Positions 1 through 64,000 of a DNA stretch of 64,000 nt are shown here, piece after piece. How positions within the stretch are numbered: position 1 is the stretch's first letter; every line of letters begins with the position of its first letter. The DNA is from a bacterium. GTDB taxonomy: Bacteria > Patescibacteriota > Minisyncoccia > Minisyncoccales > GWA2-46-15. The stretch lies in assembly GCA_030704795.1 (NCBI GenBank), contig JAUYCZ010000003.1, positions 2,412-66,411 of the forward strand, written 5' to 3'. The notes below the pieces were generated by a model, which did not search any database, was not told the DNA's origin, and worked only from the letters and a program-made list of their open reading frames with translations. Made by a program: the position numbers and the translations under genes.

Positions 1-1031
1 GCGGCGCCGGAAAAAGTTATTTCGCAAAATTGGAAATTTTGCGCTCTCTGATGGCCGGGGTTGACGTCATCGTCATCGACCCGGAAAATGAGTACAAGTT
101 CCTGGCCGATTCAGTGGGCGGATCGTTCTTTAATATTTCTCTCGGCTCGGAAAACCACATCAATCCTTTTGAGTTGCCCTTGCCCCGAGAAGACGAAAAA
201 CCCGATGACGTTTTGAGGTCCAACGTTATTAACCTGGTTGGCCTGCTTAGAATTATGCTTGGCGGCCTGACGCCGGAAGAAGATGCCATTATCGATCGCG
301 CCCTGACCGAAACCTATGCTGCCAAAGATATTCGGCCAGAAACTGACCCGGAAAAATGGTCGGAAAATATTCCCCTGATGTCGGATCTGGAAGAAATTCT
401 GCAAACGATGGAGGGAGCCGGTTCCTTGGTCCGGCGGATCAGAAAGTTCACTCAGGGTACTTTTGCCAATTTTTTCAACCAACCCAGCAATATTTCTCTG
501 GATAAAAGCATGGTTGTTTTTGGCATTCGTGATATGGAGGATGAATTAAGGCCGATGGCGATGTACGTCGTCATGAGATATATTTGGAATAAAATCCGCT
601 CTCAGCTCAAAAAAAGAATGCTCTTGGTGGATGAGGCCTGGTGGATGATGCAGTCGGACGACGGCGCTTCTTTTCTCTTTGGCGTGGCTAAGCGTGCCCG
701 GAAATATTGGCTGGGCGTCACCACCATTACTCAGGATGTCGGCGACTTTCTGAGGTCAGACTACGGCCTGCCGATCGTGGCTAACTCTTCTTTGCAAATA
801 CTGCTAAAACAAAGTCCGGCGGTTCTAGAGGAAATCAAAAAAACTTTTAATTTGACTGACGAAGAAAAAATGCTTTTACTGGAAGCGGGAATTGGCGAAG
901 GCATTTTCATTGCCGGCCAAAAACACGTTGCCATCAGGGTCGTCGCTTCTTACGCCGAAGATCAGATTATCACTACTTCTCCCGAGGAGGTTCTTAAAAT
1001 CAAAAAGGCGAGGCAGGAGGCCGCCGAATGA
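1..1031 (+). CDS. VirB4/TrbE-type type IV secretion ATPase, C-terminal ~340 aa (5' end lies outside the window)
   Basis: Frame 3 is open from nt 3 and reads GAGKSYFAKLEILRS, a Walker A GxGKS at the window edge. Further motifs: VIDPENEY, Walker B LLVDEAWWMM, ITQDVGDF. TGA stop at 1029-1031. Confidence 0.8.
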   Translation, partial: GAGKSYFAKLEILRSLMAGVDVIVIDPENEYKFLADSVGGSFFNISLGSENHINPFELPLPREDEKPDDVLRSNVINLVGLLRIMLGGLTPEEDAIIDRALTETYAAKDIRPETDPEKWSENIPLMSDLEEILQTMEGAGSLVRRIRKFTQGTFANFFNQPSNISLDKSMVVFGIRDMEDELRPMAMYVVMRYIWNKIRSQLKKRMLLVDEAWWMMQSDDGASFLFGVAKRARKYWLGVTTITQDVGDFLRSDYGLPIVANSSLQILLKQSPAVLEEIKKTFNLTDEEKMLLLEAGIGEGIFIAGQKHVAIRVVASYAEDQIITTSPEEVLKIKKARQEAAE

Positions 1032-1032
1032 C

Positions 1033-1181
1033 CATGCCAGGTAGTGAAAATCCGACACGGCTTCGCTTAAAAACGAAAGACTATCTGGCAGTAAAAGTTT
1101 TTAGAAACACTAATCAAGGCTTTTCGACCTCGATAGTGGGCGAAGCCTAATTATCAAGTCGGATTTCTACTACCTGGCATG
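1033..1181. repeat. 149-nt element bounded by 24-nt inverted repeats with nested inner stems; fills the spacer between the VirB4-like stop and the next start codon
   Basis: CATGCCAGGTAGTGAAAATCCGAC (1033-1056) pairs with GTCGGATTTCTACTACCTGGCATG (1158-1181): 22 WC pairs, 1 GU, 1 mismatch. Inner stems are GGCTTCGC 1059-1066 / GCGAAGCC 1140-1147 and TAAAAAC 1068-1074 / GTTTTTA 1097-1103. Confidence 0.6.
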
Positions 1182-1694
1182 CCTGAAGAACAAATAGAAA
1201 CTCAATCGGCAGAACCGGAAGAAGCGTCCGAAGAAACAACCGAAACTTCCGGTGAAGAAGAAATTTCGGTTGTCGGCGGAGGGCTTTTGAATCTCCTGAC
1301 GCCGGAGGGGATTATCATGATGCCGATGGCCATGGTGCTTGATGGCATCGGCATAATCCTGATTCTTTTTGCCCTCGATGATTTTTTTATTACCGATATC
1401 ATCGGCACCATCATTATCGGCGGCTGGCTTTTTTTCAGAACAGGAACCGTGCCTTCAATGCCAGAAAGAATTGAACAAAAGACAAAAGAAACCGCCGGCA
1501 AAGTGGAAAAAGGAGCAGCCTCAACTGCCGCCAAGGCGGCCGATGCCGAAAAAACCATCCAGAAGGTCGGCGGCAAAATTGGAAAATCAAGCCGTTGGTT
1601 AAAACCCCTTCTTTGCGGCCTCGGAGAATTTGTTCCCTATCTCGGCGTCATACCCTTCTGGACTTATCTCGTTTATTCCGAACTGACAAAATGA
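1179..1694 (+). CDS. Hypothetical membrane protein (acidic N-terminus, about 3 hydrophobic helices)
   Basis: 171-aa ORF with hydrophobic stretches IIMMPMAMVLDGIGIILILFAL, IIGTIIIGGWLFF and VPYLGVIPFWTYLVY. Its stop overlaps the next start (ATGA at 1691-1694). Confidence 0.6.
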   Translation: MPEEQIETQSAEPEEASEETTETSGEEEISVVGGGLLNLLTPEGIIMMPMAMVLDGIGIILILFALDDFFITDIIGTIIIGGWLFFRTGTVPSMPERIEQKTKETAGKVEKGAASTAAKAADAEKTIQKVGGKIGKSSRWLKPLLCGLGEFVPYLGVIPFWTYLVYSELTK

Positions 1695-3304
1695 TTAAAA
1701 AAGCGTTTTTAATCCTCGTTCTGACCAGCTTTGTTTTATGGCCGGCGTCTATTTCGGCTATCGAAATCAATTATCCTCAAATTCCCGGGGTGGAAGCGCC
1801 GCAGGACTTTCTGCCCAAAATTCAATCCGGCCAATACCCGTCAGAACAGGCCCTGCCTCTTTTTGTCAAATATCTTTACGCTTTGGGCTTGGTGGTCGGC
1901 ACGATGCTAACCGTCATCTCGCTCATCTATGGCGGTCTGCTCTATTTGATCTCCGGCAGTAATCCCGGAAAAATGGTTGGCGCCAAGGACCAAATCACGA
2001 CGGCCTTTCTGGGGCTGGGACTCCTTCTCATGTCCTACCTTTTTTTAAATATTCTTAATCCCAATTTATTGGTGATGCGTTTACCGACGGCCACTCGGCC
2101 CAGTTTTTCACCTCTCCCTAATGTTGGACCGCCCGGAGAAGAAACGATGGTTTTTTGGGAGATACCCGTCGGGACAATCGTCAACGACATCTCAAATATT
2201 TTTCCCCAAGTCAAACCGGCCAGCCAGGACGTCAAAGACAAGGCGGACGTTGTCAAACAAATCTCTCAAGAATTAGTCGGTTTGCTCAACTCCTGTAATT
2301 GCCAAAACCTTTCGTCTCAGTGTTTGGGTTCCGCCTGTTCGGCGCTCGCCTGTCTCGGTACAAGAAGTAATCTCTGTCCGAATCTGACGGCCATCGAAGC
2401 GAAGAAACAGGAATTAATTAATAGTCAGGCCGTCCTCAAAGTTTCTAGAAAGAGTTTGGCCATCGTTAAATTCAATCTGCAAAAAGAAACGAGCCGGCTT
2501 CAGGTGGCCGAAACCCTGATGAAAAGCTGCACCTACGTGCCAATTGATTTAAATACTCTCCTCGGACTCAAACAAACGACCCAGAAGATTGGAGTTAGAA
2601 AGCCTTGGTCAGAAACCGAGGCCAAAAACAATCCTTTGACTTTCTATTGTCAGATGGACGAGGCGTTCGTGACGCAAACGGTCTTTGACTGGCGGGAAAT
2701 GATCGCCCAGCTGGAATCGATTCTCAACACCGACCCTGACGACATTCCCTTGCCGCCGCCCTCGCCCGGACCAAGTCCATCACCCGGCGGCACGCCCGGA
2801 CCGAGTCCGTCGCCCAATCCCGATCAATCGCTGCGGCTGCCCTTGGATTGGACCTGCCTCACTGATATCTGTAACGTGCAACGAAGCGCCTATTACTGTC
2901 ACGAGGGACTGGATTTGTACGCCGCAGAAAATTCACCCGTTTACGCCGTCGCCGACGGAGAGATAGAAGGCTCGGGCGATTTTACCGCCGACTGTCCGCC
3001 CCGGGGCGCTTACGGTAGATGGGTAGCCGTTAAACATCGAGTGGGCACGCAGGAAATGACCAGTTTCTATGGCCACTTAAATTCTGTCCTGGTTACTTCC
3101 GGTCATGTTACCCAGGGGCAAATCATTGCCTATAGCGGCAACACCGGCAGCAGCACCGGACCACACGTGCATTTTAGCCTTACCGTCAATTTTGCCCCCG
3201 GCTGCCTGAATCGAGGCACGCCTTTGGATCCGCAGAAGTGGTTGCCGGCGATCAACTGGTGCTCGGGCTTCAGTAACACCCCTTCTTGTTCCGTCTGTCA
3301 GTAA
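1691..3304 (+). CDS. Secreted fusion protein: T4SS (VirB2/TrbC-like) pilin module + Cys-rich/coiled-coil region + Pro-rich linker + M23 (LytM) metallopeptidase
   Basis: Start moved to ATG 1691 (MIKKAFLILVLTSFVLWPASISA signal peptide). Pilin-like core: IYGGLLYLISGSNPGKMVGAKDQITTAFLGLGLLLMSYLFLNILNPNL. Linker PLPPPSPGPSPSPGGTPGPSPSPNPD (about 2747-2823). M23 motifs HEGLDLYA, YGHLNS, GNTGSSTGPHVHF. Confidence 0.8.
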   Translation: MIKKAFLILVLTSFVLWPASISAIEINYPQIPGVEAPQDFLPKIQSGQYPSEQALPLFVKYLYALGLVVGTMLTVISLIYGGLLYLISGSNPGKMVGAKDQITTAFLGLGLLLMSYLFLNILNPNLLVMRLPTATRPSFSPLPNVGPPGEETMVFWEIPVGTIVNDISNIFPQVKPASQDVKDKADVVKQISQELVGLLNSCNCQNLSSQCLGSACSALACLGTRSNLCPNLTAIEAKKQELINSQAVLKVSRKSLAIVKFNLQKETSRLQVAETLMKSCTYVPIDLNTLLGLKQTTQKIGVRKPWSETEAKNNPLTFYCQMDEAFVTQTVFDWREMIAQLESILNTDPDDIPLPPPSPGPSPSPGGTPGPSPSPNPDQSLRLPLDWTCLTDICNVQRSAYYCHEGLDLYAAENSPVYAVADGEIEGSGDFTADCPPRGAYGRWVAVKHRVGTQEMTSFYGHLNSVLVTSGHVTQGQIIAYSGNTGSSTGPHVHFSLTVNFAPGCLNRGTPLDPQKWLPAINWCSGFSNTPSCSVCQ

Positions 3305-3309
3305 AAAAC

Positions 3310-4572
3310 ATGAACACGAAAATCTTATTCATTGGTTTCCTCTCTCTTCTCTTAATCGCCGTTTTGGGCAGCGCGGTTTTGGCTCAACAAAGCCCGGGCG
3401 AAAACCTCACCTGTCCATTGGATAAGGAGGTGCCGGTGGGTCAATTAATCAATCAAATGGAATACACCAACGACAAAATATTAAGGCAGTTGCAGAATAT
3501 TGATGACGCGGCCATCCGCATTCTACAGAATGTAACAAAGCTGGTTAAATCAAGCGATAGTTGTAAAACAACTAACTGCCAGTCTGGCTGTCAATTAGAA
3601 GATATTTCTGTCCCTTGTAGCGGAACCCCCTCTACTAGCTGCACTTCCGGATACACCTGCGCTTACCAGAGCACTGTCCCGGGTAGCTCCGCCTCCAACA
3701 CCAGTTGTACAACCTTGCCAACCACCGGATCAATGACCATCAATCCCTCGGGCTATTACGGCGTTTTCAACTGGCGAGAGAATAGCGGTTATCAATGCAA
3801 CCCCTATGATTGTCCTGATCCAGGTTTTTATCCCGGCCCGGCTAATCCTAGTAGTCTTCTTTACCCCGCTCCCGCAAATAATTGCACGACTGGAGATACG
3901 TGCTATTACAAAGGCTACAATCTCGCCGGCCAAGACCTCATCGATAACCTAACTTTTTCTCGCCAGAATTGTAAAAACCTGCCCAACAACTTAACGGTTG
4001 ACGCGTCAGCGACCTACGCCATCTATCAATGGTCTGGCGTCCACGGGGGCGGTTGGTGCAATGTTCTCTGGCCGACTACCACTTGTTATGGTACTTGCTA
4101 TAATGAGGGTGATTGTAGCGTCGACTGGACTTGCACCACTCAAATCTGTCAGCGGGGTGCCTGTTCGGGTCAGGCTTGCAATTTCACCGAAATTAATGCT
4201 CAGTTGAACATCATTTCCCAGTCAACTCAAACGATCAACGACTCAAACCAAGCCATCGTCGACATCTTTGATAGAAAGGTGGCCGAACTGCCGCTCCTGG
4301 GCAATATTTGCCAAATCCCGGGGCTGGGAGTCGTCTGCGGCCTTTGTGACATCTTCGGCAATATCTTTACCGGCTGCAAAACAGAAATAGCAACCATTCT
4401 TTCCCTCTTCCAGAAAGGCCTAACCAATATTAAAGATTGTTGGAACGATCCGGCCGATTACGAAAAGATTATTTCTGGAGAAAAATCAGGCAAGTTCCTG
4501 ATGAGCTGCGAAGAATTAAGACCCGGCGTTCTTAAAAAATGTTATCCTAATAATTTCTTTTGTTGTAAGTGA
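3310..4572 (+). CDS. Secreted cysteine-rich protein, unknown function
   Basis: ATG 3310 gives the signal peptide MNTKILFIGFLSLLLIAVLGSAVLAQ. I count 30 Cys in about 420 aa, with a Ser/Thr/Asn/Gly-rich core and a C-terminal ...KKCYPNNFFCCK. Confidence 0.7.
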   Translation: MNTKILFIGFLSLLLIAVLGSAVLAQQSPGENLTCPLDKEVPVGQLINQMEYTNDKILRQLQNIDDAAIRILQNVTKLVKSSDSCKTTNCQSGCQLEDISVPCSGTPSTSCTSGYTCAYQSTVPGSSASNTSCTTLPTTGSMTINPSGYYGVFNWRENSGYQCNPYDCPDPGFYPGPANPSSLLYPAPANNCTTGDTCYYKGYNLAGQDLIDNLTFSRQNCKNLPNNLTVDASATYAIYQWSGVHGGGWCNVLWPTTTCYGTCYNEGDCSVDWTCTTQICQRGACSGQACNFTEINAQLNIISQSTQTINDSNQAIVDIFDRKVAELPLLGNICQIPGLGVVCGLCDIFGNIFTGCKTEIATILSLFQKGLTNIKDCWNDPADYEKIISGEKSGKFLMSCEELRPGVLKKCYPNNFFCCK

Positions 4573-4576
4573 TACC

Positions 4577-5863
4577 ATGACCAGAAAAAGCAAACTATTG
4601 TTTTTCTTTCTTCTGACCGGAGTTCTCCTGGCCAGTTTTGCGCTGGCGCAAAAACCCTTGGAGATAACCTATCCCACCATTCCCTTGGCCGATACGCCCA
4701 TGACGATTAAAACTTCTCTGCCGGCTTATTTAAAATACCTTTTCAACTTCTCTCTGATCGGCGCCGGCATCCTCATTTTTTTGGCTCTGCTCAAGGGCGG
4801 ATTTAGTTATCTGACTTCGGCGGCCAATCCCGAAGGCTTGAGAGACAGTCGAGACCAGTTGATCTCAGCCGTCATCGGCACCATTCTCTTGCTCTCTTCT
4901 TATATCATTCTCAATACTCTCAATCCCACCCTGACGGTTCTAAAGATGCCCGGCGCCAAAATTGCCAAGGAGATCCACGTCTGGAGCGATCCGAATCGAG
5001 GCGGAAATGACATGGGGCTCAAGGTGAGCAATCCCGACCTCGCCGCCACTCTCGGGTCGAACGGCGCGCAGTATCTCGAGTTCATCGTCACCAACCCTGA
5101 CGAGGTTGACGTCAGTGCCTACCCGGACGTTAATTACGGCGGCTCGCCGATCAGGATCACCACGCCCGGCAATATTGCTCTGGCTAAGTCCATTTCTCTG
5201 GCCTGGAAAATCCCGGGAGTTTATCTCTATTCCGGAACGAGTCTGGGCGGAGAACCACGGCTTTATCTTTTTAGCCAAGCCGCCTTAACCGACTTTAATG
5301 ATAAGGCTCAGTCGGTTCGGCTGCTTAATCAAGGAAGCAATCAATTTGCCGCGGTTTTGCACAAAGACCAAAATTTCCAGGGCGAGTGCGCTGTCATCTT
5401 CAACGATCAAAACAGCTTGGCCAATGAGGACGCTACCGGCGGGGGAGTCGTCGGCAACAATCAAGCCTCGGCCATCACGATTTTTAAACCGGACTTGGGT
5501 CGGGCAGCTTCCGGCGGGGAAGGCGTCACCCTTTTCGGCAAAGATTCCTCAAGAAATAAAGTCGGCGTGCGGGCCACCAATAACAGAATCACTAGCTTCC
5601 CGGTCATGGGAGTCGAAAACGACTCGGTCGATGAGGTTGAAATTCTCGGCAGCTATATCGCCGTCCTTTTCGAGCACAACAATTTTCGCGGCAAGTGCGC
5701 CGTTTTCACCAAGAGCGACGATAATCTGGCGGACGACCCGATCGGCAAATGCCAAGGCTCTCCCTACGGTAATTGTTTCTGCATCCCCGTCATTAATTGG
5801 TGCGTTCCCTGCGAGGGCCCCTGTACCTCTTCTTTTATGGTCTTTCCTGTCAAGCCTTTTTAA
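4577..5863 (+). CDS. Secreted fusion protein: T4SS pilin-like module + beta/gamma-crystallin-like repeats + Cys-rich tail
   Basis: Signal peptide MTRKSKLLFFFLLTGVLLASFALAQ. Pilin-like core LKGGFSYLTSAANPEGLRDSRDQLISAVIGTILLLSSYIILNTLNPTL. Greek-key-like [YFH]x4[YFL]xG motifs: YPDVNYGG, HKDQNFQG, FEHNNFRG. Tail CQGSPYGNCFCIPVINWCVPCEGPC. Confidence 0.75.
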   Translation: MTRKSKLLFFFLLTGVLLASFALAQKPLEITYPTIPLADTPMTIKTSLPAYLKYLFNFSLIGAGILIFLALLKGGFSYLTSAANPEGLRDSRDQLISAVIGTILLLSSYIILNTLNPTLTVLKMPGAKIAKEIHVWSDPNRGGNDMGLKVSNPDLAATLGSNGAQYLEFIVTNPDEVDVSAYPDVNYGGSPIRITTPGNIALAKSISLAWKIPGVYLYSGTSLGGEPRLYLFSQAALTDFNDKAQSVRLLNQGSNQFAAVLHKDQNFQGECAVIFNDQNSLANEDATGGGVVGNNQASAITIFKPDLGRAASGGEGVTLFGKDSSRNKVGVRATNNRITSFPVMGVENDSVDEVEILGSYIAVLFEHNNFRGKCAVFTKSDDNLADDPIGKCQGSPYGNCFCIPVINWCVPCEGPCTSSFMVFPVKPF

Positions 5864-6327
5864 CCGATTGGCTTGGGTTTAATAACAACTCTTCTCTCTG
5901 AGCCCTCGCCCCGGCTTTCGGTGATAACGTCTGATCGACTGGCCAGGGTTAAATGAATAATTCTTCTTTCTTGTGCTAGCATCGGCAACAGTTCTTTTTC
6001 TATTTTTAGCAAAGATACCTCGTTGGCGGTGGTGTGGGCTAATTCTTCGAGATAAATCGTTTTTTTCTGCTTGTAGCCGTTAATGTCTAGGTCGAAAAAG
6101 AAAGGTTCGATGATTTTCCTTCGAAAAACCAGCCGCAATAAATACTGGATTTCGTCCAGGGTCTGTCCCTGTTCGCCAATCAACAACTGAGGCGACTCGG
6201 TCTCCAGGTTGACCTTGAGAGTTTCTCCCTCGAGATTGTCCTCCTTAATTTCGATTTCAATCGTCGCTTTCTGGAAGAACTCTTTGATGGTATTTTTAAT
6301 TGTTTCTCGTTGTTCGTGGGAAAGCAT
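5860..6327 (-). CDS. jag: Jag/KhpB RNA-binding protein (KH + R3H domains)
   Basis: KH-like LLIGEQGQTLDEIQYLLRLV and C-terminal R3H-like RRIIHLTLASRSDVITESRGEGSERRVVIKP. Sits in the conserved position downstream of yidC. Confidence 0.8.
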   Translation of the reverse strand: MLSHEQRETIKNTIKEFFQKATIEIEIKEDNLEGETLKVNLETESPQLLIGEQGQTLDEIQYLLRLVFRRKIIEPFFFDLDINGYKQKKTIYLEELAHTTANEVSLLKIEKELLPMLAQERRIIHLTLASRSDVITESRGEGSERRVVIKPKPIG

Positions 6328-6328
6328 T

Positions 6329-7057
6329 TTACTCTGAAAGCTGATATTTTTTATCCAGAAAGTATTGCTGCCCGGCCGTTAAAAGCGAGGTGGCTAACCA
6401 ATAAAGACCCAGGGCCGAGGGCAGCTTTAAAAGAATAAAAACGGTCAAAATCGGCAAAAGAAATATTGTTTGTTTCTGAACCATCCGGGTGATTTGATAT
6501 TTTGGATCGCTTTTGTCTACCGGTCCGGGGTTGAGGGGCACGACCAGAGACTGCACCAATTGGCTCAGCCCGGCCAAAACCGCCATCAAAAGGTTAGGCT
6601 GGGAAAGATCGACTATCCCCAAAAAGTCAGGACTGATCACGTCGGGCCGGACGATAAAACTATAAAGATGGTTCCCTTGACTCCAGAGGCCTTGCCAGAA
6701 AAGTTGGTAAAGAGCGATTAAAATTGGGAATTGGATCAGAAGGGGAACGAAGCTGCTCAAGGGATTAACCCTTTCCTTCTTAAAAACCTCGGACATGGCT
6801 TTGGCTTGTTCTTCGGGACGGTCTTTAAATTGTTTCTGAACTTCTTTAAGCCGGGGCTGCAGCCGGGCCATGGCCTGCTGCAACTTAAAGGCCTTAATAT
6901 TCAAGGGCAGGGTCAAAAGCTTAATGGCCGCCGTCAAAACGATAACGGCGATGCCTAAGTCGTGCCCGGGCAGTAAATTGTAAATAAGAATTAAGGCGTT
7001 GAAGAGCGGCTGATAAAGGAAAATTTGGAAGAAATCACCGATGAAACTAAAATTCAT
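6329..7057 (-). CDS. yidC: Membrane protein insertase YidC (short form)
   Basis: 242 aa with multiple TM helices, ...PLLIQFPILIALYQ..., and rnpA-yidC-jag synteny. Confidence 0.85.
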   Translation of the reverse strand: MNFSFIGDFFQIFLYQPLFNALILIYNLLPGHDLGIAVIVLTAAIKLLTLPLNIKAFKLQQAMARLQPRLKEVQKQFKDRPEEQAKAMSEVFKKERVNPLSSFVPLLIQFPILIALYQLFWQGLWSQGNHLYSFIVRPDVISPDFLGIVDLSQPNLLMAVLAGLSQLVQSLVVPLNPGPVDKSDPKYQITRMVQKQTIFLLPILTVFILLKLPSALGLYWLATSLLTAGQQYFLDKKYQLSE

Positions 7058-7098
7058 TTTAAGCTTGTTTGCCTTTTCGCTTCGCGAAAAGAATAAAC

Positions 7099-7449
7099 TT
7101 ATTTATTTTCTTTTGCTAAACCGGCTTCTTTTAAGAGAAAAATGATCATTGCCTCTGTCTCTCTTAAAGTATTCTTCTCCAGGCCTCCTCGAGCAATAAA
7201 GATCAGGTCCTGGCCGGGTTTGATCAGGGATAAATTCGCTCTCAGCGCCTCTCTGAGTTTTCTCTTGATGCGGTTGCGCTGATTAGCTTTTTTAAAGGCT
7301 TTTTTGCTCACCAGCAAACCCAAGCGGCTAAACGGATAATCGTTACCAATGAACCTGAGGGACAGAAACCGACTGTTTTTGCTTTTACCGTTTTTCAAAA
7401 CACGAGCAAAATCACTTTTATTCCTGAGGCGATAATGGCTCGGCAACAT
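7099..7449 (-). CDS. rnpA: Ribonuclease P protein component
   Basis: 116 aa, basic, LRNKSDFARVLKNGKS... RNRIKRKLREA. Lies directly downstream of rpmH. Confidence 0.85.
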   Translation of the reverse strand: MLPSHYRLRNKSDFARVLKNGKSKNSRFLSLRFIGNDYPFSRLGLLVSKKAFKKANQRNRIKRKLREALRANLSLIKPGQDLIFIARGGLEKNTLRETEAMIIFLLKEAGLAKENK

Positions 7450-7525
7450 GGTTTTTATTCGAGCATTAGCGAGAATAAGCGAAGCTTGTTTCTGACGAAA
7501 TTAAGTTCTCGCGAAGCGATGGTTC

Positions 7526-7660
7526 TTAGACGGTTAGCTTTTCTCTCTTTTTCCGACGGCGGCGCGAAATCACTCTCCGGCCGTTCCGAGTTCGGCTCCT
7601 TTTTAAAAAGCCGTGGGTTCTTTTTCTCTTTCTCTTTTTGGGTTTATAGGTAATAGACAT
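7526..7660 (-). CDS. rpmH: 50S ribosomal protein L34 (44 aa; below the ORF-track length cutoff)
   Basis: Hand translation of the minus strand gives [44 protein letters not shown]. Start is the reverse complement of CAT 7658-7660; TAA stop at 7526-7528. Confidence 0.9.
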
Positions 7661-7785
7661 ATGGTTTAATCTAACAGTTTATTCACAGTTTATCAAGCCA
7701 AGAACCGGTTTTGCCCATATTTTGGCTTATTTTTTATGGCGATTACGATATATCGCTTCACGTTATTAAGAAGTATAATCAACGC

Positions 7786-9138
7786 ATGACTAATGAAGAG
7801 CTTTGGCAAACGGTTCTGGCCCAAATCCAACTGGTCATTTCCCCGGCAAATTTCGCTACTTGGTTCAAGCAAACAGCGATTGTCTCGCAAAAAGATGGCG
7901 AGATGATTGTTTCTGTCCCCAACTCTTTCTCTAGGGAATGGTTAAAGAATAAATACCATAAACTAATCACTAGGATCATCAACGATCAAGACAATAGAAT
8001 CAAGGAGATAAAATACGCGGTTGGATCAGTCGTTCAAACGACCCCGGAGAGAAAAACAAATCCAACCGTTCCGGCAATAGAACAACTAGACTTTCAGGAA
8101 TTAAAGATAGACAAAGAGACAAACCTTAACCCCCGTTATCTTTTTGATAATTTCGTTGTCGGTTCTTTTAATGAATTAGCTCATGCCGCCGCGACCGCCG
8201 TCGCCAAGACCCCGGGCGAGATTTACAACCCTTTGTTTGTTTACGGGGGAGTCGGGCTGGGCAAAACCCATCTTTTGCAGGCGGTCGGAAATGAAATCTC
8301 TAAAAACTTTGGCAAAAAAAATATTAAATATCTGCCCGCCGAAAGATTCGTCTCAGAAATCGTTGGCGCCATCAGAAATCATCAAATCGAATCGTTAAAA
8401 ACGAAGCTTCAGAAAACCGATATCTTAATTTTGGATGATGTTCAATTTCTGGCCGGCAAGGAAAAAACCCAGGAAGAATTTTTTCATCTTTTCAACGCTC
8501 TTTATGAAAAAAACAAACAAATCATCCTTTCTTCGGATCGTCCCCCTAAAGCCATCGCTTCCTTGGCCGAAAGGCTGCGCTCGCGCTTTGAGGGCGGCCT
8601 GATTGCTGATATTAGTTTTCCGGACCTGGAGACGCGCATGGCTATCCTGAAAACAAAGGCCGTAGAAAAAAATATAGAATTCAGCGACGAGATTATAAAC
8701 TACGTTGCTAGTAGTATTCAGAAAAATATCCGTGAGTTGGAAGGGGCTTTAAACCGACTGTCGACCCACCAAAAAATCTATGGCCAGCCCCTCACTCTAG
8801 AGATCGCCAAGGAGTTACTGGGCAGCCTCGTCGCCGGTCCGCCAAAGATCTCTTCCCCTAAGAAAATTGTTCAAGTGGTGAGCGATTTTTATGACCTGAG
8901 AGAAAAGGAAGTTTTTAGTATCACCAGAAAGAAAGAGGTGGTGAAACCGAGACAAATCATTATGTTTTTATTGAGAGAGGAGCTAAAATATTCCTTTCCG
9001 GCCATTGGCAGGATGTTCCAAGGAAAAGATCATACGACCGCCATTCACGCTTTTAAAAAGATAAAAAAGGGCGTTGAAGAGAATGAAGACCTGGCCGAGG
9101 AAATTTCTTTAATCAAAAGGAAGCTTTATGGCCTTTAA
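7786..9138 (+). CDS. dnaA: Chromosomal replication initiator DnaA
   Basis: Start set to ATG 7786 (MTNEELWQTVLAQIQL...). AAA+ motifs YGGVGLGKTHLLQA and ILILDDVQF. C-terminal DNA-binding region DHTTAIHAFKKI. TATAAT at 7774-7779. Confidence 0.9.
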   Translation: MTNEELWQTVLAQIQLVISPANFATWFKQTAIVSQKDGEMIVSVPNSFSREWLKNKYHKLITRIINDQDNRIKEIKYAVGSVVQTTPERKTNPTVPAIEQLDFQELKIDKETNLNPRYLFDNFVVGSFNELAHAAATAVAKTPGEIYNPLFVYGGVGLGKTHLLQAVGNEISKNFGKKNIKYLPAERFVSEIVGAIRNHQIESLKTKLQKTDILILDDVQFLAGKEKTQEEFFHLFNALYEKNKQIILSSDRPPKAIASLAERLRSRFEGGLIADISFPDLETRMAILKTKAVEKNIEFSDEIINYVASSIQKNIRELEGALNRLSTHQKIYGQPLTLEIAKELLGSLVAGPPKISSPKKIVQVVSDFYDLREKEVFSITRKKEVVKPRQIIMFLLREELKYSFPAIGRMFQGKDHTTAIHAFKKIKKGVEENEDLAEEISLIKRKLYGL

Positions 9139-9391
9139 GTTGGATGTGAACTAAAAGGGAAGAACTAGTTGAGAAAGAGTGAATAACTATGGGGTTTAAA
9201 AATGATAATTTAAAAACAGATTTTGAGGCAACGGGTTCTCAACAGTTTAATCCGTCTTTCTACTAACTTTTTACAACCTGGCCATTGATCTCAAAACAAA
9301 AATTAATTAGAGGACAATTAACAAAAGAAAAAAATTTCACGTCGCCAACAATAACAACAATTAACTTATTTAATATATAACTACAACAACG
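9139..9391. other. Candidate oriC / DNA-unwinding region in the dnaA-dnaN spacer
   Basis: 253-nt non-coding spacer that becomes extremely AT-rich and A-skewed at 9290-9391. Only degenerate DnaA-box-like words are present (AGTGAATAA 9178-9186; TTATTCACA 7679-7687 upstream of dnaA). Confidence 0.35.
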
Positions 9392-10519
9392 ATGAAAACA
9401 ATTATTTTAAAAGAAAATCTTAAAGAGGGACTGGGAGCGGTCGGCCGAATCGCTCAAAAAAATCTTTCTTTACCGATTTTGAATTCTGTTTTATTGTCTT
9501 GTGAAAAGAATTTTATCTGTCTCAAAGCAACCGACCTGGAAATGGGAATGAAATGGTGGATCCTGTCTAAGGTCGAAAAAGAAGGAAAAGTTGCTTGCTC
9601 TCTAAAAGTTTTGCAGTCCTTGATCGATTCTCTTCCCGCAGAAAAATTATCTTTAAAGGCAGAGGAGAAAAAATTATTACTAGAAGCAGATGGTTTTCGG
9701 GCTCAGATCAATGGTCTGGACGCCGAAGAGTTTCCGATCATTCCCGAACCCGAAGGCGAAATCAGTTTTGTCATAAAAAATTCACGGTTTATTGAAGGAT
9801 TATCGCAGGTCGTGGAGATGACCGCCGTCTCTCTGATCAAGCCAGAAATTTCTGGCGTTCATTTTAATCTTAGCGGAAACCAATTCAAAATGGTGGCGAC
9901 AGATAGCTTTCGTTTAGCCGAAAAGACCATTTTTTTAGATAAAAAACCAGAGAAAGAGGCTTCTTTCATTCTTCCCCAGAGAGCCTGCCGGGAGATTATT
10001 AATGCCTTTGGAGAGAGAGAAGAAGATTTAAGATTTTACCTTTCTCCAAATCAAATCGTTCTCGAGTCGTTGATGGAAGAAACGCCTCATCCCCGGGTTC
10101 AGTTTTTCACTCGTCTAATTGAGGGAGAATATCCAAACTATCAAGAGATTATTCCTAAGGAATTTCGTTTTAAAGCGTTTCTCCAAAAAAATGAATTTTT
10201 GCAGCGCCTTAAGGCGGTGAGCTTGTTTAGCAATAAGATCAATGAAGTTAAAATTAAGATTAATTCGGAGAAACAAGAAATCGAACTAGAAGGACAAAAC
10301 CCGGAGGTTGGTCAATCAAGCAGTGTTTTTAGTGCCCGGATCGAAGGAGAAAAAGAAGCGATGGAGGTTTCTTTTAATTGGAGATTCCTCATCGATGGCT
10401 TAAATCAAATCAAAGACAAGGAATTCGTCTTAGCCCTAAGTAAAGACGAGGGCCCGGCGGTCATGAAACCAAAAGAAGAGTCGGGTTATTTGTATCTGTT
10501 AATGCCCCTCCGGATTTAG
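9392..10519 (+). CDS. dnaN: DNA polymerase III beta sliding clamp
   Basis: 375 aa, LPILNSVLL, ATDSFRLAE, and position after dnaA. Confidence 0.9.
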   Translation: MKTIILKENLKEGLGAVGRIAQKNLSLPILNSVLLSCEKNFICLKATDLEMGMKWWILSKVEKEGKVACSLKVLQSLIDSLPAEKLSLKAEEKKLLLEADGFRAQINGLDAEEFPIIPEPEGEISFVIKNSRFIEGLSQVVEMTAVSLIKPEISGVHFNLSGNQFKMVATDSFRLAEKTIFLDKKPEKEASFILPQRACREIINAFGEREEDLRFYLSPNQIVLESLMEETPHPRVQFFTRLIEGEYPNYQEIIPKEFRFKAFLQKNEFLQRLKAVSLFSNKINEVKIKINSEKQEIELEGQNPEVGQSSSVFSARIEGEKEAMEVSFNWRFLIDGLNQIKDKEFVLALSKDEGPAVMKPKEESGYLYLLMPLRI

Positions 10520-12450
10520 GGCGTATCGGCCAGAGGAAAAGGTTCTGGGAGAGATTGAGAAAGAGATTTTTTCATTAACTCGTGGAAAATTGGGCCGGCG
10601 AAGACAATCCCCGGCTCTTTTCCCATTGGTGAATTATCATTGTTTCCCGTCCAAACTCCGATGACAGTTGAGGGAGTGTAGCCAATTGTCCAGCCGTCAC
10701 GGAAGCTTTGCGTCGTTCCGGTTTTGACGGCCACGCGGTAGTTTTCGAAAAAGAGCAAGGATCTTGGTCCGAACATGGCGGCTCGAGCATCGTTGTCCGA
10801 GAGAATGCCATTAATTAGGGCCGTTACTCTTGTTTCCAATACTCGCTTGGGAGTAATTTTATTTTCTTCAATAATCTCGCCTTTATCGTCTTCGATTTTT
10901 AGAATTGGAGTCGGCTTTAACCAAAATCCATTATTGGCAAAGGCGCCATAGGCCGAGACCATTTCTAACAACTTTGTTTCGTACCCGCCCAAGACAATCG
11001 ACGGTCCAAAAGGTGGTTTTAGGGTGGTGATGCCCAAATCTCTGGCCGTCTGGATGCTATCTTCTAGGCCCGCCAAATTTAAGAGAACTTTGATCGAGGG
11101 GATATTTAATGATTGAGCCAGGGCTTGCCGGAGGGTCACGATGCCACGGAAAAGGCCATCATAGTTTTGAGGGATATAATCTTTTCCTCCCCATTCGCCA
11201 AAGTTTGTCTGTTCGTCAATAATGGTAGTTTTATCATCAAACCCTTTTTTAAAAGCGGTGGCATAGACAAAGGGCTTGAAAGATGAACCGGGCTGGCGAG
11301 AGGCCAGAGCGACGTTGAACTGAGGCTCAAAAAGACAGTTTTTGCCCGATTGGCAATCCGGCGGATAAGAATCGCCGAAAAAATCTTTAGAGCCAACCAG
11401 GGCGAGAATTTCTCCGGTCTGTGGGTTAATAATGACGACCGCCGCATTATAGGAGCGGTAGGCCTGATTCGTCTTAGCTCTTTCTTCAATAATATTTTCG
11501 GCGGATTTTTGAAGATCCCAGTCAAGAGTCGTATAAACCTTTAACCCTTTTTCTTTTAAGAAATCCTCGCCGTATTTTTCTTCCAAAAGACCTTTGACCC
11601 AAAGGACGAAATGGGGGGCCCGGATTTTTTGGCTGATTTTGGCGAACCTTAGAACTTCGTTCTGGCCGGCCCGTTCTTCTTCAGGGGTGATGAATTTTAA
11701 ATCGGCCATTCGGCGGAGAACATAATCTTTTCTCGCCAAGAGTTCATCTTTATGGGGTCCGTAGGGAGAAAGGCGGCCCGGAGCCTTGACTAAAGAGACA
11801 AGAACGGCCGCCTCGGCCAAAGACAGGTCCAGGGCGCTTTTTTGGAAATAGCTTTTACTGGCTTCTTCGACGCCGTAAGCGTTTTGACCGAAAGGAATCT
11901 GGTTTAAGTAGAACTCCAAGATCTGGTCTTTGGAATAGCGCCTTTCCAGTTCTAAGGTCAGAATCACTTCTCTGGTTTTTCTGACCCCGGTTTTCTCTCT
12001 GCCCAGATAGGAAGAGCGAACGAGTTGTTGGGAAATCGTTGAGGCGCCCTGAGAGGGAGCGAGAAATCTTAAATCAGCCAAAACCGCTCGGACAATCCCT
12101 TTTAGGCTGACTCCGTGATGACGATAAAAATCAGCGTCTTCAGCGGCCAGAAGACCGTCTTTTAAATACTTTGAAATCTGATCCAGAGGAACAACGGTTC
12201 TTTTTTCCTCGCCATAGATTTCATAAAGAAGGGTTTTACCGTCTCGGGCATAAATCTTGGTTGATTGGGTAACTTCCTTTTCATTAAAGTCTTCAGGCCG
12301 AGGCAGGTCTTTGGCATAACTGATGACCAAAAATAGGGCGACAGCAAAAAAAGTTAAGAAACAAAAACCAAAAAGTTTTAGAGATAATAAAAACAGTTTT
12401 CTTTTTCTGGTTTTCTGGTAGACTCGACGATAGAATTTTCTTTCTGCCAT
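10516..12450 (-). CDS. Bifunctional class A penicillin-binding protein (GT51 transglycosylase + transpeptidase)
   Basis: N-terminal TM helix. GT51 motifs EDADFYRHHGV and RKTREV. Transpeptidase motifs SSFKP (SxxK) and KTGTT. Confidence 0.85.
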   Translation of the reverse strand: MAERKFYRRVYQKTRKRKLFLLSLKLFGFCFLTFFAVALFLVISYAKDLPRPEDFNEKEVTQSTKIYARDGKTLLYEIYGEEKRTVVPLDQISKYLKDGLLAAEDADFYRHHGVSLKGIVRAVLADLRFLAPSQGASTISQQLVRSSYLGREKTGVRKTREVILTLELERRYSKDQILEFYLNQIPFGQNAYGVEEASKSYFQKSALDLSLAEAAVLVSLVKAPGRLSPYGPHKDELLARKDYVLRRMADLKFITPEEERAGQNEVLRFAKISQKIRAPHFVLWVKGLLEEKYGEDFLKEKGLKVYTTLDWDLQKSAENIIEERAKTNQAYRSYNAAVVIINPQTGEILALVGSKDFFGDSYPPDCQSGKNCLFEPQFNVALASRQPGSSFKPFVYATAFKKGFDDKTTIIDEQTNFGEWGGKDYIPQNYDGLFRGIVTLRQALAQSLNIPSIKVLLNLAGLEDSIQTARDLGITTLKPPFGPSIVLGGYETKLLEMVSAYGAFANNGFWLKPTPILKIEDDKGEIIEENKITPKRVLETRVTALINGILSDNDARAAMFGPRSLLFFENYRVAVKTGTTQSFRDGWTIGYTPSTVIGVWTGNNDNSPMGKEPGIVFAGPIFHELMKKSLSQSLPEPFPLADTP

Positions 12451-12465
12451 AAATCTATTTTAACA

Positions 12466-12492
12466 CAAAACCCCGGATTAGCGGGGGTTTGT
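12466..12492 (-). terminator. Hairpin plus T-tract between a small acidic ORF and the PBP gene
   Basis: Minus strand reads AAACCCCCGCTAATCCGGGGTTTTGTG: a GC stem followed by a T-run. Confidence 0.45.
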
Positions 12493-12507
12493 GAGAAACG
12501 CCGTAAT

Positions 12508-12660
12508 TTACTCGAGCTCATCTTCTGAGTCGTCGTCGGTATCCTCTTCTTTGACCGTTCCGTCTCCCTCTTCGGCGTCGGATTCTTCTGGCTCCTCCGT
12601 CCCTTCTCCCCATTCACCCTGACTACTCAAGAGCAGCGAAACTTCTTTGTCCAATGACAT
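12508..12660 (-). CDS. Possible 50-aa highly acidic small protein
   Basis: Hand translation gives MSLDKEVSLLLSSQGEWGEGTEEPEESDAEEGDGTVKEEDTDDDSEDELE. It is preceded by a minus-strand TTGACA-16-TAAAAT promoter and followed by a hairpin. I recognise no homology. Confidence 0.3.
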   Translation of the reverse strand: MSLDKEVSLLLSSQGEWGEGTEEPEESDAEEGDGTVKEEDTDDDSEDELE

Positions 12661-12737
12661 AGTAATTTATGTCGGCGAATAGACGCTTAAGTCTTTAATC
12701 GACCTTTCTTATCTTTGCAAAACAGTATCTAATAGCA

Positions 12738-12765
12738 ATTTTAATTTCTTGAGAAATCTTGTCAA
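12738..12765 (-). promoter_or_regulatory. Sigma70-like promoter (TTGACA-16 nt-TAAAAT) reading into the acidic ORF / PBP gene
   Basis: Reverse complement of TGTCAA 12760-12765 and ATTTTA 12738-12743. Confidence 0.45.
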
Positions 12766-12781
12766 TAGCGAGTACGATATA

Positions 12782-13303
12782 TCAAACCTTTTTATCTCGG
12801 CGCGTCAGAGAACTCGCGCCTTTAGTCAACGAAAAAACTCCACAAAGAGCCACGCCCAGAGCATCGGTGACATCGTCTGGCCGGGGAATACTTTTTAGCC
12901 CGAGTATCTCGACGATTCTTCTCTGAACTTCTTCTTTTTCGGCGCGACCATAATTAGCGACCCGAGCTTTTACTTGGATCGGAGTGAACTCGATTATGGA
13001 TATTTTTCTCTTGGCGGCACCGAGGATGATGACACCCGAAGCCCGGCTGACAGGAATGAGAGTTTTCTGATTTTTAAAAAAGAAGACGCTTTCAATGGCA
13101 ATCAATCCCGGTTGGTACTTTTTGATCAAGGCGTCAAACTCTTTAGCGATTTTTTCCAATCGTTGAGGAAAAGGATTATCCGGAGTCGTTTCGATCAGCC
13201 CATAGGCCAGACAACTCACCTTTGATCCCTTTTGGGGTCCGGTTGTCTTTAGAACTCCGTAGCCAATCGTGGCCGTGCCGGGATCAATACCAAGAACAAT
13301 CAT
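12782..13303 (-). CDS. ruvC: Holliday junction resolvase RuvC
   Basis: MIVLGIDPGTATIGYGV...; 173 aa; downstream of a YebC-family gene, which is the usual synteny. Confidence 0.85.
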   Translation of the reverse strand: MIVLGIDPGTATIGYGVLKTTGPQKGSKVSCLAYGLIETTPDNPFPQRLEKIAKEFDALIKKYQPGLIAIESVFFFKNQKTLIPVSRASGVIILGAAKRKISIIEFTPIQVKARVANYGRAEKEEVQRRIVEILGLKSIPRPDDVTDALGVALCGVFSLTKGASSLTRRDKKV

Positions 13304-13305
13304 GT

Positions 13306-14049
13306 TTAATTCTCGCTAGCACTCGAATTAGAATAGACGTCTTGAACGTCGTTGTTTTCATCGAGAGCATCAAAAAGCTTTTCCGCCCGCCGCTTGTCAG
13401 CTTCAACAATCGACACCTCGTCTTTAGCGACCCAGTCAGCCGAGGCAGAATCAATCTTCGCCCCCTCTTTTTCTAAAGCCGCCTTAGTCGCCTGGAGGCT
13501 ATCAACCGGAACATAGATTTCGAGAAGATCCTGGCGCCAGATAAGGTCTTGGGCTCCAGCTTCAATAGCCCTGAGTTCTAGAATCTCCTTGTTCTTCCCG
13601 TCGTCGGCCTGACTCTCAAGGGCCAGGGCAATTACCCCTTTTCTTTCAAACAACCAGCGAACCGAGCCTTCTTGGGCGAGCTTACCGTTGTATTGGGAAA
13701 GAATCTGTTTTATTTCTCCTAGGGTCCGGTTTTTATTATCGGTGATACCCTCAATTATCAAGGCGATGCCGCCGGGACCGTAAGCCTCAAATAAAAATTC
13801 GTTTAACTCTTTGCCCTCCAGACCGCCGCTGGCTTGTTTGATGGCTCTTTCAATGTTGTCGTTGGGCGTATTGAAGGAGCGCGCTCTTTCAATTGCCACC
13901 TTTAATTTATAGTTGGTTTCGATATTAGGGCCGCCTTCTCTAACGGCAATAGTGATCAATTTAACCACTTTAGAAAAAATCTGTCCCCTTTTTTGGTCCG
14001 TGACGGCTTTCTGATGAGCAATGGTTTTCGCGTGACTGTGACCGGACAT
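13306..14049 (-). CDS. YebC/PmpR-family transcriptional regulator
   Basis: MSGHSHAKTIAHQKAVTDQKRGQIFSK...; 247 aa. Confidence 0.85.
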   Translation of the reverse strand: MSGHSHAKTIAHQKAVTDQKRGQIFSKVVKLITIAVREGGPNIETNYKLKVAIERARSFNTPNDNIERAIKQASGGLEGKELNEFLFEAYGPGGIALIIEGITDNKNRTLGEIKQILSQYNGKLAQEGSVRWLFERKGVIALALESQADDGKNKEILELRAIEAGAQDLIWRQDLLEIYVPVDSLQATKAALEKEGAKIDSASADWVAKDEVSIVEADKRRAEKLFDALDENNDVQDVYSNSSASEN

Positions 14050-14058
14050 AGTTTTGAT

Positions 14059-15255
14059 TTAGGCTTTACTTTTTGTCATGATTACTTTTAGCATTAAAAT
14101 AGCTGTTCCCGAAAGGGCGGCGATTAAAAGAGCTAGGCCGAAGGTCCGGAGCGGGGAGTGGTCGATATTTCCGATTTCCCGGATTTTCTCGGGAAGGACG
14201 AGGCCGGCCTGGGCAGACAAAGGAGAAGTTTCGACGTCTTTCGCTTGATCGGCAACGAGAATATTGACGTTGCCCGGCGTCAGAGTTTTTGTCCAGGACC
14301 ACCGGGAATCGAATCTAGACAGAGACTGTCCGCGAAGAGCATTTTGGTATGACACGGCGTCGACCGCCTGGGCGGTTGGCGTCAACAGGGAAATCTTTTC
14401 CTCCTGATTATTGAGGATAATTTGAGACGTTGGCCGTTTAATGACGAAGTAGCCTCGTTCGCCGATCATTGTCCCGGCGGGAAAGGAATACTCTTTTGTT
14501 TTACCAAAAAAATCGGTTAGTTGCCAGCCGGAAAGATCAACAGGAAAATCGTTTTGATTAAAAATCTCGAGCCATTCTTCAACCTCGTCAGGGCCCAGAG
14601 GCGAAGGCAGAATCTCGCTCAAGATAATTCCTTTTGGGTAAGAGAGGGCGGGAGAGGTTATAGCAGGCGGAACGCCCGATATATCACCCGATACTATGGG
14701 CGAGCTCAAGGCCAAGGATTCAACGGGGCTAGGAATCGGTTCCGACAGAAGGCTATTTTTTCTTCCCGGGGTTCCTCCGGCATCCCGGCTCGTCGACCAG
14801 GACATTCCTTTTCTTTCCATCGTCTGCTTTACGGAGTTGTCGCCGCCAGGCCAACCATCATCTGAGCTGATTTCGTCAATTAAATTATTTTCCTGATCAA
14901 GAAGACGGAGATTTTCGCCGTTATTTTCCAGGGCGCCGGTATAAATCTGTTCGGCTTTGATTTCGGGAACGGTTTCGTCGTTCGTGCGCTCTAGAAGATA
15001 AAAACCATTCGGGATAATCTTTCCCGCGAGAATAATACTGGGAATGCCGTCCTCGGCAATTATTCTCCAGCCCCCTAGATCAATCGTGGCGTCGCTGTTA
15101 TTATAGAGTTCGGCCCATTCTTTATTGGCCGAGGCCGTTGTTCCCATCCAAGCAATCTCGTTAAAGACAACCACCGAGCGGCTAACGGCCAAGGCCTTAA
15201 GCGGCAGGAGGAACAAAAGAAGAAGGATTAAGAACAACTGGGGATTGACAAACAT
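14059..15255 (-). CDS. Cell-surface protein with two lamin-tail (LTD) domains and a C-terminal TM anchor
   Basis: Signal peptide, then two LTD motifs: VVFNEIAWMGT...EWAELYNNSD..IDLGGWRI and ILSEILPSP...EWLEIFNQND..VDLSGWQL. C-terminal LALLIAALSGTAILMLKVIM. Confidence 0.7.
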   Translation of the reverse strand: MFVNPQLFLILLLLFLLPLKALAVSRSVVVFNEIAWMGTTASANKEWAELYNNSDATIDLGGWRIIAEDGIPSIILAGKIIPNGFYLLERTNDETVPEIKAEQIYTGALENNGENLRLLDQENNLIDEISSDDGWPGGDNSVKQTMERKGMSWSTSRDAGGTPGRKNSLLSEPIPSPVESLALSSPIVSGDISGVPPAITSPALSYPKGIILSEILPSPLGPDEVEEWLEIFNQNDFPVDLSGWQLTDFFGKTKEYSFPAGTMIGERGYFVIKRPTSQIILNNQEEKISLLTPTAQAVDAVSYQNALRGQSLSRFDSRWSWTKTLTPGNVNILVADQAKDVETSPLSAQAGLVLPEKIREIGNIDHSPLRTFGLALLIAALSGTAILMLKVIMTKSKA

Positions 15256-15287
15256 TCAATTGTTTGTTATAATCATTCAGTCAGTAT

Positions 15288-15427
15288 AAAAACCTTTTCA
15301 GGTGGGGGCACCCTTTCGGGGAGAATTTTTCATGAAGGAGATCCCGGTATTTTTACTAGAATCTTCCTCGGGAAAATTTGAGACTCGTGACTGGCGTCCG
15401 GGTATGCCCCTGCCTGAAGAGGTTTTT
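15288..15427. other. 140-nt rod-like hairpin (23-bp closing stem) in the spacer between two minus-strand genes; sRNA or bidirectional terminator
   Basis: 15288-15310 pairs with 15405-15427 (23 bp including 3 GU). Inner helices are 15324-15331/15372-15379 and 15334-15342/15361-15369. T-runs follow the stem on both strands. Plus-strand TGTTATAAT at 15264-15272. Confidence 0.45.
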
Positions 15428-15434
15428 GTTTTGA

Positions 15435-16748
15435 CTACTCCTGGCCGACGACTCTTTCTAGTTCCTCAATCGTAGTGATGCCTTCTAGGACTCTAATTAA
15501 GCCATCTTGATACAGGGTGATCATACCCTTTTCAATGGCTTTTTCTCTGAGGTCGCTGGTGGCGGGTTCTTTTAGGATGAATCTTTCCATTTCTTCGTCA
15601 ACCAAGAAGGCTTCAAAAACGCCCAACCTGCCCCGATAGCCGGTAAAGTTGCAGTCCTCGCAGCCCTTGGCAAAAGGAATTTTTGACTCCTTAGAAAGAG
15701 GGGGGATTTTCATATTCTGAGGCAGCTTACTTAAACGGTGCCCAATCTTTTCCAGGATATCGGCGGTAATCGGTTTTAATTCAACGCATTTTTGACAAAC
15801 CCTTCTAATTAGTCTTTGGGCGACGGCCGAATTAATGGCGGCCGCGACCGAAGGCGGAGTGGCTCCCAGATCAATCAATCTGGCGATGGTGCCGGCGGCG
15901 TCATTGGCGTGCAGGGTAGAAAAGACCAAGTGGCCGGTGAGGGCGGCTTGTAGGGCAATCTCCGCTGTTTCCAGGTCTCTAATTTCTCCCACTAAGATCA
16001 CGTCCGGATCTTGTCGGACAATGGCTCTTAACCCGGAGGCAAAATCATAGCCCTTGGCCGGATTGGTCTGGGTTTGAGAGATGCCATCAAGCCGATATTC
16101 GATCGGGTCCTCAATGGTAATGATTTTAATTTCTGAACTTTGAACCTCTTTTAAAAAAGCGTAGAGGGTAGTGGTTTTGCCCGAGCCAGTGGGGCCGGTG
16201 ACAACAATCATCCCATTAGGTTTGGTAATTTCTTGACGAAAAATTTCCAGGAGATCGGCTCTGAGACCAAGTTGTTTTAGACTGATCAGGTCTTCTGAGT
16301 TCAGAACTCTCAGGACAACCGATTCGCCGTATTCGGCGGGGAGAGTTGAAGAGCGCACCTCGATACTTTTCTGATTATCAACAACAGAAAACCGACCATC
16401 TTGGGGCCGGTCGCTAACATTTAACTTAATACCCGAAACCAGTTTTAAACGAGAGAGCAAGGGGCGATAATCTTCGCGAGAAATATTGACCAAGTCCTGC
16501 AGAACTCCGTCAATTCTCAGCCGGATCTTAACCTGATCTTCTTCTGTCTCGAGATGAATATCAGAAGAGCCGAGATCAATCGCGCCGATGAAAATGGCTT
16601 CTAAGAGTTCGCTGATATTTTGGCCGGAAATTTGAGAAATTATCTTGGCAAAACCAGGAATGTTTTTAATCTTTTCTGGGTAGCCGAGTCGAGAGACTCG
16701 AATCTCTCCGCTAACTTTCCTGGGATTGGGAGTGGTGGAGTTAATCAC
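15435..16748 (-). CDS. GspE/PilB-family type II/IV secretion (type IV pilus) ATPase
   Basis: Walker A VTGPTGSGKTTT, GEIRD, Walker B IILVGEIRD region, and the tetracysteine CQKC...CEDC. Confidence 0.8.
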   Translation of the reverse strand: MINSTTPNPRKVSGEIRVSRLGYPEKIKNIPGFAKIISQISGQNISELLEAIFIGAIDLGSSDIHLETEEDQVKIRLRIDGVLQDLVNISREDYRPLLSRLKLVSGIKLNVSDRPQDGRFSVVDNQKSIEVRSSTLPAEYGESVVLRVLNSEDLISLKQLGLRADLLEIFRQEITKPNGMIVVTGPTGSGKTTTLYAFLKEVQSSEIKIITIEDPIEYRLDGISQTQTNPAKGYDFASGLRAIVRQDPDVILVGEIRDLETAEIALQAALTGHLVFSTLHANDAAGTIARLIDLGATPPSVAAAINSAVAQRLIRRVCQKCVELKPITADILEKIGHRLSKLPQNMKIPPLSKESKIPFAKGCEDCNFTGYRGRLGVFEAFLVDEEMERFILKEPATSDLREKAIEKGMITLYQDGLIRVLEGITTIEELERVVGQE

Positions 16749-16826
16749 AATAGTTTAGAATTAACCTAGGAAATATTTATACACTTTATATCGATTTGTT
16801 TAAATAGTCAATCTGACTAACTAACC

Positions 16827-17735
16827 ATGGAAGATAAAAAACCGCTTTTGATCGTGATTGACGCTAATTCCATTATCCACCGGGCCTTTCACGCTTTGCC
16901 CTTATTTACCACCAAAGACGGTCGGGCTGTCGGCGCCGTTTATGGATTTTTTTCGGTCTTTTTTAAAACACTTCGGGAGTTAAAGCCGAATTTCGTGGCC
17001 ATCACTTTTGATTTGGCCGCTCCCACTTTCCGTCATAAAGTTTTTCCAGACTATAAGGCAAAACGGAAAAAGGCTCCCGAGGAACTTTATCAACAGATAC
17101 CTTTAATCAAAGAAATTCTGAGCGTTTTAAAGATAAAGGTTTTTGAAAAAGGAGGTTTCGAGGCCGATGACCTCATCGGCACCATTGCGGCCCGGGCCGA
17201 AAAAGATTTAGTTTTTCCTAATCTGGAGACAATCATTCTGAGCAGCGACGCCGATGTTTTACAGCTAGTTGACGGAAGAACCAGGGCCATGATTTTGAAA
17301 AAAGGAGTGAGCCAGACAATTCTTTATGACGAAAAGGGGGTTGAAGAAAAATACTTGGGCCTTAGCCCCCGGCAATTGATCGACTTTAAGGCTCTCCGGG
17401 GCGACCCGTCAGATAATATCCCCGGAGTTTTCGGGATCGGAGAAAAGATAGCCACAGAATTACTCAAGCAATTCCAGAGTCTGGAAAATGTCTATTTGGC
17501 GATCGAACAAGACAAAAATAAGGCTTCTCTGAAGGAATCACTTTACGACAAACTGGTCCAGCAGAAAGACCAGGCTTTTCTGAGCAAAAAGTTAGCCGAG
17601 ATTCAACGAGACGTTGATATCAATTTTGACCTAGAATCGTGCCGCTGGGGAGAGTACGATCGGAAGGCGGTAACCGAGGTTTTAGAAAACCTGCAATTTT
17701 TTAGCCTGTTGAATAAATTACCCGGCCCCAACTGA
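16827..17735 (+). CDS. Stand-alone 5'-3' exonuclease (FEN / Pol I N-terminal domain type)
   Basis: LLIVIDANSIIHRAFHAL, FEADDLIGT, GDPSDNIPGVFGIGEK. There is no polymerase domain. Confidence 0.85.
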   Translation: MEDKKPLLIVIDANSIIHRAFHALPLFTTKDGRAVGAVYGFFSVFFKTLRELKPNFVAITFDLAAPTFRHKVFPDYKAKRKKAPEELYQQIPLIKEILSVLKIKVFEKGGFEADDLIGTIAARAEKDLVFPNLETIILSSDADVLQLVDGRTRAMILKKGVSQTILYDEKGVEEKYLGLSPRQLIDFKALRGDPSDNIPGVFGIGEKIATELLKQFQSLENVYLAIEQDKNKASLKESLYDKLVQQKDQAFLSKKLAEIQRDVDINFDLESCRWGEYDRKAVTEVLENLQFFSLLNKLPGPN

Positions 17736-17769
17736 TTGAGTTTACTCTTTAGACGGGGTAAAATGAGGC

Positions 17770-18765
17770 ATGCGAACAAAACTCTTTTCGATCTATAATA
17801 TTATTTTGGCGGTGTTTGCGTGGACCTTGTTGATTGGAGCGATCCTGGTCTATTTTTCCCTGACTCAGCAGCGTCAGGATCTTTATCAATCCGCCGTGGA
17901 AGAAAAGGTCAAACTGGCCGAGACGATTAAAGAGACGGTCGCTTCTCCCTCCTGGCTTTACCAGATTTCTCTTTTAAGAGATCTGGAAAGGGGCTTGATT
18001 GCCGGTTTGTCTAAGTTCAAGGATGTCCGCTTCATCCGGGTTGTTAAAATCAGCGGCGAGATCTATCAAAGCTCTTTGGCCGGGGAGACGGGCAAGAAAA
18101 TTAAAGAGCCGGGCGTGGTCGAAGTGGCTCAATCGGGCAAGCCCTTGATCAGAGATGATGTTTTTCGAAACGAAGAAATAAAACTTCTCATCTATCCGGG
18201 CTACGAAGACCGGACCATCTGGATCGGATTCTCCTTGAAAGACACCGAAGTTTTGACTCAAAAGCTTCTGCTGCGTTACTTTTTCATGGCTTTGGCGGCC
18301 TTACTACTTCTGGCCTTGGCCTTTTTTGTTATCTTGCGGAGCGTCGTTGATCCGATCCGGAAGATTACGGCCAGTTGTGAAGATGTTCGGCGAGGCAATC
18401 TTGATATTCGGGCTGAGATTGGTTGGCAGACAGAGATCGGCGAGTTAGCGGAGACTTTTAATAAAATGCTCGGAGACCTTAAGACGTCGCGCAAAAGCCT
18501 GGAGGAGTCAAAAGAAGTTTTAGAGATCAGAGTCGCCGCTCGGACCAAAGAGTTAGAAGATCTGGCCCAGAGCCTCGAGGGCCAGGTTAAAGTCCGGACC
18601 AAGGATCTGCGGGAAAAAATGGAACAGCTGGAAAGATTTAATAAGCTGGCCGTGGATCGGGAATTAAAGATGATCGAATTAAAAAAAGACATTAATGAGC
18701 TAAAAGCGCAATTAAATGAGCCAACTCTTAAACGAGACAGAAGTAAAAAAACTGATGCAGCTTAA
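17770..18765 (+). CDS. Membrane sensor-like protein: TM - extracytoplasmic domain - TM - HAMP - coiled coil (no kinase domain)
   Basis: Two TM helices. HAMP segment IRKITASCEDVRRGNLDIRAEIGWQTEIGELAETFNKMLGDL. Long heptad-like tail. Confidence 0.65.
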   Translation: MRTKLFSIYNIILAVFAWTLLIGAILVYFSLTQQRQDLYQSAVEEKVKLAETIKETVASPSWLYQISLLRDLERGLIAGLSKFKDVRFIRVVKISGEIYQSSLAGETGKKIKEPGVVEVAQSGKPLIRDDVFRNEEIKLLIYPGYEDRTIWIGFSLKDTEVLTQKLLLRYFFMALAALLLLALAFFVILRSVVDPIRKITASCEDVRRGNLDIRAEIGWQTEIGELAETFNKMLGDLKTSRKSLEESKEVLEIRVAARTKELEDLAQSLEGQVKVRTKDLREKMEQLERFNKLAVDRELKMIELKKDINELKAQLNEPTLKRDRSKKTDAA

Positions 18766-19315
18766 GGGCGAGGTGAGAGGGGTGGTTTTTAAGACCGATT
18801 TTGAATATATCTTAAACCGAGAAGGAGGGGATGGCTTAGAAAAGCTGGAAAACAAATTTCAGGAAATAGGCCACCCCATCAAGTATGGAGAAATAAAGGC
18901 TCTAGCTTTTTATCCCATTGGGCTAAGAATTATTTCTCTTTTGGCGATCAAAGACATTTTTAGCTTTTCTGATGAAGAGATTAAAAAGATTGGAGAAGCG
19001 GCCCCCAAACTTTCATTAGTGATTAAGCTTTTTACGAAATATTTTCTTTCCATCACCCTGACCGCCCAACAGGCACCTTCAATGTGGGGGAAACACTATC
19101 GGGCCGGCAAGTTAGTGGTTGTCGAGATAAACGAGAAAGAAAAAAGAATTATTCTCAGTCTTGAGGATTTCAATCTTCACCCTCTTCTTTGTAAATATCT
19201 CGAAGGCTACTTTTCTACCGTTGTTAAGATGGCCGTGGGTAAACCGACTAATTCCCAGGAGATAAAATGTTCGTTCAGTGGCGGCAAATCCCACGAATAT
19301 CTAGTCACTTGGTAG
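18716..19315 (+). CDS. Hypothetical protein in the two-component cluster (alternative start at ATG 18755)
   Basis: 199-aa ORF overlapping the upstream gene by 50 nt (11 nt if it starts at 18755). I cannot name a motif. Confidence 0.55.
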   Translation: MSQLLNETEVKKLMQLKGEVRGVVFKTDFEYILNREGGDGLEKLENKFQEIGHPIKYGEIKALAFYPIGLRIISLLAIKDIFSFSDEEIKKIGEAAPKLSLVIKLFTKYFLSITLTAQQAPSMWGKHYRAGKLVVVEINEKEKRIILSLEDFNLHPLLCKYLEGYFSTVVKMAVGKPTNSQEIKCSFSGGKSHEYLVTW

Positions 19316-19324
19316 CTGAATGAC

Positions 19325-20854
19325 ATGGCAACAAAAGAAGAAAATCAACTTTCCCTACTCCTGGACGACCTAACCGCTCTGGAGGAGTATATCCACGACC
19401 TTTTTAATTTCTCGCCGTTACCCATTTGTTTCGTCAGTCCGGTGGGCGTAATTCTGGAAGTGAACCCGGCCATGGAAAAGGTGTCTGGTTTTAAGATGGA
19501 CGAGATCGTGGGCGAGCCGTTGGAGAAAGTCTTTAAAAAAGAAGAAATCGGTTCCTTGGCCAGAGAAACCATAAGAGAAGGGTTTGTTGACGGCAAAGAA
19601 TTAAGGTTTTTTCCAAAAGGAGGGGAAGAAGTTGTCGTTCAGGTTTTTACCAGAACCAGGAAAGACGAAAAAGGGGAGGTCGTCGGTTACTTCTTGAGTC
19701 TGTTTGACTTAACTGGAATCAAAAAAACTGAAGCCGAATTAAAAAGAATTCAGACCGCTCTTTTGAACATCCTTGAGGACACCGAAGAAGCGCGCCGAAA
19801 AGCCGAAGAAGAAAAGGACAAAACTCAGGCGATCATCACGAATTTTACTGACGCCCTTTTCTTTTTTGATAAAGACCATCGCCTGGCGCTGATGAACCCT
19901 CGGGCCGAGATTTTTTTTAAAATAAAGAAAGAAAAAGTGATCGGAGAATCCATTAATAGGCTTTACGAGCTTCCCGAACTCCGCGCTTTAATTAAATTTT
20001 TGGGCGAAGGAATAGAGGAAGTTTCTCGAAAGGAGTTTCCTCTCACGGAGGATTTCATCCTTGAGGTCTCCGTGATTTCGATGAAACGCGACAGCGTTGA
20101 TCTGGGAGACTTGGTTGTTCTTCACGACGTTAGCCGAGAGAAGATGGTAGAAAAACTCAAAACAGAATTCGTTTCTTTGTCGGCTCATCAGTTGAGAACG
20201 CCTCTCTCGGCGATCAAATGGAGCTTGATGATGATTTTGGATGGCGACTTAGGAGTGATTAACAAGGGTCAGAAGGATATTTTGGAAAAAACCTATCAGT
20301 CTAACGAAAGAATGATTGCTTTGATCAATGACCTTTTAAATTTGGCCCGGATCGAGGAAGGCAAATATGCTTTGAGCCTGGCCCCGGCCGATATTGTCAA
20401 AATTTGCCAATCGATTGTTGACCTGAGCGAGGAATCATTCAAAAACAAGGGAATAAAGCTCCGCTTCAATAAACCAGCTAAAAAAACCATTCAAGTTTTG
20501 GTCGACGAAGAGAAGCTTAAGCTAGTCATCCAAAACCTACTGGACAATGCTTTCAAATATACTTTCAAAAACGGTCGCGTCTCTTTGTCCTTAAAAGAAA
20601 TCGATAAAGGGGTGCGAATCGAAGTTAAGGATACGGGGATGGGCATTGTTGGAAAAGAACAAAAAAGAGTTTTTTCTAAGTTCTTCCGGACAAACGAGGC
20701 GGTTTTGGTTGAGCCGGCCGGCAGCGGGCTCGGTCTCTATATGGCCAGGAATATTATTGAGGGTCACGGCGGAGAAATCGGCTTTATTTCAAAGGTCGGC
20801 CAAGGAACAACTTTCTATTTTAGTCTGCCTAAGGAAAAAATTGCCAAAGCCTAA
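19325..20854 (+). CDS. Cytoplasmic PAS-domain sensor histidine kinase
   Basis: No TM helix. H-box SAHQLRTPLSAIKW, N-box LLDNAFKYT, G-boxes KDTGMGI and GSGLGLYMARNIIEGHGG. Confidence 0.85.
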   Translation: MATKEENQLSLLLDDLTALEEYIHDLFNFSPLPICFVSPVGVILEVNPAMEKVSGFKMDEIVGEPLEKVFKKEEIGSLARETIREGFVDGKELRFFPKGGEEVVVQVFTRTRKDEKGEVVGYFLSLFDLTGIKKTEAELKRIQTALLNILEDTEEARRKAEEEKDKTQAIITNFTDALFFFDKDHRLALMNPRAEIFFKIKKEKVIGESINRLYELPELRALIKFLGEGIEEVSRKEFPLTEDFILEVSVISMKRDSVDLGDLVVLHDVSREKMVEKLKTEFVSLSAHQLRTPLSAIKWSLMMILDGDLGVINKGQKDILEKTYQSNERMIALINDLLNLARIEEGKYALSLAPADIVKICQSIVDLSEESFKNKGIKLRFNKPAKKTIQVLVDEEKLKLVIQNLLDNAFKYTFKNGRVSLSLKEIDKGVRIEVKDTGMGIVGKEQKRVFSKFFRTNEAVLVEPAGSGLGLYMARNIIEGHGGEIGFISKVGQGTTFYFSLPKEKIAKA

Positions 20855-20900
20855 TAGGCTTTCTTTTGACGAGGTTCTTTGATACAATTAATTTGTGACT

Positions 20901-21278
20901 ATGAAAAAAATTCTCATCATTGAAGACGAAGAGATCATGCTTGATCTCATCCGGCGAAAGATGACCAGCGAGGGCTATGAGGTTATTGTGGCTAGAGACG
21001 GAGAAGAGGGGCTGAGGCTGATTAAAGAGGGTCAGCCCGACTTGATTTTACTCGATCTTATCATGCCCAAAAAAGATGGATTTTCGGTTATGGCCGAGGT
21101 TCAGAAAGACGAGGTGTCAAAAAAGATCCCTATCATTATTGTCTCTAATTCTGGACAGCCGGTGGAATTAAGCCGGGCCAAAGAGCTGGGAGCCAGAGAT
21201 TGGCTGGTGAAAACCGAGTTCGACCCGCGAGAATTGGTCGAGAAGGTAAGAAATATCCTCTCCGAGCCTATTTCTTGA
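20901..21278 (+). CDS. Single-domain response regulator (REC only)
   Basis: MKKILIIEDEE..., DLILLDLIMPKKDG, and a conserved K in WLVKTEF. No output domain. The track start at 20895 is a GTG. Confidence 0.85.
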   Translation: MKKILIIEDEEIMLDLIRRKMTSEGYEVIVARDGEEGLRLIKEGQPDLILLDLIMPKKDGFSVMAEVQKDEVSKKIPIIIVSNSGQPVELSRAKELGARDWLVKTEFDPRELVEKVRNILSEPIS

Positions 21279-21327
21279 TTTTCGCGCTACTACGCTCAAA
21301 TTAAGAAATGTCCTCGCTGAGGGTAAA

Positions 21328-21390
21328 TAAGCAAGCTTAGCCTCGCTAAGGCGAGGTAAGCAAGCTTAGCCTTTTCGCAAAGCGAAAAGG
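21328..21390. repeat. Intergenic hairpin-repeat cluster: 29-nt unit TAAGCAAGCTTAGCCTCGCTAAGGCGAGG, a second partial unit, then a 9-bp CCTTTTCGC/GCGAAAAGG hairpin
   Basis: Unit at 21328-21356, partial repeat at 21357-21371, hairpin at 21370-21390. The same unit occurs at 35758-35815. Confidence 0.75.
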
Positions 21391-21417
21391 TTAGCGGAAT
21401 TAACACATGTCAAATAC

Positions 21418-21795
21418 ATGTCACGGAAAATCTTAATTATTGAAGACGATCTATTCTTAAGGGAATTGATGTCTAAAAAACTGGTGGGCGAGGGCTATCA
21501 GATTTCTGGGGCCACCGACGGCGAAGAAGGAATTCGGAGCGTCAAGTCGGAAAAACCAGACCTGGTTTTGCTTGATCTAATTCTCCCCGGAATTGACGGT
21601 TTCGAAGTTCTCGCCAGAATAAAACAGGATCCGGAAATAGCTCAAACTCCGGTCATCGTTCTCTCTAATCTGGGCCAGAAAGAAGATATTGAACGGGGCA
21701 TAAAACTCGGGGCGGTTGACTATTTGATCAAAGCCCATTTTACCCCGGGCGAGATTGTCGAGAAAATTGCCAGCGTCTTCTCAAAAGATATCTAA
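21418..21795 (+). CDS. Single-domain response regulator (REC only), second copy
   Basis: MSRKILIIEDD..., DLVLLDLILPGIDG, YLIKAHF. Confidence 0.85.
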   Translation: MSRKILIIEDDLFLRELMSKKLVGEGYQISGATDGEEGIRSVKSEKPDLVLLDLILPGIDGFEVLARIKQDPEIAQTPVIVLSNLGQKEDIERGIKLGAVDYLIKAHFTPGEIVEKIASVFSKDI

Positions 21796-21796
21796 C

Positions 21797-22729
21797 ATGA
21801 TTCTTTTTCTCTACGGACAGGATAGTTTTCGGTCTCGAAAGAAACTGAAAGAAATTATTGAACAGTATCAAAAAGTCCGCCACGGCGGACTTAGTTTGTT
21901 TTATACAGAAGATAATTTCAGTAATTTTAAAAGCCAGATAGAAAACCAATCCGTGTTCGTTGAGAAAAAACTGGTCGTGATCGAGAACGTTCTCGCTAAT
22001 CGGGATTTGAGTCAGAAGTTTTTAGAGTATCTTAAGGAAAAAGAGAAACTTTTGCGTGACGACATCCTGATTTTTTTTGAGGCAAAAGAATTCAATTCAA
22101 ATAACTCTCTTTTTACCTTCTTAAAAAAAACCGCTCAGACTCAAGAATTTAAACCGTTAGCTTTACCGGCCTTAAGACTTTGGATCAGGCAAGAGGTCAA
22201 GGAGCAAGGAACGGAAATCGAGGATCTGGCCATTGATCAGTTGATCACCTTTTTTAATAATGATCTTTGGAGTCTTTCCAATGAAATTAAAAAACTCGCC
22301 AGCCTCAAAGCTGGTCGAAAGATTGAAGTTTCAGACATTGGCCTTTTGGCCAAGCCCAAGATTGAGACCAATATTTTTAAGACGATCGACGCGGTGGCAG
22401 CCGGCGATAATAAGAAGGCCCTAAAATTGATCAACCAACACCTTGAGGGGGGAGATTCGCCGATTTATCTTTTGACGATGATCAGCTACCAATTCCGCAA
22501 TCTTCTTTTAGTTAAGGATCTGCTGGAGAAGAAGAATTCTCTGGACGTCATTTTGAAACTCACCAAGCTCAACCCATTTGTCGCTCGAAAGGCCTACTTT
22601 CTCTCACAGAAATTTACCTTCAAAAGACTCAAAGTAATCTACTCCCAAATTTTAGACACCGACTTTAAGATAAAAACGGGGAAGATCTCCCCCCGTCAGG
22701 GCTTAGAGCTGATGATTTCAGAGATCTAG
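21797..22729 (+). CDS. holA: DNA polymerase III delta subunit
   Basis: Start set to ATG 21797 (MILFLYGQDSFRSRKKLKEI). About 310 aa. Position next to rpsT is the common synteny. Confidence 0.7.
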   Translation: MILFLYGQDSFRSRKKLKEIIEQYQKVRHGGLSLFYTEDNFSNFKSQIENQSVFVEKKLVVIENVLANRDLSQKFLEYLKEKEKLLRDDILIFFEAKEFNSNNSLFTFLKKTAQTQEFKPLALPALRLWIRQEVKEQGTEIEDLAIDQLITFFNNDLWSLSNEIKKLASLKAGRKIEVSDIGLLAKPKIETNIFKTIDAVAAGDNKKALKLINQHLEGGDSPIYLLTMISYQFRNLLLVKDLLEKKNSLDVILKLTKLNPFVARKAYFLSQKFTFKRLKVIYSQILDTDFKIKTGKISPRQGLELMISEI

Positions 22730-23001
22730 GCTTGTTTTTCTTCGGATCTTTTCACTAAATGACTGGCTCTCGATATCTTTCGGGAGGCCTTATTCTTTTT
22801 GATGACGCCGATTTTAGCCGCTTTATCTAAGGCCTGGGAGATCTGGGGCAGAAGGTTCTTGGCTTCAATGACCTTCTTCTGAGCCAAAAGCGACTCAATC
22901 ATTTTTTCGAGTTTCTTGATTTTGTTTTTAGCCAGCTGGTTTTGCTTTCTTCTTCTTCCGCTTTGGCGCCAAGCCTTTTTGGCCGATTCGGTTATGGGCA
23001 T
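22726..23001 (-). CDS. rpsT: 30S ribosomal protein S20
   Basis: MPITESAKKAWRQSGRRRKQNQLAKNKIK...; 91 aa, basic. Confidence 0.85.
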   Translation of the reverse strand: MPITESAKKAWRQSGRRRKQNQLAKNKIKKLEKMIESLLAQKKVIEAKNLLPQISQALDKAAKIGVIKKNKASRKISRASHLVKRSEEKQA

Positions 23002-23033
23002 GATGATTTAATATAGCATAGTTGGGTAAATAA

Positions 23034-24998
23034 TCAACTATTCTCTTTCGGAGCCACCGAATCTTTTATCTTCTTGACGAGGTCACGGATTTGGGCCGCT
23101 CTTTCAAAATCGAGGCTTGTGGCCGCTATTTTCATCTCTTTTTCTAAGAGATCCAGATCGTGGACAACCATGAATTCCAATTCAACCGGTTTTTCGGTTT
23201 GGCCAAAAGACCAGTTACGAATCGCCTTGGAAACAGCCCGAGGCTTAATCCCATGTTTTTTATTATAGTCTAACTGGATCTTTCTTCTCCGGGTGATTTC
23301 CTTTAGGGCCCGAGCCATGGACCCCGTGGTTTTGTCGGCATAGAGAATGACCCGTCCCTCTAAGTGTCGAGCGGCTCGGCCCATCGTCTGGATCAGAGTT
23401 GTCTCCGATCTTAAGAACCCCTCCTTATCCGCGTCGAGAATGGCCACGAGGCTAACCTCGGGCAAATCCAGCCCCTCTCGTAAAAGATTAATTCCTACCA
23501 AAACGTCAATCTTGCCTTCTCTTAATTCTTTGAGGATATTTGGTCTTTCTAACGTTTTTGTTTCTGAATGCAGCCAGCGGCTCGAGACGCCCTTTTCTCG
23601 AAAGAAGTCATCAAGATCCTCCGCCAGCCTTTTAGTGAGGGTAATAACTAAGATTCGTTCTTTTCTCCGAGCCCGGGATCTAATTTCGTCAACCAGATTA
23701 TTTAACTGGTTCCTAGTGGGGCGGATTTCGATTCGCGGTTCTAATAGACCGGTGGGACGGATCAGTTGTTCTACAAAAAAGTGTTTGGCCCGGCATTTTT
23801 CGAATTCTCCGGGCGTGGCCGAGACATAGATAGTTTGAGGCGATCTTTGTTCAAACTCAGAATAAGTTAACGGTCGGTTATCAACCGCCGAAGGCAGGCG
23901 AAAGCCGTAATCGACGAGGATCTTTTTACGGGCTCGGTCCTGAAGAGACATGGCCTTAATTTGCGAACAGGTTAGGTGGGACTCATCAATGAAAACCAGG
24001 AAGTTGGGATTGGCGAGACGAAAATAATCCAGCAGGGTAAAAGGCGCCTGGCCGGGTTTCCGGAATTCTAAATGCCGGGAGTAGTTTTCGACCCCGCGGC
24101 AATAACCGGTTTCTAACATCATCTGCAAGTCGAAATTAGTTTTTTGCTTCAGCCTTTCCGCTTCCAGGAATTTCTTTTGTTTTTTGAAAAAAGAGATTCT
24201 CTTCGTCAGTTCGATTCGGATATTTTCAACGGCTAATCTTAATTTATCTTCGGGAGAGATCCAGAACTTAGCCGGATAGAGAGAATAGCTGCTCCGCCCG
24301 CTATAGCGAACAGGATTGCCCGGGAGAGAGATCGATATTCGAGCCATCTCTTCTTTCTCAAACTCAATCCGAATAATTTCTTTGCCCGTGACAACCGATA
24401 TCTCGACGCTTTCTCCCCGAACGCGGAAAGTGCCTGGCTTAAAATCAATATCGTTTCTTTGATATTGCAGAAAAACCAATTGTTCTAAAAACTTCTTTCG
24501 GCTGATCTTCTGTCCGACTCTTATCTCGAATTTAATCTCCTGATAAGTTTTTGGCGCCCCGAGATTATAAATACAAGAGACCGAAGCAATCACGACGGCT
24601 CCTTTAAAGGAGAGCAATTCTTGGACGGCTTGGTGGCGCAGGCGGTCGATCTCTTCGTTGATCTGGGCGTCTTTTTCGATGTAGGTGTCGGTTTGGGGAA
24701 TGTAAGCTTCGGGCTGGTAATAATCATAGTAAGAAACAAAATAGTGGACCGGATTCCGGGGAAAAAACTCTTTGAATTCCTGATAGAGCTGGGCCGCCAG
24801 CACTTTGTTCGGTTCGATTATCAGAGCGGATTTTTGCGTGTTGGCAATGACATTGGCCATGGTGAAGCTCTTGCCCGACCCCGTTACCCCCAAAAGCACC
24901 TGGTGTTTAGCCTTGGCTTCCAGATTTTCAACCAGTCTTTTAATGGCTTGGGGCTGATCGCCCGCGGGCTTAAAAGGCGAGGAAAGTTTGAATTTCAT
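23034..24998 (-). CDS. uvrB: Excinuclease ABC subunit B
   Basis: GVTGSGKSFTMANVI, DESH, helicase motifs, and C-terminal UVR domain FERAAQIRD. Confidence 0.95.
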   Translation of the reverse strand: MKFKLSSPFKPAGDQPQAIKRLVENLEAKAKHQVLLGVTGSGKSFTMANVIANTQKSALIIEPNKVLAAQLYQEFKEFFPRNPVHYFVSYYDYYQPEAYIPQTDTYIEKDAQINEEIDRLRHQAVQELLSFKGAVVIASVSCIYNLGAPKTYQEIKFEIRVGQKISRKKFLEQLVFLQYQRNDIDFKPGTFRVRGESVEISVVTGKEIIRIEFEKEEMARISISLPGNPVRYSGRSSYSLYPAKFWISPEDKLRLAVENIRIELTKRISFFKKQKKFLEAERLKQKTNFDLQMMLETGYCRGVENYSRHLEFRKPGQAPFTLLDYFRLANPNFLVFIDESHLTCSQIKAMSLQDRARKKILVDYGFRLPSAVDNRPLTYSEFEQRSPQTIYVSATPGEFEKCRAKHFFVEQLIRPTGLLEPRIEIRPTRNQLNNLVDEIRSRARRKERILVITLTKRLAEDLDDFFREKGVSSRWLHSETKTLERPNILKELREGKIDVLVGINLLREGLDLPEVSLVAILDADKEGFLRSETTLIQTMGRAARHLEGRVILYADKTTGSMARALKEITRRRKIQLDYNKKHGIKPRAVSKAIRNWSFGQTEKPVELEFMVVHDLDLLEKEMKIAATSLDFERAAQIRDLVKKIKDSVAPKENS

Positions 24999-25044
24999 GC
25001 TAGAATTATCATAGCAGGCTTTGCCCGATATAACAGACCAAAAG

Positions 25045-26451
25045 ATGTTAGGGAAATTATTATATCAATTTAAAGGCGTCGTCAAGAAACTTTTGCCGAC
25101 TTTTTTGATCAGCGGGTATCATCTTGGCTTGGCTTTTTTAGCCGCTCTGGTCTATCGTTTTCCGGGCAAGAAAATCAAAGTCATGGGGGTGACCGGCACC
25201 AACGGCAAATCCACCGTCGTCGAGATGCTCTCCCGCATTTTTGAGGAAGCCGGTTTTAAGGTCGCTTCTCTTTCTTCAATCAGGTTCAGAATTCTGGGCC
25301 GGGAAGAAGTCAACGACAAGCGCATGACCATGCCGGGCCGCTCTTTTGTCCAGGGATTCTTAAGGAGAGCCAAAGACCAGGGCTGCTCCCAGGTCATCCT
25401 AGAGGTGACTTCAGAGGGCATCAAGCAGCACCGCCACGAATTTATTGATTTTGACACGGCGGTCTTTACCAACCTGTCTCCCGAGCACATCGAGTCGCAC
25501 GGATCGTTCGAAAAATATCGGCAGGAAAAAGGAAAGTTATTCAGAGCAACCAAAAATATCCACGTCCTCAATCTTGACGACGATAATCTCGATTTCTTCT
25601 GGCGCTTTCCGGCCAAAGAAAAGTGGGGGTACTGCTTAAAAAATCCAAATTCTCCTTCGACCCCGAGCTCAGGACCGAGGGGCAAAGTACAAATTCCAAA
25701 TAAATTCCAAAGTACAAATTCCAAATTCCAAACCATCAAAGCAGACAACGTGGAAATTTTAGCCGATGGCTCAAAGTTTACCGTTGGCAGCTCGGAATTC
25801 AAGCTAAATTTATTGGGAGAGTTCAATATTTGCAACGCTCTGGCCGCCATCGCCGCCGCCCAGTCGCAGGGGATCGGCCTGGAAACCTGCAAAAAGGCCC
25901 TGGAGAAAATGGAAGGGATGCCGGGACGGATGGAAGAAGTGATCAGAGAGCCCTTCCGCGTCTTGGTGGACTACGCCTTTACCCCCAACGCCATCCAGAA
26001 GGTCTACGAAACCATTTCTCAGACAATCAAATCTCCCGACCCCAATTCCAAGATGATCTGCGTTCTGGGGTCCTGCGGCGGCGGTCGGGACAAATGGAAG
26101 AGACCGGTCCTGGGAGGGATCGCCGCTAAATACTGTCAGGAAATTATTCTGACTAACGAAGATCCTTATGACGAAAATCCCCAGGAAATCATTGACCAAG
26201 TCGCCAAGGGCGTTGAGAGTATCAGCATTAATCAGTTGAATCAGCATAAATCAGTGGTCTATAAAATTATCGATAGAAGAGAAGCAATCGCCAAAGCTTT
26301 AAACCTGGCAAAAGATGGCGATACGGCAATAATCACCGGCAAGGGCTGCGAACCCTCGATTTGCCTTGCGGACGGGAAACAGATACCTTGGGATGACAGG
26401 CAGGTGGTTAGAGAAGAGTTTCAAAAATTACAAAAAACAAGCGGCCATTGA
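25045..26451 (+). CDS. murE: Mur ligase family protein, MurE-like (UDP-MurNAc-tripeptide synthetase)
   Basis: GVTGTNGKSTV P-loop, central and C-terminal Mur ligase regions (DYAFTPNA, ITGKG). Contains a low-complexity insert at about 25640-25735. Start uncertain (TTG 25021 or ATG 25045). Confidence 0.7.
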   Translation: MLGKLLYQFKGVVKKLLPTFLISGYHLGLAFLAALVYRFPGKKIKVMGVTGTNGKSTVVEMLSRIFEEAGFKVASLSSIRFRILGREEVNDKRMTMPGRSFVQGFLRRAKDQGCSQVILEVTSEGIKQHRHEFIDFDTAVFTNLSPEHIESHGSFEKYRQEKGKLFRATKNIHVLNLDDDNLDFFWRFPAKEKWGYCLKNPNSPSTPSSGPRGKVQIPNKFQSTNSKFQTIKADNVEILADGSKFTVGSSEFKLNLLGEFNICNALAAIAAAQSQGIGLETCKKALEKMEGMPGRMEEVIREPFRVLVDYAFTPNAIQKVYETISQTIKSPDPNSKMICVLGSCGGGRDKWKRPVLGGIAAKYCQEIILTNEDPYDENPQEIIDQVAKGVESISINQLNQHKSVVYKIIDRREAIAKALNLAKDGDTAIITGKGCEPSICLADGKQIPWDDRQVVREEFQKLQKTSGH

Positions 26452-26458
26452 TTTTATT

Positions 26459-27895
26459 TTGAAAAAAGAAGATTTCGTAAAAATTAATGACTGGTCATGG
26501 GAAATCCCTCAATCTTTTCGAGAAGATATGAGGGTTCCGGCGCGGATTTTCGCTTCGGGAAAGATTTTGGAAAAAGTAGAACCAGAGGCGATAAATCAGG
26601 TAATTAATGTTGCCGCCCTTCCCGGAATCGTTAAATATTCTTTAGCCATGCCCGATCTTCATACCGGTTATGGTTTTGTTATTGGCGGAGTGGCAGCTAC
26701 CAAGTTGCCTGACGGCATAATTTCACCAGGCGGAATTGGTTATGACCAAAATTGCGGAGTCAGATTATTGAAATCCGAATATACCGAAGCAGAAATTAAG
26801 CCATATTTAGAGAAATTAGCAACAGAGATTCAAAAAGAAGTGCCTTCGGGTCTTGGCCAAAGCGGACAGATTAAACTTTCTGGAAAGGAAATGGAAGAAA
26901 TTTTAGAGGGAGGAGTGCCTTGTCTGGTCAAAAAAGGATATGGTGTGTCAGAGGATGTTGAGAATTGCGAAGAGGGGGGACGAATAGAAGAAGCTGATGC
27001 GTCGGCAGTCTCCGGACACGCTAAGGATCGAGGAAAAAATCAGCTTGGGACTTTGGGCAGCGGGAATCATTTTTGCGAAGTGCAAAAAGTTGAAGAAATT
27101 TTTGACGAAGAAACGGCCAGGGTTTTCGGATTATTTAGGGGCCAGGTTGTGGCGATGGTCCATACGGGCAGTCGGGGACTGGGGCATCAGAACTGCACCG
27201 ATTATTTGAAGATAGCGATGGGGGTAATGCCCAAATACAACATAACGGTGCCAGACAGAGAATTGGCTTGTGTTCCCTTTAATTCATCAGAAGGACAAAA
27301 GTTTTTTCAAGCAATGGCCGCCGCCTGTAATTTTGCCTGGGCAAATAGACAGATGATCACGCATTATATAAGAAAAGCTTGGAGCTCAGTTCTGGGAGAA
27401 AAATCAGAATTAAAATTACTTTACGACGTAGCCCATAACATTGCTAAAATTGAAGAACACGAGGTTAATGGAGAAAAAATGAAATTAATAGTTCATAGAA
27501 AGGGCGCGACCCGGGCTTTTCCACCAGGTCATCCGGGGATTCCCCTTATCTATAAGGATACTGGGCAACCAGCAATTCTTCCGGGATCGATGGGAACCGC
27601 CTCCTATATTTTGGTTGGCTCTAAAGAAGGGAAAGAAAGTTTTTATTCTACGGCTCATGGCGCCGGCCGGGCAATGTCGCGCCATCAGGCCGCCAAAATG
27701 AGTTCAGGTCAGGAAGTAGTAAGGGGGCTTGAAAGGCAGGGGATTATTATCAAGTGCCGATCATGGCAGGGCATCGTCGAAGAAGCCCCCTTTGCTTACA
27801 AGAACGTGGATGAGGTGGTGGAAGTGGTCCATCAAGCCGGGCTTTCAAAAAAAGTAGCTCGTTTGGCCCCCCTGGCCGTCATTAAGGGGGAATAG
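26459..27895 (+). CDS. rtcB: RNA 3'-phosphate ligase RtcB
   Basis: MPDLHTGYGFVIGGVAA, GYDQNCGVR, GSGNHF, HTGSRGLGHQ, AHGAGR. Start proposed at TTG 26459 (the track's longer ORF overlaps murE). Confidence 0.85.
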   Translation: MKKEDFVKINDWSWEIPQSFREDMRVPARIFASGKILEKVEPEAINQVINVAALPGIVKYSLAMPDLHTGYGFVIGGVAATKLPDGIISPGGIGYDQNCGVRLLKSEYTEAEIKPYLEKLATEIQKEVPSGLGQSGQIKLSGKEMEEILEGGVPCLVKKGYGVSEDVENCEEGGRIEEADASAVSGHAKDRGKNQLGTLGSGNHFCEVQKVEEIFDEETARVFGLFRGQVVAMVHTGSRGLGHQNCTDYLKIAMGVMPKYNITVPDRELACVPFNSSEGQKFFQAMAAACNFAWANRQMITHYIRKAWSSVLGEKSELKLLYDVAHNIAKIEEHEVNGEKMKLIVHRKGATRAFPPGHPGIPLIYKDTGQPAILPGSMGTASYILVGSKEGKESFYSTAHGAGRAMSRHQAAKMSSGQEVVRGLERQGIIIKCRSWQGIVEEAPFAYKNVDEVVEVVHQAGLSKKVARLAPLAVIKGE

Positions 27896-27993
27896 AAGCG
27901 CGCCCGGGCAAGTATTGCCGAAGAAGCCCTAATCACTTATGATTATGAGGTAAGCAAGTCTTAGAATGTTAAACTTTGGGCCCAAAATTGAAG

Positions 27994-28119
27994 ATGAAAA
28001 AAAAGAGATTGGCCAAATCAATCAGGAAATTTATTCGTCGAGAAAAAGCGCGGATTCGCCGCGAGGTTTTGGATTCGAAGAAACAAGAACAATTAATCCA
28101 AGAGCTTTGCCATAAATGA
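27994..28119 (+). CDS. Possible 41-aa basic small protein, translationally coupled to the next gene
   Basis: MKKKRLAKSIRKFIRREKARIRREVLDSKKQEQLIQELCHK. Its stop overlaps the downstream ATG (ATGA at 28116-28119). Confidence 0.4.
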   Translation: MKKKRLAKSIRKFIRREKARIRREVLDSKKQEQLIQELCHK

Positions 28120-29063
28120 AGGTTAAAGAAATCTACAATTTAGCCGTCAAGATGGGCCGGGAGGCAGACTTTCGTCCGGTTGAACAGATCGATAAATTAT
28201 TAAAATGGAGGAAAGAAAAGTTCGATAAGATGTCCTCCGAAGAAAAGACGGAGTTTGACCAGGAGTCTCTGGAGAATCCCTACTCCGATAGCCGGATTCT
28301 GCACTTGGCCGAAGATCGGGAGATAAAACGAGCTCTGGTTGGCATTGATATTGATCCCGCCGAAATTTTATTGGCCAAAGAATTGGGCAATATTGATTTA
28401 ATTATCTCTCACCATCCTTTGGGCAAAGCTTTGGCCAGCCTGCACGAGGTGATGGAATTGCAGTGCGACGTTCTCAGTCAGTACGGCGTGCCCATCAACG
28501 TGGCCGAGGGCCTGATGCGGGAGAGAATTTCAGAAGTAGCTCGCCGGGTTGGTTCCGGCAATCACCAACAAGTGGTGGATACGGCCAAACTTTTAGGCTT
28601 TAATCTGATGTGTTCGCATACAGTGGCCGATAATCTGGCCGCCCGCTTTTTAAAAGAAAAAATTGAGAAGGCCAGTCCGGAGAGAATCAGCGATTTGATG
28701 AAGCTTTTGCGGGAAATCAAGGAATATCAGATAGCGGCCAAGCTTTGTGCCGGGCCCAAGATTTTCGTCGGCCAATCCGATAATCGTTGCGGTAAAATTG
28801 CCTTAACGGAGATTACCGGCGGTACCGAAGGCTCGCCCAAGCTCTATGAAAAAATGGCCATCGCCGGCCTCGGCACCATTATCGGCATGCACATGTCTGA
28901 GGAAGGCAAGAAAGAGGCAGAAAGCGCTAACCTGAACGTCGTCATCGCCGGTCACATGTCATCTGATTCATTAGGGATGAATCTTTTTCTGGACGAATTA
29001 GAGAAGCAGGGAATGGAAATCATTCCTTGTTCCGGATTGATCCGCGTTTCGAGAGCCAAATAA
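28116..29063 (+). CDS. NIF3 (DUF34/YbgI)-family dinuclear metal-centre protein
   Basis: DLIISHHPLG motif, a second His cluster VIAGHMSSD, 315 aa. Confidence 0.6.
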   Translation: MKVKEIYNLAVKMGREADFRPVEQIDKLLKWRKEKFDKMSSEEKTEFDQESLENPYSDSRILHLAEDREIKRALVGIDIDPAEILLAKELGNIDLIISHHPLGKALASLHEVMELQCDVLSQYGVPINVAEGLMRERISEVARRVGSGNHQQVVDTAKLLGFNLMCSHTVADNLAARFLKEKIEKASPERISDLMKLLREIKEYQIAAKLCAGPKIFVGQSDNRCGKIALTEITGGTEGSPKLYEKMAIAGLGTIIGMHMSEEGKKEAESANLNVVIAGHMSSDSLGMNLFLDELEKQGMEIIPCSGLIRVSRAK

Positions 29064-29090
29064 TTGCGTAAATGTCCCTCGCTTTTTACT

Positions 29091-29118
29091 AAACCCGCGT
29101 GAGCGGGTTTTTTTCTTT
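29091..29118 (+). terminator. Rho-independent terminator
   Basis: AAACCCGC GTGA GCGGGTTT followed by a T-run. Confidence 0.75.
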
Positions 29119-29119
29119 C

Positions 29120-29148
29120 TTGACAATTGTAATTATTCTTAGTAGAGT
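29120..29148 (+). promoter_or_regulatory. Sigma70-like promoter TTGACA-17-TAGAGT for the lipoprotein cassette
   Basis: TTGACA 29120-29125 and TAGAGT 29143-29148. SD GAGAGGAG at 29166-29173. Confidence 0.55.
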
Positions 29149-29180
29149 TGGCCTATTCCAAATCCAGAGAGGAGATCGTA

Positions 29181-29615
29181 ATGAACCGCTTGTGTATCTG
29201 CTTGTTTCTAGTTTTTGCTCTTTCCGCCTGCGCTTCGTCAGTTTCTGCCCCAGCCCCTGCTCCATCGTCGGCACCCCAACCGACATGCCTCATCGCTTTG
29301 GAGCAGAAGAATCCGCCGCCGCTCTCTCAAGAAGCGCAGGCCCAAGGGATCGGGCAGCGCTGGTCGCCGGTCAGCGGAGACATCTTCAAAGAGGACGGCG
29401 CGACTGTCACCTATGCGGGCGTGAAGATTTCCTTTGGCGTCGAAGGTTATGTCGCCAAAACGGGGTCTCAAACAGCGACAGCAAAAGCCGCTAAAGAAGA
29501 ATCCGTGGAGCTGGCGCTTTCTTGCGGAAACATGACAATACGAGTTTTTCTCAAGTACGACGGGAGTCGCTGGCACTCCCTGGAGTATTTCAAGAAGGAG
29601 GGTTCCCAGGCGTAG
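29181..29615 (+). CDS. Lipoprotein, unknown function, in a compositionally GC-rich cassette
   Basis: Start at ATG 29181 gives MNRLCICLFLVFALSAC with lipobox LSAC, then a Pro/Ala/Ser linker. The region shows pile-ups of overlapping ORFs in many frames, which is typical of locally high GC. Confidence 0.65.
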   Translation: MNRLCICLFLVFALSACASSVSAPAPAPSSAPQPTCLIALEQKNPPPLSQEAQAQGIGQRWSPVSGDIFKEDGATVTYAGVKISFGVEGYVAKTGSQTATAKAAKEESVELALSCGNMTIRVFLKYDGSRWHSLEYFKKEGSQA

Positions 29616-29624
29616 GCAAAACGA

Positions 29625-29656
29625 AACAGCCGCTCAGAAGACCGAGCGGTTGTTTT
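29625..29656 (+). terminator. Rho-independent terminator
   Basis: AACAGCCGCTC (loop AGAAGACC) GAGCGGTTGTT followed by TTTT. Confidence 0.65.
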
Positions 29657-29692
29657 CATTCTAACCAGAAAATCTGCTAAGATGAACTTGTC

Positions 29693-29860
29693 ATGATGAA
29701 AAAATATTCTTCCAATCGGGCCCAAAAAGGCAAAACCGCTTTTCGGACGCCGGACAGAATCTGGGCGGGCGGAAAAATTAAAAAAACCCCGATAAGAGCG
29801 AAGTCGGTGCGCTATCGTTTTAGCGCCGCTTCTCGGCAAGTCAAACGGAAAGCCGTTTGA
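29693..29860 (+). CDS. Doubtful 55-aa basic ORF
   Basis: MMKKYSSNRAQKGKTAFRTPDRIWAGGKIKKTPIRAKSVRYRFSAASRQVKRKAV. TAAGAT lies 9 nt upstream. Its 3' end overlaps the convergent Elp3 gene by 20 nt inside the hairpin TCAAACGG AAAG CCGTTTGA. Confidence 0.2.
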   Translation: MMKKYSSNRAQKGKTAFRTPDRIWAGGKIKKTPIRAKSVRYRFSAASRQVKRKAV

Positions 29861-31460
29861 CCATATAAGTATTCTGGAGTTTGTAGCCGAGTTTGCGAAA
29901 ATAGCCCCTGACGCCGACGCTGGAGATAACAGCGATTTTTTTAATTCTGAATTCCTTTAAAGCGATTTTTTCCGCTTCTCTCACCAATTTTTTTCCCAGG
30001 CCTTGGTGCTGGGGCGAGTTTTTTTGCTTTTGGCCGAGACCAATTGCTTGGCCGTAAATGTGAACTTCGCGGATCAAAGCCGCACCTTTTAGCGCCGGGA
30101 AAATTGCGGGAGGTCCGACCTCCTCTGTTTTTGGCAGGCGGAGACGGAGAAGGCCGTAAAGATGTTTACGGTTCTTGTCCTCGAAGCTTAAAAAGATTTC
30201 TTTGCCGCCGGAAGCTTGGTAATCCTGACGGAAAAGCAAAAGATTTTTACTAACAGAAGGATTCTCTTTTGGTTCACGGCACCGAACGCAAAGACATTTT
30301 AAATTTTCCTCCCCCATCTCTTTTTTAATCAGCTCTCGGAGGTTGGAAACCTTAGTCGGACCCTCAACGATCCGGGGAGCGGGAATGTCGCGGATAATTC
30401 TTTCAATCCGGACATAAAGAGGGACCCGTGACTTTATCGTCTTGATGATTTTAACCAGAGCTTTAATTTTATACGGCCTATAGTTTCCCCGAAGATACCA
30501 GAGATAGAGAGGAGCTTCTTTGATAATGGCGCAGGGGTAGATCTTTAAATAATCCGGTTGAAACCTCGGGTCTTTAAATAATTCTTCGGCCATCGTCATT
30601 TCTCTTTTTGGGCTGGCGCCCGGCAAATTAAGCATCATTTGGTAAGAAACTTTAAAGCCGGCGTCTTTCAAAAGCTTGGTCGCTCGGACGATTTCTTCAA
30701 CTCCGTGCCCCCGCCGGACCAATTTTAGGACATTTTCTTCCAGACTTTGAACGCCCAATTCAACCTTTGTCACTCCGAGCATTCTTAGTCTTTTTATTTC
30801 TTTTTGGTTAATCCAATCCGGCCGAGTCTCAATTGAAAGCCCGACGATGCGGTTTTCCGCTTTTTCGTTAGTTCTTTGAACAACTAATAGGTTTTGGGTT
30901 TTTCCTTCTACTTTTTTATATTCGTTTGCTCCTTCAAAGCATCTTTTAACGAACCAGGTTTGGTAGTTCTTCGGGTAAGCCGACCAGGTGGCGCCGATGA
31001 TCCTTAGGTCGATTTTACCAATCGGGTGACCTTGGGCTTCGAGAGCTCTCAGTCTCTCTTGAAACTGTAAATAAGGGTCAAAATTTAGCCTTTTGGCTCT
31101 TTCCACGGCCGGCTCGCCCGAGAGATAGCTTTTAGGGATGCCTTTTTCCAGAGGGCAGAAAACGCAGGCGGCCGGGCAGGGGTAGGCTTTGGTCAGGAGC
31201 GAAATATTAACGATCCCGGAAAGCGAACGGATTGGTCGAGTTCGTAAAAGTTTTTCCAGAAACAGACTTTCTTTGAACTTTCCTGTTTTTACCAGTTTAT
31301 GATAGGCTTCAAGCAGGATCGAGTTTTTTGGACAGGCGACGCCATATTTTTTAGCCCATCGGCGTTTTAATAAAGCTAAATCTTCCAGTTTGGTCACCCG
31401 GTTTTTGATCAAGTTTTTAATTATTATTTCTAATAAAACCATGAAAGAGAGGCTAGCCAA
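29841..31460 (-). CDS. elp3: Elp3-type radical-SAM / GNAT acetyltransferase (tRNA U34 cm5-forming enzyme homologue)
   Basis: Radical-SAM cluster YPCPAACVFCP (CxxxCxxC), a TIM-barrel-like core, and a C-terminal GNAT motif HQGLGKKLVREAEKIA. Start at 31460 or 31442. Confidence 0.8.
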   Translation of the reverse strand: MASLSFMVLLEIIIKNLIKNRVTKLEDLALLKRRWAKKYGVACPKNSILLEAYHKLVKTGKFKESLFLEKLLRTRPIRSLSGIVNISLLTKAYPCPAACVFCPLEKGIPKSYLSGEPAVERAKRLNFDPYLQFQERLRALEAQGHPIGKIDLRIIGATWSAYPKNYQTWFVKRCFEGANEYKKVEGKTQNLLVVQRTNEKAENRIVGLSIETRPDWINQKEIKRLRMLGVTKVELGVQSLEENVLKLVRRGHGVEEIVRATKLLKDAGFKVSYQMMLNLPGASPKREMTMAEELFKDPRFQPDYLKIYPCAIIKEAPLYLWYLRGNYRPYKIKALVKIIKTIKSRVPLYVRIERIIRDIPAPRIVEGPTKVSNLRELIKKEMGEENLKCLCVRCREPKENPSVSKNLLLFRQDYQASGGKEIFLSFEDKNRKHLYGLLRLRLPKTEEVGPPAIFPALKGAALIREVHIYGQAIGLGQKQKNSPQHQGLGKKLVREAEKIALKEFRIKKIAVISSVGVRGYFRKLGYKLQNTYMVKRLSV

Positions 31461-32139
31461 AGAATTATTAGAGAAGACAAAAAAAGATTATAATTTGATT
31501 GCCGAGGAGTTTTCCCGGACGCGGCGCAACCTTTGGTCAGAACTCTTTGCTGTTTTTAAAGATTATACCAAAGAAAAGGACAAAGTCTTAGACGTTGGCT
31601 GCGGCAACGGCCGGTTTTTAGACTTGCTCGGCCAAAAGAAAATAGATTATATCGGCGTTGATAATTCAGAAGAACAGATCAGAGAAGCCCAAAAGAAATA
31701 TCCGGACAGAAACTTCCTGGTGGCCGACGCTTTAAATCTGCCGTTTCCCAATGATTCTTTCGATAAAGTTTTTTTGATCGCCGTTTTGCACCATATTCCC
31801 AGCATAAATTTAAGGATAAAAGTTCTGGCTGAACTTCAGAGAGTTTTAAAACCCGGAGGCTTTTTACTTTTAACCGTCTGGCGGCCGCCTTTGGCAGAAA
31901 TCCTTAAACTGATTTCAAAATACTCTTTTTTGAGATTGATTAGAAGATCTAAAATGGATTTTGGCGACGTCCTTGTTCCCTGGGGAAGCCGGGTTGAAAG
32001 ATACTATCATTTTTTTAAAAAGAGTGAGATTATGGAATTAGCTAACCGGGCTGGTTTTAAGACGCTCAAGTCAGAAATTGTCAGGAATCAAACCGGCAAA
32101 AGATCAAATCTTTATTTGATTGCCCAAAAGTCCCCGTAG
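31441..32139 (+). CDS. Trm9-like class I SAM-dependent methyltransferase
   Basis: Start at ATG 31441. YNLIAEEFSRTRRNLW, LDVGCGNGRFL, LVADALNLPFPNDSFDKVFLIAVLHHI, LKPGGFLLLTVW, DVLVPW and RYYHFF follow my recollection of yeast Trm9 block by block. Confidence 0.7.
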   Translation: MKERLAKELLEKTKKDYNLIAEEFSRTRRNLWSELFAVFKDYTKEKDKVLDVGCGNGRFLDLLGQKKIDYIGVDNSEEQIREAQKKYPDRNFLVADALNLPFPNDSFDKVFLIAVLHHIPSINLRIKVLAELQRVLKPGGFLLLTVWRPPLAEILKLISKYSFLRLIRRSKMDFGDVLVPWGSRVERYYHFFKKSEIMELANRAGFKTLKSEIVRNQTGKRSNLYLIAQKSP

Positions 32140-32203
32140 TTCAATTGGATAGAATGCCTCCCTCCGAAGGAGGAGATTGTGCGTTCGAGTCGCACCGGGG
32201 ACA
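32130..32203 (+). tRNA. tRNA-Arg (anticodon CCG), CCA not encoded
   Basis: Hand-folded cloverleaf: acceptor GTCCCCG/CGGGGAC, anticodon stem CCTCC/GGAGG with loop CTCCGAA, T arm GTGCG TTCGAGT CGCAC, discriminator A. 74 nt. Confidence 0.9.
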
Positions 32204-32229
32204 CAAGAGGTTTTAGTGAACTTCATAAA

Positions 32230-33050
32230 ACGTAAAGACGTAAAGTATCAGATACTTTACGGGTGTAAAAGAAATTATTATTATAGTAAAAAATGTATAT
32301 TCGACCTAAATATCACGAAGACGGCGTCTATCATGTTTATAACCGCGGGGTGGCAAAGCTGCCGATTTTTCTGAAAGACAGCGACTATTTTGATTTCAAG
32401 CAAATAATGCGCTATCTCCTGGTTGGTTTCCCTGAACCAGAAGACAAGAGATTAAGCTTTTCCCGCCGGTGGCGGGCAGAAAATAAGCCGGTATCGTTTA
32501 CGGCTGATCCATCCAGCAACGGGATGTTTAAAGGCGTTCTGGATTTATTGGCTTATTGTTTAATGCAAAATCATTTCCATTTTCTGGTACGGATTCGTAA
32601 AGTATCTGATACTCTACAGTTGCCAATTTCCGAATTTATCAAAAGACTAGGAATTACTTATTCCCGTAAATTCAATCACGATAACCAGCGGGTGGGACCG
32701 ATTTTTCAGGGAAGATTTAAAATTAAGGAAGTTGGCACTGATGAATTAGTAATTCATACAGCGCGATATATACATATCAACCCAATAATGGCTGGACTGG
32801 TTAAGAGACCGGAAAATTGGAAACATAGTGATCTTTTGGAGTACTTTAATTTTCAACCAGCAGCACCCAACACCATGTCTAAACCGTTATTCGTTTTGGA
32901 ATATTTTAACCGAAGCCCAAAGGCCTATCGAGATTTTGTCGAAGCCCAATTCACCGAACAAGATTATCAAAAAATTTCTAGTATTGCTTTAGAAAATAAG
33001 CCTTAGACCTGTAAAGTGTAAAGTATCTGATACTTTACACTTTAAATCCT
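32230..33050 (+). mobile_element. IS200/IS605-superfamily (RAYT-like) element: Y1 transposase gene flanked by the same palindrome
   Basis: GTAAAGTATCAGATACTTTAC at 32240-32260 and GTAAAGTATCTGATACTTTAC at 33018-33038 (extended hairpin 33011-33045). Sits immediately 3' of tRNA-Arg. Confidence 0.7.
32293..33006 (+). CDS. HUH Y1 tyrosine transposase (IS200-like / REP-associated RAYT type)
   Basis: YHVYNRGV, HUH motif QNHFHFLV, catalytic-Tyr region ARYIHINP. Confidence 0.75.
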   Translation: MYIRPKYHEDGVYHVYNRGVAKLPIFLKDSDYFDFKQIMRYLLVGFPEPEDKRLSFSRRWRAENKPVSFTADPSSNGMFKGVLDLLAYCLMQNHFHFLVRIRKVSDTLQLPISEFIKRLGITYSRKFNHDNQRVGPIFQGRFKIKEVGTDELVIHTARYIHINPIMAGLVKRPENWKHSDLLEYFNFQPAAPNTMSKPLFVLEYFNRSPKAYRDFVEAQFTEQDYQKISSIALENKP

Positions 33051-33091
33051 TGCGGGGACACTGACGAAATAATAAATTAACCAATCACAAT

Positions 33092-33721
33092 ATGAATCAA
33101 GAAATCCATTGTTCTAAACCAAGAACCTTGGTTGTTACCTGGACTGAGAAAAAGGAAGTCCGGGCGACCAAGGCCGTAATTCACGTCACCCTTGAGAGTA
33201 AAAAGATCATTTTTGGAGATGCGGCTATGAAGGAGGCGTCCGAACTCAATAGTCTGGTGGCTCAAATCAAGTCGATCGAGGGCATGGTCGAGTCCGACAT
33301 TAGCCTTATTGGCGTCTCAACCTCGGTCGAAGGTGGTGTTATTAACAAGTCCTCCGTCAGTTATCAAATTACCATTTCGGTAAAAAACCTAGAAGTCCTA
33401 TCATCGGTTTTCAACGTGCTTTTAGCCGATAAAGACGCCAAAGTAAAAAACATTTCTTGGCATTATCCAGTCGTTCCGGAAAGAGAGACATTGATGGAGA
33501 CGGCCATCGCCAGAGCTAAAGAAAAGGCAGAGAGAATCGCTCGTTTCTTGGGAATTAAAATCAGCGGTGTTTATAGTTTTGAAGAAGAGCCATCCCGTTA
33601 TTTTGGTTCGACCCGCCTTGAGAAATCAATTGGTGTCCGACCGCCGAATTACCTCGATTTCGAAGTTTCCGCGATCACCGAGATATCCCTAACGGTTAAA
33701 GTAGAATACCTGATTGACTAA
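33092..33721 (+). CDS. Hypothetical protein, possibly SIMPL (DUF541)-like
   Basis: 209 aa. The layout resembles SIMPL proteins (AIARAKEKAERIARFLGIKISGVYSFEE) but there is no signal peptide. Confidence 0.45.
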   Translation: MNQEIHCSKPRTLVVTWTEKKEVRATKAVIHVTLESKKIIFGDAAMKEASELNSLVAQIKSIEGMVESDISLIGVSTSVEGGVINKSSVSYQITISVKNLEVLSSVFNVLLADKDAKVKNISWHYPVVPERETLMETAIARAKEKAERIARFLGIKISGVYSFEEEPSRYFGSTRLEKSIGVRPPNYLDFEVSAITEISLTVKVEYLID

Positions 33722-33741
33722 GGGCGATAATATCCTATACT
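33714..33741 (+). promoter_or_regulatory. Sigma70-like promoter TTGACT-16-TATACT
   Basis: TTGACT 33714-33719 (overlaps the upstream stop codon) and TATACT 33736-33741. Confidence 0.5.
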
Positions 33742-33747
33742 GGGATT

Positions 33748-33916
33748 GAGGAGGGGGTGCGGGATGCTATTCCCTAAGGACAAATAGTTTTAATGAAGGA
33801 GACTAAAGGCGCCTTTCCGGCCATGTCCGGCGGGATCAAAAGACATGCCGAATTCATCAAGACCATTCCTCCCTCCTCAATAAAGATTCCCCCGCTTTGC
33901 GGGGGAGTTTTTGTTT
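33748..33916 (+). ncRNA. Candidate ~170-nt structured RNA of unknown class with its own promoter and intrinsic terminator
   Basis: P1 33745-33757 / 33869-33881 (13 bp). Hairpins at 33761-33774 and 33818-33850, plus a helix 33790-33797 / 33853-33860. Terminator TCCCCCGC TTT GCGGGGGA + TTTTTGTTT at 33888-33916. Confidence 0.4.
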
Positions 33917-33957
33917 CCTAGAAGAATGCCTTCGTGGTAAAATGAAAGAGCCAGAAA

Positions 33958-34659
33958 ATGAAAAAAACAGCCAATAACAACCTCTATTTTTCCGTTTCGG
34001 ACCATGATCCCAGCGATAAAGCCAGACTACAAAGGATGACGGCCGAATTTAAAATGGGATTTCATTTTCTTAAACGTTTGAAGAAAGAAAGAGTGGTTTC
34101 TTTTTTCGGTTCTCATTTGGACAAAGAAGATGAAAAAGAATACAAACAGGCGAGAGCTTTGGCAAAAATGCTGGTAAAACAGGGAATGGTTGTTCTGACG
34201 GGCGGCGGACCGGGCATCATGGAAGCAGCTAACCGCGGGGCCCTGGAGGCCGGCGGCCGGTCCCTGGGCCTCAACCTTGAGTTTCCCGATGGCGAACAAA
34301 GGAATAAATACGTTAAAGAAAGCGCCGATTTTCACTACTTGTTTGTCAGGAGAATGATGCTGGCTCACGCGGCCCAAGCTTACGTTTTTTTTCCCGGAGG
34401 ATTTGGCACTCTCGATGAATTTTTTGAAATCAGCACTTTGATTACCACCAAAAAACTTCATTATGCCATTCCGGTCGTTCTTGTCGGCCGAGATTACTGG
34501 CAGTCCCTTAAACAATGGCTGGAAGCCTTCCCGATGAAAAAATACCAGGCAATTTCTGCCAAAGAATTTTCTTTTTGGAAAATTGTTGATAATGAAAAAG
34601 AAGCTTTTGAACTATTAAAAGACATTTCACCGTATTATTTTCGTCACGAATCAGTTTAG
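33958..34659 (+). CDS. LOG-family (TIGR00730) nucleotide 5'-monophosphate nucleosidase-like protein
   Basis: GGGPGIMEAANRGA and PGGFGTLDEFFE motifs. Confidence 0.8.
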   Translation: MKKTANNNLYFSVSDHDPSDKARLQRMTAEFKMGFHFLKRLKKERVVSFFGSHLDKEDEKEYKQARALAKMLVKQGMVVLTGGGPGIMEAANRGALEAGGRSLGLNLEFPDGEQRNKYVKESADFHYLFVRRMMLAHAAQAYVFFPGGFGTLDEFFEISTLITTKKLHYAIPVVLVGRDYWQSLKQWLEAFPMKKYQAISAKEFSFWKIVDNEKEAFELLKDISPYYFRHESV

Positions 34660-34732
34660 GCAAAGGTCGACAAAACTTTAAGACAAAATTTACTAATATA
34701 GCGGGCGGGACGCCCGATATATCATACTCGCT

Positions 34733-35011
34733 ATGAGTTGCGGACACTGCGAAAATCATGAAAATCTGGGAGAGCTAATCGGCAAGGTGAGCCATTATTT
34801 TGACAAGGCGGGCGTGGCCGTGATTGAATTATCCGGACCCCTGAAAGCAGGTGATCAGATCAGGATTGTCGGCGGAGAAACTGACTTCACCCAAGAGGTG
34901 GATTCCATGGAGATAGAACATCAGAAGATTCAAGAAGCAAAGAAAGGAGATTCAGTTGGCTTGAAAGCGGCTCAGAAGGTTCACGACGGCTACAAAGTGT
35001 ATAAAGTTTAA
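34733..35011 (+). CDS. Small beta-barrel protein (EF-Tu domain-2-like), unknown function
   Basis: 92 aa: GKVSHYFDKAGVAVIELSGPLKAGDQIRIVG...GDSVGLK. Confidence 0.55.
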   Translation: MSCGHCENHENLGELIGKVSHYFDKAGVAVIELSGPLKAGDQIRIVGGETDFTQEVDSMEIEHQKIQEAKKGDSVGLKAAQKVHDGYKVYKV

Positions 35012-35028
35012 ATCCCAGGTCTTATTCC

Positions 35029-35385
35029 ATGTTTTCAAAGGCTCAAAAAATCCTAGGCTTAGTTTTGCTTACGGCGGGCCTGGCCATCATTGTTTGGGGT
35101 CTTTATTCTTCTTTTCAGATTTTTACGGCCAAAGTTCAGCCACCAGAGATTTTTGTGCTTCCACTCCAGGAAAAAATGAGTCCGGCCAAATCAAGCGCAA
35201 ACTCTTTGCTCGGCGGCTTGATGGGTGTTGATATTGAAAAGGTCATGGGCAGCGAAATTCAAAAGATTCTTCCGGCAGACTATTTGCCGCGATTGTTGAA
35301 TCTTCTGAGTTGGTCGGTTTTCAGCGGTATTTTGTTTTTTGGCGGCAGCCAGCTCGCCGGCCTGGGCATAAAACTGATAAAATAA
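35029..35385 (+). CDS. Hypothetical membrane protein (2 TM)
   Basis: 118 aa; hydrophobic helices at the N- and C-termini. Confidence 0.55.
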   Translation: MFSKAQKILGLVLLTAGLAIIVWGLYSSFQIFTAKVQPPEIFVLPLQEKMSPAKSSANSLLGGLMGVDIEKVMGSEIQKILPADYLPRLLNLLSWSVFSGILFFGGSQLAGLGIKLIK

Positions 35386-35391
35386 TACCCC

Positions 35392-35419
35392 TTGACTAAG
35401 GCCGAATATCTGTTACAAT
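35392..35419 (+). promoter_or_regulatory. Near-consensus promoter TTGACT-16-(TGt)TACAAT
   Basis: TTGACT 35392-35397, extended -10 TGTTACAAT 35411-35419. Confidence 0.6.
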
Positions 35420-35583
35420 CTAGCCAGCCGAGAAGTTTCGTCTTAATCAGTTTTAGTTTCTAATTCGAGCCTCAGCGAGAATTAAGGTTCTCGCAAAGCG
35501 AGGTTCTTAAGACAAAAAGCGAGTTAAGTACGAGCGACTAGGCAAAGGTCGTTTTAGTCATTTAGCGCAATTCATTAAAGCAA

Positions 35584-35760
35584 ATGTTTCAGAAATTTAA
35601 TCCTGCCGGAGGAAGCTTTGAGCGAAAAATGTATCAAGGAGATTGGACCTGCTCAGAGTGCGGAGCCAAGATTACCGAACTCCCCTTCCAACCCTCGGCC
35701 GATAGACCAGTCTATTGCCGAGAGTGCCATTCAAAAAAGAGAGAATCTTTTGGCAGATAA
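35584..35760 (+). CDS. 58-aa CxxC-x17-CxxC zinc-ribbon protein (below the ORF-track cutoff)
   Basis: Hand translation gives MFQKFNPAGGSFERKMYQGDWTCSECGAKITELPFQPSADRPVYCRECHSKKRESFGR. The pattern CSEC...PF.P....PVYC.EC matches the CxxC-x17-CxxC domain family as I remember it. Confidence 0.7.
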   Translation: MFQKFNPAGGSFERKMYQGDWTCSECGAKITELPFQPSADRPVYCRECHSKKRESFGR

Positions 35761-35815
35761 GCAAGCTTAGCCTCGCTAGGGTGAGGTAAGCAAGCTTAGC
35801 CTCGCTAGGGCGAGG
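35758..35815. repeat. Two directly abutting 29-nt units TAAGCAAGCTTAGCCTCGCTAGGG(T/C)GAGG
   Basis: 35758-35786 and 35787-35815 differ at one position. The first TAA is the stop codon of the Zn-ribbon gene. The unit is 28/29 identical to 21328-21356. Confidence 0.8.
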
Positions 35816-35821
35816 TAATCT

Positions 35822-35857
35822 AAAGGGAAAACGGGCTTTGACGCCCGTTTTCCCTTT
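35822..35857 (+). terminator. 15-bp perfect hairpin terminator
   Basis: AAAGGGAAAACGGGC (6-nt loop) GCCCGTTTTCCCTTT. Confidence 0.6.
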
Positions 35858-35881
35858 GTTCTATCAACTGATTTATAAATC

Positions 35882-35963
35882 TTGACTAGTTAATTGTTTT
35901 GTCTTAAGATGTGGGAATTTGAGGCGGGGCAAGATTGACATCTCATTGAGGCGGGTTTAAGAT
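35882..35963 (+). promoter_or_regulatory. Tandem duplicated promoters upstream of greA (each TTGACx-17-TAAGAT)
   Basis: TTGACT 35882-35887 / TAAGAT 35905-35910 and TTGACA 35935-35940 / TAAGAT 35958-35963. TTGAGGCGGG also occurs twice. Confidence 0.5.
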
Positions 35964-36008
35964 GTCATGTGTAAATTGCCAGCAAGGTTTTTGGTGTAAA
36001 AGACTAAT

Positions 36009-36476
36009 ATGATGAATCAAGGGAATATTTTCCTGACCAAGGAGGGAAGGACAAGATTAGAACGAGAATTCGCTGAGCTTTTGCGGCTTAAGGTTTTTAA
36101 AACCAGTGGCGAATCACCGCGAATTTTTCACTCAGAAGATATTAATCCGGAGTTTTTAGCTTTTCAGGAAGACATGGATTTATTAGACGCGCGCATCATC
36201 GAACTTGAGGCGATCTTAAAAGGTGCCCAATTAATAAAACCACCACCCAAAGATCAGCAAAACCTGATCAGCCTTGGCGCCAAGGTCATGATTGAGATTG
36301 ACGGCGAAGAAGATGAATTTGAAATTATCGGTAGCCTCGAGGCCAGCCCTTCTCTGGGCAAGATCAGTAACGAGTGTCCGGTGGGGAAAAACTTATTGGG
36401 GCACAAGGTGGGAGACGAGGTTATTGTTGGTACCAACCCCAAAATCGTTTACAAGATTAAAAAAGTTAAATACTAG
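36009..36476 (+). CDS. greA: Transcription elongation factor GreA family
   Basis: FLTKEGRTRLEREFAELL N-terminal coiled coil; C-terminal GKISNECPVGKNLLGHKVGDEVIV. Confidence 0.8.
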   Translation: MMNQGNIFLTKEGRTRLEREFAELLRLKVFKTSGESPRIFHSEDINPEFLAFQEDMDLLDARIIELEAILKGAQLIKPPPKDQQNLISLGAKVMIEIDGEEDEFEIIGSLEASPSLGKISNECPVGKNLLGHKVGDEVIVGTNPKIVYKIKKVKY

Positions 36477-36478
36477 AG

Positions 36479-37123
36479 ATGGGAGAAATGAAGCCTTTTA
36501 TCAGGTTTTTCACCGAAGTCGGCAAGCTCCGGAAGGTTCCGCGACGCGGCGGGGTTCTGATCGGCTCAAAGTCGCCCTCCAGCATCACGGATCATCTTTT
36601 TAGGGTCGCTCTCATGGCTTTGGTTTTGGGCCGGGAAAAGAAGGGAAACTTAAATATGACCAAGGTCTTGGAAATGGCCTTGGTTCATGATCTTTGCGAG
36701 CTTTATACGGGCGATAAAAGTCCCTATGACCACAATTCGATTTTACCCGGGGACAAGAAGAAATGGCCGGAGTTATTTGATCGGTGGCCGAGACTGACAA
36801 CCCTGGAGAAAAAAAGAAAATCTTTGCAGAAATATAAAAGCGAAGGGACGGCTCTCGATAAATTACTCAAGGGTTTACCTCCGGATATCAAGAGAGAAAT
36901 TAAAAACAGTTGGGCGGAATACGAGAAAGGCTTGACCAAAGAGGCAAGATTCATGAAACAGATTAACCGCCTGGAAACCCTTTTGAGCGCATTAGAATAC
37001 GGTCGGGAAGAAAAAATCCGTGTTTATAAATCTTGGTGGGTCGGTTCGAAAGAAAGGATTGATGACCCGACTTTAATTAAGTTTATGGATTCTCTCGCCA
37101 AAGAATTTCCTTCGAAGAGATAG
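36479..37123 (+). CDS. HD-domain phosphohydrolase (YfbR-like)
   Basis: H...HDLCELYTGD motif; 214 aa. Confidence 0.7.
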   Translation: MGEMKPFIRFFTEVGKLRKVPRRGGVLIGSKSPSSITDHLFRVALMALVLGREKKGNLNMTKVLEMALVHDLCELYTGDKSPYDHNSILPGDKKKWPELFDRWPRLTTLEKKRKSLQKYKSEGTALDKLLKGLPPDIKREIKNSWAEYEKGLTKEARFMKQINRLETLLSALEYGREEKIRVYKSWWVGSKERIDDPTLIKFMDSLAKEFPSKR

Positions 37124-37133
37124 AGGCGGTCCC

Positions 37134-38897
37134 GTGACGAAAAACCAGGAGTTGGCAAAAATATTTTCCGAAATCGCTGTCTTTCTTAAAATGGACAGCA
37201 TCGCCTTTCGGCCTCAGGCTTATGAAAAGGCGGCTTTTGCTCTCGAAACCCTAAATCAAGACGTTGAGGAGATTTATCAAAAGAAAGGAATCCACGGCTT
37301 AAAAGAGATTCCCGGGATCGGTTTGACCATCGCCGAGAGAATCGAGGAATATCTAAAAACTGACAAAATTAAATATTATCAAGAACTCAAAGAAAAGATG
37401 CCGGTTAATCTTGAGGAGCTCCTTGCGGTTGAAGGCATTGGTCCCAAAATAGTGAAAGAACTCTATCGCCGCTTGAAGATAAAAAACCTCGGGGAGCTGG
37501 AAAAAGCGGCTAAGAACGGGAAGATTCGTTCCTTGGCCAATTTTGGCGAAAAGACGGAAAAGAATATCCTGCAGAGCATCGAGTTCCTACGGCGAAGCCG
37601 TGACCGTGGCCGGTTTTTACTAGGAGAGATTCTGCCCGAGATAGAAGAGATCATTCTCAAACTCAAAGAGCTAAAAGAGGTGAAAAGAATTAGTCTGGCC
37701 GGATCATTGCGGCGACGCCAGGAAACGATTGGCGATGCCGATATTTTAGTCGTCAGTCAAAAACCCCAGCCCGTCGTCAATTTTTTCGTGACTCTGCCCG
37801 GCGTCGTTAAAATCTGGGGTCAAGGGCAGACCAAAGCTTCCATCCGGCTGAGAAGAGGGATTGACATCGATTTAAGAATCGTGCCCAAGAAGAGTTACGG
37901 CGCCGCTCTCCAGTATTTCACTGGTTCTAAAGAGCACAATATTATGACCAGGAAGATGGCCATGGAAAAGGGATTAAAACTGAACGAGTACGGTCTTTTT
38001 AAGGGGCCAAAAATGATGGCCAGCGAAAGCGAGGAAGATATTTACCGGGCTATTGGCCTTCCTTTGATTGAGCCAGAGTTAAGAGAGGGCCAAGGAGAGG
38101 TTGAGGCAGCCCTTCGACAAGCTCAGGGTAAACTACCCGGATTGCCAAAACTAATCGAATATAAGGATATTCGGGGAGATCTTCATTGTCATTCCAGCTG
38201 GGACGGCGGCCGCAACACTATTCTCGCTATGGCCCAGGCGGCCCAGCAAAAAGGTTATCAATATATCGGCATTTCCGACCACACGAAATTCCTAAAGATA
38301 GAGCACGGGTTAGATGAAAAACAGTTGTTGGCCCAGAGAGAGGAAATAGAAAAACTAAATACTAGATACAAGATACGAAATACTAGATTCAGAATTCTCC
38401 ACGGTTGCGAGGCCAATATCCTGAATGATGGCTCAATCGACATTAAGGATGAAGCCTTGGCCAAACTCGATTTTGTCATTGCCGGAGTCCACTCCAATCT
38501 TAAAATGACCAAAGAGCAGATGACGCGGCGCTTGATCCGAGCCATGAGGAATCCTCACGTTGACATCATTTCTCATCCGACCGGCCGCTTGCTGCAGAGA
38601 CGGGAAGAATACCAGATTGATCTTGATGCCGTCTTGAGGGTCGCTCAAGAAACAAAAACCGTCCTGGAAATTAATTCTTCTCCGGGGAGACTCGATTTAA
38701 AAGACATTAATATCCGCCGGGCCAAATCTTTGGGCATTAAAATGGTCATCAATACCGATTCTCACATGAAGGAACAGATGAGGTTTATCGAGCTGGGGGT
38801 GGCCCAGGCCCGGAGGGGCTGGGCCGAGAAGTCCGATATCATTAATTGCTGGCCCTTGGCCAAGCTTTTGAGTTTTTTGAAAAACCACCCTCGCTAA
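37134..38897 (+). CDS. polX: Family X DNA polymerase with C-terminal PHP domain
   Basis: GTG start. HhH motifs, GSLRRRQETIGDADILV (catalytic Asp pair), PHP HCHSSWDGG...GISDH. Confidence 0.85.
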   Translation: MTKNQELAKIFSEIAVFLKMDSIAFRPQAYEKAAFALETLNQDVEEIYQKKGIHGLKEIPGIGLTIAERIEEYLKTDKIKYYQELKEKMPVNLEELLAVEGIGPKIVKELYRRLKIKNLGELEKAAKNGKIRSLANFGEKTEKNILQSIEFLRRSRDRGRFLLGEILPEIEEIILKLKELKEVKRISLAGSLRRRQETIGDADILVVSQKPQPVVNFFVTLPGVVKIWGQGQTKASIRLRRGIDIDLRIVPKKSYGAALQYFTGSKEHNIMTRKMAMEKGLKLNEYGLFKGPKMMASESEEDIYRAIGLPLIEPELREGQGEVEAALRQAQGKLPGLPKLIEYKDIRGDLHCHSSWDGGRNTILAMAQAAQQKGYQYIGISDHTKFLKIEHGLDEKQLLAQREEIEKLNTRYKIRNTRFRILHGCEANILNDGSIDIKDEALAKLDFVIAGVHSNLKMTKEQMTRRLIRAMRNPHVDIISHPTGRLLQRREEYQIDLDAVLRVAQETKTVLEINSSPGRLDLKDINIRRAKSLGIKMVINTDSHMKEQMRFIELGVAQARRGWAEKSDIINCWPLAKLLSFLKNHPR

Positions 38898-38915
38898 TCA
38901 GCGAGGGCGGTTTTT
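38888..38915. terminator. Bidirectional hairpin terminator between convergent polX and rplT
   Basis: CCCTCGCT AATC AGCGAGGG with T-runs on both strands. The polX stop codon lies in the loop. Confidence 0.6.
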
Positions 38916-39264
38916 ATTTAGTCTTTGTCTCTTCGACGATCTGCTGGAAGATTTCGGGATATTTTTGAGCGAGCTTGGCCAAGACCTTGCGATCAATCTC
39001 GATATTCTTCTCTTTGAGGCCGTGCATGAAGCGACTGTAAGAAAGGCCGAGGCTTTTGGTGGCGGCCCCAATCTGGATCTGCCAGAGCCGGCGAAATTCT
39101 CTTTTTTTGACTCGACGGTCTCGGAAGGCATAACGGCCAGCGTGAAAGAGGGCTTCTTTGGCCTGTCTCAGTTTCGATTTCCTGCCCCAGCGAAAACCCT
39201 TCGTCTGTTTTAAGATGTTTTTTCTTCTCTTTTGACTGGTTTTTCCGCCTTTAACTCGGACCAT
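38914..39264 (-). CDS. rplT: 50S ribosomal protein L20
   Basis: MVRVKGGKTSQKRRKNILKQTKGFRWGRK... Confidence 0.9.
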   Translation of the reverse strand: MVRVKGGKTSQKRRKNILKQTKGFRWGRKSKLRQAKEALFHAGRYAFRDRRVKKREFRRLWQIQIGAATKSLGLSYSRFMHGLKEKNIEIDRKVLAKLAQKYPEIFQQIVEETKTK

Positions 39265-39267
39265 GGT

Positions 39268-39444
39268 CTAGTAGATAAATTTTTTAATCCTTTTTAATTC
39301 CGACTTAGACAGACGGACCATTTTTCTCTTTCGGCGAATCCTCTTGCCCGACTTTTTGGCTAAATAATGATTTAAGCCAATGACGCGGCGCAAGACTTTG
39401 CCATTTTTGGTAATCTTAAGGCGTTTCAAAATTGATTTTCTCAT
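39268..39444 (-). CDS. rpmI: 50S ribosomal protein L35 (58 aa; below the ORF-track cutoff)
   Basis: Hand translation gives MRKSILKRLKITKNGKVLRRVIGLNHYLAKKSGKRIRRKRKMVRLSKSELKRIKKFIY. infC-rpmI-rplT synteny. Confidence 0.85.
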   Translation of the reverse strand: MRKSILKRLKITKNGKVLRRVIGLNHYLAKKSGKRIRRKRKMVRLSKSELKRIKKFIY

Positions 39445-39491
39445 TTCGAGTTAGGCGAGAAACAAGGTTCTCGCCAAAGGTGAGGTTCTTA
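39445..39491. repeat. Three-segment hairpin repeat (GGCGAGAA / TTCTCGCC / GGTGAGG) in the infC-rpmI spacer
   Basis: TTCGAGTTAGGCGAGAAACAAGGTTCTCGCCAAAGGTGAGGTTCTTA, closely similar to 35463-35510 and 7456-7528. Confidence 0.7.
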
Positions 39492-39494
39492 TAT

Positions 39495-40007
39495 TTACTG
39501 CTTAGAAATAATCATAGTAAAGCCTCTCGAGCCTTTTTTGAGGTCGGTTTCCAGCTTGACGGGAACGCTTTTGTTCAAAATCTCTAGGAACCGACTGACT
39601 TTTTGCCTGGCGAGATGGCTCAGGGCCTTCTCTCGGCCGCGCAAAACCATTTCAATGAGAACCTTGTTCCCCTGGTTAAGAAACTTTTCTGCTTGTTTGG
39701 CTCTGATTTCCATGTCGTGAGGAGAGATGCCGAATGAAAGCCGAATGCCCTTTATCTGTCCGCCTTTCTGTTTTCTGATTTCTTTCTGTTTTTTCTCTTG
39801 CCAATAAAGATACTTTCCGTAGTCACCCAGGCGGCAAACCGGCGGGACAACCTTTTCGGTGACCTGGATTAAATCTAAATGGCGCTCCTGGGCTAGTTGG
39901 AGCGCATCTTTTAAACTAACAACTCCCAGCTGTTTTCCCGTTTCGTCAACCAACCTGATTTCGGCGGCCCTTATTTGATTGTTAACCGGCGTTCGCTTTA
40001 GAATAAT
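39495..40007 (-). CDS. infC: Translation initiation factor IF-3, probably with an ATT start
   Basis: The frame stays open upstream of the track's TTG, giving (M)ILKRTPVNNQIRAAEIRLVDETGKQLGV, the conserved IF-3 N-terminus. There is no ATG; ATT at 40005-40007 follows a TAG. An AUU start is the known infC autoregulatory feature. Confidence 0.8.
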   Translation of the reverse strand: MILKRTPVNNQIRAAEIRLVDETGKQLGVVSLKDALQLAQERHLDLIQVTEKVVPPVCRLGDYGKYLYWQEKKQKEIRKQKGGQIKGIRLSFGISPHDMEIRAKQAEKFLNQGNKVLIEMVLRGREKALSHLARQKVSRFLEILNKSVPVKLETDLKKGSRGFTMIISKQ

Positions 40008-40048
40008 TTTTCGATGAGTTTTTAATTCTAAAAACTATAAACTAGAAG

Positions 40049-40374
40049 TGGAGGCGCCGAGAATTGCACCCGGGTCCAGGAAATTTTCCCAAAGGAAGAC
40101 TACAAGCTTAGCCTAATTTTTCTTTGAAGCAGGAAAGACCATTAGGCTGGTTTTCCCGCCAATCTTGGCTTTCGCCAGAAAAGAACACTTTTCTCGATCA
40201 AAAATGACACCTAGAATGACCTATCGAGATTGAGTCGTCCCAGATGCTGCTCTAAGCGTAGGCTAGAGCAGGAGAACTGAATGAATTGGCACTTGTTTTT
40301 TGCAAGTTTTAACGAGGTCTTGCGCCTCGGCTTGCCTTTCTTGGGGCAGATTTCTGTCGAAGCTTTTCGCCCCC
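40049..40374 (-). ncRNA. ssrA: tmRNA (SsrA), about 326 nt, CCA not encoded
   Basis: 5' end GGGGGCGAAAAGCTTCGACAG and 3' end GGACCCGGGTGCAATTCTCGGCGCCTCCA. Acceptor stem GGGGGCG/CGCCTCC includes the G3:U pair. Tag ORF GCC AAT TCA TTC AGT TCT CCT GCT CTA GCC TAC GCT TAG (40252-40290) encodes ANSFSSPALAYA. Adjacent to smpB. Confidence 0.88.
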
Positions 40375-40417
40375 AATTTTGCTTACCTTTTTACGAAGTA
40401 AAAAGGCTAAGCTTCGC

Positions 40418-40858
40418 TTACCCTAGCACATCTTTGATCTCGCGCTTGACATCTCGCTTTCTGATAACCTCTCTCCGATCGATCCTTTTAATGGGTTTGG
40501 CGAGGGCAAACTCCAGCTTGATCTTCTCGTCGTTAGTATATAGTTTTAAAGGCACAAATGTCAATCCTTTCTGAGAAATTCTACCCCGGAGATAAAAGAT
40601 TTCTTTCTTCCTTAAAAGAAGCTTCCGGTCCTTTTCCGGGAGATAGCCCGCCGGAGCATTCTTGGGTTGATAGGCGGGAATATGGCCGCCCACCAGACAG
40701 AACTCATCGCCTCGGGCGACGACATAGCTTCCGACCAGACTGGCCCGACCCAACTTGATTGATTTTACTTCCGTACCCAAAAGCACGATTCCGGCTTCGA
40801 ATTTTTCCAGAATCTCATAGTTGAAAGAGGCTTTGCGATTTTCCGTAAAAACACGCAT
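40418..40858 (-). CDS. smpB: SsrA-binding protein SmpB
   Basis: MRVFTENRKASFNYEILEKFEAGIVLLGTEVKSIK... Confidence 0.9.
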   Translation of the reverse strand: MRVFTENRKASFNYEILEKFEAGIVLLGTEVKSIKLGRASLVGSYVVARGDEFCLVGGHIPAYQPKNAPAGYLPEKDRKLLLRKKEIFYLRGRISQKGLTFVPLKLYTNDEKIKLEFALAKPIKRIDRREVIRKRDVKREIKDVLG

Positions 40859-40899
40859 ATATGGGTATTCTAACAGAATTGTGTTAAAGTTAAAACGAA

Positions 40900-42471
40900 A
40901 TGATTCGTCACGAACTGCAAAAACTTATTTTAACGGCGCTCAAAGAAGAAAATTTCACTCGGGGAGTATCTCTTAGTATTCCTCTAACCGCGGCCCATGG
41001 CGATTATGCCACGAGTCTGGCCTTATCTTTGGCGAAAAAGACCAGACAGGATCCTTTAGAGGTGGCTCAGAGACTTCGGTCTCAAATTCTTAAATTTAAA
41101 CCAACGACGGGTTTTCTGGAAAAGATCGAAGTGGCTCCGCCCGGTTTTATCAATTTCTTTTTGTCTCCGAGCTGTCTCCAAAAAGAAGTCGAGCAGATCT
41201 TAAAAGAAAAAGAAAGATACGGCAGCTTGAAAACGGGTCGGAGTCAGAAAGTTCAAATCGAGTTTATTTCGGCCAACCCGACCGGCCCCCTGACTGTGGG
41301 CAATGCTCGGGGCGGCTTCTGGGGAGACGTTCTGGGAAACGTGCTCCAGCGCGTCGGTTTTAAGGTTGAGAAGGCCTATTATATCAATGACTATGGCATG
41401 CAGGTCCTAACCCTAGGGCACTCGGTCTTGAAAGACGACCAGGCCAAATACAAAGGAGATTACATTGATTGGTTGAATCAGAAGATCGAAGAGAAAGATC
41501 CTTACCGGGCCGGAGAAATGGCCGCTCGGCTGATTATTGATGAATTGATCAAAAAGACCGTGACGAAAATGGGAATTAAATACGACGAATGGATTTCAGA
41601 AACCTGGCTGCACCAATCGAAGAGGGTTGAAAAGGCGCTCGCCCTTTTGAAAAAGAAGAACTTGGTTTATGAAAAAGATGGCGCTTCGTGGTTTAAGTCT
41701 TCCCAATTTGGCGATCAAAGAGACCGGGTGATCATTAAAAAAGACGACTGGAAGACTTATCTGGCCGGCGATGCTGGCCTCCATTTTTACAAGTTTACCG
41801 AAAAGAAATTTACCAAGGTGATTAATATTTGGGGGGCGGATCATTATGGCGATGTTCCAGGTCTGCAGGCCGTGGTTGAGGCCCTGGGTCATAAAGGAAA
41901 ATTGGAAATTATCCTTCTTCAATTTGTCACCTTGATTGAAAAGGGCAAAGAATTAAAGATGTCCAAGAGGTCCGGGGTCTATGTGACCATGGACGAATTA
42001 CTTAGAATGGTGGGATTAGACGTGGCCCGGTTTTTCTTTCTACAGAAGTCAGCCGATACTCATTTAAACTTTGACGTAGATTTGGCCAGAGAACAATCAG
42101 AGAAAAATCCGGTCTATTACGTTCAGTACGCCCAGGCGCGGATCTGCAGTATTTTAAGAAAGACCAAAGCCCAGAAACTTGTTCCGAAACATCTAAGACT
42201 ATTAAATCATTCGGCGGAACTGGCTCTGATCAAACAATTGGCTCGCTTGCCCGAAATAGTCCAGGACACGAGCCAGGATTATCAGGTCCAAAGGCTGCCT
42301 CAGTATGCTTTGGATTTGGCCGCCAGCTTTCACCACTTTTATCGAGATTGCCGGGTCATTGAGCAAGATCATGATTTAACTCAAGCCAGACTGTCTTTGA
42401 TCCTCGCCGCCCAGACGGTTCTTAAAAATACCCTTGACTTGATGGGCATCTCGGCTCCAGAAAAAATGTAG
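40900..42471 (+). CDS. argS: Arginyl-tRNA synthetase
   Basis: SANPTGPLTVGNARG (HIGH-equivalent), MSKRSG, C-terminal anticodon-binding region. Confidence 0.9.
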   Translation: MIRHELQKLILTALKEENFTRGVSLSIPLTAAHGDYATSLALSLAKKTRQDPLEVAQRLRSQILKFKPTTGFLEKIEVAPPGFINFFLSPSCLQKEVEQILKEKERYGSLKTGRSQKVQIEFISANPTGPLTVGNARGGFWGDVLGNVLQRVGFKVEKAYYINDYGMQVLTLGHSVLKDDQAKYKGDYIDWLNQKIEEKDPYRAGEMAARLIIDELIKKTVTKMGIKYDEWISETWLHQSKRVEKALALLKKKNLVYEKDGASWFKSSQFGDQRDRVIIKKDDWKTYLAGDAGLHFYKFTEKKFTKVINIWGADHYGDVPGLQAVVEALGHKGKLEIILLQFVTLIEKGKELKMSKRSGVYVTMDELLRMVGLDVARFFFLQKSADTHLNFDVDLAREQSEKNPVYYVQYAQARICSILRKTKAQKLVPKHLRLLNHSAELALIKQLARLPEIVQDTSQDYQVQRLPQYALDLAASFHHFYRDCRVIEQDHDLTQARLSLILAAQTVLKNTLDLMGISAPEKM

Positions 42472-42550
42472 CGTGACATATCAGACAGACGGTCGTTAGT
42501 ATTATTGTGCCAAGAGGCGGATATAGTCGTCCGTTTTTGGTTTCCTGTGG

Positions 42551-42579
42551 TTGAAAAAACAACGGGAAAGTGATAGTTT
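42551..42579 (+). promoter_or_regulatory. Promoter TTGAAA-17-(TGa)TAGTTT ending 5 nt before the ATG
   Basis: TTGAAA 42551-42556, TGATAGTTT 42571-42579, ATG at 42585. Confidence 0.4.
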
Positions 42580-42584
42580 AAAGG

Positions 42585-43154
42585 ATGCGTTTAAAAAATC
42601 ACTATTGGTTTTTACGACACGGTCAAACGACCTGGCATCACCCGGATTTGTCTTACCCCGCCGATAACCTGACCTCGGTCCGGTTGAGCCCAGAGGGGAG
42701 AAGACAAATCGAAAGCGCCGCTCAAATTCTTAAACAAAGGGGGATTAACCTTATCTTTTCTTCAGACTATCTCCGGACCAGGCAGACGGCCGGCATCGTT
42801 TCCCGAGTCCTTAAGATAAAACCGATTCTTGATAAAAAACTTCGGGACGTTAAATTAGGCCGTTATTACGGCCGGCCAAAGGCAGAATACTATCGCGACC
42901 TACCCTTAAAAACCAGATTTCAAAAGAATCCTAAGGGCGGCGAGAGCTGGAATGATTTGAAAAAGAGAGTGGTTCGTTTTCTTAAGGAAACGGAAAAGAA
43001 GTACCGGGGCAAGAAAATCTTGATCGTTGGCCACGGCGATCCCTTGTGGCTTCTCAATGGCGTCATGAAGAACCTAAGCCAGAAAGAATTGCTTAATATT
43101 ATCCGGATTAAAAAAGAATATATCCAAAAAGGAGAATTAAAAGAAATCAATTAA
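42585..43154 (+). CDS. Histidine phosphatase (phosphoglycerate mutase-like) family protein
   Basis: RHGQTTW catalytic motif, LIVGHGD. Confidence 0.75.
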   Translation: MRLKNHYWFLRHGQTTWHHPDLSYPADNLTSVRLSPEGRRQIESAAQILKQRGINLIFSSDYLRTRQTAGIVSRVLKIKPILDKKLRDVKLGRYYGRPKAEYYRDLPLKTRFQKNPKGGESWNDLKKRVVRFLKETEKKYRGKKILIVGHGDPLWLLNGVMKNLSQKELLNIIRIKKEYIQKGELKEIN

Positions 43155-43162
43155 AACCTTGT

Positions 43163-46063
43163 ATGGCGGAGATTAATTTTCCCGAAAACGAAGAAAAAAT
43201 ACTGAAGTTCTGGAAGGAGAACAAGATTTTTGAGAAATCGATGGAAAACCGTCCCGCCGATAACCCGGCTTCCTTTTATGACGGGCCGCCTTTTGTGACG
43301 GGCGTGCCTCATTACGGCCATCTTTTGGGCAGCATCGCCAAGGACATCATTCCCCGCTATCTGACGATGAAAGGCAAAAGGGTCAGGCGGGTCTGGGGTT
43401 GGGACTGTCACGGCTTGCCGATTGAGAATAAAGTGGAAGAGAAACTGGGTCTAAAGAACCGCCGCGATATCGAGAAGATCGGTCTTTTAAAATTCATCAA
43501 TCAATGTCAGGAATACGTTTCTCAGACTTCGGCCGAATGGAATTGGTACATTGACCGCATTGGCCGCTGGGTCGATATGGAACACGCCTACCGAACCATG
43601 GATTTGTCTTACATGGAGTCCGTCATCTGGGCCTTTAAAAAACTCTATGACCAGGGCCTGATCTATAAAGGGATGCGCATTTCTCTCTTCTGTCCCAGAT
43701 GTTCGACGCCGGTTTCCAATTTTGAGATTGCCATGGATAATTCCTATGCCGACCGGAAAGATACGGCCATCACCATGAAATTCAAGGTCATCGACCCGGA
43801 TTTTCTTAAAAAATACCACCTAGGGAAACCCATCTATCTTTTAGCCTGGACGACGACGCCCTGGAGTTGCGTCAGCGTCATGGGGTTGGCCCTGGGAGAA
43901 AACTTCAACTACCAGCTGATCGACGCCGGCGAAGAAGGCTATATCATGGCCACCAAAAGAGTGGCCGAGATCATGGTCGGCAGAGAATACCAGGTTAGGG
44001 CCGACTTACGCGGCCAAGATATTCTGGGCTTGCGCTATGAGCACCTCTACGATTATTACCAGGACCAGTTTAATGATTTTAGGACCTATCCCGCCGATTA
44101 TGTCTCCGAAGAAGACGGGACCGGGATCGTGACCATCAATGGCGCTTTTGGCGATGTCGATATGGATTCGAGCCAGAAATACAACTTGCCCATCATCGTT
44201 AACGTTGACGAAGAGGGTAAATTTACTCCCGAAGTGACAGTCGCCGCCGGTCTCTATATTAAGGAAGCCGAAAAGCCAATTATCGCCGATCTAAAGCAGC
44301 GCCGCCTCCTCTTTAAAGAAGAGGAGATCGTTCACTCCTATCCTTTTTGTTACCGCTGTGAAACGCCTTTGATCTACCGGGCTCAAGATAGCTGGTTTAT
44401 TAATATTCAAAAGATAAAACCGCAACTCTTGGAGAAGAACCAAAAGATTCATTGGGTGCCCGAGCATTTTAAAGACGGTCGTTTTGCCGAGGGCATTAAA
44501 ACCGCGCCGGATTGGTGCATTTCTCGAACCCGTTATTGGGCGACTCCTATGCCCATTTGGGAGTGCAAGGGGTGCGGCCAAAGAGAAGTTTTTGGGTCAA
44601 TCGCCGAGATTGAAAAAAGAAGCGGCCAAAAAGTAAAAGATCTTCACCGTCCCTTTATCGACGAAATCGCTTTTCCCTGTACCCAGTGCGCTGGCCCGAT
44701 GAAGAGAGTCAAAGAAGTTCTTGATTGCTGGCTGGAATCAGGCTCCATGCCCTACGCGGAAAGGCATTATCCCTTTGAGAATAAGGAAGATTTCGAGAGA
44801 AGTTTTCCGGCCGACTACATCTCTGAATACTCAGGTCAGGTCCGGGCCTGGTTTTATGTTCTTCACGTTCTCTCCACCGCTCTTTTTAACTCAAACTCTT
44901 TTAAGAATGTGGTGGTTTCCGGCGTCATCATGGGGAATGATGGCCGGAAGATGAGTAAATCCTTCCATAACTATCCCGATCCCCGGGCCGTCATTGAAAA
45001 GTATGGCGGTGATGCTCTGAGGCTTTATCTGATGGGCAGTCCCACCATGGCCGGACAAGATATGAACATTTCCGAGGAGGGCGTTAAAGAACAGGTGAGG
45101 AAGATTCTTTTGATCTTCTGGAATTGCTACAACTATTTCCAAACCTTTGCCAGTTTCCATCACTTTGATCCGAAAAAAGACCTGGATACTTCGGCGGTTG
45201 ATGTTTTAGATCTTTGGATTCTGAGCCGGAGTCAGAATTTTCTTAGGGGTTTTACCCTTCTCTTGGATGATTATCATATCCCCGAGGCGGTCAGGCTTCT
45301 GCCGGAGTTCTTGGATGATCTGTCGCGCTGGTATATTCGCCGCGGTCGGGAAAGGTTAAAGAACGGCGACCCCAAAGCCTTGAGCACGCTTTACCGGGTT
45401 TTGGTTTTATTCACCAAGACGACGGCTCCCTTGATTCCGTTTCTCACCGAGAAGGTTTATAAAGAGATGGTCAACGAAAAAGAGTCGGTTCACCTGGAAG
45501 ACTGGCCGGAACTTCAAGAAAAACTGATTAATGAAGAACTCGAGGAAAAGATGAGTCTGGTCAGAGAGATGGCGAACTCGGGCCTGGCCGCAAGAGCCAA
45601 GGCCGGAATCAAGATCCGGCAGCCCTTGTCGGTTCTGACCGTCAGCTTGAAGACGGTCAGAAACGAGAGACTAAGAAACGATCAGGACCTACTAAATCTG
45701 ATCAAAGAAGAAGTCAATGTTAAAGAGATTATTTTTGACCGTCGGCTTGAAGACGAAATCAAGCTCGAGCTTGAAGTTAGTTCGGAGCTGAAGCAAGAAG
45801 GAGACCTAAGGGAAGTCATTCGGCAGATTCAAGCCATGCGCAAGTTAGCAGGTTTAAGACCAGGAGATAAAATCGTTATTAGCTATTTCGGTTCAGAGAA
45901 TTATCATTCACTAATCGACAAAAACAAGCCCCTGATTTTAAAAGAAACTTTTGGCCAGTCTTTGCTGATGATTAATCAAAAAGAAACCGGTTTTGATTCA
46001 GAAAAAGAAATGATTTCTGGAGATGGAGAAGGCCGGCTGTGGCTGGCGATAAAAAGAGCCTGA
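43163..46063 (+). CDS. ileS: Isoleucyl-tRNA synthetase
   Basis: PHYGHLL (HIGH), KMSKS, CP1 editing region, 966 aa. Confidence 0.95.
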   Translation: MAEINFPENEEKILKFWKENKIFEKSMENRPADNPASFYDGPPFVTGVPHYGHLLGSIAKDIIPRYLTMKGKRVRRVWGWDCHGLPIENKVEEKLGLKNRRDIEKIGLLKFINQCQEYVSQTSAEWNWYIDRIGRWVDMEHAYRTMDLSYMESVIWAFKKLYDQGLIYKGMRISLFCPRCSTPVSNFEIAMDNSYADRKDTAITMKFKVIDPDFLKKYHLGKPIYLLAWTTTPWSCVSVMGLALGENFNYQLIDAGEEGYIMATKRVAEIMVGREYQVRADLRGQDILGLRYEHLYDYYQDQFNDFRTYPADYVSEEDGTGIVTINGAFGDVDMDSSQKYNLPIIVNVDEEGKFTPEVTVAAGLYIKEAEKPIIADLKQRRLLFKEEEIVHSYPFCYRCETPLIYRAQDSWFINIQKIKPQLLEKNQKIHWVPEHFKDGRFAEGIKTAPDWCISRTRYWATPMPIWECKGCGQREVFGSIAEIEKRSGQKVKDLHRPFIDEIAFPCTQCAGPMKRVKEVLDCWLESGSMPYAERHYPFENKEDFERSFPADYISEYSGQVRAWFYVLHVLSTALFNSNSFKNVVVSGVIMGNDGRKMSKSFHNYPDPRAVIEKYGGDALRLYLMGSPTMAGQDMNISEEGVKEQVRKILLIFWNCYNYFQTFASFHHFDPKKDLDTSAVDVLDLWILSRSQNFLRGFTLLLDDYHIPEAVRLLPEFLDDLSRWYIRRGRERLKNGDPKALSTLYRVLVLFTKTTAPLIPFLTEKVYKEMVNEKESVHLEDWPELQEKLINEELEEKMSLVREMANSGLAARAKAGIKIRQPLSVLTVSLKTVRNERLRNDQDLLNLIKEEVNVKEIIFDRRLEDEIKLELEVSSELKQEGDLREVIRQIQAMRKLAGLRPGDKIVISYFGSENYHSLIDKNKPLILKETFGQSLLMINQKETGFDSEKEMISGDGEGRLWLAIKRA

Positions 46064-46069
46064 GGTTTC

Positions 46070-46798
46070 ATGTTCATTCAACATCGGACACCCGGGTTTA
46101 TTCTGCGAAGTGAGAACAGGAGCGAGTCAGATCAGCTTTTTTGGATTTATACCAAAGATTTCGGTCAGATAACGGTATCGGCCAAGGGGATCCGTAAGCT
46201 GAATTCTAAACTACGGGGTTCAATCCAGATTTTCTATCTGTCCGGGGTTGAGTTTATTCAGGGCCGTTCCCAAAAAATCTTGATTGATGCGGTTCTAATA
46301 GAGAAGTTTCCGGACTTAAGAAAGAATTTTCTGAAACTCCGCTTGGCCTACCGCTTTACCAAAATCTTTTGCAGTTTAGTGAAAAACCAGCAAGCCGACG
46401 AAGATCTCTGGCAATTGCTTTATCGGTTCTTTTCCGAGCTTAATCGGTCAGAGCTTTCTCTGGAGAGGGCCTTGTTCTTTTACTATTTTTTCTTTTGGGA
46501 TTTCTTAAATGTCTTAGGCTATCACCCCGAACTCTACCAGTGCGTTTTTTGCCGGAAAAAGATTGCCTTTAGCCAAACCTTCTGGAAACCTCAGGATGGG
46601 GGATTAGTTTGTCTCAACTGTTTTGAAAAAGCAGCCACGAAACCGCAGAAAGTTAATGCTCAGACGATTAAAGTTTTAAGGCTTTTTCTGACACAGGAAT
46701 GGAAGACAGTTAGATTATTGAAGGCCGACCCCGTCGTTTTTCAGGAATTGAAGATCATCAGCCGAAAATATTTCCATTTTATTCACGAAAAGAAATAG
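46070..46798 (+). CDS. recO: DNA repair protein RecO
   Basis: OB-fold N-terminus, Zn motif CVFCRKK...CLNC, 242 aa. Confidence 0.75.
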   Translation: MFIQHRTPGFILRSENRSESDQLFWIYTKDFGQITVSAKGIRKLNSKLRGSIQIFYLSGVEFIQGRSQKILIDAVLIEKFPDLRKNFLKLRLAYRFTKIFCSLVKNQQADEDLWQLLYRFFSELNRSELSLERALFFYYFFFWDFLNVLGYHPELYQCVFCRKKIAFSQTFWKPQDGGLVCLNCFEKAATKPQKVNAQTIKVLRLFLTQEWKTVRLLKADPVVFQELKIISRKYFHFIHEKK

Positions 46799-46807
46799 TC
46801 AAAATAT

Positions 46808-48457
46808 ATGGGCAAAAGATTCATTTATTCAATTCTCGCCTTCGTTTTAATCCTGGCCGCTTTCGGTTTTTGGTATTTCCAGAGAAATATCTTTTCTAAA
46901 GAGGTTCTAAAACTCGATATTCTGGGACCGGATACCGTCGAAGTCGGCCAAAAAGTTGATTACACTTTAAAGTATAAGAACAACGGCGAGATCACTCTGA
47001 CCAATGCCAAGTTAACCTTTGAATACCCGGAAGAGTCTTTGGTTGAGGAGGGAAAGCGACGGTTCGAAAAAAGCCTGAACGATATCTATCCGGGCGAGGA
47101 AAGAACGATGACTCTTTCCGCCCGGATCCTGGGCCAGGAGAATGAATTAAAGATTGCCAAGGCCTGGTTGGAATTTCAGCCCAAGAATCTCAAAGCTCGT
47201 TATGAGGTCGCGACATCCATGACTTCGGTTATCAAGTTTTCCCCCCTAACTTTTGACCTCGATCTGTCTTCCCGGGTCGAGACAGACAAAGACTTCAGTT
47301 TTTCTTTGAACTACTTTTCTAATATCGATTATCCTCTATCTCAATTGAGGGTAAAGATAGAATATCCCCCGGGGTTTGAATTCGTTAATAGCACGCCTCA
47401 GGCTTTAGAAAAGAATGAATGGTTGGTGGCCAACTTGAACAAGGCCCAGGGCGGCCGGATTAAGGTTTCTGGCCGAATCAAAGGAGACGTGGGAGAACAG
47501 AAAGTTTTTAAGGCTAGCCTCGGACTTTGGCAAGAGGGTAATTTCGTTTTATTGAAAGAGGCGACTAAGGGCGTTGAGATTATCAAGCCGACAATTTATC
47601 TTTCCCAACTGGTTAATAGTTCGCCCGATTATTCGGCCTCCGCCGGCGACTCCCTCCATTATGAAATCTTCTTTAAAAACATTGGCGGATCTTCATTCGA
47701 AAATCTCTTTCTGGTTGTCGGCTTGGATGGTAACTTCTTTGATCTCAACAGTCTTCGGGCTCCGGAGACGACGAATTATCATCAAGGTGATAATTCTTTG
47801 ATTTGGGACTGGAAAAAGAATCCCCAATTGAGATTTTTGGGTGAGGGCGAAGAGGGCAAGGCGGAGTTTTGGATTAATCTGAAAGACGAGTTACCCACAA
47901 CCGAAGCCAACAACAAGAACCTGGTCTTAAAAGACAGCGTCAGTCTGTCTCCGGCCAGAGAAGAGTTTACGGTTAAGGTTAATTCTAAACTGGTCTTAGA
48001 ACAGAAGGGATACTTTTCCGAAGGAACTTTCAATAACTCCGGCTCCTACCCGCCCAAAGTTGACCAGAGGACGACCTTTACCGCGGTCTGGGGATTGAAG
48101 AATTTCTACAACGACCTGAGAAATGTTAAAATTAAAGCAGTTCTGCCCTCGGGAGCGAGCCTCACCGGCCAGCTTTTACCCCGGGAATCAAACTTTCTTT
48201 TTGATTCTCAATCACGCGAGATTGTTTGGGAAGTCGGAGAAGTCAGCGCCGGTTCAACCGGACCCAGCCTTTCTTTTCAGGTGGCGCTGACGCCGAATTC
48301 ATCCCAAATCGGCTCACCAGCCGAAATTGTTGGCTTGGCCACAGTCTTTGGTGATGATTCCTGGACCCAGGAAACGATCACGGGGGCGGCGCCTAGCCTT
48401 AATACCAATTCTTTGAGCGATGCCAATTTTATTCGAGGGCAAGGAATTGTCCAGTAA
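46808..48457 (+). CDS. Membrane-anchored protein with repeated DUF11/CARDB-like beta-sandwich domains
   Basis: N-terminal TM helix. Recurrent pattern G..V.Y.L.YKN.G...L.N..L. Confidence 0.6.
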   Translation: MGKRFIYSILAFVLILAAFGFWYFQRNIFSKEVLKLDILGPDTVEVGQKVDYTLKYKNNGEITLTNAKLTFEYPEESLVEEGKRRFEKSLNDIYPGEERTMTLSARILGQENELKIAKAWLEFQPKNLKARYEVATSMTSVIKFSPLTFDLDLSSRVETDKDFSFSLNYFSNIDYPLSQLRVKIEYPPGFEFVNSTPQALEKNEWLVANLNKAQGGRIKVSGRIKGDVGEQKVFKASLGLWQEGNFVLLKEATKGVEIIKPTIYLSQLVNSSPDYSASAGDSLHYEIFFKNIGGSSFENLFLVVGLDGNFFDLNSLRAPETTNYHQGDNSLIWDWKKNPQLRFLGEGEEGKAEFWINLKDELPTTEANNKNLVLKDSVSLSPAREEFTVKVNSKLVLEQKGYFSEGTFNNSGSYPPKVDQRTTFTAVWGLKNFYNDLRNVKIKAVLPSGASLTGQLLPRESNFLFDSQSREIVWEVGEVSAGSTGPSLSFQVALTPNSSQIGSPAEIVGLATVFGDDSWTQETITGAAPSLNTNSLSDANFIRGQGIVQ

Positions 48458-48458
48458 T

Positions 48459-49775
48459 ATGCCAGACTTAATGCAAAAAATTGTTTCTTTATGCAAACGC
48501 CGGGGCTTCGTTTTCCCGGGGTCTGAGATTTATGGAGGATTGACCGGTACTTGGGATTACGGTCCTTTGGGTTCCCAGCTGAAAAAAAACCTGAAAGATT
48601 GGTGGTGGGAGGATATGGTTTCAAAAAGAGACAATATTGTCGGCGTCGATGCGGCCATCATGATGAATCCCAAGGCCTGGGAGGCTTCCGGACATCTCGA
48701 GGCGTTTTGCGACCCTTTAGTAGAATGCAAGCTTTGCCATTTAAGGTTCCGCGAAGACAAACCCGAAGAAATCAAAGCTCATGAAAAAGAGCATCAAAAG
48801 AAAGACGAGATAGTCGAGTGGACTGAAGCGCAAAAATTCAATCTTTTGGTCAAATCCTATTTAGGCGTGGTTGAGGGCAAGCAGTCGGAAATTTTTCTCC
48901 GTGGAGAAATTACCAATGGCGTTCAGGTGAATTTTAAGAATGTTTTGGATTCTACCCGGATAAAAATACCTTTTGGGGTTGCTCAAATGGGAAAGGCCTT
49001 CCGCAACGAAATCACCCCCGGAAACTTTACTTTCCGCTCAAGGGAATTCGAGCAGATGGAAGTCCAGTTTTACGTCAAACCTGACGGGGAGGAGGCGCAA
49101 AAATGGTTCGAGTATTGGAAAAAAGACCGAATGGATTGGTATATAAAACTGGGGATTAATCCGGAAAAACTGCGCTTTCGCGACCATGCCGACAATGAGA
49201 GAGCGCATTATGCCAAAGCCGCCACTGATATTGAGTATTATGCTCCTTGGGGCTGGGATGAGTTTATGGGCATTCATAACCGGGGGGACTGGGATTTATC
49301 GCGGCACATGAAATTCTCCGGCCAGGACATGCGCTATAGAGATCCGGAAACTAACGAGGAGTATATCCCTTATGATATTGAGACTTCGGCCGGGGTTGAT
49401 CGTTCGCTTTTGTTTGTTTTAATCGATGCCTATTCCGAAGACGGCGAGCGGACAGTTTTAAAACTTCATCCGCGCCTGGCTCCTTATAAAGTTGCGGTTT
49501 TTCCGCTCGTCGCCAACAAACCCGATTTGGTTGAAAAAGCAAGAAAGGTTTACCAGCAGTTAAAGGAAGAGTTATTTTTCGTCGCTTGGGATGACCGGGG
49601 CAATATCGGCAAACGGTATTATTCGCAGGACGAGATTTCAACTCCCTTCTGTGTAACTTGCGATTTTCAAACACTCGAAGACGACACAGTGACCATTCGT
49701 GATCGGGATACGATGCGGCAAGAAAGAATTAAACTCGCCGGTCTAGTCAAGACCTTAAAAGAGAAAATCGCTTAA
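48459..49775 (+). CDS. glyQS: Glycyl-tRNA synthetase (dimeric class II type)
   Basis: Start set to ATG 48459 (MPDLMQKIVSLCKRRGFVFPGSEIYGG). FRNEITPG, REFEQME. Confidence 0.9.
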   Translation: MPDLMQKIVSLCKRRGFVFPGSEIYGGLTGTWDYGPLGSQLKKNLKDWWWEDMVSKRDNIVGVDAAIMMNPKAWEASGHLEAFCDPLVECKLCHLRFREDKPEEIKAHEKEHQKKDEIVEWTEAQKFNLLVKSYLGVVEGKQSEIFLRGEITNGVQVNFKNVLDSTRIKIPFGVAQMGKAFRNEITPGNFTFRSREFEQMEVQFYVKPDGEEAQKWFEYWKKDRMDWYIKLGINPEKLRFRDHADNERAHYAKAATDIEYYAPWGWDEFMGIHNRGDWDLSRHMKFSGQDMRYRDPETNEEYIPYDIETSAGVDRSLLFVLIDAYSEDGERTVLKLHPRLAPYKVAVFPLVANKPDLVEKARKVYQQLKEELFFVAWDDRGNIGKRYYSQDEISTPFCVTCDFQTLEDDTVTIRDRDTMRQERIKLAGLVKTLKEKIA

Positions 49776-49779
49776 ATCA

Positions 49780-51045
49780 ATGTTTAAGAAAACATTTCTT
49801 AAAAACGGTCTGGGCGTTTTCCTTTTTCCCATGAAGAGCACCGAAGCCGTCACGGTTTTGTTTCTGGTGAGGACGGGCTCTAAGTATGAAACCAAGAAAT
49901 TAAACGGCATTTCCCATCTCTTGGAACACATGCTTTTCCGGGGAACCAAGAAATGGCCCGACTCAACAACTTTGTCTAAAAAGCTGGATGGCGTCGGCGG
50001 TTTTTACAACGCCTTCACCGACAAAGAAATGCTGGGGATTATCATCAAGGTTGGAGCGGAAAATCTTTCCCTGGCCGTTGAGGCGGTGGGCGAGATGGTT
50101 AGGCAGCCCCTTTTAGGACTGGCCGATTTGGCTAAAGAGAAGAAGACGATCATTGAAGAAATTAATATGAGGGAGGACAATCCCCAGGTCGCGGTTTTGG
50201 ACTTCTGGGAAGAATTATTATACGGAGAGCAACCGGCGGGTTGGCCGGTCATCGGCGAAAAAGAAATTGTCATGGCTATTTCGCGTCAAGATCTTTTTAG
50301 GCATTTAAGAAGCTTTTTTGTGGGAGAGAATTCTTTGATGGCCATCGCCGGTAATTTTAAGGAAAAAGAAGCCCGGGCGATAATCGGGAAAAACCTGGCG
50401 GGATTAGTCCGGGATCAAAAAAAACCAAAGCCCGGAGTTGAAGAAAAACAGAGTCATCCCTCTTTTGCCTCGCGCTTTAAGGAAACCGATCAGACACACC
50501 TTTGCCTGGGCGTGAGGGGGTTTGATGCTTTTTCTCCCCAGCGGCATGTTCTGGATTTGATCGCGGCCATTCTCGGCGGGATGATGAGCTCCCGTCTTTT
50601 TATCGAGGTTCGAGAGAAACGAGGGTTGGCCTATTATCTCCGAACTTTTACCGAGAACTATACCGATACCGGCTATCTCGTTACTCATCTGGGCGTCAAT
50701 CGTCAGCGGGTTTCCGACGCGACCAGAATTATCTGTCGCGAGTACCGGGAGTTAAAGACAAAGAAGATCGGTCGGGCAGAATTAACCAAGGCCAAGGAAA
50801 GTATCAGGGGCCATTTTAGATTGGGGTTAGAGACTTCTGATCAGTTCGCCAGTTTCTTTGGCCTTCAGGGAATCTTGGGCAAAAAAGTTCTGACCCCAGA
50901 AGAAGAGTGGCGGGAGATTGCGAAAATCACTCAGGATGATATCCTAAAAGTAGCCCGGGAAGTTTTTCGATCAGACCAACTTAATCTGGCCTTGATCGGC
51001 CCCCGCCAGGAAGAAAAGAAGATTTTAAAAATTCTTAAAGTTTAG
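49780..51045 (+). CDS. M16-family zinc peptidase
   Basis: HxxEH zinc motif GISHLLEHMLFRGT. Confidence 0.8.
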   Translation: MFKKTFLKNGLGVFLFPMKSTEAVTVLFLVRTGSKYETKKLNGISHLLEHMLFRGTKKWPDSTTLSKKLDGVGGFYNAFTDKEMLGIIIKVGAENLSLAVEAVGEMVRQPLLGLADLAKEKKTIIEEINMREDNPQVAVLDFWEELLYGEQPAGWPVIGEKEIVMAISRQDLFRHLRSFFVGENSLMAIAGNFKEKEARAIIGKNLAGLVRDQKKPKPGVEEKQSHPSFASRFKETDQTHLCLGVRGFDAFSPQRHVLDLIAAILGGMMSSRLFIEVREKRGLAYYLRTFTENYTDTGYLVTHLGVNRQRVSDATRIICREYRELKTKKIGRAELTKAKESIRGHFRLGLETSDQFASFFGLQGILGKKVLTPEEEWREIAKITQDDILKVAREVFRSDQLNLALIGPRQEEKKILKILKV

Positions 51046-51052
51046 ACAAAAA

Positions 51053-52081
51053 GTGGAAAAAGTAACTTTCGAGTTCTCCTGGGAAACAATTTTGAGGATC
51101 GGAGTTTTGGCGGCTTCTCTCTACGCCATTTATCGGGTTAGAGAGATTCTACTCCTGATCATTTTTGCTTTAATCATTTCTCTTTTATTCAATCCGGTCA
51201 TCGATTATTTACAAAAAAGAAAGGTACCCCGAACCTTGGCGGTGATTTTTGTCTACTTTTCTATCTTTGGCACCTTTGCTCTGTTGATCTATCTCTTTGC
51301 GCCCTTACTGATCATCGAAGTCCATTATTTCTCCCAGTCTTTTTCTCAGTATTTCGAGAAGATCTCGCCACCCCTCCGGGGTTTGGGCATTGAGGGTTTC
51401 CAGAGCTTTGAAAACTTTATCGATCTCGTGGAGAGAACTTTGTCGCCGGTGGCTGAGAATATTTTTAGCGCTCTTTTCTCTATCTTTGGCGGCATCTTAA
51501 CCACGGTTTTTGTCATTTTTCTGGCTTTCTTTCTGTCTTTGGAAGAGCGGGCCTTCGAGAAGTCCCTTTTCTTCTTGTTCCCGGCCGGGTCGGAAGATAT
51601 GGCCCTTGATCTCTGGCGGCGGTGCCAGAAAAAGGTGAGCGGTTGGTTTTTGAGTCGCGTTCTCAGTTCTCTCTTTGTCGGTGGAATGGTTTATCTTTCG
51701 CTTTTAATCCTGCAGAGCGATTACGCTTTTTCCTTCGGCCTCCTGGCCGCCATTTCTAACTTTGTTCCCATTGTCGGCCCTTTTTTTACGGGTTTGCTCA
51801 TTTTTATTCTCCTTTCTTTAACCAGCCCCTTGAAAGCCGTCTTGGCCATCGTCATTTTTATCTTAATTCAACAAATCGAAAATAATATTCTGCTCCCGAT
51901 TCTGAGCAAAAAGTTTATCGGCATATCGCCGGCCTTGGTCTTAATCTCCCTGGCGATTGGCGGCGCTTTAGGCGGAATGTGGGGAGCAATTTTAGGCATC
52001 CCTCTTTTTGCAATTTCACTCGAGTTCGCCCGGGATTTTCTCAAGAAAAAGAAGGAAGAAGCGGAAACCGTCGATGAGTAA
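51053..52081 (+). CDS. AI-2E (PerM/UPF0118) family transporter
   Basis: GTG start; 7-8 TM helices; ...IPIVGPFFTGLLIF... IENNILLPIL. Confidence 0.75.
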   Translation: MEKVTFEFSWETILRIGVLAASLYAIYRVREILLLIIFALIISLLFNPVIDYLQKRKVPRTLAVIFVYFSIFGTFALLIYLFAPLLIIEVHYFSQSFSQYFEKISPPLRGLGIEGFQSFENFIDLVERTLSPVAENIFSALFSIFGGILTTVFVIFLAFFLSLEERAFEKSLFFLFPAGSEDMALDLWRRCQKKVSGWFLSRVLSSLFVGGMVYLSLLILQSDYAFSFGLLAAISNFVPIVGPFFTGLLIFILLSLTSPLKAVLAIVIFILIQQIENNILLPILSKKFIGISPALVLISLAIGGALGGMWGAILGIPLFAISLEFARDFLKKKKEEAETVDE

Positions 52082-52751
52082 TCTATATATTATTGCCACT
52101 CCGATTGGCAATCTTGAAGACCTGAGTTTCAGAGCGCTAAAAATCCTGCATGGGGTTGATTTAATTTTGGCCGAAGATACCCGCGTAACGAGAAAACTCT
52201 TGTCTCGCTACCAGATAAACAAACCCTTAATCAGTTATCATCAGCACAGCCAACTGCAGAAAGTTGATTATATTCTCAAGCTCTTGAAAGAAGGCAAGAA
52301 CTTGGCTCTGGTCTCTGATGCCGGCACTCCCGGAATTTCCGATCCGGGTAACGAGTTAGTGGAAAAAGTGATTGAGTCATTGAGTGATAAAGTGACCATC
52401 GTGCCGATCCCCGGAGCTTCGGCTTTGACCGTCGCGGCCAGCATCGCCGGTTTCAATATGGATAAGTTTTCGTTCTTGGGATTTCCGCCGGCGAAAAAGA
52501 AGAGAAAGAAATTCTTTGAGACCCTTTTCGGTTTCGGTCACCCCGTCGTCTTTTACGAGTCGACCCACCGGATCCTAAAAACCTTGGCGGAGATGGCCGA
52601 GATCCGGCCGGAAGCCAGAATCGTCGTTTGCCACGAGCTGACTAAAAAGTTTGAAAAGATTTATCGTGGCCGGCTCGATAAGATTTTAGAGCAATTAAAG
52701 GGAGCCGATTTGAGAGGCGAATTTGTTGTCATCGTTTCCTTTCATAAATAA
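52074..52751 (+). CDS. rsmI: 16S rRNA (cytidine1402-2'-O)-methyltransferase
   Basis: Start at ATG 52074: MSNLYIIATPIGNLEDLSFRALKIL...AEDTR, SDAGTPGISDPG. Confidence 0.85.
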   Translation: MSNLYIIATPIGNLEDLSFRALKILHGVDLILAEDTRVTRKLLSRYQINKPLISYHQHSQLQKVDYILKLLKEGKNLALVSDAGTPGISDPGNELVEKVIESLSDKVTIVPIPGASALTVAASIAGFNMDKFSFLGFPPAKKKRKKFFETLFGFGHPVVFYESTHRILKTLAEMAEIRPEARIVVCHELTKKFEKIYRGRLDKILEQLKGADLRGEFVVIVSFHK

Positions 52752-52816
52752 TTTATCCCCTCCTAAGAGGATTATTATTGTAGCGAGACCTTAGGTTAAT
52801 GACTGTCCCAGTAAAA

Positions 52817-52845
52817 TTGACTAATCTTCTGGAGATAGCTATCAT
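52817..52845 (+). promoter_or_regulatory. Promoter TTGACT-17-TATCAT ending 6 nt before the ATG (implies a leaderless mRNA)
   Basis: TTGACT 52817-52822, TATCAT 52840-52845, ATG at 52852. Confidence 0.45.
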
Positions 52846-52851
52846 TAATCT

Positions 52852-53991
52852 ATGCAGCGAAAACCTACAAAAGAAAGCCTAAAACATCTCTATTGTGAAA
52901 AGCTTTTGTCGTCGCGAGACATTGCCGCCAAATATGGTTGCGATCAAGGAGTAATTCTTAGGCGTCTACGAAAATTCGGAATACCCATAAAACATCCCAC
53001 CAAAGAAATAACGATTCCCGAGAACATTCTCGAAAAGCTTTATGTTGAGGAGGGCCTATCGACGTATAAGATAGCAAAGAAATATCATTGTGATGCGAAG
53101 ACGGTCTACAAGAAATTACTCAAGTTCCAAATTCCAACTCGTCCTCGCAAGGTAGTTAAAATCTCTAGAAGAGAACTCGAGCACCTTTATTTTAAAAGGT
53201 GTCTTTCTTTGTCTGCGATCGGGAAATTATATAAGTGTGACCCTGTCGCAATTTTCAAGAAAATGCGGAGCCTAGGTTTTTCTTTAAGAAAGAGCTGGGA
53301 GACTGGCAGAAAATACCCTAGATACAATTTTAGCGGCAACTTAACGGAAAAGGCATATCTCTTAGGGTTTAGGGCTGGTGATTTGGGCGTTAGGCAATTC
53401 GGCAGGTTCGTTAAATCCATACGCGTCGGATGTAACTCGACCAAAGTAGCTCAAATCACCCTGATCCAAAAGATTTTTAAAAGGTATGGATCGGTCTGCA
53501 TTGGCAGACAGCTATCGAACGGAGTAAGAAATATTACCGCCACTCTAAACAAATCTTTTTCTTTTTTGCTTCCCAAAGAAGATAAAATGCCTAGATGGGC
53601 CCTGAAAAGTAAGAAATATTTTTTATCGTTTGCTGCTGGTTACATTGATGCCGAAGGTAGTATTGGTATTTATACCAATCGGGCTAAATTTCGAGTAGGT
53701 TCGTACGACATAGGAATACTGAGAAGTTTACTCAAGGGCTTTATTCGTTTGGGAATAAAGAAAGCCCATCTAAGACTAGAAACAAAAGCGGGCTTCGTGG
53801 ATAGAAGTGGATTAAGACATAATGGCGACTTTTGGAGAATAACAGTTAACGAAAAAGATAACCTTTTGTTATTATTCGATTTAATCGGTCCCTATCTACA
53901 ACACGCCGATAGAATTAGGGCGATGGAATTAGCCAGGAGTAATGTTGAAGAGAGAAACGCTGGATTTTACAGTTCCAGCGGTTTAAGATAA
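52852..53991 (+). CDS. Free-standing double-motif LAGLIDADG endonuclease-like protein with three N-terminal HTH-like repeats
   Basis: LAGLIDADG motifs YLLGFRAGDLGV and FAAGYIDAEGSIGIY. Three ~40-aa repeats of the form L..LY....LS...IA..Y.CD......L..F.I (about 52873-53272). Confidence 0.75.
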   Translation: MQRKPTKESLKHLYCEKLLSSRDIAAKYGCDQGVILRRLRKFGIPIKHPTKEITIPENILEKLYVEEGLSTYKIAKKYHCDAKTVYKKLLKFQIPTRPRKVVKISRRELEHLYFKRCLSLSAIGKLYKCDPVAIFKKMRSLGFSLRKSWETGRKYPRYNFSGNLTEKAYLLGFRAGDLGVRQFGRFVKSIRVGCNSTKVAQITLIQKIFKRYGSVCIGRQLSNGVRNITATLNKSFSFLLPKEDKMPRWALKSKKYFLSFAAGYIDAEGSIGIYTNRAKFRVGSYDIGILRSLLKGFIRLGIKKAHLRLETKAGFVDRSGLRHNGDFWRITVNEKDNLLLLFDLIGPYLQHADRIRAMELARSNVEERNAGFYSSSGLR

Positions 53992-54007
53992 GATTGAAAA
54001 TACTGAA

Positions 54008-55447
54008 ATGACTTCCAAATACTACGTCACAACCGCAATCGATTACGTGAACTCTAAACCTCATTTGGGCCATGCTTTAGAGAAAATACAGGCCGATGTT
54101 TTGGCCCGATGGCATCGTCTTAAAAACAATGATGTTTTCTTTTTGACCGGTACTGACGAGAATGCCCAGAAGAATGTTATGGCAGCTAAAATCGCCGGCG
54201 TTCCAGCTCAAGAATTCGTTGACAAGAATGTCGCTTCGTTTCAAGAACTCCTCAAGGTTTTAAATATCTCCAACGACGATTTTATCCGGACTACCGATAA
54301 AGCAAGGCACTGGCCCGGAGTGGAAAAATTATGGCGGGCCTGCTCGGAAGCCGGCGATATTTACAAAAAATCATATACTGGTCTTTATTGCACCGGTTGC
54401 GAGTCTTTTTTAGCTGAAAAAGATTTAGAAAACGGTCTTTGTCCCGAGCATTTAAGGAAGCCAGAGCAGATTTCAGAAGAGAATTATTTCTTTCGGCTTT
54501 CGAAATACCAAAGAAGGCTGAAAGACTTGATTGAGAAGGACGAGCTGAAAATCATTCCCGAAAAGAGAAAAAAAGAGCTATTAAATTTTATTGACTCGAA
54601 AGATTTTAACGATTTCAGCGTTTCCCGGCCGACCGAGAGAATGAAAAATTGGGGAATTTCAGTGCCCGGAGATCCGAATCAGATAATTTATGTCTGGAAA
54701 GATGCTCTTGGAAATTACATTACGGCGTTGGGCTATGGTGGTCCTGACGAAACGACGTTTCAGAAATACTGGCCGGCAGATGTTCACGTCATCGGCAAAG
54801 GGATTTTGAAATTTCATGCTATTTATTGGCCGGCAATGCTCTTGTCGGCTGGCATTGAGCCGCCAAAAGCGATTTTTGCCCACGGCTACATAACGATTGG
54901 CGGCCAAAAAATGTCAAAGAGCTTGGGTAACGTCGTTGACCCGATTGAGTTAGTAAAGAAATACGGGGCAGACCCTGTTAGATATTTTTTGTTGGCAGAA
55001 ATTCCGTCTCTAGACGACGGCGACTTTACTCTTAAGAGATTTGAGCAAAGGTACAATGCCGATTTGGCCGGCGGCTTGGGGAACTTGGTGGCGAGGGTAG
55101 TGACCCTGAGCGAAAAGCGAAAAATCAGAATCGGAAAATTAACGAATCCGGAAATCGCCGCGGTCATTAAGGAAACGAAAGAGAAAACGACCAAGGCCTT
55201 AGAAGAATTTAAATTCAATGAGGCCTTATCAGTCATTTGGCAATTAATTTCTTTTTGCGACCGCTATATCGATAAAACCAAGCCTTGGGAAGAGAAAGCG
55301 GGATCAGAAGAGGTGATCGCCGATTTATTGCTGACCATCAAAGAAATTTCCGATCTGCTTTTGCCATTTTTACCCGGGACCGCGGGAAAAATTCAGCAGC
55401 AGCTTTTGAGGAATAAAAAAGAAATTCTTTTTCCGCGGCTGGCTTAA
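54008..55447 (+). CDS. metG: Methionyl-tRNA synthetase (short form)
   Basis: SKPHLGHA (HIGH), KMSKS, Zn knuckle CTGCESF...CPEH. Confidence 0.92.
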   Translation: MTSKYYVTTAIDYVNSKPHLGHALEKIQADVLARWHRLKNNDVFFLTGTDENAQKNVMAAKIAGVPAQEFVDKNVASFQELLKVLNISNDDFIRTTDKARHWPGVEKLWRACSEAGDIYKKSYTGLYCTGCESFLAEKDLENGLCPEHLRKPEQISEENYFFRLSKYQRRLKDLIEKDELKIIPEKRKKELLNFIDSKDFNDFSVSRPTERMKNWGISVPGDPNQIIYVWKDALGNYITALGYGGPDETTFQKYWPADVHVIGKGILKFHAIYWPAMLLSAGIEPPKAIFAHGYITIGGQKMSKSLGNVVDPIELVKKYGADPVRYFLLAEIPSLDDGDFTLKRFEQRYNADLAGGLGNLVARVVTLSEKRKIRIGKLTNPEIAAVIKETKEKTTKALEEFKFNEALSVIWQLISFCDRYIDKTKPWEEKAGSEEVIADLLLTIKEISDLLLPFLPGTAGKIQQQLLRNKKEILFPRLA

Positions 55448-55489
55448 CCGATTTGACAAACTTCTTGAATCATGGTTATTAACTAGTAT

Positions 55490-55573
55490 ATGCAAAGATT
55501 TTCCGCCCCCAGATTCTATTTCTATTTTTACTTTAAATCCTCTGGGCGAGGAAATCTTTTGCCAATGGTCTAA
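55490..55573 (+). CDS. Candidate 27-aa leader peptide MQRFSAPRFYFYFYFKSSGRGNLLPMV
   Basis: ATG 55490 to TAA 55571-55573. Seven consecutive aromatic codons at 55514-55534. Embedded in alternative hairpins upstream of a terminator. No SD. Confidence 0.5.
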   Translation: MQRFSAPRFYFYFYFKSSGRGNLLPMV

Positions 55574-55605
55574 GTCTAATTACTAATTAACTCTGCGCAA
55601 AAGAC

Positions 55606-55627
55606 ACCTCGCCAACGAGGTTTTTTT
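55606..55627 (+). terminator. Intrinsic terminator (attenuator segment 3:4)
   Basis: ACCTCG CCAA CGAGGT followed by a T7 run. It ends 5 nt before ATG 55633. Confidence 0.7.
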
Positions 55628-55632
55628 AATCT

Positions 55633-56481
55633 ATGAAAACGAATAAACCCCAGAGACTGCGTCAATTACTAAAATCTAGAAAATCACTCTTGATGCCCGT
55701 AGCTCACGACGCCCTGACGGCCAAATTGATTGAGCGGGCCAGTTTTGAGGTTTTTAGTATTGGGGGCTTAGGCATTGCCGCTAGCCAATTCGGTTTGCCG
55801 GATATGGGAATTTTGGGCCAGGGAGATTTTCAGCCGAGCATTAAAAATATTCTGGCCGCCAGTAAATTGCCGGCTCTGGTTGACGGCGATACCGGTTACG
55901 GCAATGAATTAAATGTCCGACGGTTAGTTAGAGAATACGAAGCTCTGGGCGCGGCCGCCATCTTCATTGAAGACCAGGTTTGGCCCAAAAGATGCGGCCA
56001 TACTGGAGTCAAGGAAGTTATTCCGGCCGAGGAAATGGCAAGGAAAATTGAGGCCGCCGTTAGGGCGAAAACCAATCTGGACCTATTGATTATGGCAAGA
56101 ACCGATGCTCGGTCTGCTTGCGATTCTTTGGCAGAAGCGATTAAAAGGGCAAAAATTTATTTAAAAGCCGGCGCCGAAGCGATTTTCATTGAAGCGCCCC
56201 GGACCATCGAGGAAATTAAACGGATTCCCAAAGCTTTGCCCAATACCATTCTTTTAATCAATATGATGGAGGGGGGTCAGACCCCGCTTTGCTCGCAAAA
56301 GGATTTAGAGAATTGGGGCTATAAAATAATTGCCTATCCCTTGACCACGATTTTGACAATGACGAAAGCCGTTCAAGACTCATTAGCGTACTTAAAAATA
56401 AATGGGACAACCAATGATTATTTTCTAAAAAACATGGCAAGTTTTGAGGAATTAAAACAATTACTTGGGTTCCCCGAGTGA
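55633..56481 (+). CDS. Isocitrate lyase / PEP mutase superfamily protein (PrpB-like)
   Basis: VDGDTGYG and IEDQVWPKRCGH motifs. Confidence 0.8.
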   Translation: MKTNKPQRLRQLLKSRKSLLMPVAHDALTAKLIERASFEVFSIGGLGIAASQFGLPDMGILGQGDFQPSIKNILAASKLPALVDGDTGYGNELNVRRLVREYEALGAAAIFIEDQVWPKRCGHTGVKEVIPAEEMARKIEAAVRAKTNLDLLIMARTDARSACDSLAEAIKRAKIYLKAGAEAIFIEAPRTIEEIKRIPKALPNTILLINMMEGGQTPLCSQKDLENWGYKIIAYPLTTILTMTKAVQDSLAYLKINGTTNDYFLKNMASFEELKQLLGFPE

Positions 56482-56504
56482 CTTAAATTTGGTAAGATTG
56501 AAAC

Positions 56505-57425
56505 ATGGCAAACAAAAAAATCGTCTTTTTCAACGGCAAGTTCGTCCCTTATGAAAAGGCGGTCGTTTCCGTCGCCTCGCACGCTTTAAATTATGGCACC
56601 GGCTGTTTTGAGGGTATTCGAGCTTACTGGTCAGAAAACCGGAAAAAGCTTTTTGTCTTTCGTTTGAGAGACCACGTCAGAAGGATGAAGCGGTCGGCTA
56701 AAACCCTGTTTTTGAAGCTACTAGTCAGCGAAAAAGAGTTTTGCCAGGTAGTGGTTGAATTATTGCGCAAAAACAAACCCAAGGAAGACACCTATATCCG
56801 GCCTTTGCTCTTTAAATCAGAAGAAGTTATCGGTAAGTTTGATTTGCGAAAACTTCAGGACGGTTTTACGATTTTCACCGTGCCCTTGGGCCGCTATCTT
56901 AACACCAGCCAAGGAGTAAAAACGATTATTTCTTCTTATCGTCGAGTTGATGACAGAACCGTGCCGCCATTCGCCAAGCCCACCGGCATTTATTTAAATA
57001 CCGCCCTGGCCAAAACCGAGGCCCTGGAAAAAGGCGTGGACGAAGCGATTCTTTTGAACCTAGACAACTCGGTGGCCGAAGGTTCGGCGGAAAACATTTT
57101 TCTAGTTAAAGGCGGTAAGCTAATTACTCCATCTCTGGACCAGAACATTTTAGCGGGAATTACCCGCCAGACGATTATCGAGCTGGCAAAAAGAGAGTTG
57201 AATATGGAAACCGTTCAGCGAAAAGTGATGAGTAAGGAATTATTTTCTGCCGACGAAGTGTTTTTGACCGGCACCGGTGCCGAAGTCGCTCCGGTGATAG
57301 AGATTAACAGAAAAAAAATCGGAGATGGCAAAGCGGGCAAAATTACCGCTCGGCTTCAATCTCTCTATTTTCAAATCGTCCACGGCGAGAATCGAAAATA
57401 TTCTCGATGGCTTACTAGGATCTAA
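56505..57425 (+). CDS. ilvE: Class IV (branched-chain amino acid) aminotransferase
   Basis: FEGIRAY, EGSAENIFLVK, GITR, LTGTGAEV. Confidence 0.85.
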   Translation: MANKKIVFFNGKFVPYEKAVVSVASHALNYGTGCFEGIRAYWSENRKKLFVFRLRDHVRRMKRSAKTLFLKLLVSEKEFCQVVVELLRKNKPKEDTYIRPLLFKSEEVIGKFDLRKLQDGFTIFTVPLGRYLNTSQGVKTIISSYRRVDDRTVPPFAKPTGIYLNTALAKTEALEKGVDEAILLNLDNSVAEGSAENIFLVKGGKLITPSLDQNILAGITRQTIIELAKRELNMETVQRKVMSKELFSADEVFLTGTGAEVAPVIEINRKKIGDGKAGKITARLQSLYFQIVHGENRKYSRWLTRI

Positions 57426-57429
57426 AGCC

Positions 57430-57458
57430 TTGACAGCCCCGCTGGGAATTGGTAAGTT
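57430..57458 (+). promoter_or_regulatory. Promoter TTGACA-17-TAAGTT
   Basis: TTGACA 57430-57435, TAAGTT 57453-57458. Confidence 0.45.
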
Positions 57459-57477
57459 TGAATATTCCCGCATTTTC

Positions 57478-57615
57478 ATGAAGACCGACTCGTTACAATT
57501 GAGCAATTTAATTCTTTCCAGCCGATATTTGAAGGTGGCGCTTTTGGCCATTATTCTTTTTGTCGTCAACCTTGAACAAAGGCCGGGAGACTTAAAGAAA
57601 GAGTATCAGTTGTAA
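57478..57615 (+). CDS. Doubtful 45-aa ORF with one hydrophobic helix
   Basis: MKTDSLQLSNLILSSRYLKVALLAIILFVVNLEQRPGDLKKEYQL. Promoter upstream and terminator downstream, but no SD. Confidence 0.25.
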   Translation: MKTDSLQLSNLILSSRYLKVALLAIILFVVNLEQRPGDLKKEYQL

Positions 57616-57645
57616 ACCAGAAACTGAAATCGTAAACCAGAAACT

Positions 57646-57674
57646 AAAACCTCCCGGCCCACCGGGAGGTTTTT
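57646..57674. terminator. 12-bp hairpin terminator (A-run / T-run flanked, potentially bidirectional)
   Basis: AAAACCTCCCGG CCCA CCGGGAGGTTTT. Confidence 0.7.
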
Positions 57675-57758
57675 AAGTCTTGGGGATCGAAATTTGATTG
57701 TCAGGACCATCTTGGCAATCAAATTGAGACCCACCATCTTATAGAAAGGAGGCTTGAA

Positions 57759-57884
57759 GTGGCAAAAGTTGCCCCACGAGGATGGGGGCGGTACTCGAAC
57801 AATCACCGCTCCAGAAAAGTCAAAAAGAAAGGCACTTCTTTTTGGCGTAAGGTCCTAGAGGCGTTGCGCAAGAAGAAGCGCTAG
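57759..57884 (+). CDS. Possible 41-aa basic small protein
   Basis: Strong SD AAAGGAGG lies 6 nt before GTG 57759. Sequence MAKVAPRGWGRYSNNHRSRKVKKKGTSFWRKVLEALRKKKR. Followed by an 11-bp hairpin at 57899-57931. Confidence 0.35.
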   Translation: MAKVAPRGWGRYSNNHRSRKVKKKGTSFWRKVLEALRKKKR

Positions 57885-58056
57885 GACGATTTGAAAAGAG
57901 TGGGCGCGAGGCACAAAGACTCGCGCCCACCCACCAAAATTAGTTTTAGATGAGTTTTTGGCCTGAAGCTTTGATCATGAGTTTCGTGGTTAATCTTCAG
58001 GCAAAAAACCCGGACCGGTTCCGGGATAAGCCTAAAAACCATTTTTGGAGGGAAAG

Positions 58057-58242
58057 ATGATATTGAGATCGGATCCTGGTCGTTTGCAAGAGCTTCTGGC
58101 GGCATATTCGCAGGAGGAGGCGATCCTTCGGAAAAGGCTCACCGCTGATTCAGCGCCTCTCAGGAGGATTGAGCGCGTGAAGCGGCTGGCTAAACTAGAA
58201 ATGGAGCTTATTCCGCGAGTGGTCGCGGAGCTTCAGAGCTAG
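58057..58242 (+). CDS. Possible 61-aa helical small protein
   Basis: SD GGAGGG lies 4 nt before ATG 58057. Sequence MILRSDPGRLQELLAAYSQEEAILRKRLTADSAPLRRIERVKRLAKLEMELIPRVVAELQS. A terminator follows. Confidence 0.4.
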   Translation: MILRSDPGRLQELLAAYSQEEAILRKRLTADSAPLRRIERVKRLAKLEMELIPRVVAELQS

Positions 58243-58256
58243 TGAAGTGACAATGT

Positions 58257-58290
58257 GGCTCGCGAGAAGACTCGCGAGCCCCTGTTTTTT
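58257..58290 (+). terminator. Rho-independent terminator
   Basis: GGCTCGCGAG AAGA CTCGCGAGCC ... TTTTTT. Confidence 0.75.
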
Positions 58291-58330
58291 ACCCTCTCTT
58301 TTGCTAGAATAAATTATATATTAAATTTTT

Positions 58331-59155
58331 ATGCTGATTGATACACACTGCCATTTAAATTTTCGGGCCTTCAAAGACGATGCCGACGAAACCATTCGCC
58401 GGTCTTTAGATAATGACATTTGGGTCATCAACGTCGGTTCTCAATTAGAAACAAGCCAAAGAGCGATTGAGTTGGCAGAGAAATATCCAGAAGGAGTTTA
58501 CGCCGTTGTCGGTCTTCACCCTATTCACGTCACCGGCAGTTTAATGAAAAATAAGCTTGATCCGGAAGAATTAATAGTTCAGGAAGGCATGAAAGAGTTC
58601 AATATCGATGACTATCGTCGATTGGCGGCTTCTCCCAAGGTCGTAGCCATCGGCGAAATCGGCCTAGATTATTATTACAAACCCAAAACTAAAATCAGGT
58701 TAGAGGAATTCAAATACCTCCAGAAGCAAGTTCTCCTTGAACAAATTGATTTGGCCAAGGAACTGAATTTGCCCATCGCTTTTCATTGCCGGTCCGCCCA
58801 CGGGGACTTAATCGAAATCTTAAAAACACAAAAAGCAAAAGGAGTGATTCACTGCTTTACGGGAACCTGGCCGCAGGCGCAGGAATACTTAAATATGGAA
58901 TTATATCTTGGTTTTAACGGCATTATTTTTAAGCAGATTGCCGGCATCGATTGGCAAGAAATCATTACTAAAACGCCATTGGAAAAGATTCTGATGGAAA
59001 CAGACGCTCCTTATTTAGGTAAATCAGCGAATCTCCGGAACGAGCCGTTGTTCGTGAAGGAGGTTGTCAAGGAAATTGCCAAAATCAAGAATTTAAGCTA
59101 CCAAGAAGTATCGGAAATTACTACCCAAAACGCTAAAAAACTGTTTAATCTATGA
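58331..59155 (+). CDS. tatD: TatD-family metal-dependent hydrolase
   Basis: MLIDTHCHLNF, GEIGLDYYY, ETDAPYL. Confidence 0.85.
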   Translation: MLIDTHCHLNFRAFKDDADETIRRSLDNDIWVINVGSQLETSQRAIELAEKYPEGVYAVVGLHPIHVTGSLMKNKLDPEELIVQEGMKEFNIDDYRRLAASPKVVAIGEIGLDYYYKPKTKIRLEEFKYLQKQVLLEQIDLAKELNLPIAFHCRSAHGDLIEILKTQKAKGVIHCFTGTWPQAQEYLNMELYLGFNGIIFKQIAGIDWQEIITKTPLEKILMETDAPYLGKSANLRNEPLFVKEVVKEIAKIKNLSYQEVSEITTQNAKKLFNL

Positions 59156-61578
59156 AGCCTTACAAGCCCCAAGAGATTGAGCCAAAGTGGCAGGAAAAGT
59201 GGGCCGAGAAAAAAATCTATCAGGCCAAAGACTTTGACCCCAAGCCCAAGTTTTACACTTTGATCGAGTTTCCCTACCCGTCGGGCGCTGGCCTGCACGT
59301 GGGCCATGCCCGATCTTGGTCAGCCATGGATGCTTTCTCTCGGAAAAAGAGGATGGAGGGTTTTAATGTTCTCTATCCGATCGGCTGGGATGCTTTTGGC
59401 TTGCCGGCCGAAAACTATGCCCTAAAAATGGGGCAACATCCTTCCCAGACCGTGGCGGAAAACATCGCCCGTTTCAAGAAACAGTGTCAGGATCTGGGCC
59501 TATCCTTTGATTGGTCTAGAGAAATCAATACGACCGATCCTAAATATTATAAGTGGACTCAGTGGATCTTCTTGCAATTGCTAGAAAAAGGTTTGGCCTA
59601 TCGAGCCAAAACGCCGGTTAATTGGTGTCCGGTTTGCAAGACGACTTTGGCCGATGAAGAAGTTTTGGCTGATGGCCTACACGAAAGATGCGGCCAGCCG
59701 ACGGAAAAAAGACAGCAGGAACAATGGTTGCTAAGGATTACCCAGTACGCCCAGCGCCTTTTAGATGATTTGGGTCTAGTTGATTACTCGCCCAAAATCG
59801 CTATCCAGCAAGTGAATTGGATCGGTAAAAAAGAAGGCATCAACATCGTCTATGAAATCGAAAAGATGGAAGAAAAAGTAACTGTTTTCACCACTCGGCC
59901 GGACACGAATTTTGGCGCGACTTTTATTGTCTTGGCGCCGGAGCATCCGCTCGTTGAAAAAATCGTCGTTGAAGAATACAGAGAAAAGGCGTTAAATTAT
60001 GTCGCGGCGGCCAAGGCAAAAACCGAAGAGGAAAGAATCAGCCAAGGCCGCAAAAAAACAGGCGTTTTTACCGGTTGTTATGCCTTAAATCCCCTGACCA
60101 ATTTGCGCATGCCGATCTGGGTGTCTGATTTTGCCTTGATGAGCTTTGGCACGGGTGCGGTTGTCGGCGTCCCCGGCCACGACCTTCGTGATTTTGAATT
60201 TGCTAAAGAATTCGACTTAAAAATCATCCGCGTCGTTGTCGGCCCGGACGGCGACGCTTCGGAGATTCTTAAACCAGAACAAGTCCAAGAGCAAGAGGGG
60301 GAGATGGTCAATTCTGATTTTCTGAACGGCTTGAGTATCGCCGTCGCGACAAAGAAAATGATGAATTACATTGAACAAAAAGGGTGGGGCGGGAGGCAGA
60401 CAATTTTTCATTTGCGGGACTGGGTTTTTTCCCGGCAGCATTATTGGGGCGAACCCATTCCGATCGTCCATTGTCCAAAATGCGGTATCGTGCCGGTGCC
60501 GAAAAAAGACCTGCCCGTAGAATTGCCTTTTGTGGAAAGATACGAGCCATCGGGCACGGGCGAGTCGCCCCTGGCCAAGATGACAGACTGGGTCAATGTC
60601 AAATGCCCAGAGTGTCAGAGCCCGGCCAAGAGAGAAACCGATACCATGCCGAACTGGGCCGGATCCAACTGGTATTTTCTGCGTTATTTAGACCCGGATA
60701 ATGAAAAGGAGCTGAGCTCCTTAAGTAAAATGAAATACTGGATGCCAGTTGATATTTATCAGGGCGGGTTTGAACATACGACTCTGCACCTTTTGTATTC
60801 CCGTTTCATTCACAAGTTTTTGTATGACATCGGCGCTGTTTCGACTTCCGAGCCCTATGCCAAGAGAAGATCGCACGGCATTGTTTTGGGTCCGGACAAC
60901 CGCAAAATGTCCAAGTCTTTTGGCAATGTCGTCAATCCGGACGAGATCGTTTTAAAGTACGGCGCCGATACCCTCAGGCTTTATGAAATGTTTATGGGAC
61001 CGTTTGACCAAACTACTGCCTGGAGCGAAAAGGGTTTGCAGGGTTGCTCCCGGTTTTTGAACCGGGCCTGGCGGCTTTTTCAAGAGAACGTCAGAGAAGA
61101 GGAAACCCCAGGTCATCTTTTAAAAAAGCTTCACCAGACCATCAAAAAAGTTACCCAGGATTTAGAGGAGTTGAAATTTAATACCCTAGTGGCGGCGCTG
61201 ATGGAATTCATCAACGACTGGAGCGACAGCTATTTATCCCAGAAAGATGCCGAACTGTTTACGCAGATTCTGGCGCCGGCCGCTCCCCATATCGCCGAAG
61301 AGATTTGGTGTGAGGTCTTGGGAAAAGAATTCTCCATTCATCAGACCGGCTGGCCTCAATATGATGAAAAGCAGATGATTGAAGAAATGACCACAATAAT
61401 AATTCAGGTTAATGGAAGGGTGAGAGGAGAAGTAAAAATAAAAGATCAAATATCAAAAATAAAAAATGAAGTTGAAAACGAAGCGAAAACGAACGAGCGG
61501 GTGGTGAAATATTTACAAGGGAAGAAAATTAAAAAAACCGTGTTTGTTCCCGGCCGGCTGATTAATTTCGTTGTTTAA
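59152..61578 (+). CDS. leuS: Leucyl-tRNA synthetase
   Basis: PYPSGAGLHVGHA (HIGH), KMSKS, CP1 editing domain, 808 aa. Confidence 0.95.
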   Translation: MKPYKPQEIEPKWQEKWAEKKIYQAKDFDPKPKFYTLIEFPYPSGAGLHVGHARSWSAMDAFSRKKRMEGFNVLYPIGWDAFGLPAENYALKMGQHPSQTVAENIARFKKQCQDLGLSFDWSREINTTDPKYYKWTQWIFLQLLEKGLAYRAKTPVNWCPVCKTTLADEEVLADGLHERCGQPTEKRQQEQWLLRITQYAQRLLDDLGLVDYSPKIAIQQVNWIGKKEGINIVYEIEKMEEKVTVFTTRPDTNFGATFIVLAPEHPLVEKIVVEEYREKALNYVAAAKAKTEEERISQGRKKTGVFTGCYALNPLTNLRMPIWVSDFALMSFGTGAVVGVPGHDLRDFEFAKEFDLKIIRVVVGPDGDASEILKPEQVQEQEGEMVNSDFLNGLSIAVATKKMMNYIEQKGWGGRQTIFHLRDWVFSRQHYWGEPIPIVHCPKCGIVPVPKKDLPVELPFVERYEPSGTGESPLAKMTDWVNVKCPECQSPAKRETDTMPNWAGSNWYFLRYLDPDNEKELSSLSKMKYWMPVDIYQGGFEHTTLHLLYSRFIHKFLYDIGAVSTSEPYAKRRSHGIVLGPDNRKMSKSFGNVVNPDEIVLKYGADTLRLYEMFMGPFDQTTAWSEKGLQGCSRFLNRAWRLFQENVREEETPGHLLKKLHQTIKKVTQDLEELKFNTLVAALMEFINDWSDSYLSQKDAELFTQILAPAAPHIAEEIWCEVLGKEFSIHQTGWPQYDEKQMIEEMTTIIIQVNGRVRGEVKIKDQISKIKNEVENEAKTNERVVKYLQGKKIKKTVFVPGRLINFVV

Positions 61579-61580
61579 AT

Positions 61581-62849
61581 TCAGTTTTCGGAGACTCTCT
61601 CGATTTCGGCGCCGAGCAATTTTAGCTTCTCTTCAATATTCTCGTAACCGCGGTCAACTTGATTAGCGCCGGTGACAATTGTCTGGCCCCGGGCCATGAG
61701 ACCGGCCAAGATCAGAGCGGCGCCGCAGCGAATGTCCGTGCCGTCAACTCGGGTGCCCAAGAGTCGGGTCGGGCCGAAAATCAAGGCGCGATGGGGATCG
61801 GTGATTTCAATGTCGGCGCCCATTTTGCGCAGTTCGTGCAAATGCGAGAAACGATTTTCGTAAAGAGGATCATGAACCAGGCTTTTGCCTTCCGCTTGAG
61901 CCAGGAGAGCGCAAGCTTGCGGCTGGAGATCAGTCGGGAAGCCCGGATGGGGGAGAACTTGGATTCGGGCGGCCTGGAACTTCTTTGATTTTTCGACCCA
62001 GATATTTTTTCCTTGAATCTTAAAGTTGACACCAATTTCTTTCATTTTCTCCAAAAAGAAAGTCAGGTGGTCGGGATCGACGTTTCTTATTTTGCCTTGC
62101 CCGCCGGTCAAGGCCAGGGCGATTAAAAAAGTGCCGGCTTCAATATAGTCTGGAGGGACAATATGCCTTGTTCCACCGAGTTTCTTAGCGCCTTCGATCT
62201 GAATCGTATGGGTTCCCTCTCCCTCAATCTTCAATCCCATCTTTTTCAAAAAGACTCCTAATGCCTGGACATGAGGTTCGGCGGCGGCAATTTCAATCTT
62301 GCTCTGGCCGTGGGCCAGAGCCGCGGCCATCATGACGTTTTCCGTGGCCGTGACGCTAAATTCTCTTAAGACGATTTTAGTTCCTTTTAGGGTTTTGGGT
62401 CTTTCAAAGCGGTAGAATTGACCACTGTTTTCTACCTTGGCGCCGAGCCCAACCAATCCTTCTAGGTGCGTGGTGATCGGCCGGAGTCCGATTTTGTCTC
62501 CGCCGGGATGAGGGATTTTAAAAGAAGTAAAGCGGGAAAAAAGAGGGCCCAATAAGAGGACGGACATTCTCGCTTTTTCAAAGAGTTCGGCCGGAATCTT
62601 TTCCGGGTTCAGATCTTTGGCTTTGATTCTCACTCTTTTTTCGCTGAGCCATTTCACCTCGGCCCCCATGGTTTTAATGATTTCCACCAAGTTGAGGACG
62701 TCGCTGATCCCGGGGATATTAGAAATCTCGCATTCTTTTTCGGTTAAAAGAGTGGCCGCCAAGAGCGAACCAGCCGCGTTTTTGGAACCACTAATTAAAA
62801 CTTCGCCCTTGAGGGCCTTTCCGCCTTTGATGAGAAATTTGTCGGGCAT
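61581..62849 (-). CDS. murA: UDP-N-acetylglucosamine 1-carboxyvinyltransferase
   Basis: ISGSKNAA and the active-site region of the enolpyruvyl transferase fold; 422 aa. Confidence 0.92.
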   Translation of the reverse strand: MPDKFLIKGGKALKGEVLISGSKNAAGSLLAATLLTEKECEISNIPGISDVLNLVEIIKTMGAEVKWLSEKRVRIKAKDLNPEKIPAELFEKARMSVLLLGPLFSRFTSFKIPHPGGDKIGLRPITTHLEGLVGLGAKVENSGQFYRFERPKTLKGTKIVLREFSVTATENVMMAAALAHGQSKIEIAAAEPHVQALGVFLKKMGLKIEGEGTHTIQIEGAKKLGGTRHIVPPDYIEAGTFLIALALTGGQGKIRNVDPDHLTFFLEKMKEIGVNFKIQGKNIWVEKSKKFQAARIQVLPHPGFPTDLQPQACALLAQAEGKSLVHDPLYENRFSHLHELRKMGADIEITDPHRALIFGPTRLLGTRVDGTDIRCGAALILAGLMARGQTIVTGANQVDRGYENIEEKLKLLGAEIERVSEN

Positions 62850-62908
62850 ATTTTTGATCTAAAGGTTAAACTTTGCTCATCTTCTACTTTATGATAGAAA
62901 GAGAAAGA

Positions 62909-63877
62909 ATGTCAAAGAGGATTAAACAAAAACATATTGTCTGTTTGGGCGGCGGCAACGCCATGCCCAAGGCGGTTTTATCCGGCCTCAAGAAATATCC
63001 GGTCAAAATCTCGGCGGTTTGCGCTATGCTCGATACGGGCGGTTCAGCCGGCCGATTGCGGCGCGACTACAAGATCGTTTCCCCCGGAGATATCCGTCGG
63101 GCTTTTCTGGCCTTGGCCAACACCTCTCCGATTATCGAACACTTATTCAATTATCGTTTTGAAAACGGCCAGCTCAAAGGACACAACCTGGCCAATCTTT
63201 TTATTACGGCCTTGGAGCTGGCCACCAATGACTATCAAAAGGTTCTTTCCGAGATGAGTAAGTTTTTGAATGTTTCCCACCAGGTTTTACCCGTCACCTT
63301 AGAGAAATCAACTCTTTTTGCGGTTTTGGAGAACGGGAAAATCATTGCCGGAGAAACCAATATCGATAAACCCAAGCACAACGGACGTCTAAAAATCAAA
63401 AGGGTCTTCTTGAGACCTCCGGTCAAGGCCTACAAGCCCGCTTTAAAAGCCATTAAGGAAGCCGATTTAATTGTCATTGGGCCGGGCGATCTGTATTCTT
63501 CTCTGGCCCAGATTCTTTTGGCTAAAGGAATTTCTGAAACGATTAAGAAAAGCAAAGCGAAAACAGTCTATATTTGCAACCTGGCCACTAAATACGGCGA
63601 GACCAATGATTTCTCCGTTCAGAAGTTCAGCGATGAGATCGAAAAGTATCTCGGTCAAAAGCTCGACTACGTCGTCTACAATAACAATTTTGTTCCGGTT
63701 GGCTCGAGGGTAAAAAAATATTTCGACCGGCATCCCGAATTAATTTCCCTGGTCAGGGTTGATCCCGGCCTGCCGCGAGAAAAGTTCCTGGGCCGCAATC
63801 TCTTACCCGATCGAGGTTTGATCGAACACGATTCCGGGAAATTAACTAAGATCATCATCGGCCTATGCAAGCGGTAA
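62909..63877 (+). CDS. YvcK/CofD-like (UPF0052) protein
   Basis: Start at ATG 62909: IVCLGGGNAMPKAVLSGLK, GPGDLYSSL. Confidence 0.75.
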   Translation: MSKRIKQKHIVCLGGGNAMPKAVLSGLKKYPVKISAVCAMLDTGGSAGRLRRDYKIVSPGDIRRAFLALANTSPIIEHLFNYRFENGQLKGHNLANLFITALELATNDYQKVLSEMSKFLNVSHQVLPVTLEKSTLFAVLENGKIIAGETNIDKPKHNGRLKIKRVFLRPPVKAYKPALKAIKEADLIVIGPGDLYSSLAQILLAKGISETIKKSKAKTVYICNLATKYGETNDFSVQKFSDEIEKYLGQKLDYVVYNNNFVPVGSRVKKYFDRHPELISLVRVDPGLPREKFLGRNLLPDRGLIEHDSGKLTKIIIGLCKR

Positions 63878-64000
63878 TTCTGGCGGCCGGCGAATCCTCG
63901 CGGTTCTGGCCGCTCAACGAAAAACACAAAACGCTAATTAAAATCTGCGGCCGGCCGCTGATCGGTTCTCTGATCGAGGAACTGAAGAAGTCCGGGTTGA
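63865..64000 (+). CDS. Sugar-phosphate nucleotidyltransferase, N-terminal fragment (continues beyond the window)
   Basis: MQAVILAAGESSRFWPL... (the G-x-G-x-R nucleotidyltransferase signature). Overlaps the upstream stop by 13 nt. Confidence 0.6.
   Translation, partial: MQAVILAAGESSRFWPLNEKHKTLIKICGRPLIGSLIEELKKSGL

Follow-up and report, generated by a model that had tools for sequence, protein, structure and literature searches.

A probable Phe/Tyr-sensing leader-peptide attenuator, shared across CPR lineages, upstream of a PEPM-family lyase and aminotransferase operon

The 185-nt spacer between the metG stop codon (55447) and the ATG (55633) of a PEPM/ICL-family gene raises the question of whether a Patescibacterial operon can be controlled by a ribosome reading a leader peptide, as an initial annotation of this DNA had suggested. 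Classical attenuation is a textbook mode of regulation, yet most documented cases come from Proteobacteria and a few from Actinobacteria and Firmicutes, while the CPR/Patescibacteria represent a large and mostly uncultured share of bacterial diversity about whose gene regulation, to our knowledge, almost nothing is known. Inspection of the window (the whole 64,000-nt stretch of DNA that was analysed) recovered every element listed in the initial annotation (Table 1). It is very likely, in our judgement, that these elements form a classical ribosome-mediated transcription attenuator sensing charged tRNA-Phe and tRNA-Tyr, a reading now supported by conservation in relatives, covariation, folding around a modelled ribosome, and pheS-pheT or tyrS genes downstream in some relatives. 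The mechanism itself is classical; what would be new is its occurrence across the CPR.

Table 1. Coordinates in the window of the putative attenuator, the upstream neighbour and the genes proposed to be regulated.
Feature	Position	Strand	Evidence or remark
metG	54008..55447	+	upstream neighbour, outside the switch; Pfam tRNA-synt_1g
-35 hexamer TTGACA of leader promoter	55453..55458	+	sequence
-10-like hexamer TTATTA, TG at 55473-55474	55476..55481	+	17 nt after -35; weak by consensus
Leader ORF, 27 codons, MQRFSAPRFYFYFYFKSSGRGNLLPMV	55490..55573	+	orthologous ORFs in relatives
Segment 1 (distal), 5' arm of long hairpin around aromatic run	55492..55513	+	MFE fold
Regulatory codons TTC TAT TTC TAT TTT TAC TTT (FYFYFYF)	55514..55534	+	7 consecutive aromatic codons
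Segment 1' (local) TCCTC, pairs GAGGA 55548-55552	55538..55542	+	imperfect copy of terminator 5' arm
Segment 2, core GGCGAGG 55545-55551	55541..55562	+	pairs segment 1 or 1', alternatively segment 3
Segment 3, terminator 5' arm ACCTCG(CC)	55606..55613	+	CCTCGCC 55607-55613 complements segment 2
Segment 4, terminator 3' arm CGAGGT	55616..55621	+	sequence, terminator scan, own- versus cross-locus test
T-run of intrinsic terminator	55621..55627	+	sequence, terminator scan
PEPM/ICL-family lyase-type enzyme, PKRCGH loop, first regulated gene	55633..56481	+	Pfam PF13714, 2.6e-44
ilvE-type class IV aminotransferase, second regulated gene	56505..57425	+	Pfam PF01063; NCBIfam NF005146, 355 bits > cutoff 279

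The previously proposed promoter has both hexamers at a 17-nt spacing, but its TTATTA element is weak and was not listed by a promoter scan; the geometry is nonetheless conserved in relatives. Thirteen of 14 distinct loci, and likewise L100 and L133, have TTGAC 36–40 nt 5' of the leader ATG, with a TATAAT, TAAAAT or TATACT hexamer at a spacing of 16–17 nt and the ATG a further 7–11 nt on, from which we infer a 5' UTR of 0–4 nt. No Shine-Dalgarno sequence precedes the leader ATG, and this, together with its promoter-proximal position, points to probable translation of the ORF from a transcript that is leaderless or nearly so, the start being placed by promoter geometry. Translation of the leader would rely on leaderless initiation, which is not known from CPR bacteria. 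Two loci, L011 and L132, contain no TTGAC promoter before the leader, and the ORF starts 4 and 13 nt, respectively, past the upstream stop codon; initiation in these must therefore differ, by coupling or re-initiation. The 27-codon ORF with seven successive aromatic codons is present in the window as described, and its aromatic run exceeds chance: no other of the 381 ATG-started ORFs of 10–45 codons in the window has seven out of seven F/Y codons, one having five and five having four. Elsewhere in the window the same architecture (TTGAC, an ATG 35–41 nt on, a short ORF and a terminator) was matched only by a 6-codon ORF, by chance.

Folding of 55483–55632 yields an MFE of -33.1 kcal/mol (z = -2.8 against shuffles), with a hairpin spanning 55492–55562 that holds the aromatic codons in its loop, followed by the terminator hairpin. 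Both the sequence and a terminator scan confirm the intrinsic terminator (ACCTCG-CCAA-CGAGGT plus T-run, 55606–55627). The complementarity noted earlier between GGCGAGG and CCTCGCC is likewise borne out: GGCGAGG is the best complement in the leader to this terminator arm, with a duplex energy of -13.9 kcal/mol compared to -5.5 ± 1.7 kcal/mol in shuffled leaders, of which 0 out of 300 reached the observed value. The proposed hairpin between segments 1 and 2 stands in part, in that the long helix is found in the MFE fold, but it is specific to certain clades, the universal structure being a local 1':2 hairpin of TCCTC and GAGGA that also sequesters segment 2. The opposite strand folds about as well as the plus strand (-43.4 kcal/mol, z = -2.4); we rejected a minus-strand element because the promoter, ORF and T-run all belong to the plus strand, as do the two flanking genes.

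Seventeen instances of the same layout, drawn from about 14 CPR lineages, were found directly 5' of PEPM/ICL-family orthologues with 45–84% protein identity. Each comprises an ORF of 15–28 codons in which the Phe/Tyr run lies in frame, then a G-rich segment 2 and an intrinsic terminator with its T-run. Indeed, every CPR relative having enough upstream sequence contains an ORF with an in-frame F/Y run. Conservation of the ORF, its frame and the aromatic run, which the initial annotation had proposed as a check, thus holds in all 17 instances while nearly all of the remaining sequence diverges. The frame is retained in L002 despite a 3-nt indel, and the run is weak in L096 (FSFTSF). Past the F/Y run the leader peptides have little in common (e.g. 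MNRALGYFYFYFLTSEGGGALLVT, MTKLGKNFFYFYFSTSIKEVAFLV, MMTLSVNKFFYFYLPRCG, MSTQGKKFFYFFAYLA, MTGSKNVYFFSFYFA and MTNCQIKKFSFFFFNSPDGDECC). In 727 kb of fetched loci, 30 of 4,904 small ORFs have at least five F/Y codons out of seven, and 23 of those 30 are the leaders described here. Changes within the run fall at third codon positions in 6 of 10 variable columns (p = 0.08), which is only suggestive. A profile search of genome contigs (25-sequence alignment; patterns were too general) retrieved, among the matches listed, distant homologues only (at most 49% identity); at least two of them were CPR loci that carry leaders, and none of the approximately 78 non-CPR PEPM homologues fetched, again among the matches listed, has such an F/Y leader ORF in the upstream position.

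The comparison also bears on the idea that the ORF encodes a functional hydrophobic micro-protein to which the RNA structures are unrelated. In the close clade the C-terminal half of the peptide (SSGRGNLLPMV) shows good conservation, which would suit such a protein, but the conserved stretch is also where segment 2 and its pairing partners lie, and the conservation is lost in more distant lineages, which keep just the F/Y run in ORFs ranging in length from 15 to 28 codons. We give this explanation only the faintest chance.

In every locus the stretch most complementary to the 5' arm of the terminator is segment 2, situated 46–65 nt past the leader ATG, usually 9 nt from the last aromatic codon (range 3–19). 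The terminator, with a T-run of at least six directly after the stem, is likewise present in every instance, though with differing arm sequences. A local hairpin immediately follows the aromatic run in 16 out of 16 instances analysed (-4.2 to -12 kcal/mol), while the distal 1:2 helix is a property of the close clade, with analogues in L011, L097, L012 and L126. The local hairpin is the predicted anti-antiterminator of universal occurrence, and the distal helix is confined to certain clades.

Alignment of 15 leaders with MAFFT and RNAalifold recovered the terminator alone and contained register errors, and was not used for pair counts or a covariance model. Covariation was therefore assessed in an alignment-free manner by comparing duplex energies between segments of the same locus and segments of different loci, with 100,000 permutations. 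Own-locus 2:3 duplexes (-15.3 to -15.6 kcal/mol) are far more stable than cross-locus ones (-10.3 to -10.4 kcal/mol), as are 3:4 duplexes (-13.8 compared to -8.4 kcal/mol), with 0/100,000 permutations in both cases. For the 1':2 duplex the difference is smaller (-9.3 compared to -8.1 kcal/mol; 1,753/100,000 permutations, p about 0.02), consistent with weak covariation. The 2:3 covariation spans 11–13 lineages, with segment 2 shifting along with lineage-specific terminator arms. The parts, conservation, covariation and spacing of the element are established by sequence and comparison.

Another account would make the structure an ordinary metG terminator, the 1':2 hairpin a duplicated, weaker terminator, and the ORF and 2:3 complementarity by-products of that duplication. 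The 5 nt that separate the metG stop codon from the leader promoter show no terminator, so the one at 55606–55627 probably also ends metG transcripts, and the terminator scan flags 55538–55552 as terminator-like as well. However, the element accompanies the PEPM gene and not metG, the upstream neighbour in relatives being variously DUF5660, rplT, EF-G, a transposase, HicAB, acetyl-CoA synthetase or a divergently transcribed gene. Old duplicates would moreover diverge, yet segment 2 follows segment 3 across lineages, and the promoter, ORF and aromatic run would be left unexplained. We therefore consider this account extremely unlikely.

To model the effect of translation, the leaders were folded with the ribosome represented as a 28-nt mask. 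The terminator probability in the window is 0.98 without a ribosome, at most 0.1 with the A site at codons 2–12, and approximately 1.0 from codon 13 onwards. When transcripts are cut short immediately ahead of segment 4, segment 3 pairs while the A site is on the aromatic codons and is free 2–4 codons later in 14/14 loci, such that the modelled switch point coincides with the end of the aromatic run in all 14: a footprint on the aromatic codons permits the antiterminator, and one 2–4 codons on hides segment 2. That 2:3 can compete with 3:4, a point on which the initial annotation had proposed a folding check, is supported by both mask folding and covariation. Its further claim, that a ribosome reading through to the stop codon covers segment 2, is correct for codons 17–26, but a ribosome parked on the stop codon leaves GGCGAGG uncovered in the window, and timing relative to RNA polymerase therefore matters. 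Equilibrium folding of full leaders gives a clean switch in the window clade, but some lineages depart from it, 2:3 being favoured even without a ribosome in L002, L094, L124, L096 and L014, and the terminator being favoured regardless in L011, L095, L126, L097 and L125. These exceptions imply that the attenuator model needs co-transcriptional kinetics. Folding of transcripts that end before segment 4 was more informative than equilibrium folding of full leaders.

In the proposed mechanism the transcript would begin at, or a few nt before, ATG 55490, as judged from promoter geometry, and a ribosome would enter the 27-codon ORF. With ample Phe- and Tyr-tRNA, the ribosome would pass FYFYFYF onto segment 2 while the polymerase makes segments 3 and 4, so that 3:4 forms and the terminator at 55606–55627 frees a transcript of ~140 nt. 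With no ribosome, segment 1 or the local 1' would hold segment 2 and the terminator would form again. If Phe- or Tyr-tRNA is scarce, the ribosome would stall on the aromatic codons, covering 1 and 1' and stopping just short of segment 2; 2:3 would then pair, no terminator would form, and polymerase would read through into the PEPM-family and aminotransferase genes and, in relatives, on into pheS-pheT or tyrS. The transcription start, leader translation, stalling and the choice between termination and read-through are in this scheme predictions from sequence.

As the 2:3/3:4 covariation proves a switch and not its trigger, and the ORF has no Shine-Dalgarno sequence, the switch might instead be sensed by a protein, by uncharged tRNA in the manner of a T-box, or by a small molecule, with the ORF incidental. 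Rfam searches of the window at gathering score returned one tmRNA and one tRNA, and no Phe_leader, other leader or T-box; at E ≤ 10, region 55300–55800 gave two chance matches only (mir-392 and ceN70), and 14 related loci gave no family match. An incidental ORF would also be hard to reconcile with an ATG-to-stop frame containing an in-frame F/Y run in 17/17 instances and surviving a 3-nt indel, with an ATG at a fixed distance from the promoter, and with a run-to-segment-2 spacing that fits a ribosome footprint. The sole conserved 'ligand site' would be the Phe/Tyr codon run itself. A sensor other than the ribosome is, on this evidence, very unlikely.

Control might alternatively be exerted on translation, with 3:4 masking the PEPM ribosome-binding site until stalling in the leader exposes it, or through an aromatic arrest peptide that senses something besides tRNA charging. 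Indeed, the GAGG of segment 4, 12 nt before ATG 55633, may double as the PEPM-gene ribosome-binding site, as in the window clade and L011 a GAGG or GGAGG within the terminator 3' arm lies 12–13 nt ahead of the PEPM start codon and is the only SD-like sequence there. A T-run of at least six in every instance is however a hallmark of intrinsic terminators and needless for SD sequestration, over 130 nt separate the hairpin from the start codon in L126 and L132, and the leader peptides have no motif in common besides the codon run, contrary to what an arrest peptide would predict. We regard either form of this explanation as highly improbable in place of transcription attenuation, though the transcriptional and translational levels are not exclusive and may act jointly.

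The genes downstream bear on what the attenuator would be for. The PEPM-family product scores 262 bits against the prpB model, under the cutoff of 354, has an invariant K119 R120 C121 G122 H123 loop, and has the petal death protein (1zlp) as its nearest solved relative in a PDB search. Look-up of the window protein returned no exact record; the identical locus L001 has a version with its start called 20 codons too late. The class IV aminotransferase that the initial annotation placed among the controlled genes is upheld by its PF01063 and NF005146 matches, and an aminotransferase is always found downstream in relatives (ilvE-type, hisC-like or other class I/II, with a Cys/Met-family PLP enzyme in L095/L130). 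Although the window operon contains no gene unambiguously specific to Phe or Tyr, pheS-pheT lies downstream in L125, L126/127 and L132, tyrS in L097 and a pheS-like gene in L096, and the presence of pheS-pheT or tyrS in relatives supports the predicted link of the attenuator to Phe/Tyr. It is plausible that the lyase and the ilvE-type aminotransferase serve Phe/Tyr supply. A second putative attenuator of the same build, containing six Tyr codons (MIMIRLKNNLYYYYYYPAGGLY), lies ahead of an operon whose last gene is tyrS in L095/L130.

We tentatively suggest, as a broader reading that is possible but still doubtful, that leaderless leader-ORF attenuators with mixed Phe/Tyr, pure Tyr or pure Phe runs are a general CPR/Patescibacterial device controlling aminoacyl-tRNA synthetase genes and a conserved lyase/aminotransferase module. 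The module would constitute an unrecognised route of Phe/Tyr making or salvage in these reduced bacteria, which are supposed to be auxotrophs, and the attenuators would provide the first evidence of a dependence of CPR bacteria on tight transcription-translation coupling. It would pair a petal-death-protein-like 2-alkylmalate/ICL-type lyase with an interchangeable aminotransferase and, in one lineage, an isopropylmalate-synthase-like enzyme too. The initial annotation was not aware of ribosome-mediated attenuation in CPR-like genomes, and our literature search for attenuators in CPR/Patescibacteria likewise found no description and nothing else of relevance. The attenuator would be of value as a handle on CPR physiology, its conservation being a sequence-level argument for transcription-translation coupling and for translation of SD-less leader ORFs in these organisms. 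The enzyme pair would gain the label 'induced by Phe/Tyr-tRNA shortage' in genomes thought to be without amino-acid biosynthesis, which is a testable biochemical hypothesis, and the arrangement of promoter, ATG within 7–11 nt, codon run, terminator-arm copy and terminator offers a template for finding further CPR attenuators.

Among known systems, the enterobacterial leaders pheL (the pheA leader), trpL, hisL, leuL, thrL and ilvL resemble the CPR leader in combining 1:2, 2:3 and 3:4 helices with successive codons for the amino acid under control. Genes for pheL are short, with Phe codon runs, and known from Gammaproteobacteria only (PMC3082878). The CPR leader differs from pheL and the other enterobacterial leaders in its regulated genes, and matches no Rfam leader family. 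Leaderless short polycysteine ORFs of mycobacteria are Cys-responsive attenuators (bioRxiv 10.1101/834739), in which, as in the CPR leader, an ORF at or near the transcript 5' end (inferred in the CPR case) controls an operon through a codon run for one amino acid. The CPR leader differs from these in amino acid, phylum and targets, and in having a canonical terminator with a T-run. Classical attenuators precede trpS and leuS in Actinobacteria, and the survey describing these found no Phe or Tyr attenuators there (PMC1262725). The trpS and leuS elements are similar to the CPR leader as cases of aminoacyl-tRNA synthetase control outside Proteobacteria, with different amino acids and in a different phylum.

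The closest parallel is E. coli pheM (pheST-ihfA), from which the CPR leaders differ in several respects. Genes for the PEPM-family lyase and aminotransferase are intercalated between leader and pheST in the CPR, and the window leader is situated between metG and the PEPM gene, with no pheST gene following in the window; in the window's lineage the operon lacks pheST altogether. The Tyr codons of the CPR leaders alternate with Phe codons, the leader is apparently leaderless with no SD sequence, and the phylum is another. No sequence homology between pheM and the CPR leader can be demonstrated, though common ancestry is possible. Like the CPR leaders, pheM is a short Phe-rich ORF with a Tyr (the L124 peptide, beginning MTKLGKNFFYFYFSTS, is a CPR example), followed by an intrinsic terminator and alternative hairpins, and it senses the cognate charged tRNA, as is proposed for the CPR. 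Control of pheS-pheT is common to pheM and, by prediction, the leaders of L125, L126/127 and L132, and in these loci the leader follows (thrS-)infC-rpmI-rplT, exactly the position occupied by pheM in E. coli.

The leader element in the spacer between metG and the PEP-mutase/isocitrate-lyase-family gene (PEPM gene), a Phe/Tyr-codon ORF followed by a terminator, is very probably a ribosome-mediated attenuator, judging from its sequence and from comparison with relatives. We re-read the spacer, and its contents agree exactly with the initial annotation. The minimum free energy (MFE) fold of 55483-55632 comprises a hairpin at 55492-55562, with the aromatic codons as its loop, and the terminator (-33.1 kcal/mol, z = -2.8). 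The complementarity proposed initially between GGCGAGG (55545-55551) and the terminator 5′ arm is borne out, as this is the best complement of the arm in the entire leader, with a duplex energy of -13.9 kcal/mol that was reached in 0/300 shuffled leaders. The window has 381 ORFs that start with ATG and are 10-45 codons long, and apart from the leader ORF none exceeds five Phe or Tyr codons in any seven. An Rfam search with the window leader gave no family match.

Features of the window and of relative loci (L numbers)
Feature	Position or locus	Detail
-35 hexamer TTGACA	55453-55458	sequence
-10-like TTATTA	17 nt past TTGACA	sequence
Leader ORF, ATG to TAA	55490-55573	product MQRFSAPRFYFYFYFKSSGRGNLLPMV
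Segment 1	55492-55513	
Segment 1′	55538-55542	
Segment 2	55541-55562	
Segment 3	55606-55613	
Segment 4	55616-55621	
Hairpin with T-run	55606-55627	terminator scan
metG	stop 55447	upstream flank, 5′ of leader
PEPM gene	ATG 55633, to 56481	downstream flank
ilvE-type class IV aminotransferase	56505-57425	NCBIfam NF005146, 355 bits vs cutoff 279
Hairpin, 12-bp stem	57646-57673 (-)	
Hairpin, 10-bp stem with T-run	58257-58280 (+)	
tmRNA gene	40046-40374 (-)	Rfam/ARAGORN; tag peptide ANSFSSPALAYA
tRNA-Arg(CCG) gene	32130-32204 (+)	Rfam/ARAGORN
Leader peptide	L002	MQRLSARNYFYFYFTSSGRGNLLPMV
Leader peptide	L010	MRRFSAQSFCFYFYFTSSGRGNLLPLI
Leader peptide	L094	MQRSSAKNFHFYFYFTSSGRGNLLPMV
Leader peptide	L123	MKKVSVAKFYFYFYFESSGRGNLLLLSK
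Leader peptide	L124	MTKLGKNFFYFYFSTSIKEVAFLV
Leader peptide	L011	MNRALGYFYFYFLTSEGGGALLVT
Leader peptide	L100	MKQTNQNFFKYYFYNSLKREVGLLFI
Leader peptide	L095	MMTLSVNKFFYFYLPRCG
Leader peptide	L096	MTYTITNTFSFTSFTSGAFVA
Leader peptide	L097	MKNANVFSGGYFYSLTISGGCLRLIN
Leader peptide	L125	MTGSKNVYFFSFYFA
Leader peptide	L126	MTNGLFFFTFVYFNRKAVREGIKK
Leader peptide	L132	MTNGLFFFTFVYFSRKAVREGIKK
Leader peptide	L012	MSTQGKKFFYFFAYLA
Leader peptide	L014	MQIPASNFYYFFTSQVRGALGSLN
Leader peptide	L133	MTNCQIKKFSFFFFNSPDGDECC
ilvE-type aminotransferase	window, L010, L123, L124, L096, L012, L014	
hisC-like aminotransferase	L097	
Other class I/II aminotransferase	L002, L094, L100, L125, L126, L132, L133	
Cys/Met-family PLP enzyme	L095/L130	
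pheS-pheT	L125, L126/127, L132	farther downstream, same strand
tyrS	L097	farther downstream, same strand; TIGR00234, 329 bits
pheS-like gene	L096	farther downstream, same strand
Second attenuator, same build	L095 1316-1430 = L130 ~5790-5905	between PEPM gene and next operon

Relative loci were collected as PEPM orthologues at 45-84% identity from public assemblies, a metagenome scan and a genome scan, the nearest named relative of the protein being from Candidatus Magasanikbacteria (CPR/Patescibacteria, 80% identity). In all CPR loci whose sequence reaches far enough upstream, the same layout lies directly 5′ of the PEPM gene, except that in L100 it precedes an HMGL-like gene (within 1159-4500; isopropylmalate/citramalate/homocitrate-synthase-like, 395 aa), itself 5′ of the PEPM gene. 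Upstream neighbours vary by locus (metG, DUF5660, rplT, EF-G, transposase, HicAB, acetyl-CoA synthetase or a divergent gene), which assigns the element to the PEPM gene rather than to metG. At least five Phe/Tyr codons in seven are found in 30 of 4,904 small ORFs across 727 kb of fetched loci; the leaders described here account for 23 of the 30, and a poly-Tyr leader for one more. Among the matches listed, none of ~78 non-CPR PEPM homologues has a Phe/Tyr leader ORF at the upstream position.

The terminator arms differ by lineage (ACCTCG, ACCTCC, GCCTTC, ACCCGC, ACCCCG, AGCTCCC, AACCCCGC, ACCCTCC, AATCCCGC and AACCTCCC), and the best complement of the 5′ arm, segment 2, is 46-65 nt past the leader ATG in every locus, usually starting 9 nt 3′ of the last aromatic codon. 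Because MAFFT with RNAalifold aligned the terminator alone, with register errors, we adopted an alignment-free test, in which the duplex energy of a segment with its partner from its own locus is compared with that for partners of other lineages. Own and cross energies were -15.3 to -15.6 against -10.3 to -10.4 kcal/mol for the antiterminator 2:3, and -13.8 against -8.4 kcal/mol for the terminator 3:4, with 0/100,000 permutations reaching the own value in either case; for 1′:2 they were -9.3 and -8.1 kcal/mol (1,753/100,000). Segment 1′, located directly past the aromatic run, repeats the terminator 5′ arm imperfectly and forms a short local hairpin with segment 2 (TCCTC 55538-55542 with GAGGA 55548-55552 in the window; -4.2 to -12 kcal/mol over 16 instances), and it is this hairpin that is the universally conserved anti-antiterminator. 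The long distal 1:2 helix initially given that role is real in the window clade, with analogues in L011, L097, L012 and L126, but is not universal.

The standard bacterial ribosome footprint extends from -15 to +12 around the A-site codon, and a mask of these 28 nt was stepped codon by codon while pairing probabilities were computed. In the full window leader the terminator probability is 0.98 with no ribosome, <=0.1 with the A site at codons 2-12, and ~1.0 from codon 13 on. In transcripts cut just 5′ of segment 4, the point at which the choice is made, an A site on any aromatic codon leaves segment 3 paired, and segment 3 is freed 2-4 codons on (14/14 loci). A translating ribosome would cover segment 2, as first proposed, but during elongation rather than at the stop codon. 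In some lineages the no-ribosome or stalled state was not recovered by equilibrium folding of complete leaders; on this analysis, folding order during transcription must matter, as in E. coli systems.

TTGAC is found 36-40 nt 5′ of the leader ATG in 13/14 distinct loci, plus L100 and L133, followed after 16-17 nt by a -10-like hexamer that is 7-11 nt from the ATG. No Shine-Dalgarno (SD) sequence precedes the leader ATG in the loci compared, and the ORF is probably leaderless or nearly so, with a precedent in the polycysteine short-ORF attenuators of mycobacteria (bioRxiv 10.1101/834739). L011 and L132 have no leader promoter, their leader ATGs being 4 and 13 nt, respectively, from the upstream stop codon. 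The initial attenuator reading is thus supported by conserved layout, by the 2:3 and 3:4 permutations and by ribosome-mask folding, with three corrections: a local anti-antiterminator, coverage of segment 2 in elongation, and probably leaderless initiation.

Within 55616-55635, the sole SD-like sequence before the window PEPM start is GAGG, 12 nt 5′ of it and inside the terminator 3′ arm CGAGGT, so the 3:4 hairpin may also mask the ribosome-binding site, adding translational control. At window 55633-55692 (L001 3318-3377), public annotation places the start of the identical protein, P0001, 20 codons too late, giving 262 aa. In the 282-aa form, alignment with homologues begins at residue 1-4, and the conserved N-terminus is M..NKPQ(R/K)LRQLL. 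In the Collierbacteria-like lineage (L126 2870-3000, L132 4845-5000) the terminator-to-PEPM gap is ~130-160 nt and holds a further hairpin, CTGATTTTTC...GAAAAATCAG, and a small ORF, MNNPVNSLFGCVDEGHETKQVFYRGN.

Several loci carry additional leader-like sequences. L094 has an orphan ORF MKKIAAVKTWFYSYFLTLGGGNLLTIK (~100-350), which is served by a separate TTGACA/TATAAT promoter and has a metG 3′-end remnant behind it, and L092 (~2275-2345) and L094 share a duplicated TTGAC box with TAATTTCGAGCGAAGCGA(A/G)AAAAAAGC inserted between the copies, which together suggest that the module has recombined or duplicated. L100 (5430-5490) contains a paralogous leader-like ORF, MSLIKPTNQTFFKYFFII; an unknown ORF starts 3 nt past its end, and the two are not separated by a terminator.

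Other features of the window include a 379-aa protein with weak HTH_38 and TnsD-like matches, immediately 5′ of metG (52852-53991); its gene may be a mobile-element insertion, since L002-type relatives have a TP_methylase gene there. Past the aminotransferase gene, ~900 nt (57426-58330) lack a long ORF and hold several strong hairpins on both strands, the sole public gene call being 61 aa. Rfam/ARAGORN found only the two tabulated RNA genes.

An aminotransferase gene lies 3′ of the PEPM gene in all loci, its class differing. The PEPM-family enzyme has a lyase-type PKRCGH loop and scores below the prpB cutoff, and its nearest solved relative is the petal death protein, a broad-specificity 2-alkylmalate lyase; speculatively, its part may be to provide the aminotransferase with a 2-oxo acid or to clear one. 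The second attenuator of L095/L130 has a leader ORF with six Tyr codons (MIMIRLKNNLYYYYYYPAGGLY), a local hairpin CCCGC-cg-GCGGG and a terminator AACCCCGC-caaaa-GCGGGGTT plus T-run. The operon beyond it begins with the gene for a methyltransferase-like protein of 324 aa, continues with those for a Cys/Met-family PLP enzyme and for two unknown proteins of 197 and 203 aa, and closes with tyrS (NF006330, 378 bits). This Tyr-run attenuator, the downstream pheS-pheT and tyrS genes and the rplT-pheST gene order tie the codon run to Phe/Tyr charging.

Full-text literature searches turned up no account of leader-peptide attenuation in CPR/Patescibacteria, and in a survey of Actinobacteria, Phe or Tyr attenuators were not found there (PMC1262725). 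The element belongs to no Rfam leader family. It has all the structural features of the classical pheM/pheL-type attenuators. The E. coli order thrS-infC-rpmI-rplT-pheM-pheS-pheT is matched by (thrS-)infC-rpmI-rplT-leader-PEPM-aminotransferase-pheS-pheT at L125 (1-6831), L126/L127 (1116-6834) and L132 (3672-10194), and the CPR leader therefore occupies the pheM position, differing from E. coli in the two enzyme genes inserted between leader and pheST. The element would act by the ordinary pheM/pheL-type mechanism; the novelty lies in the phylum, in initiation that is probably leaderless, in the alternation of Phe and Tyr codons along the run, and in the regulon.
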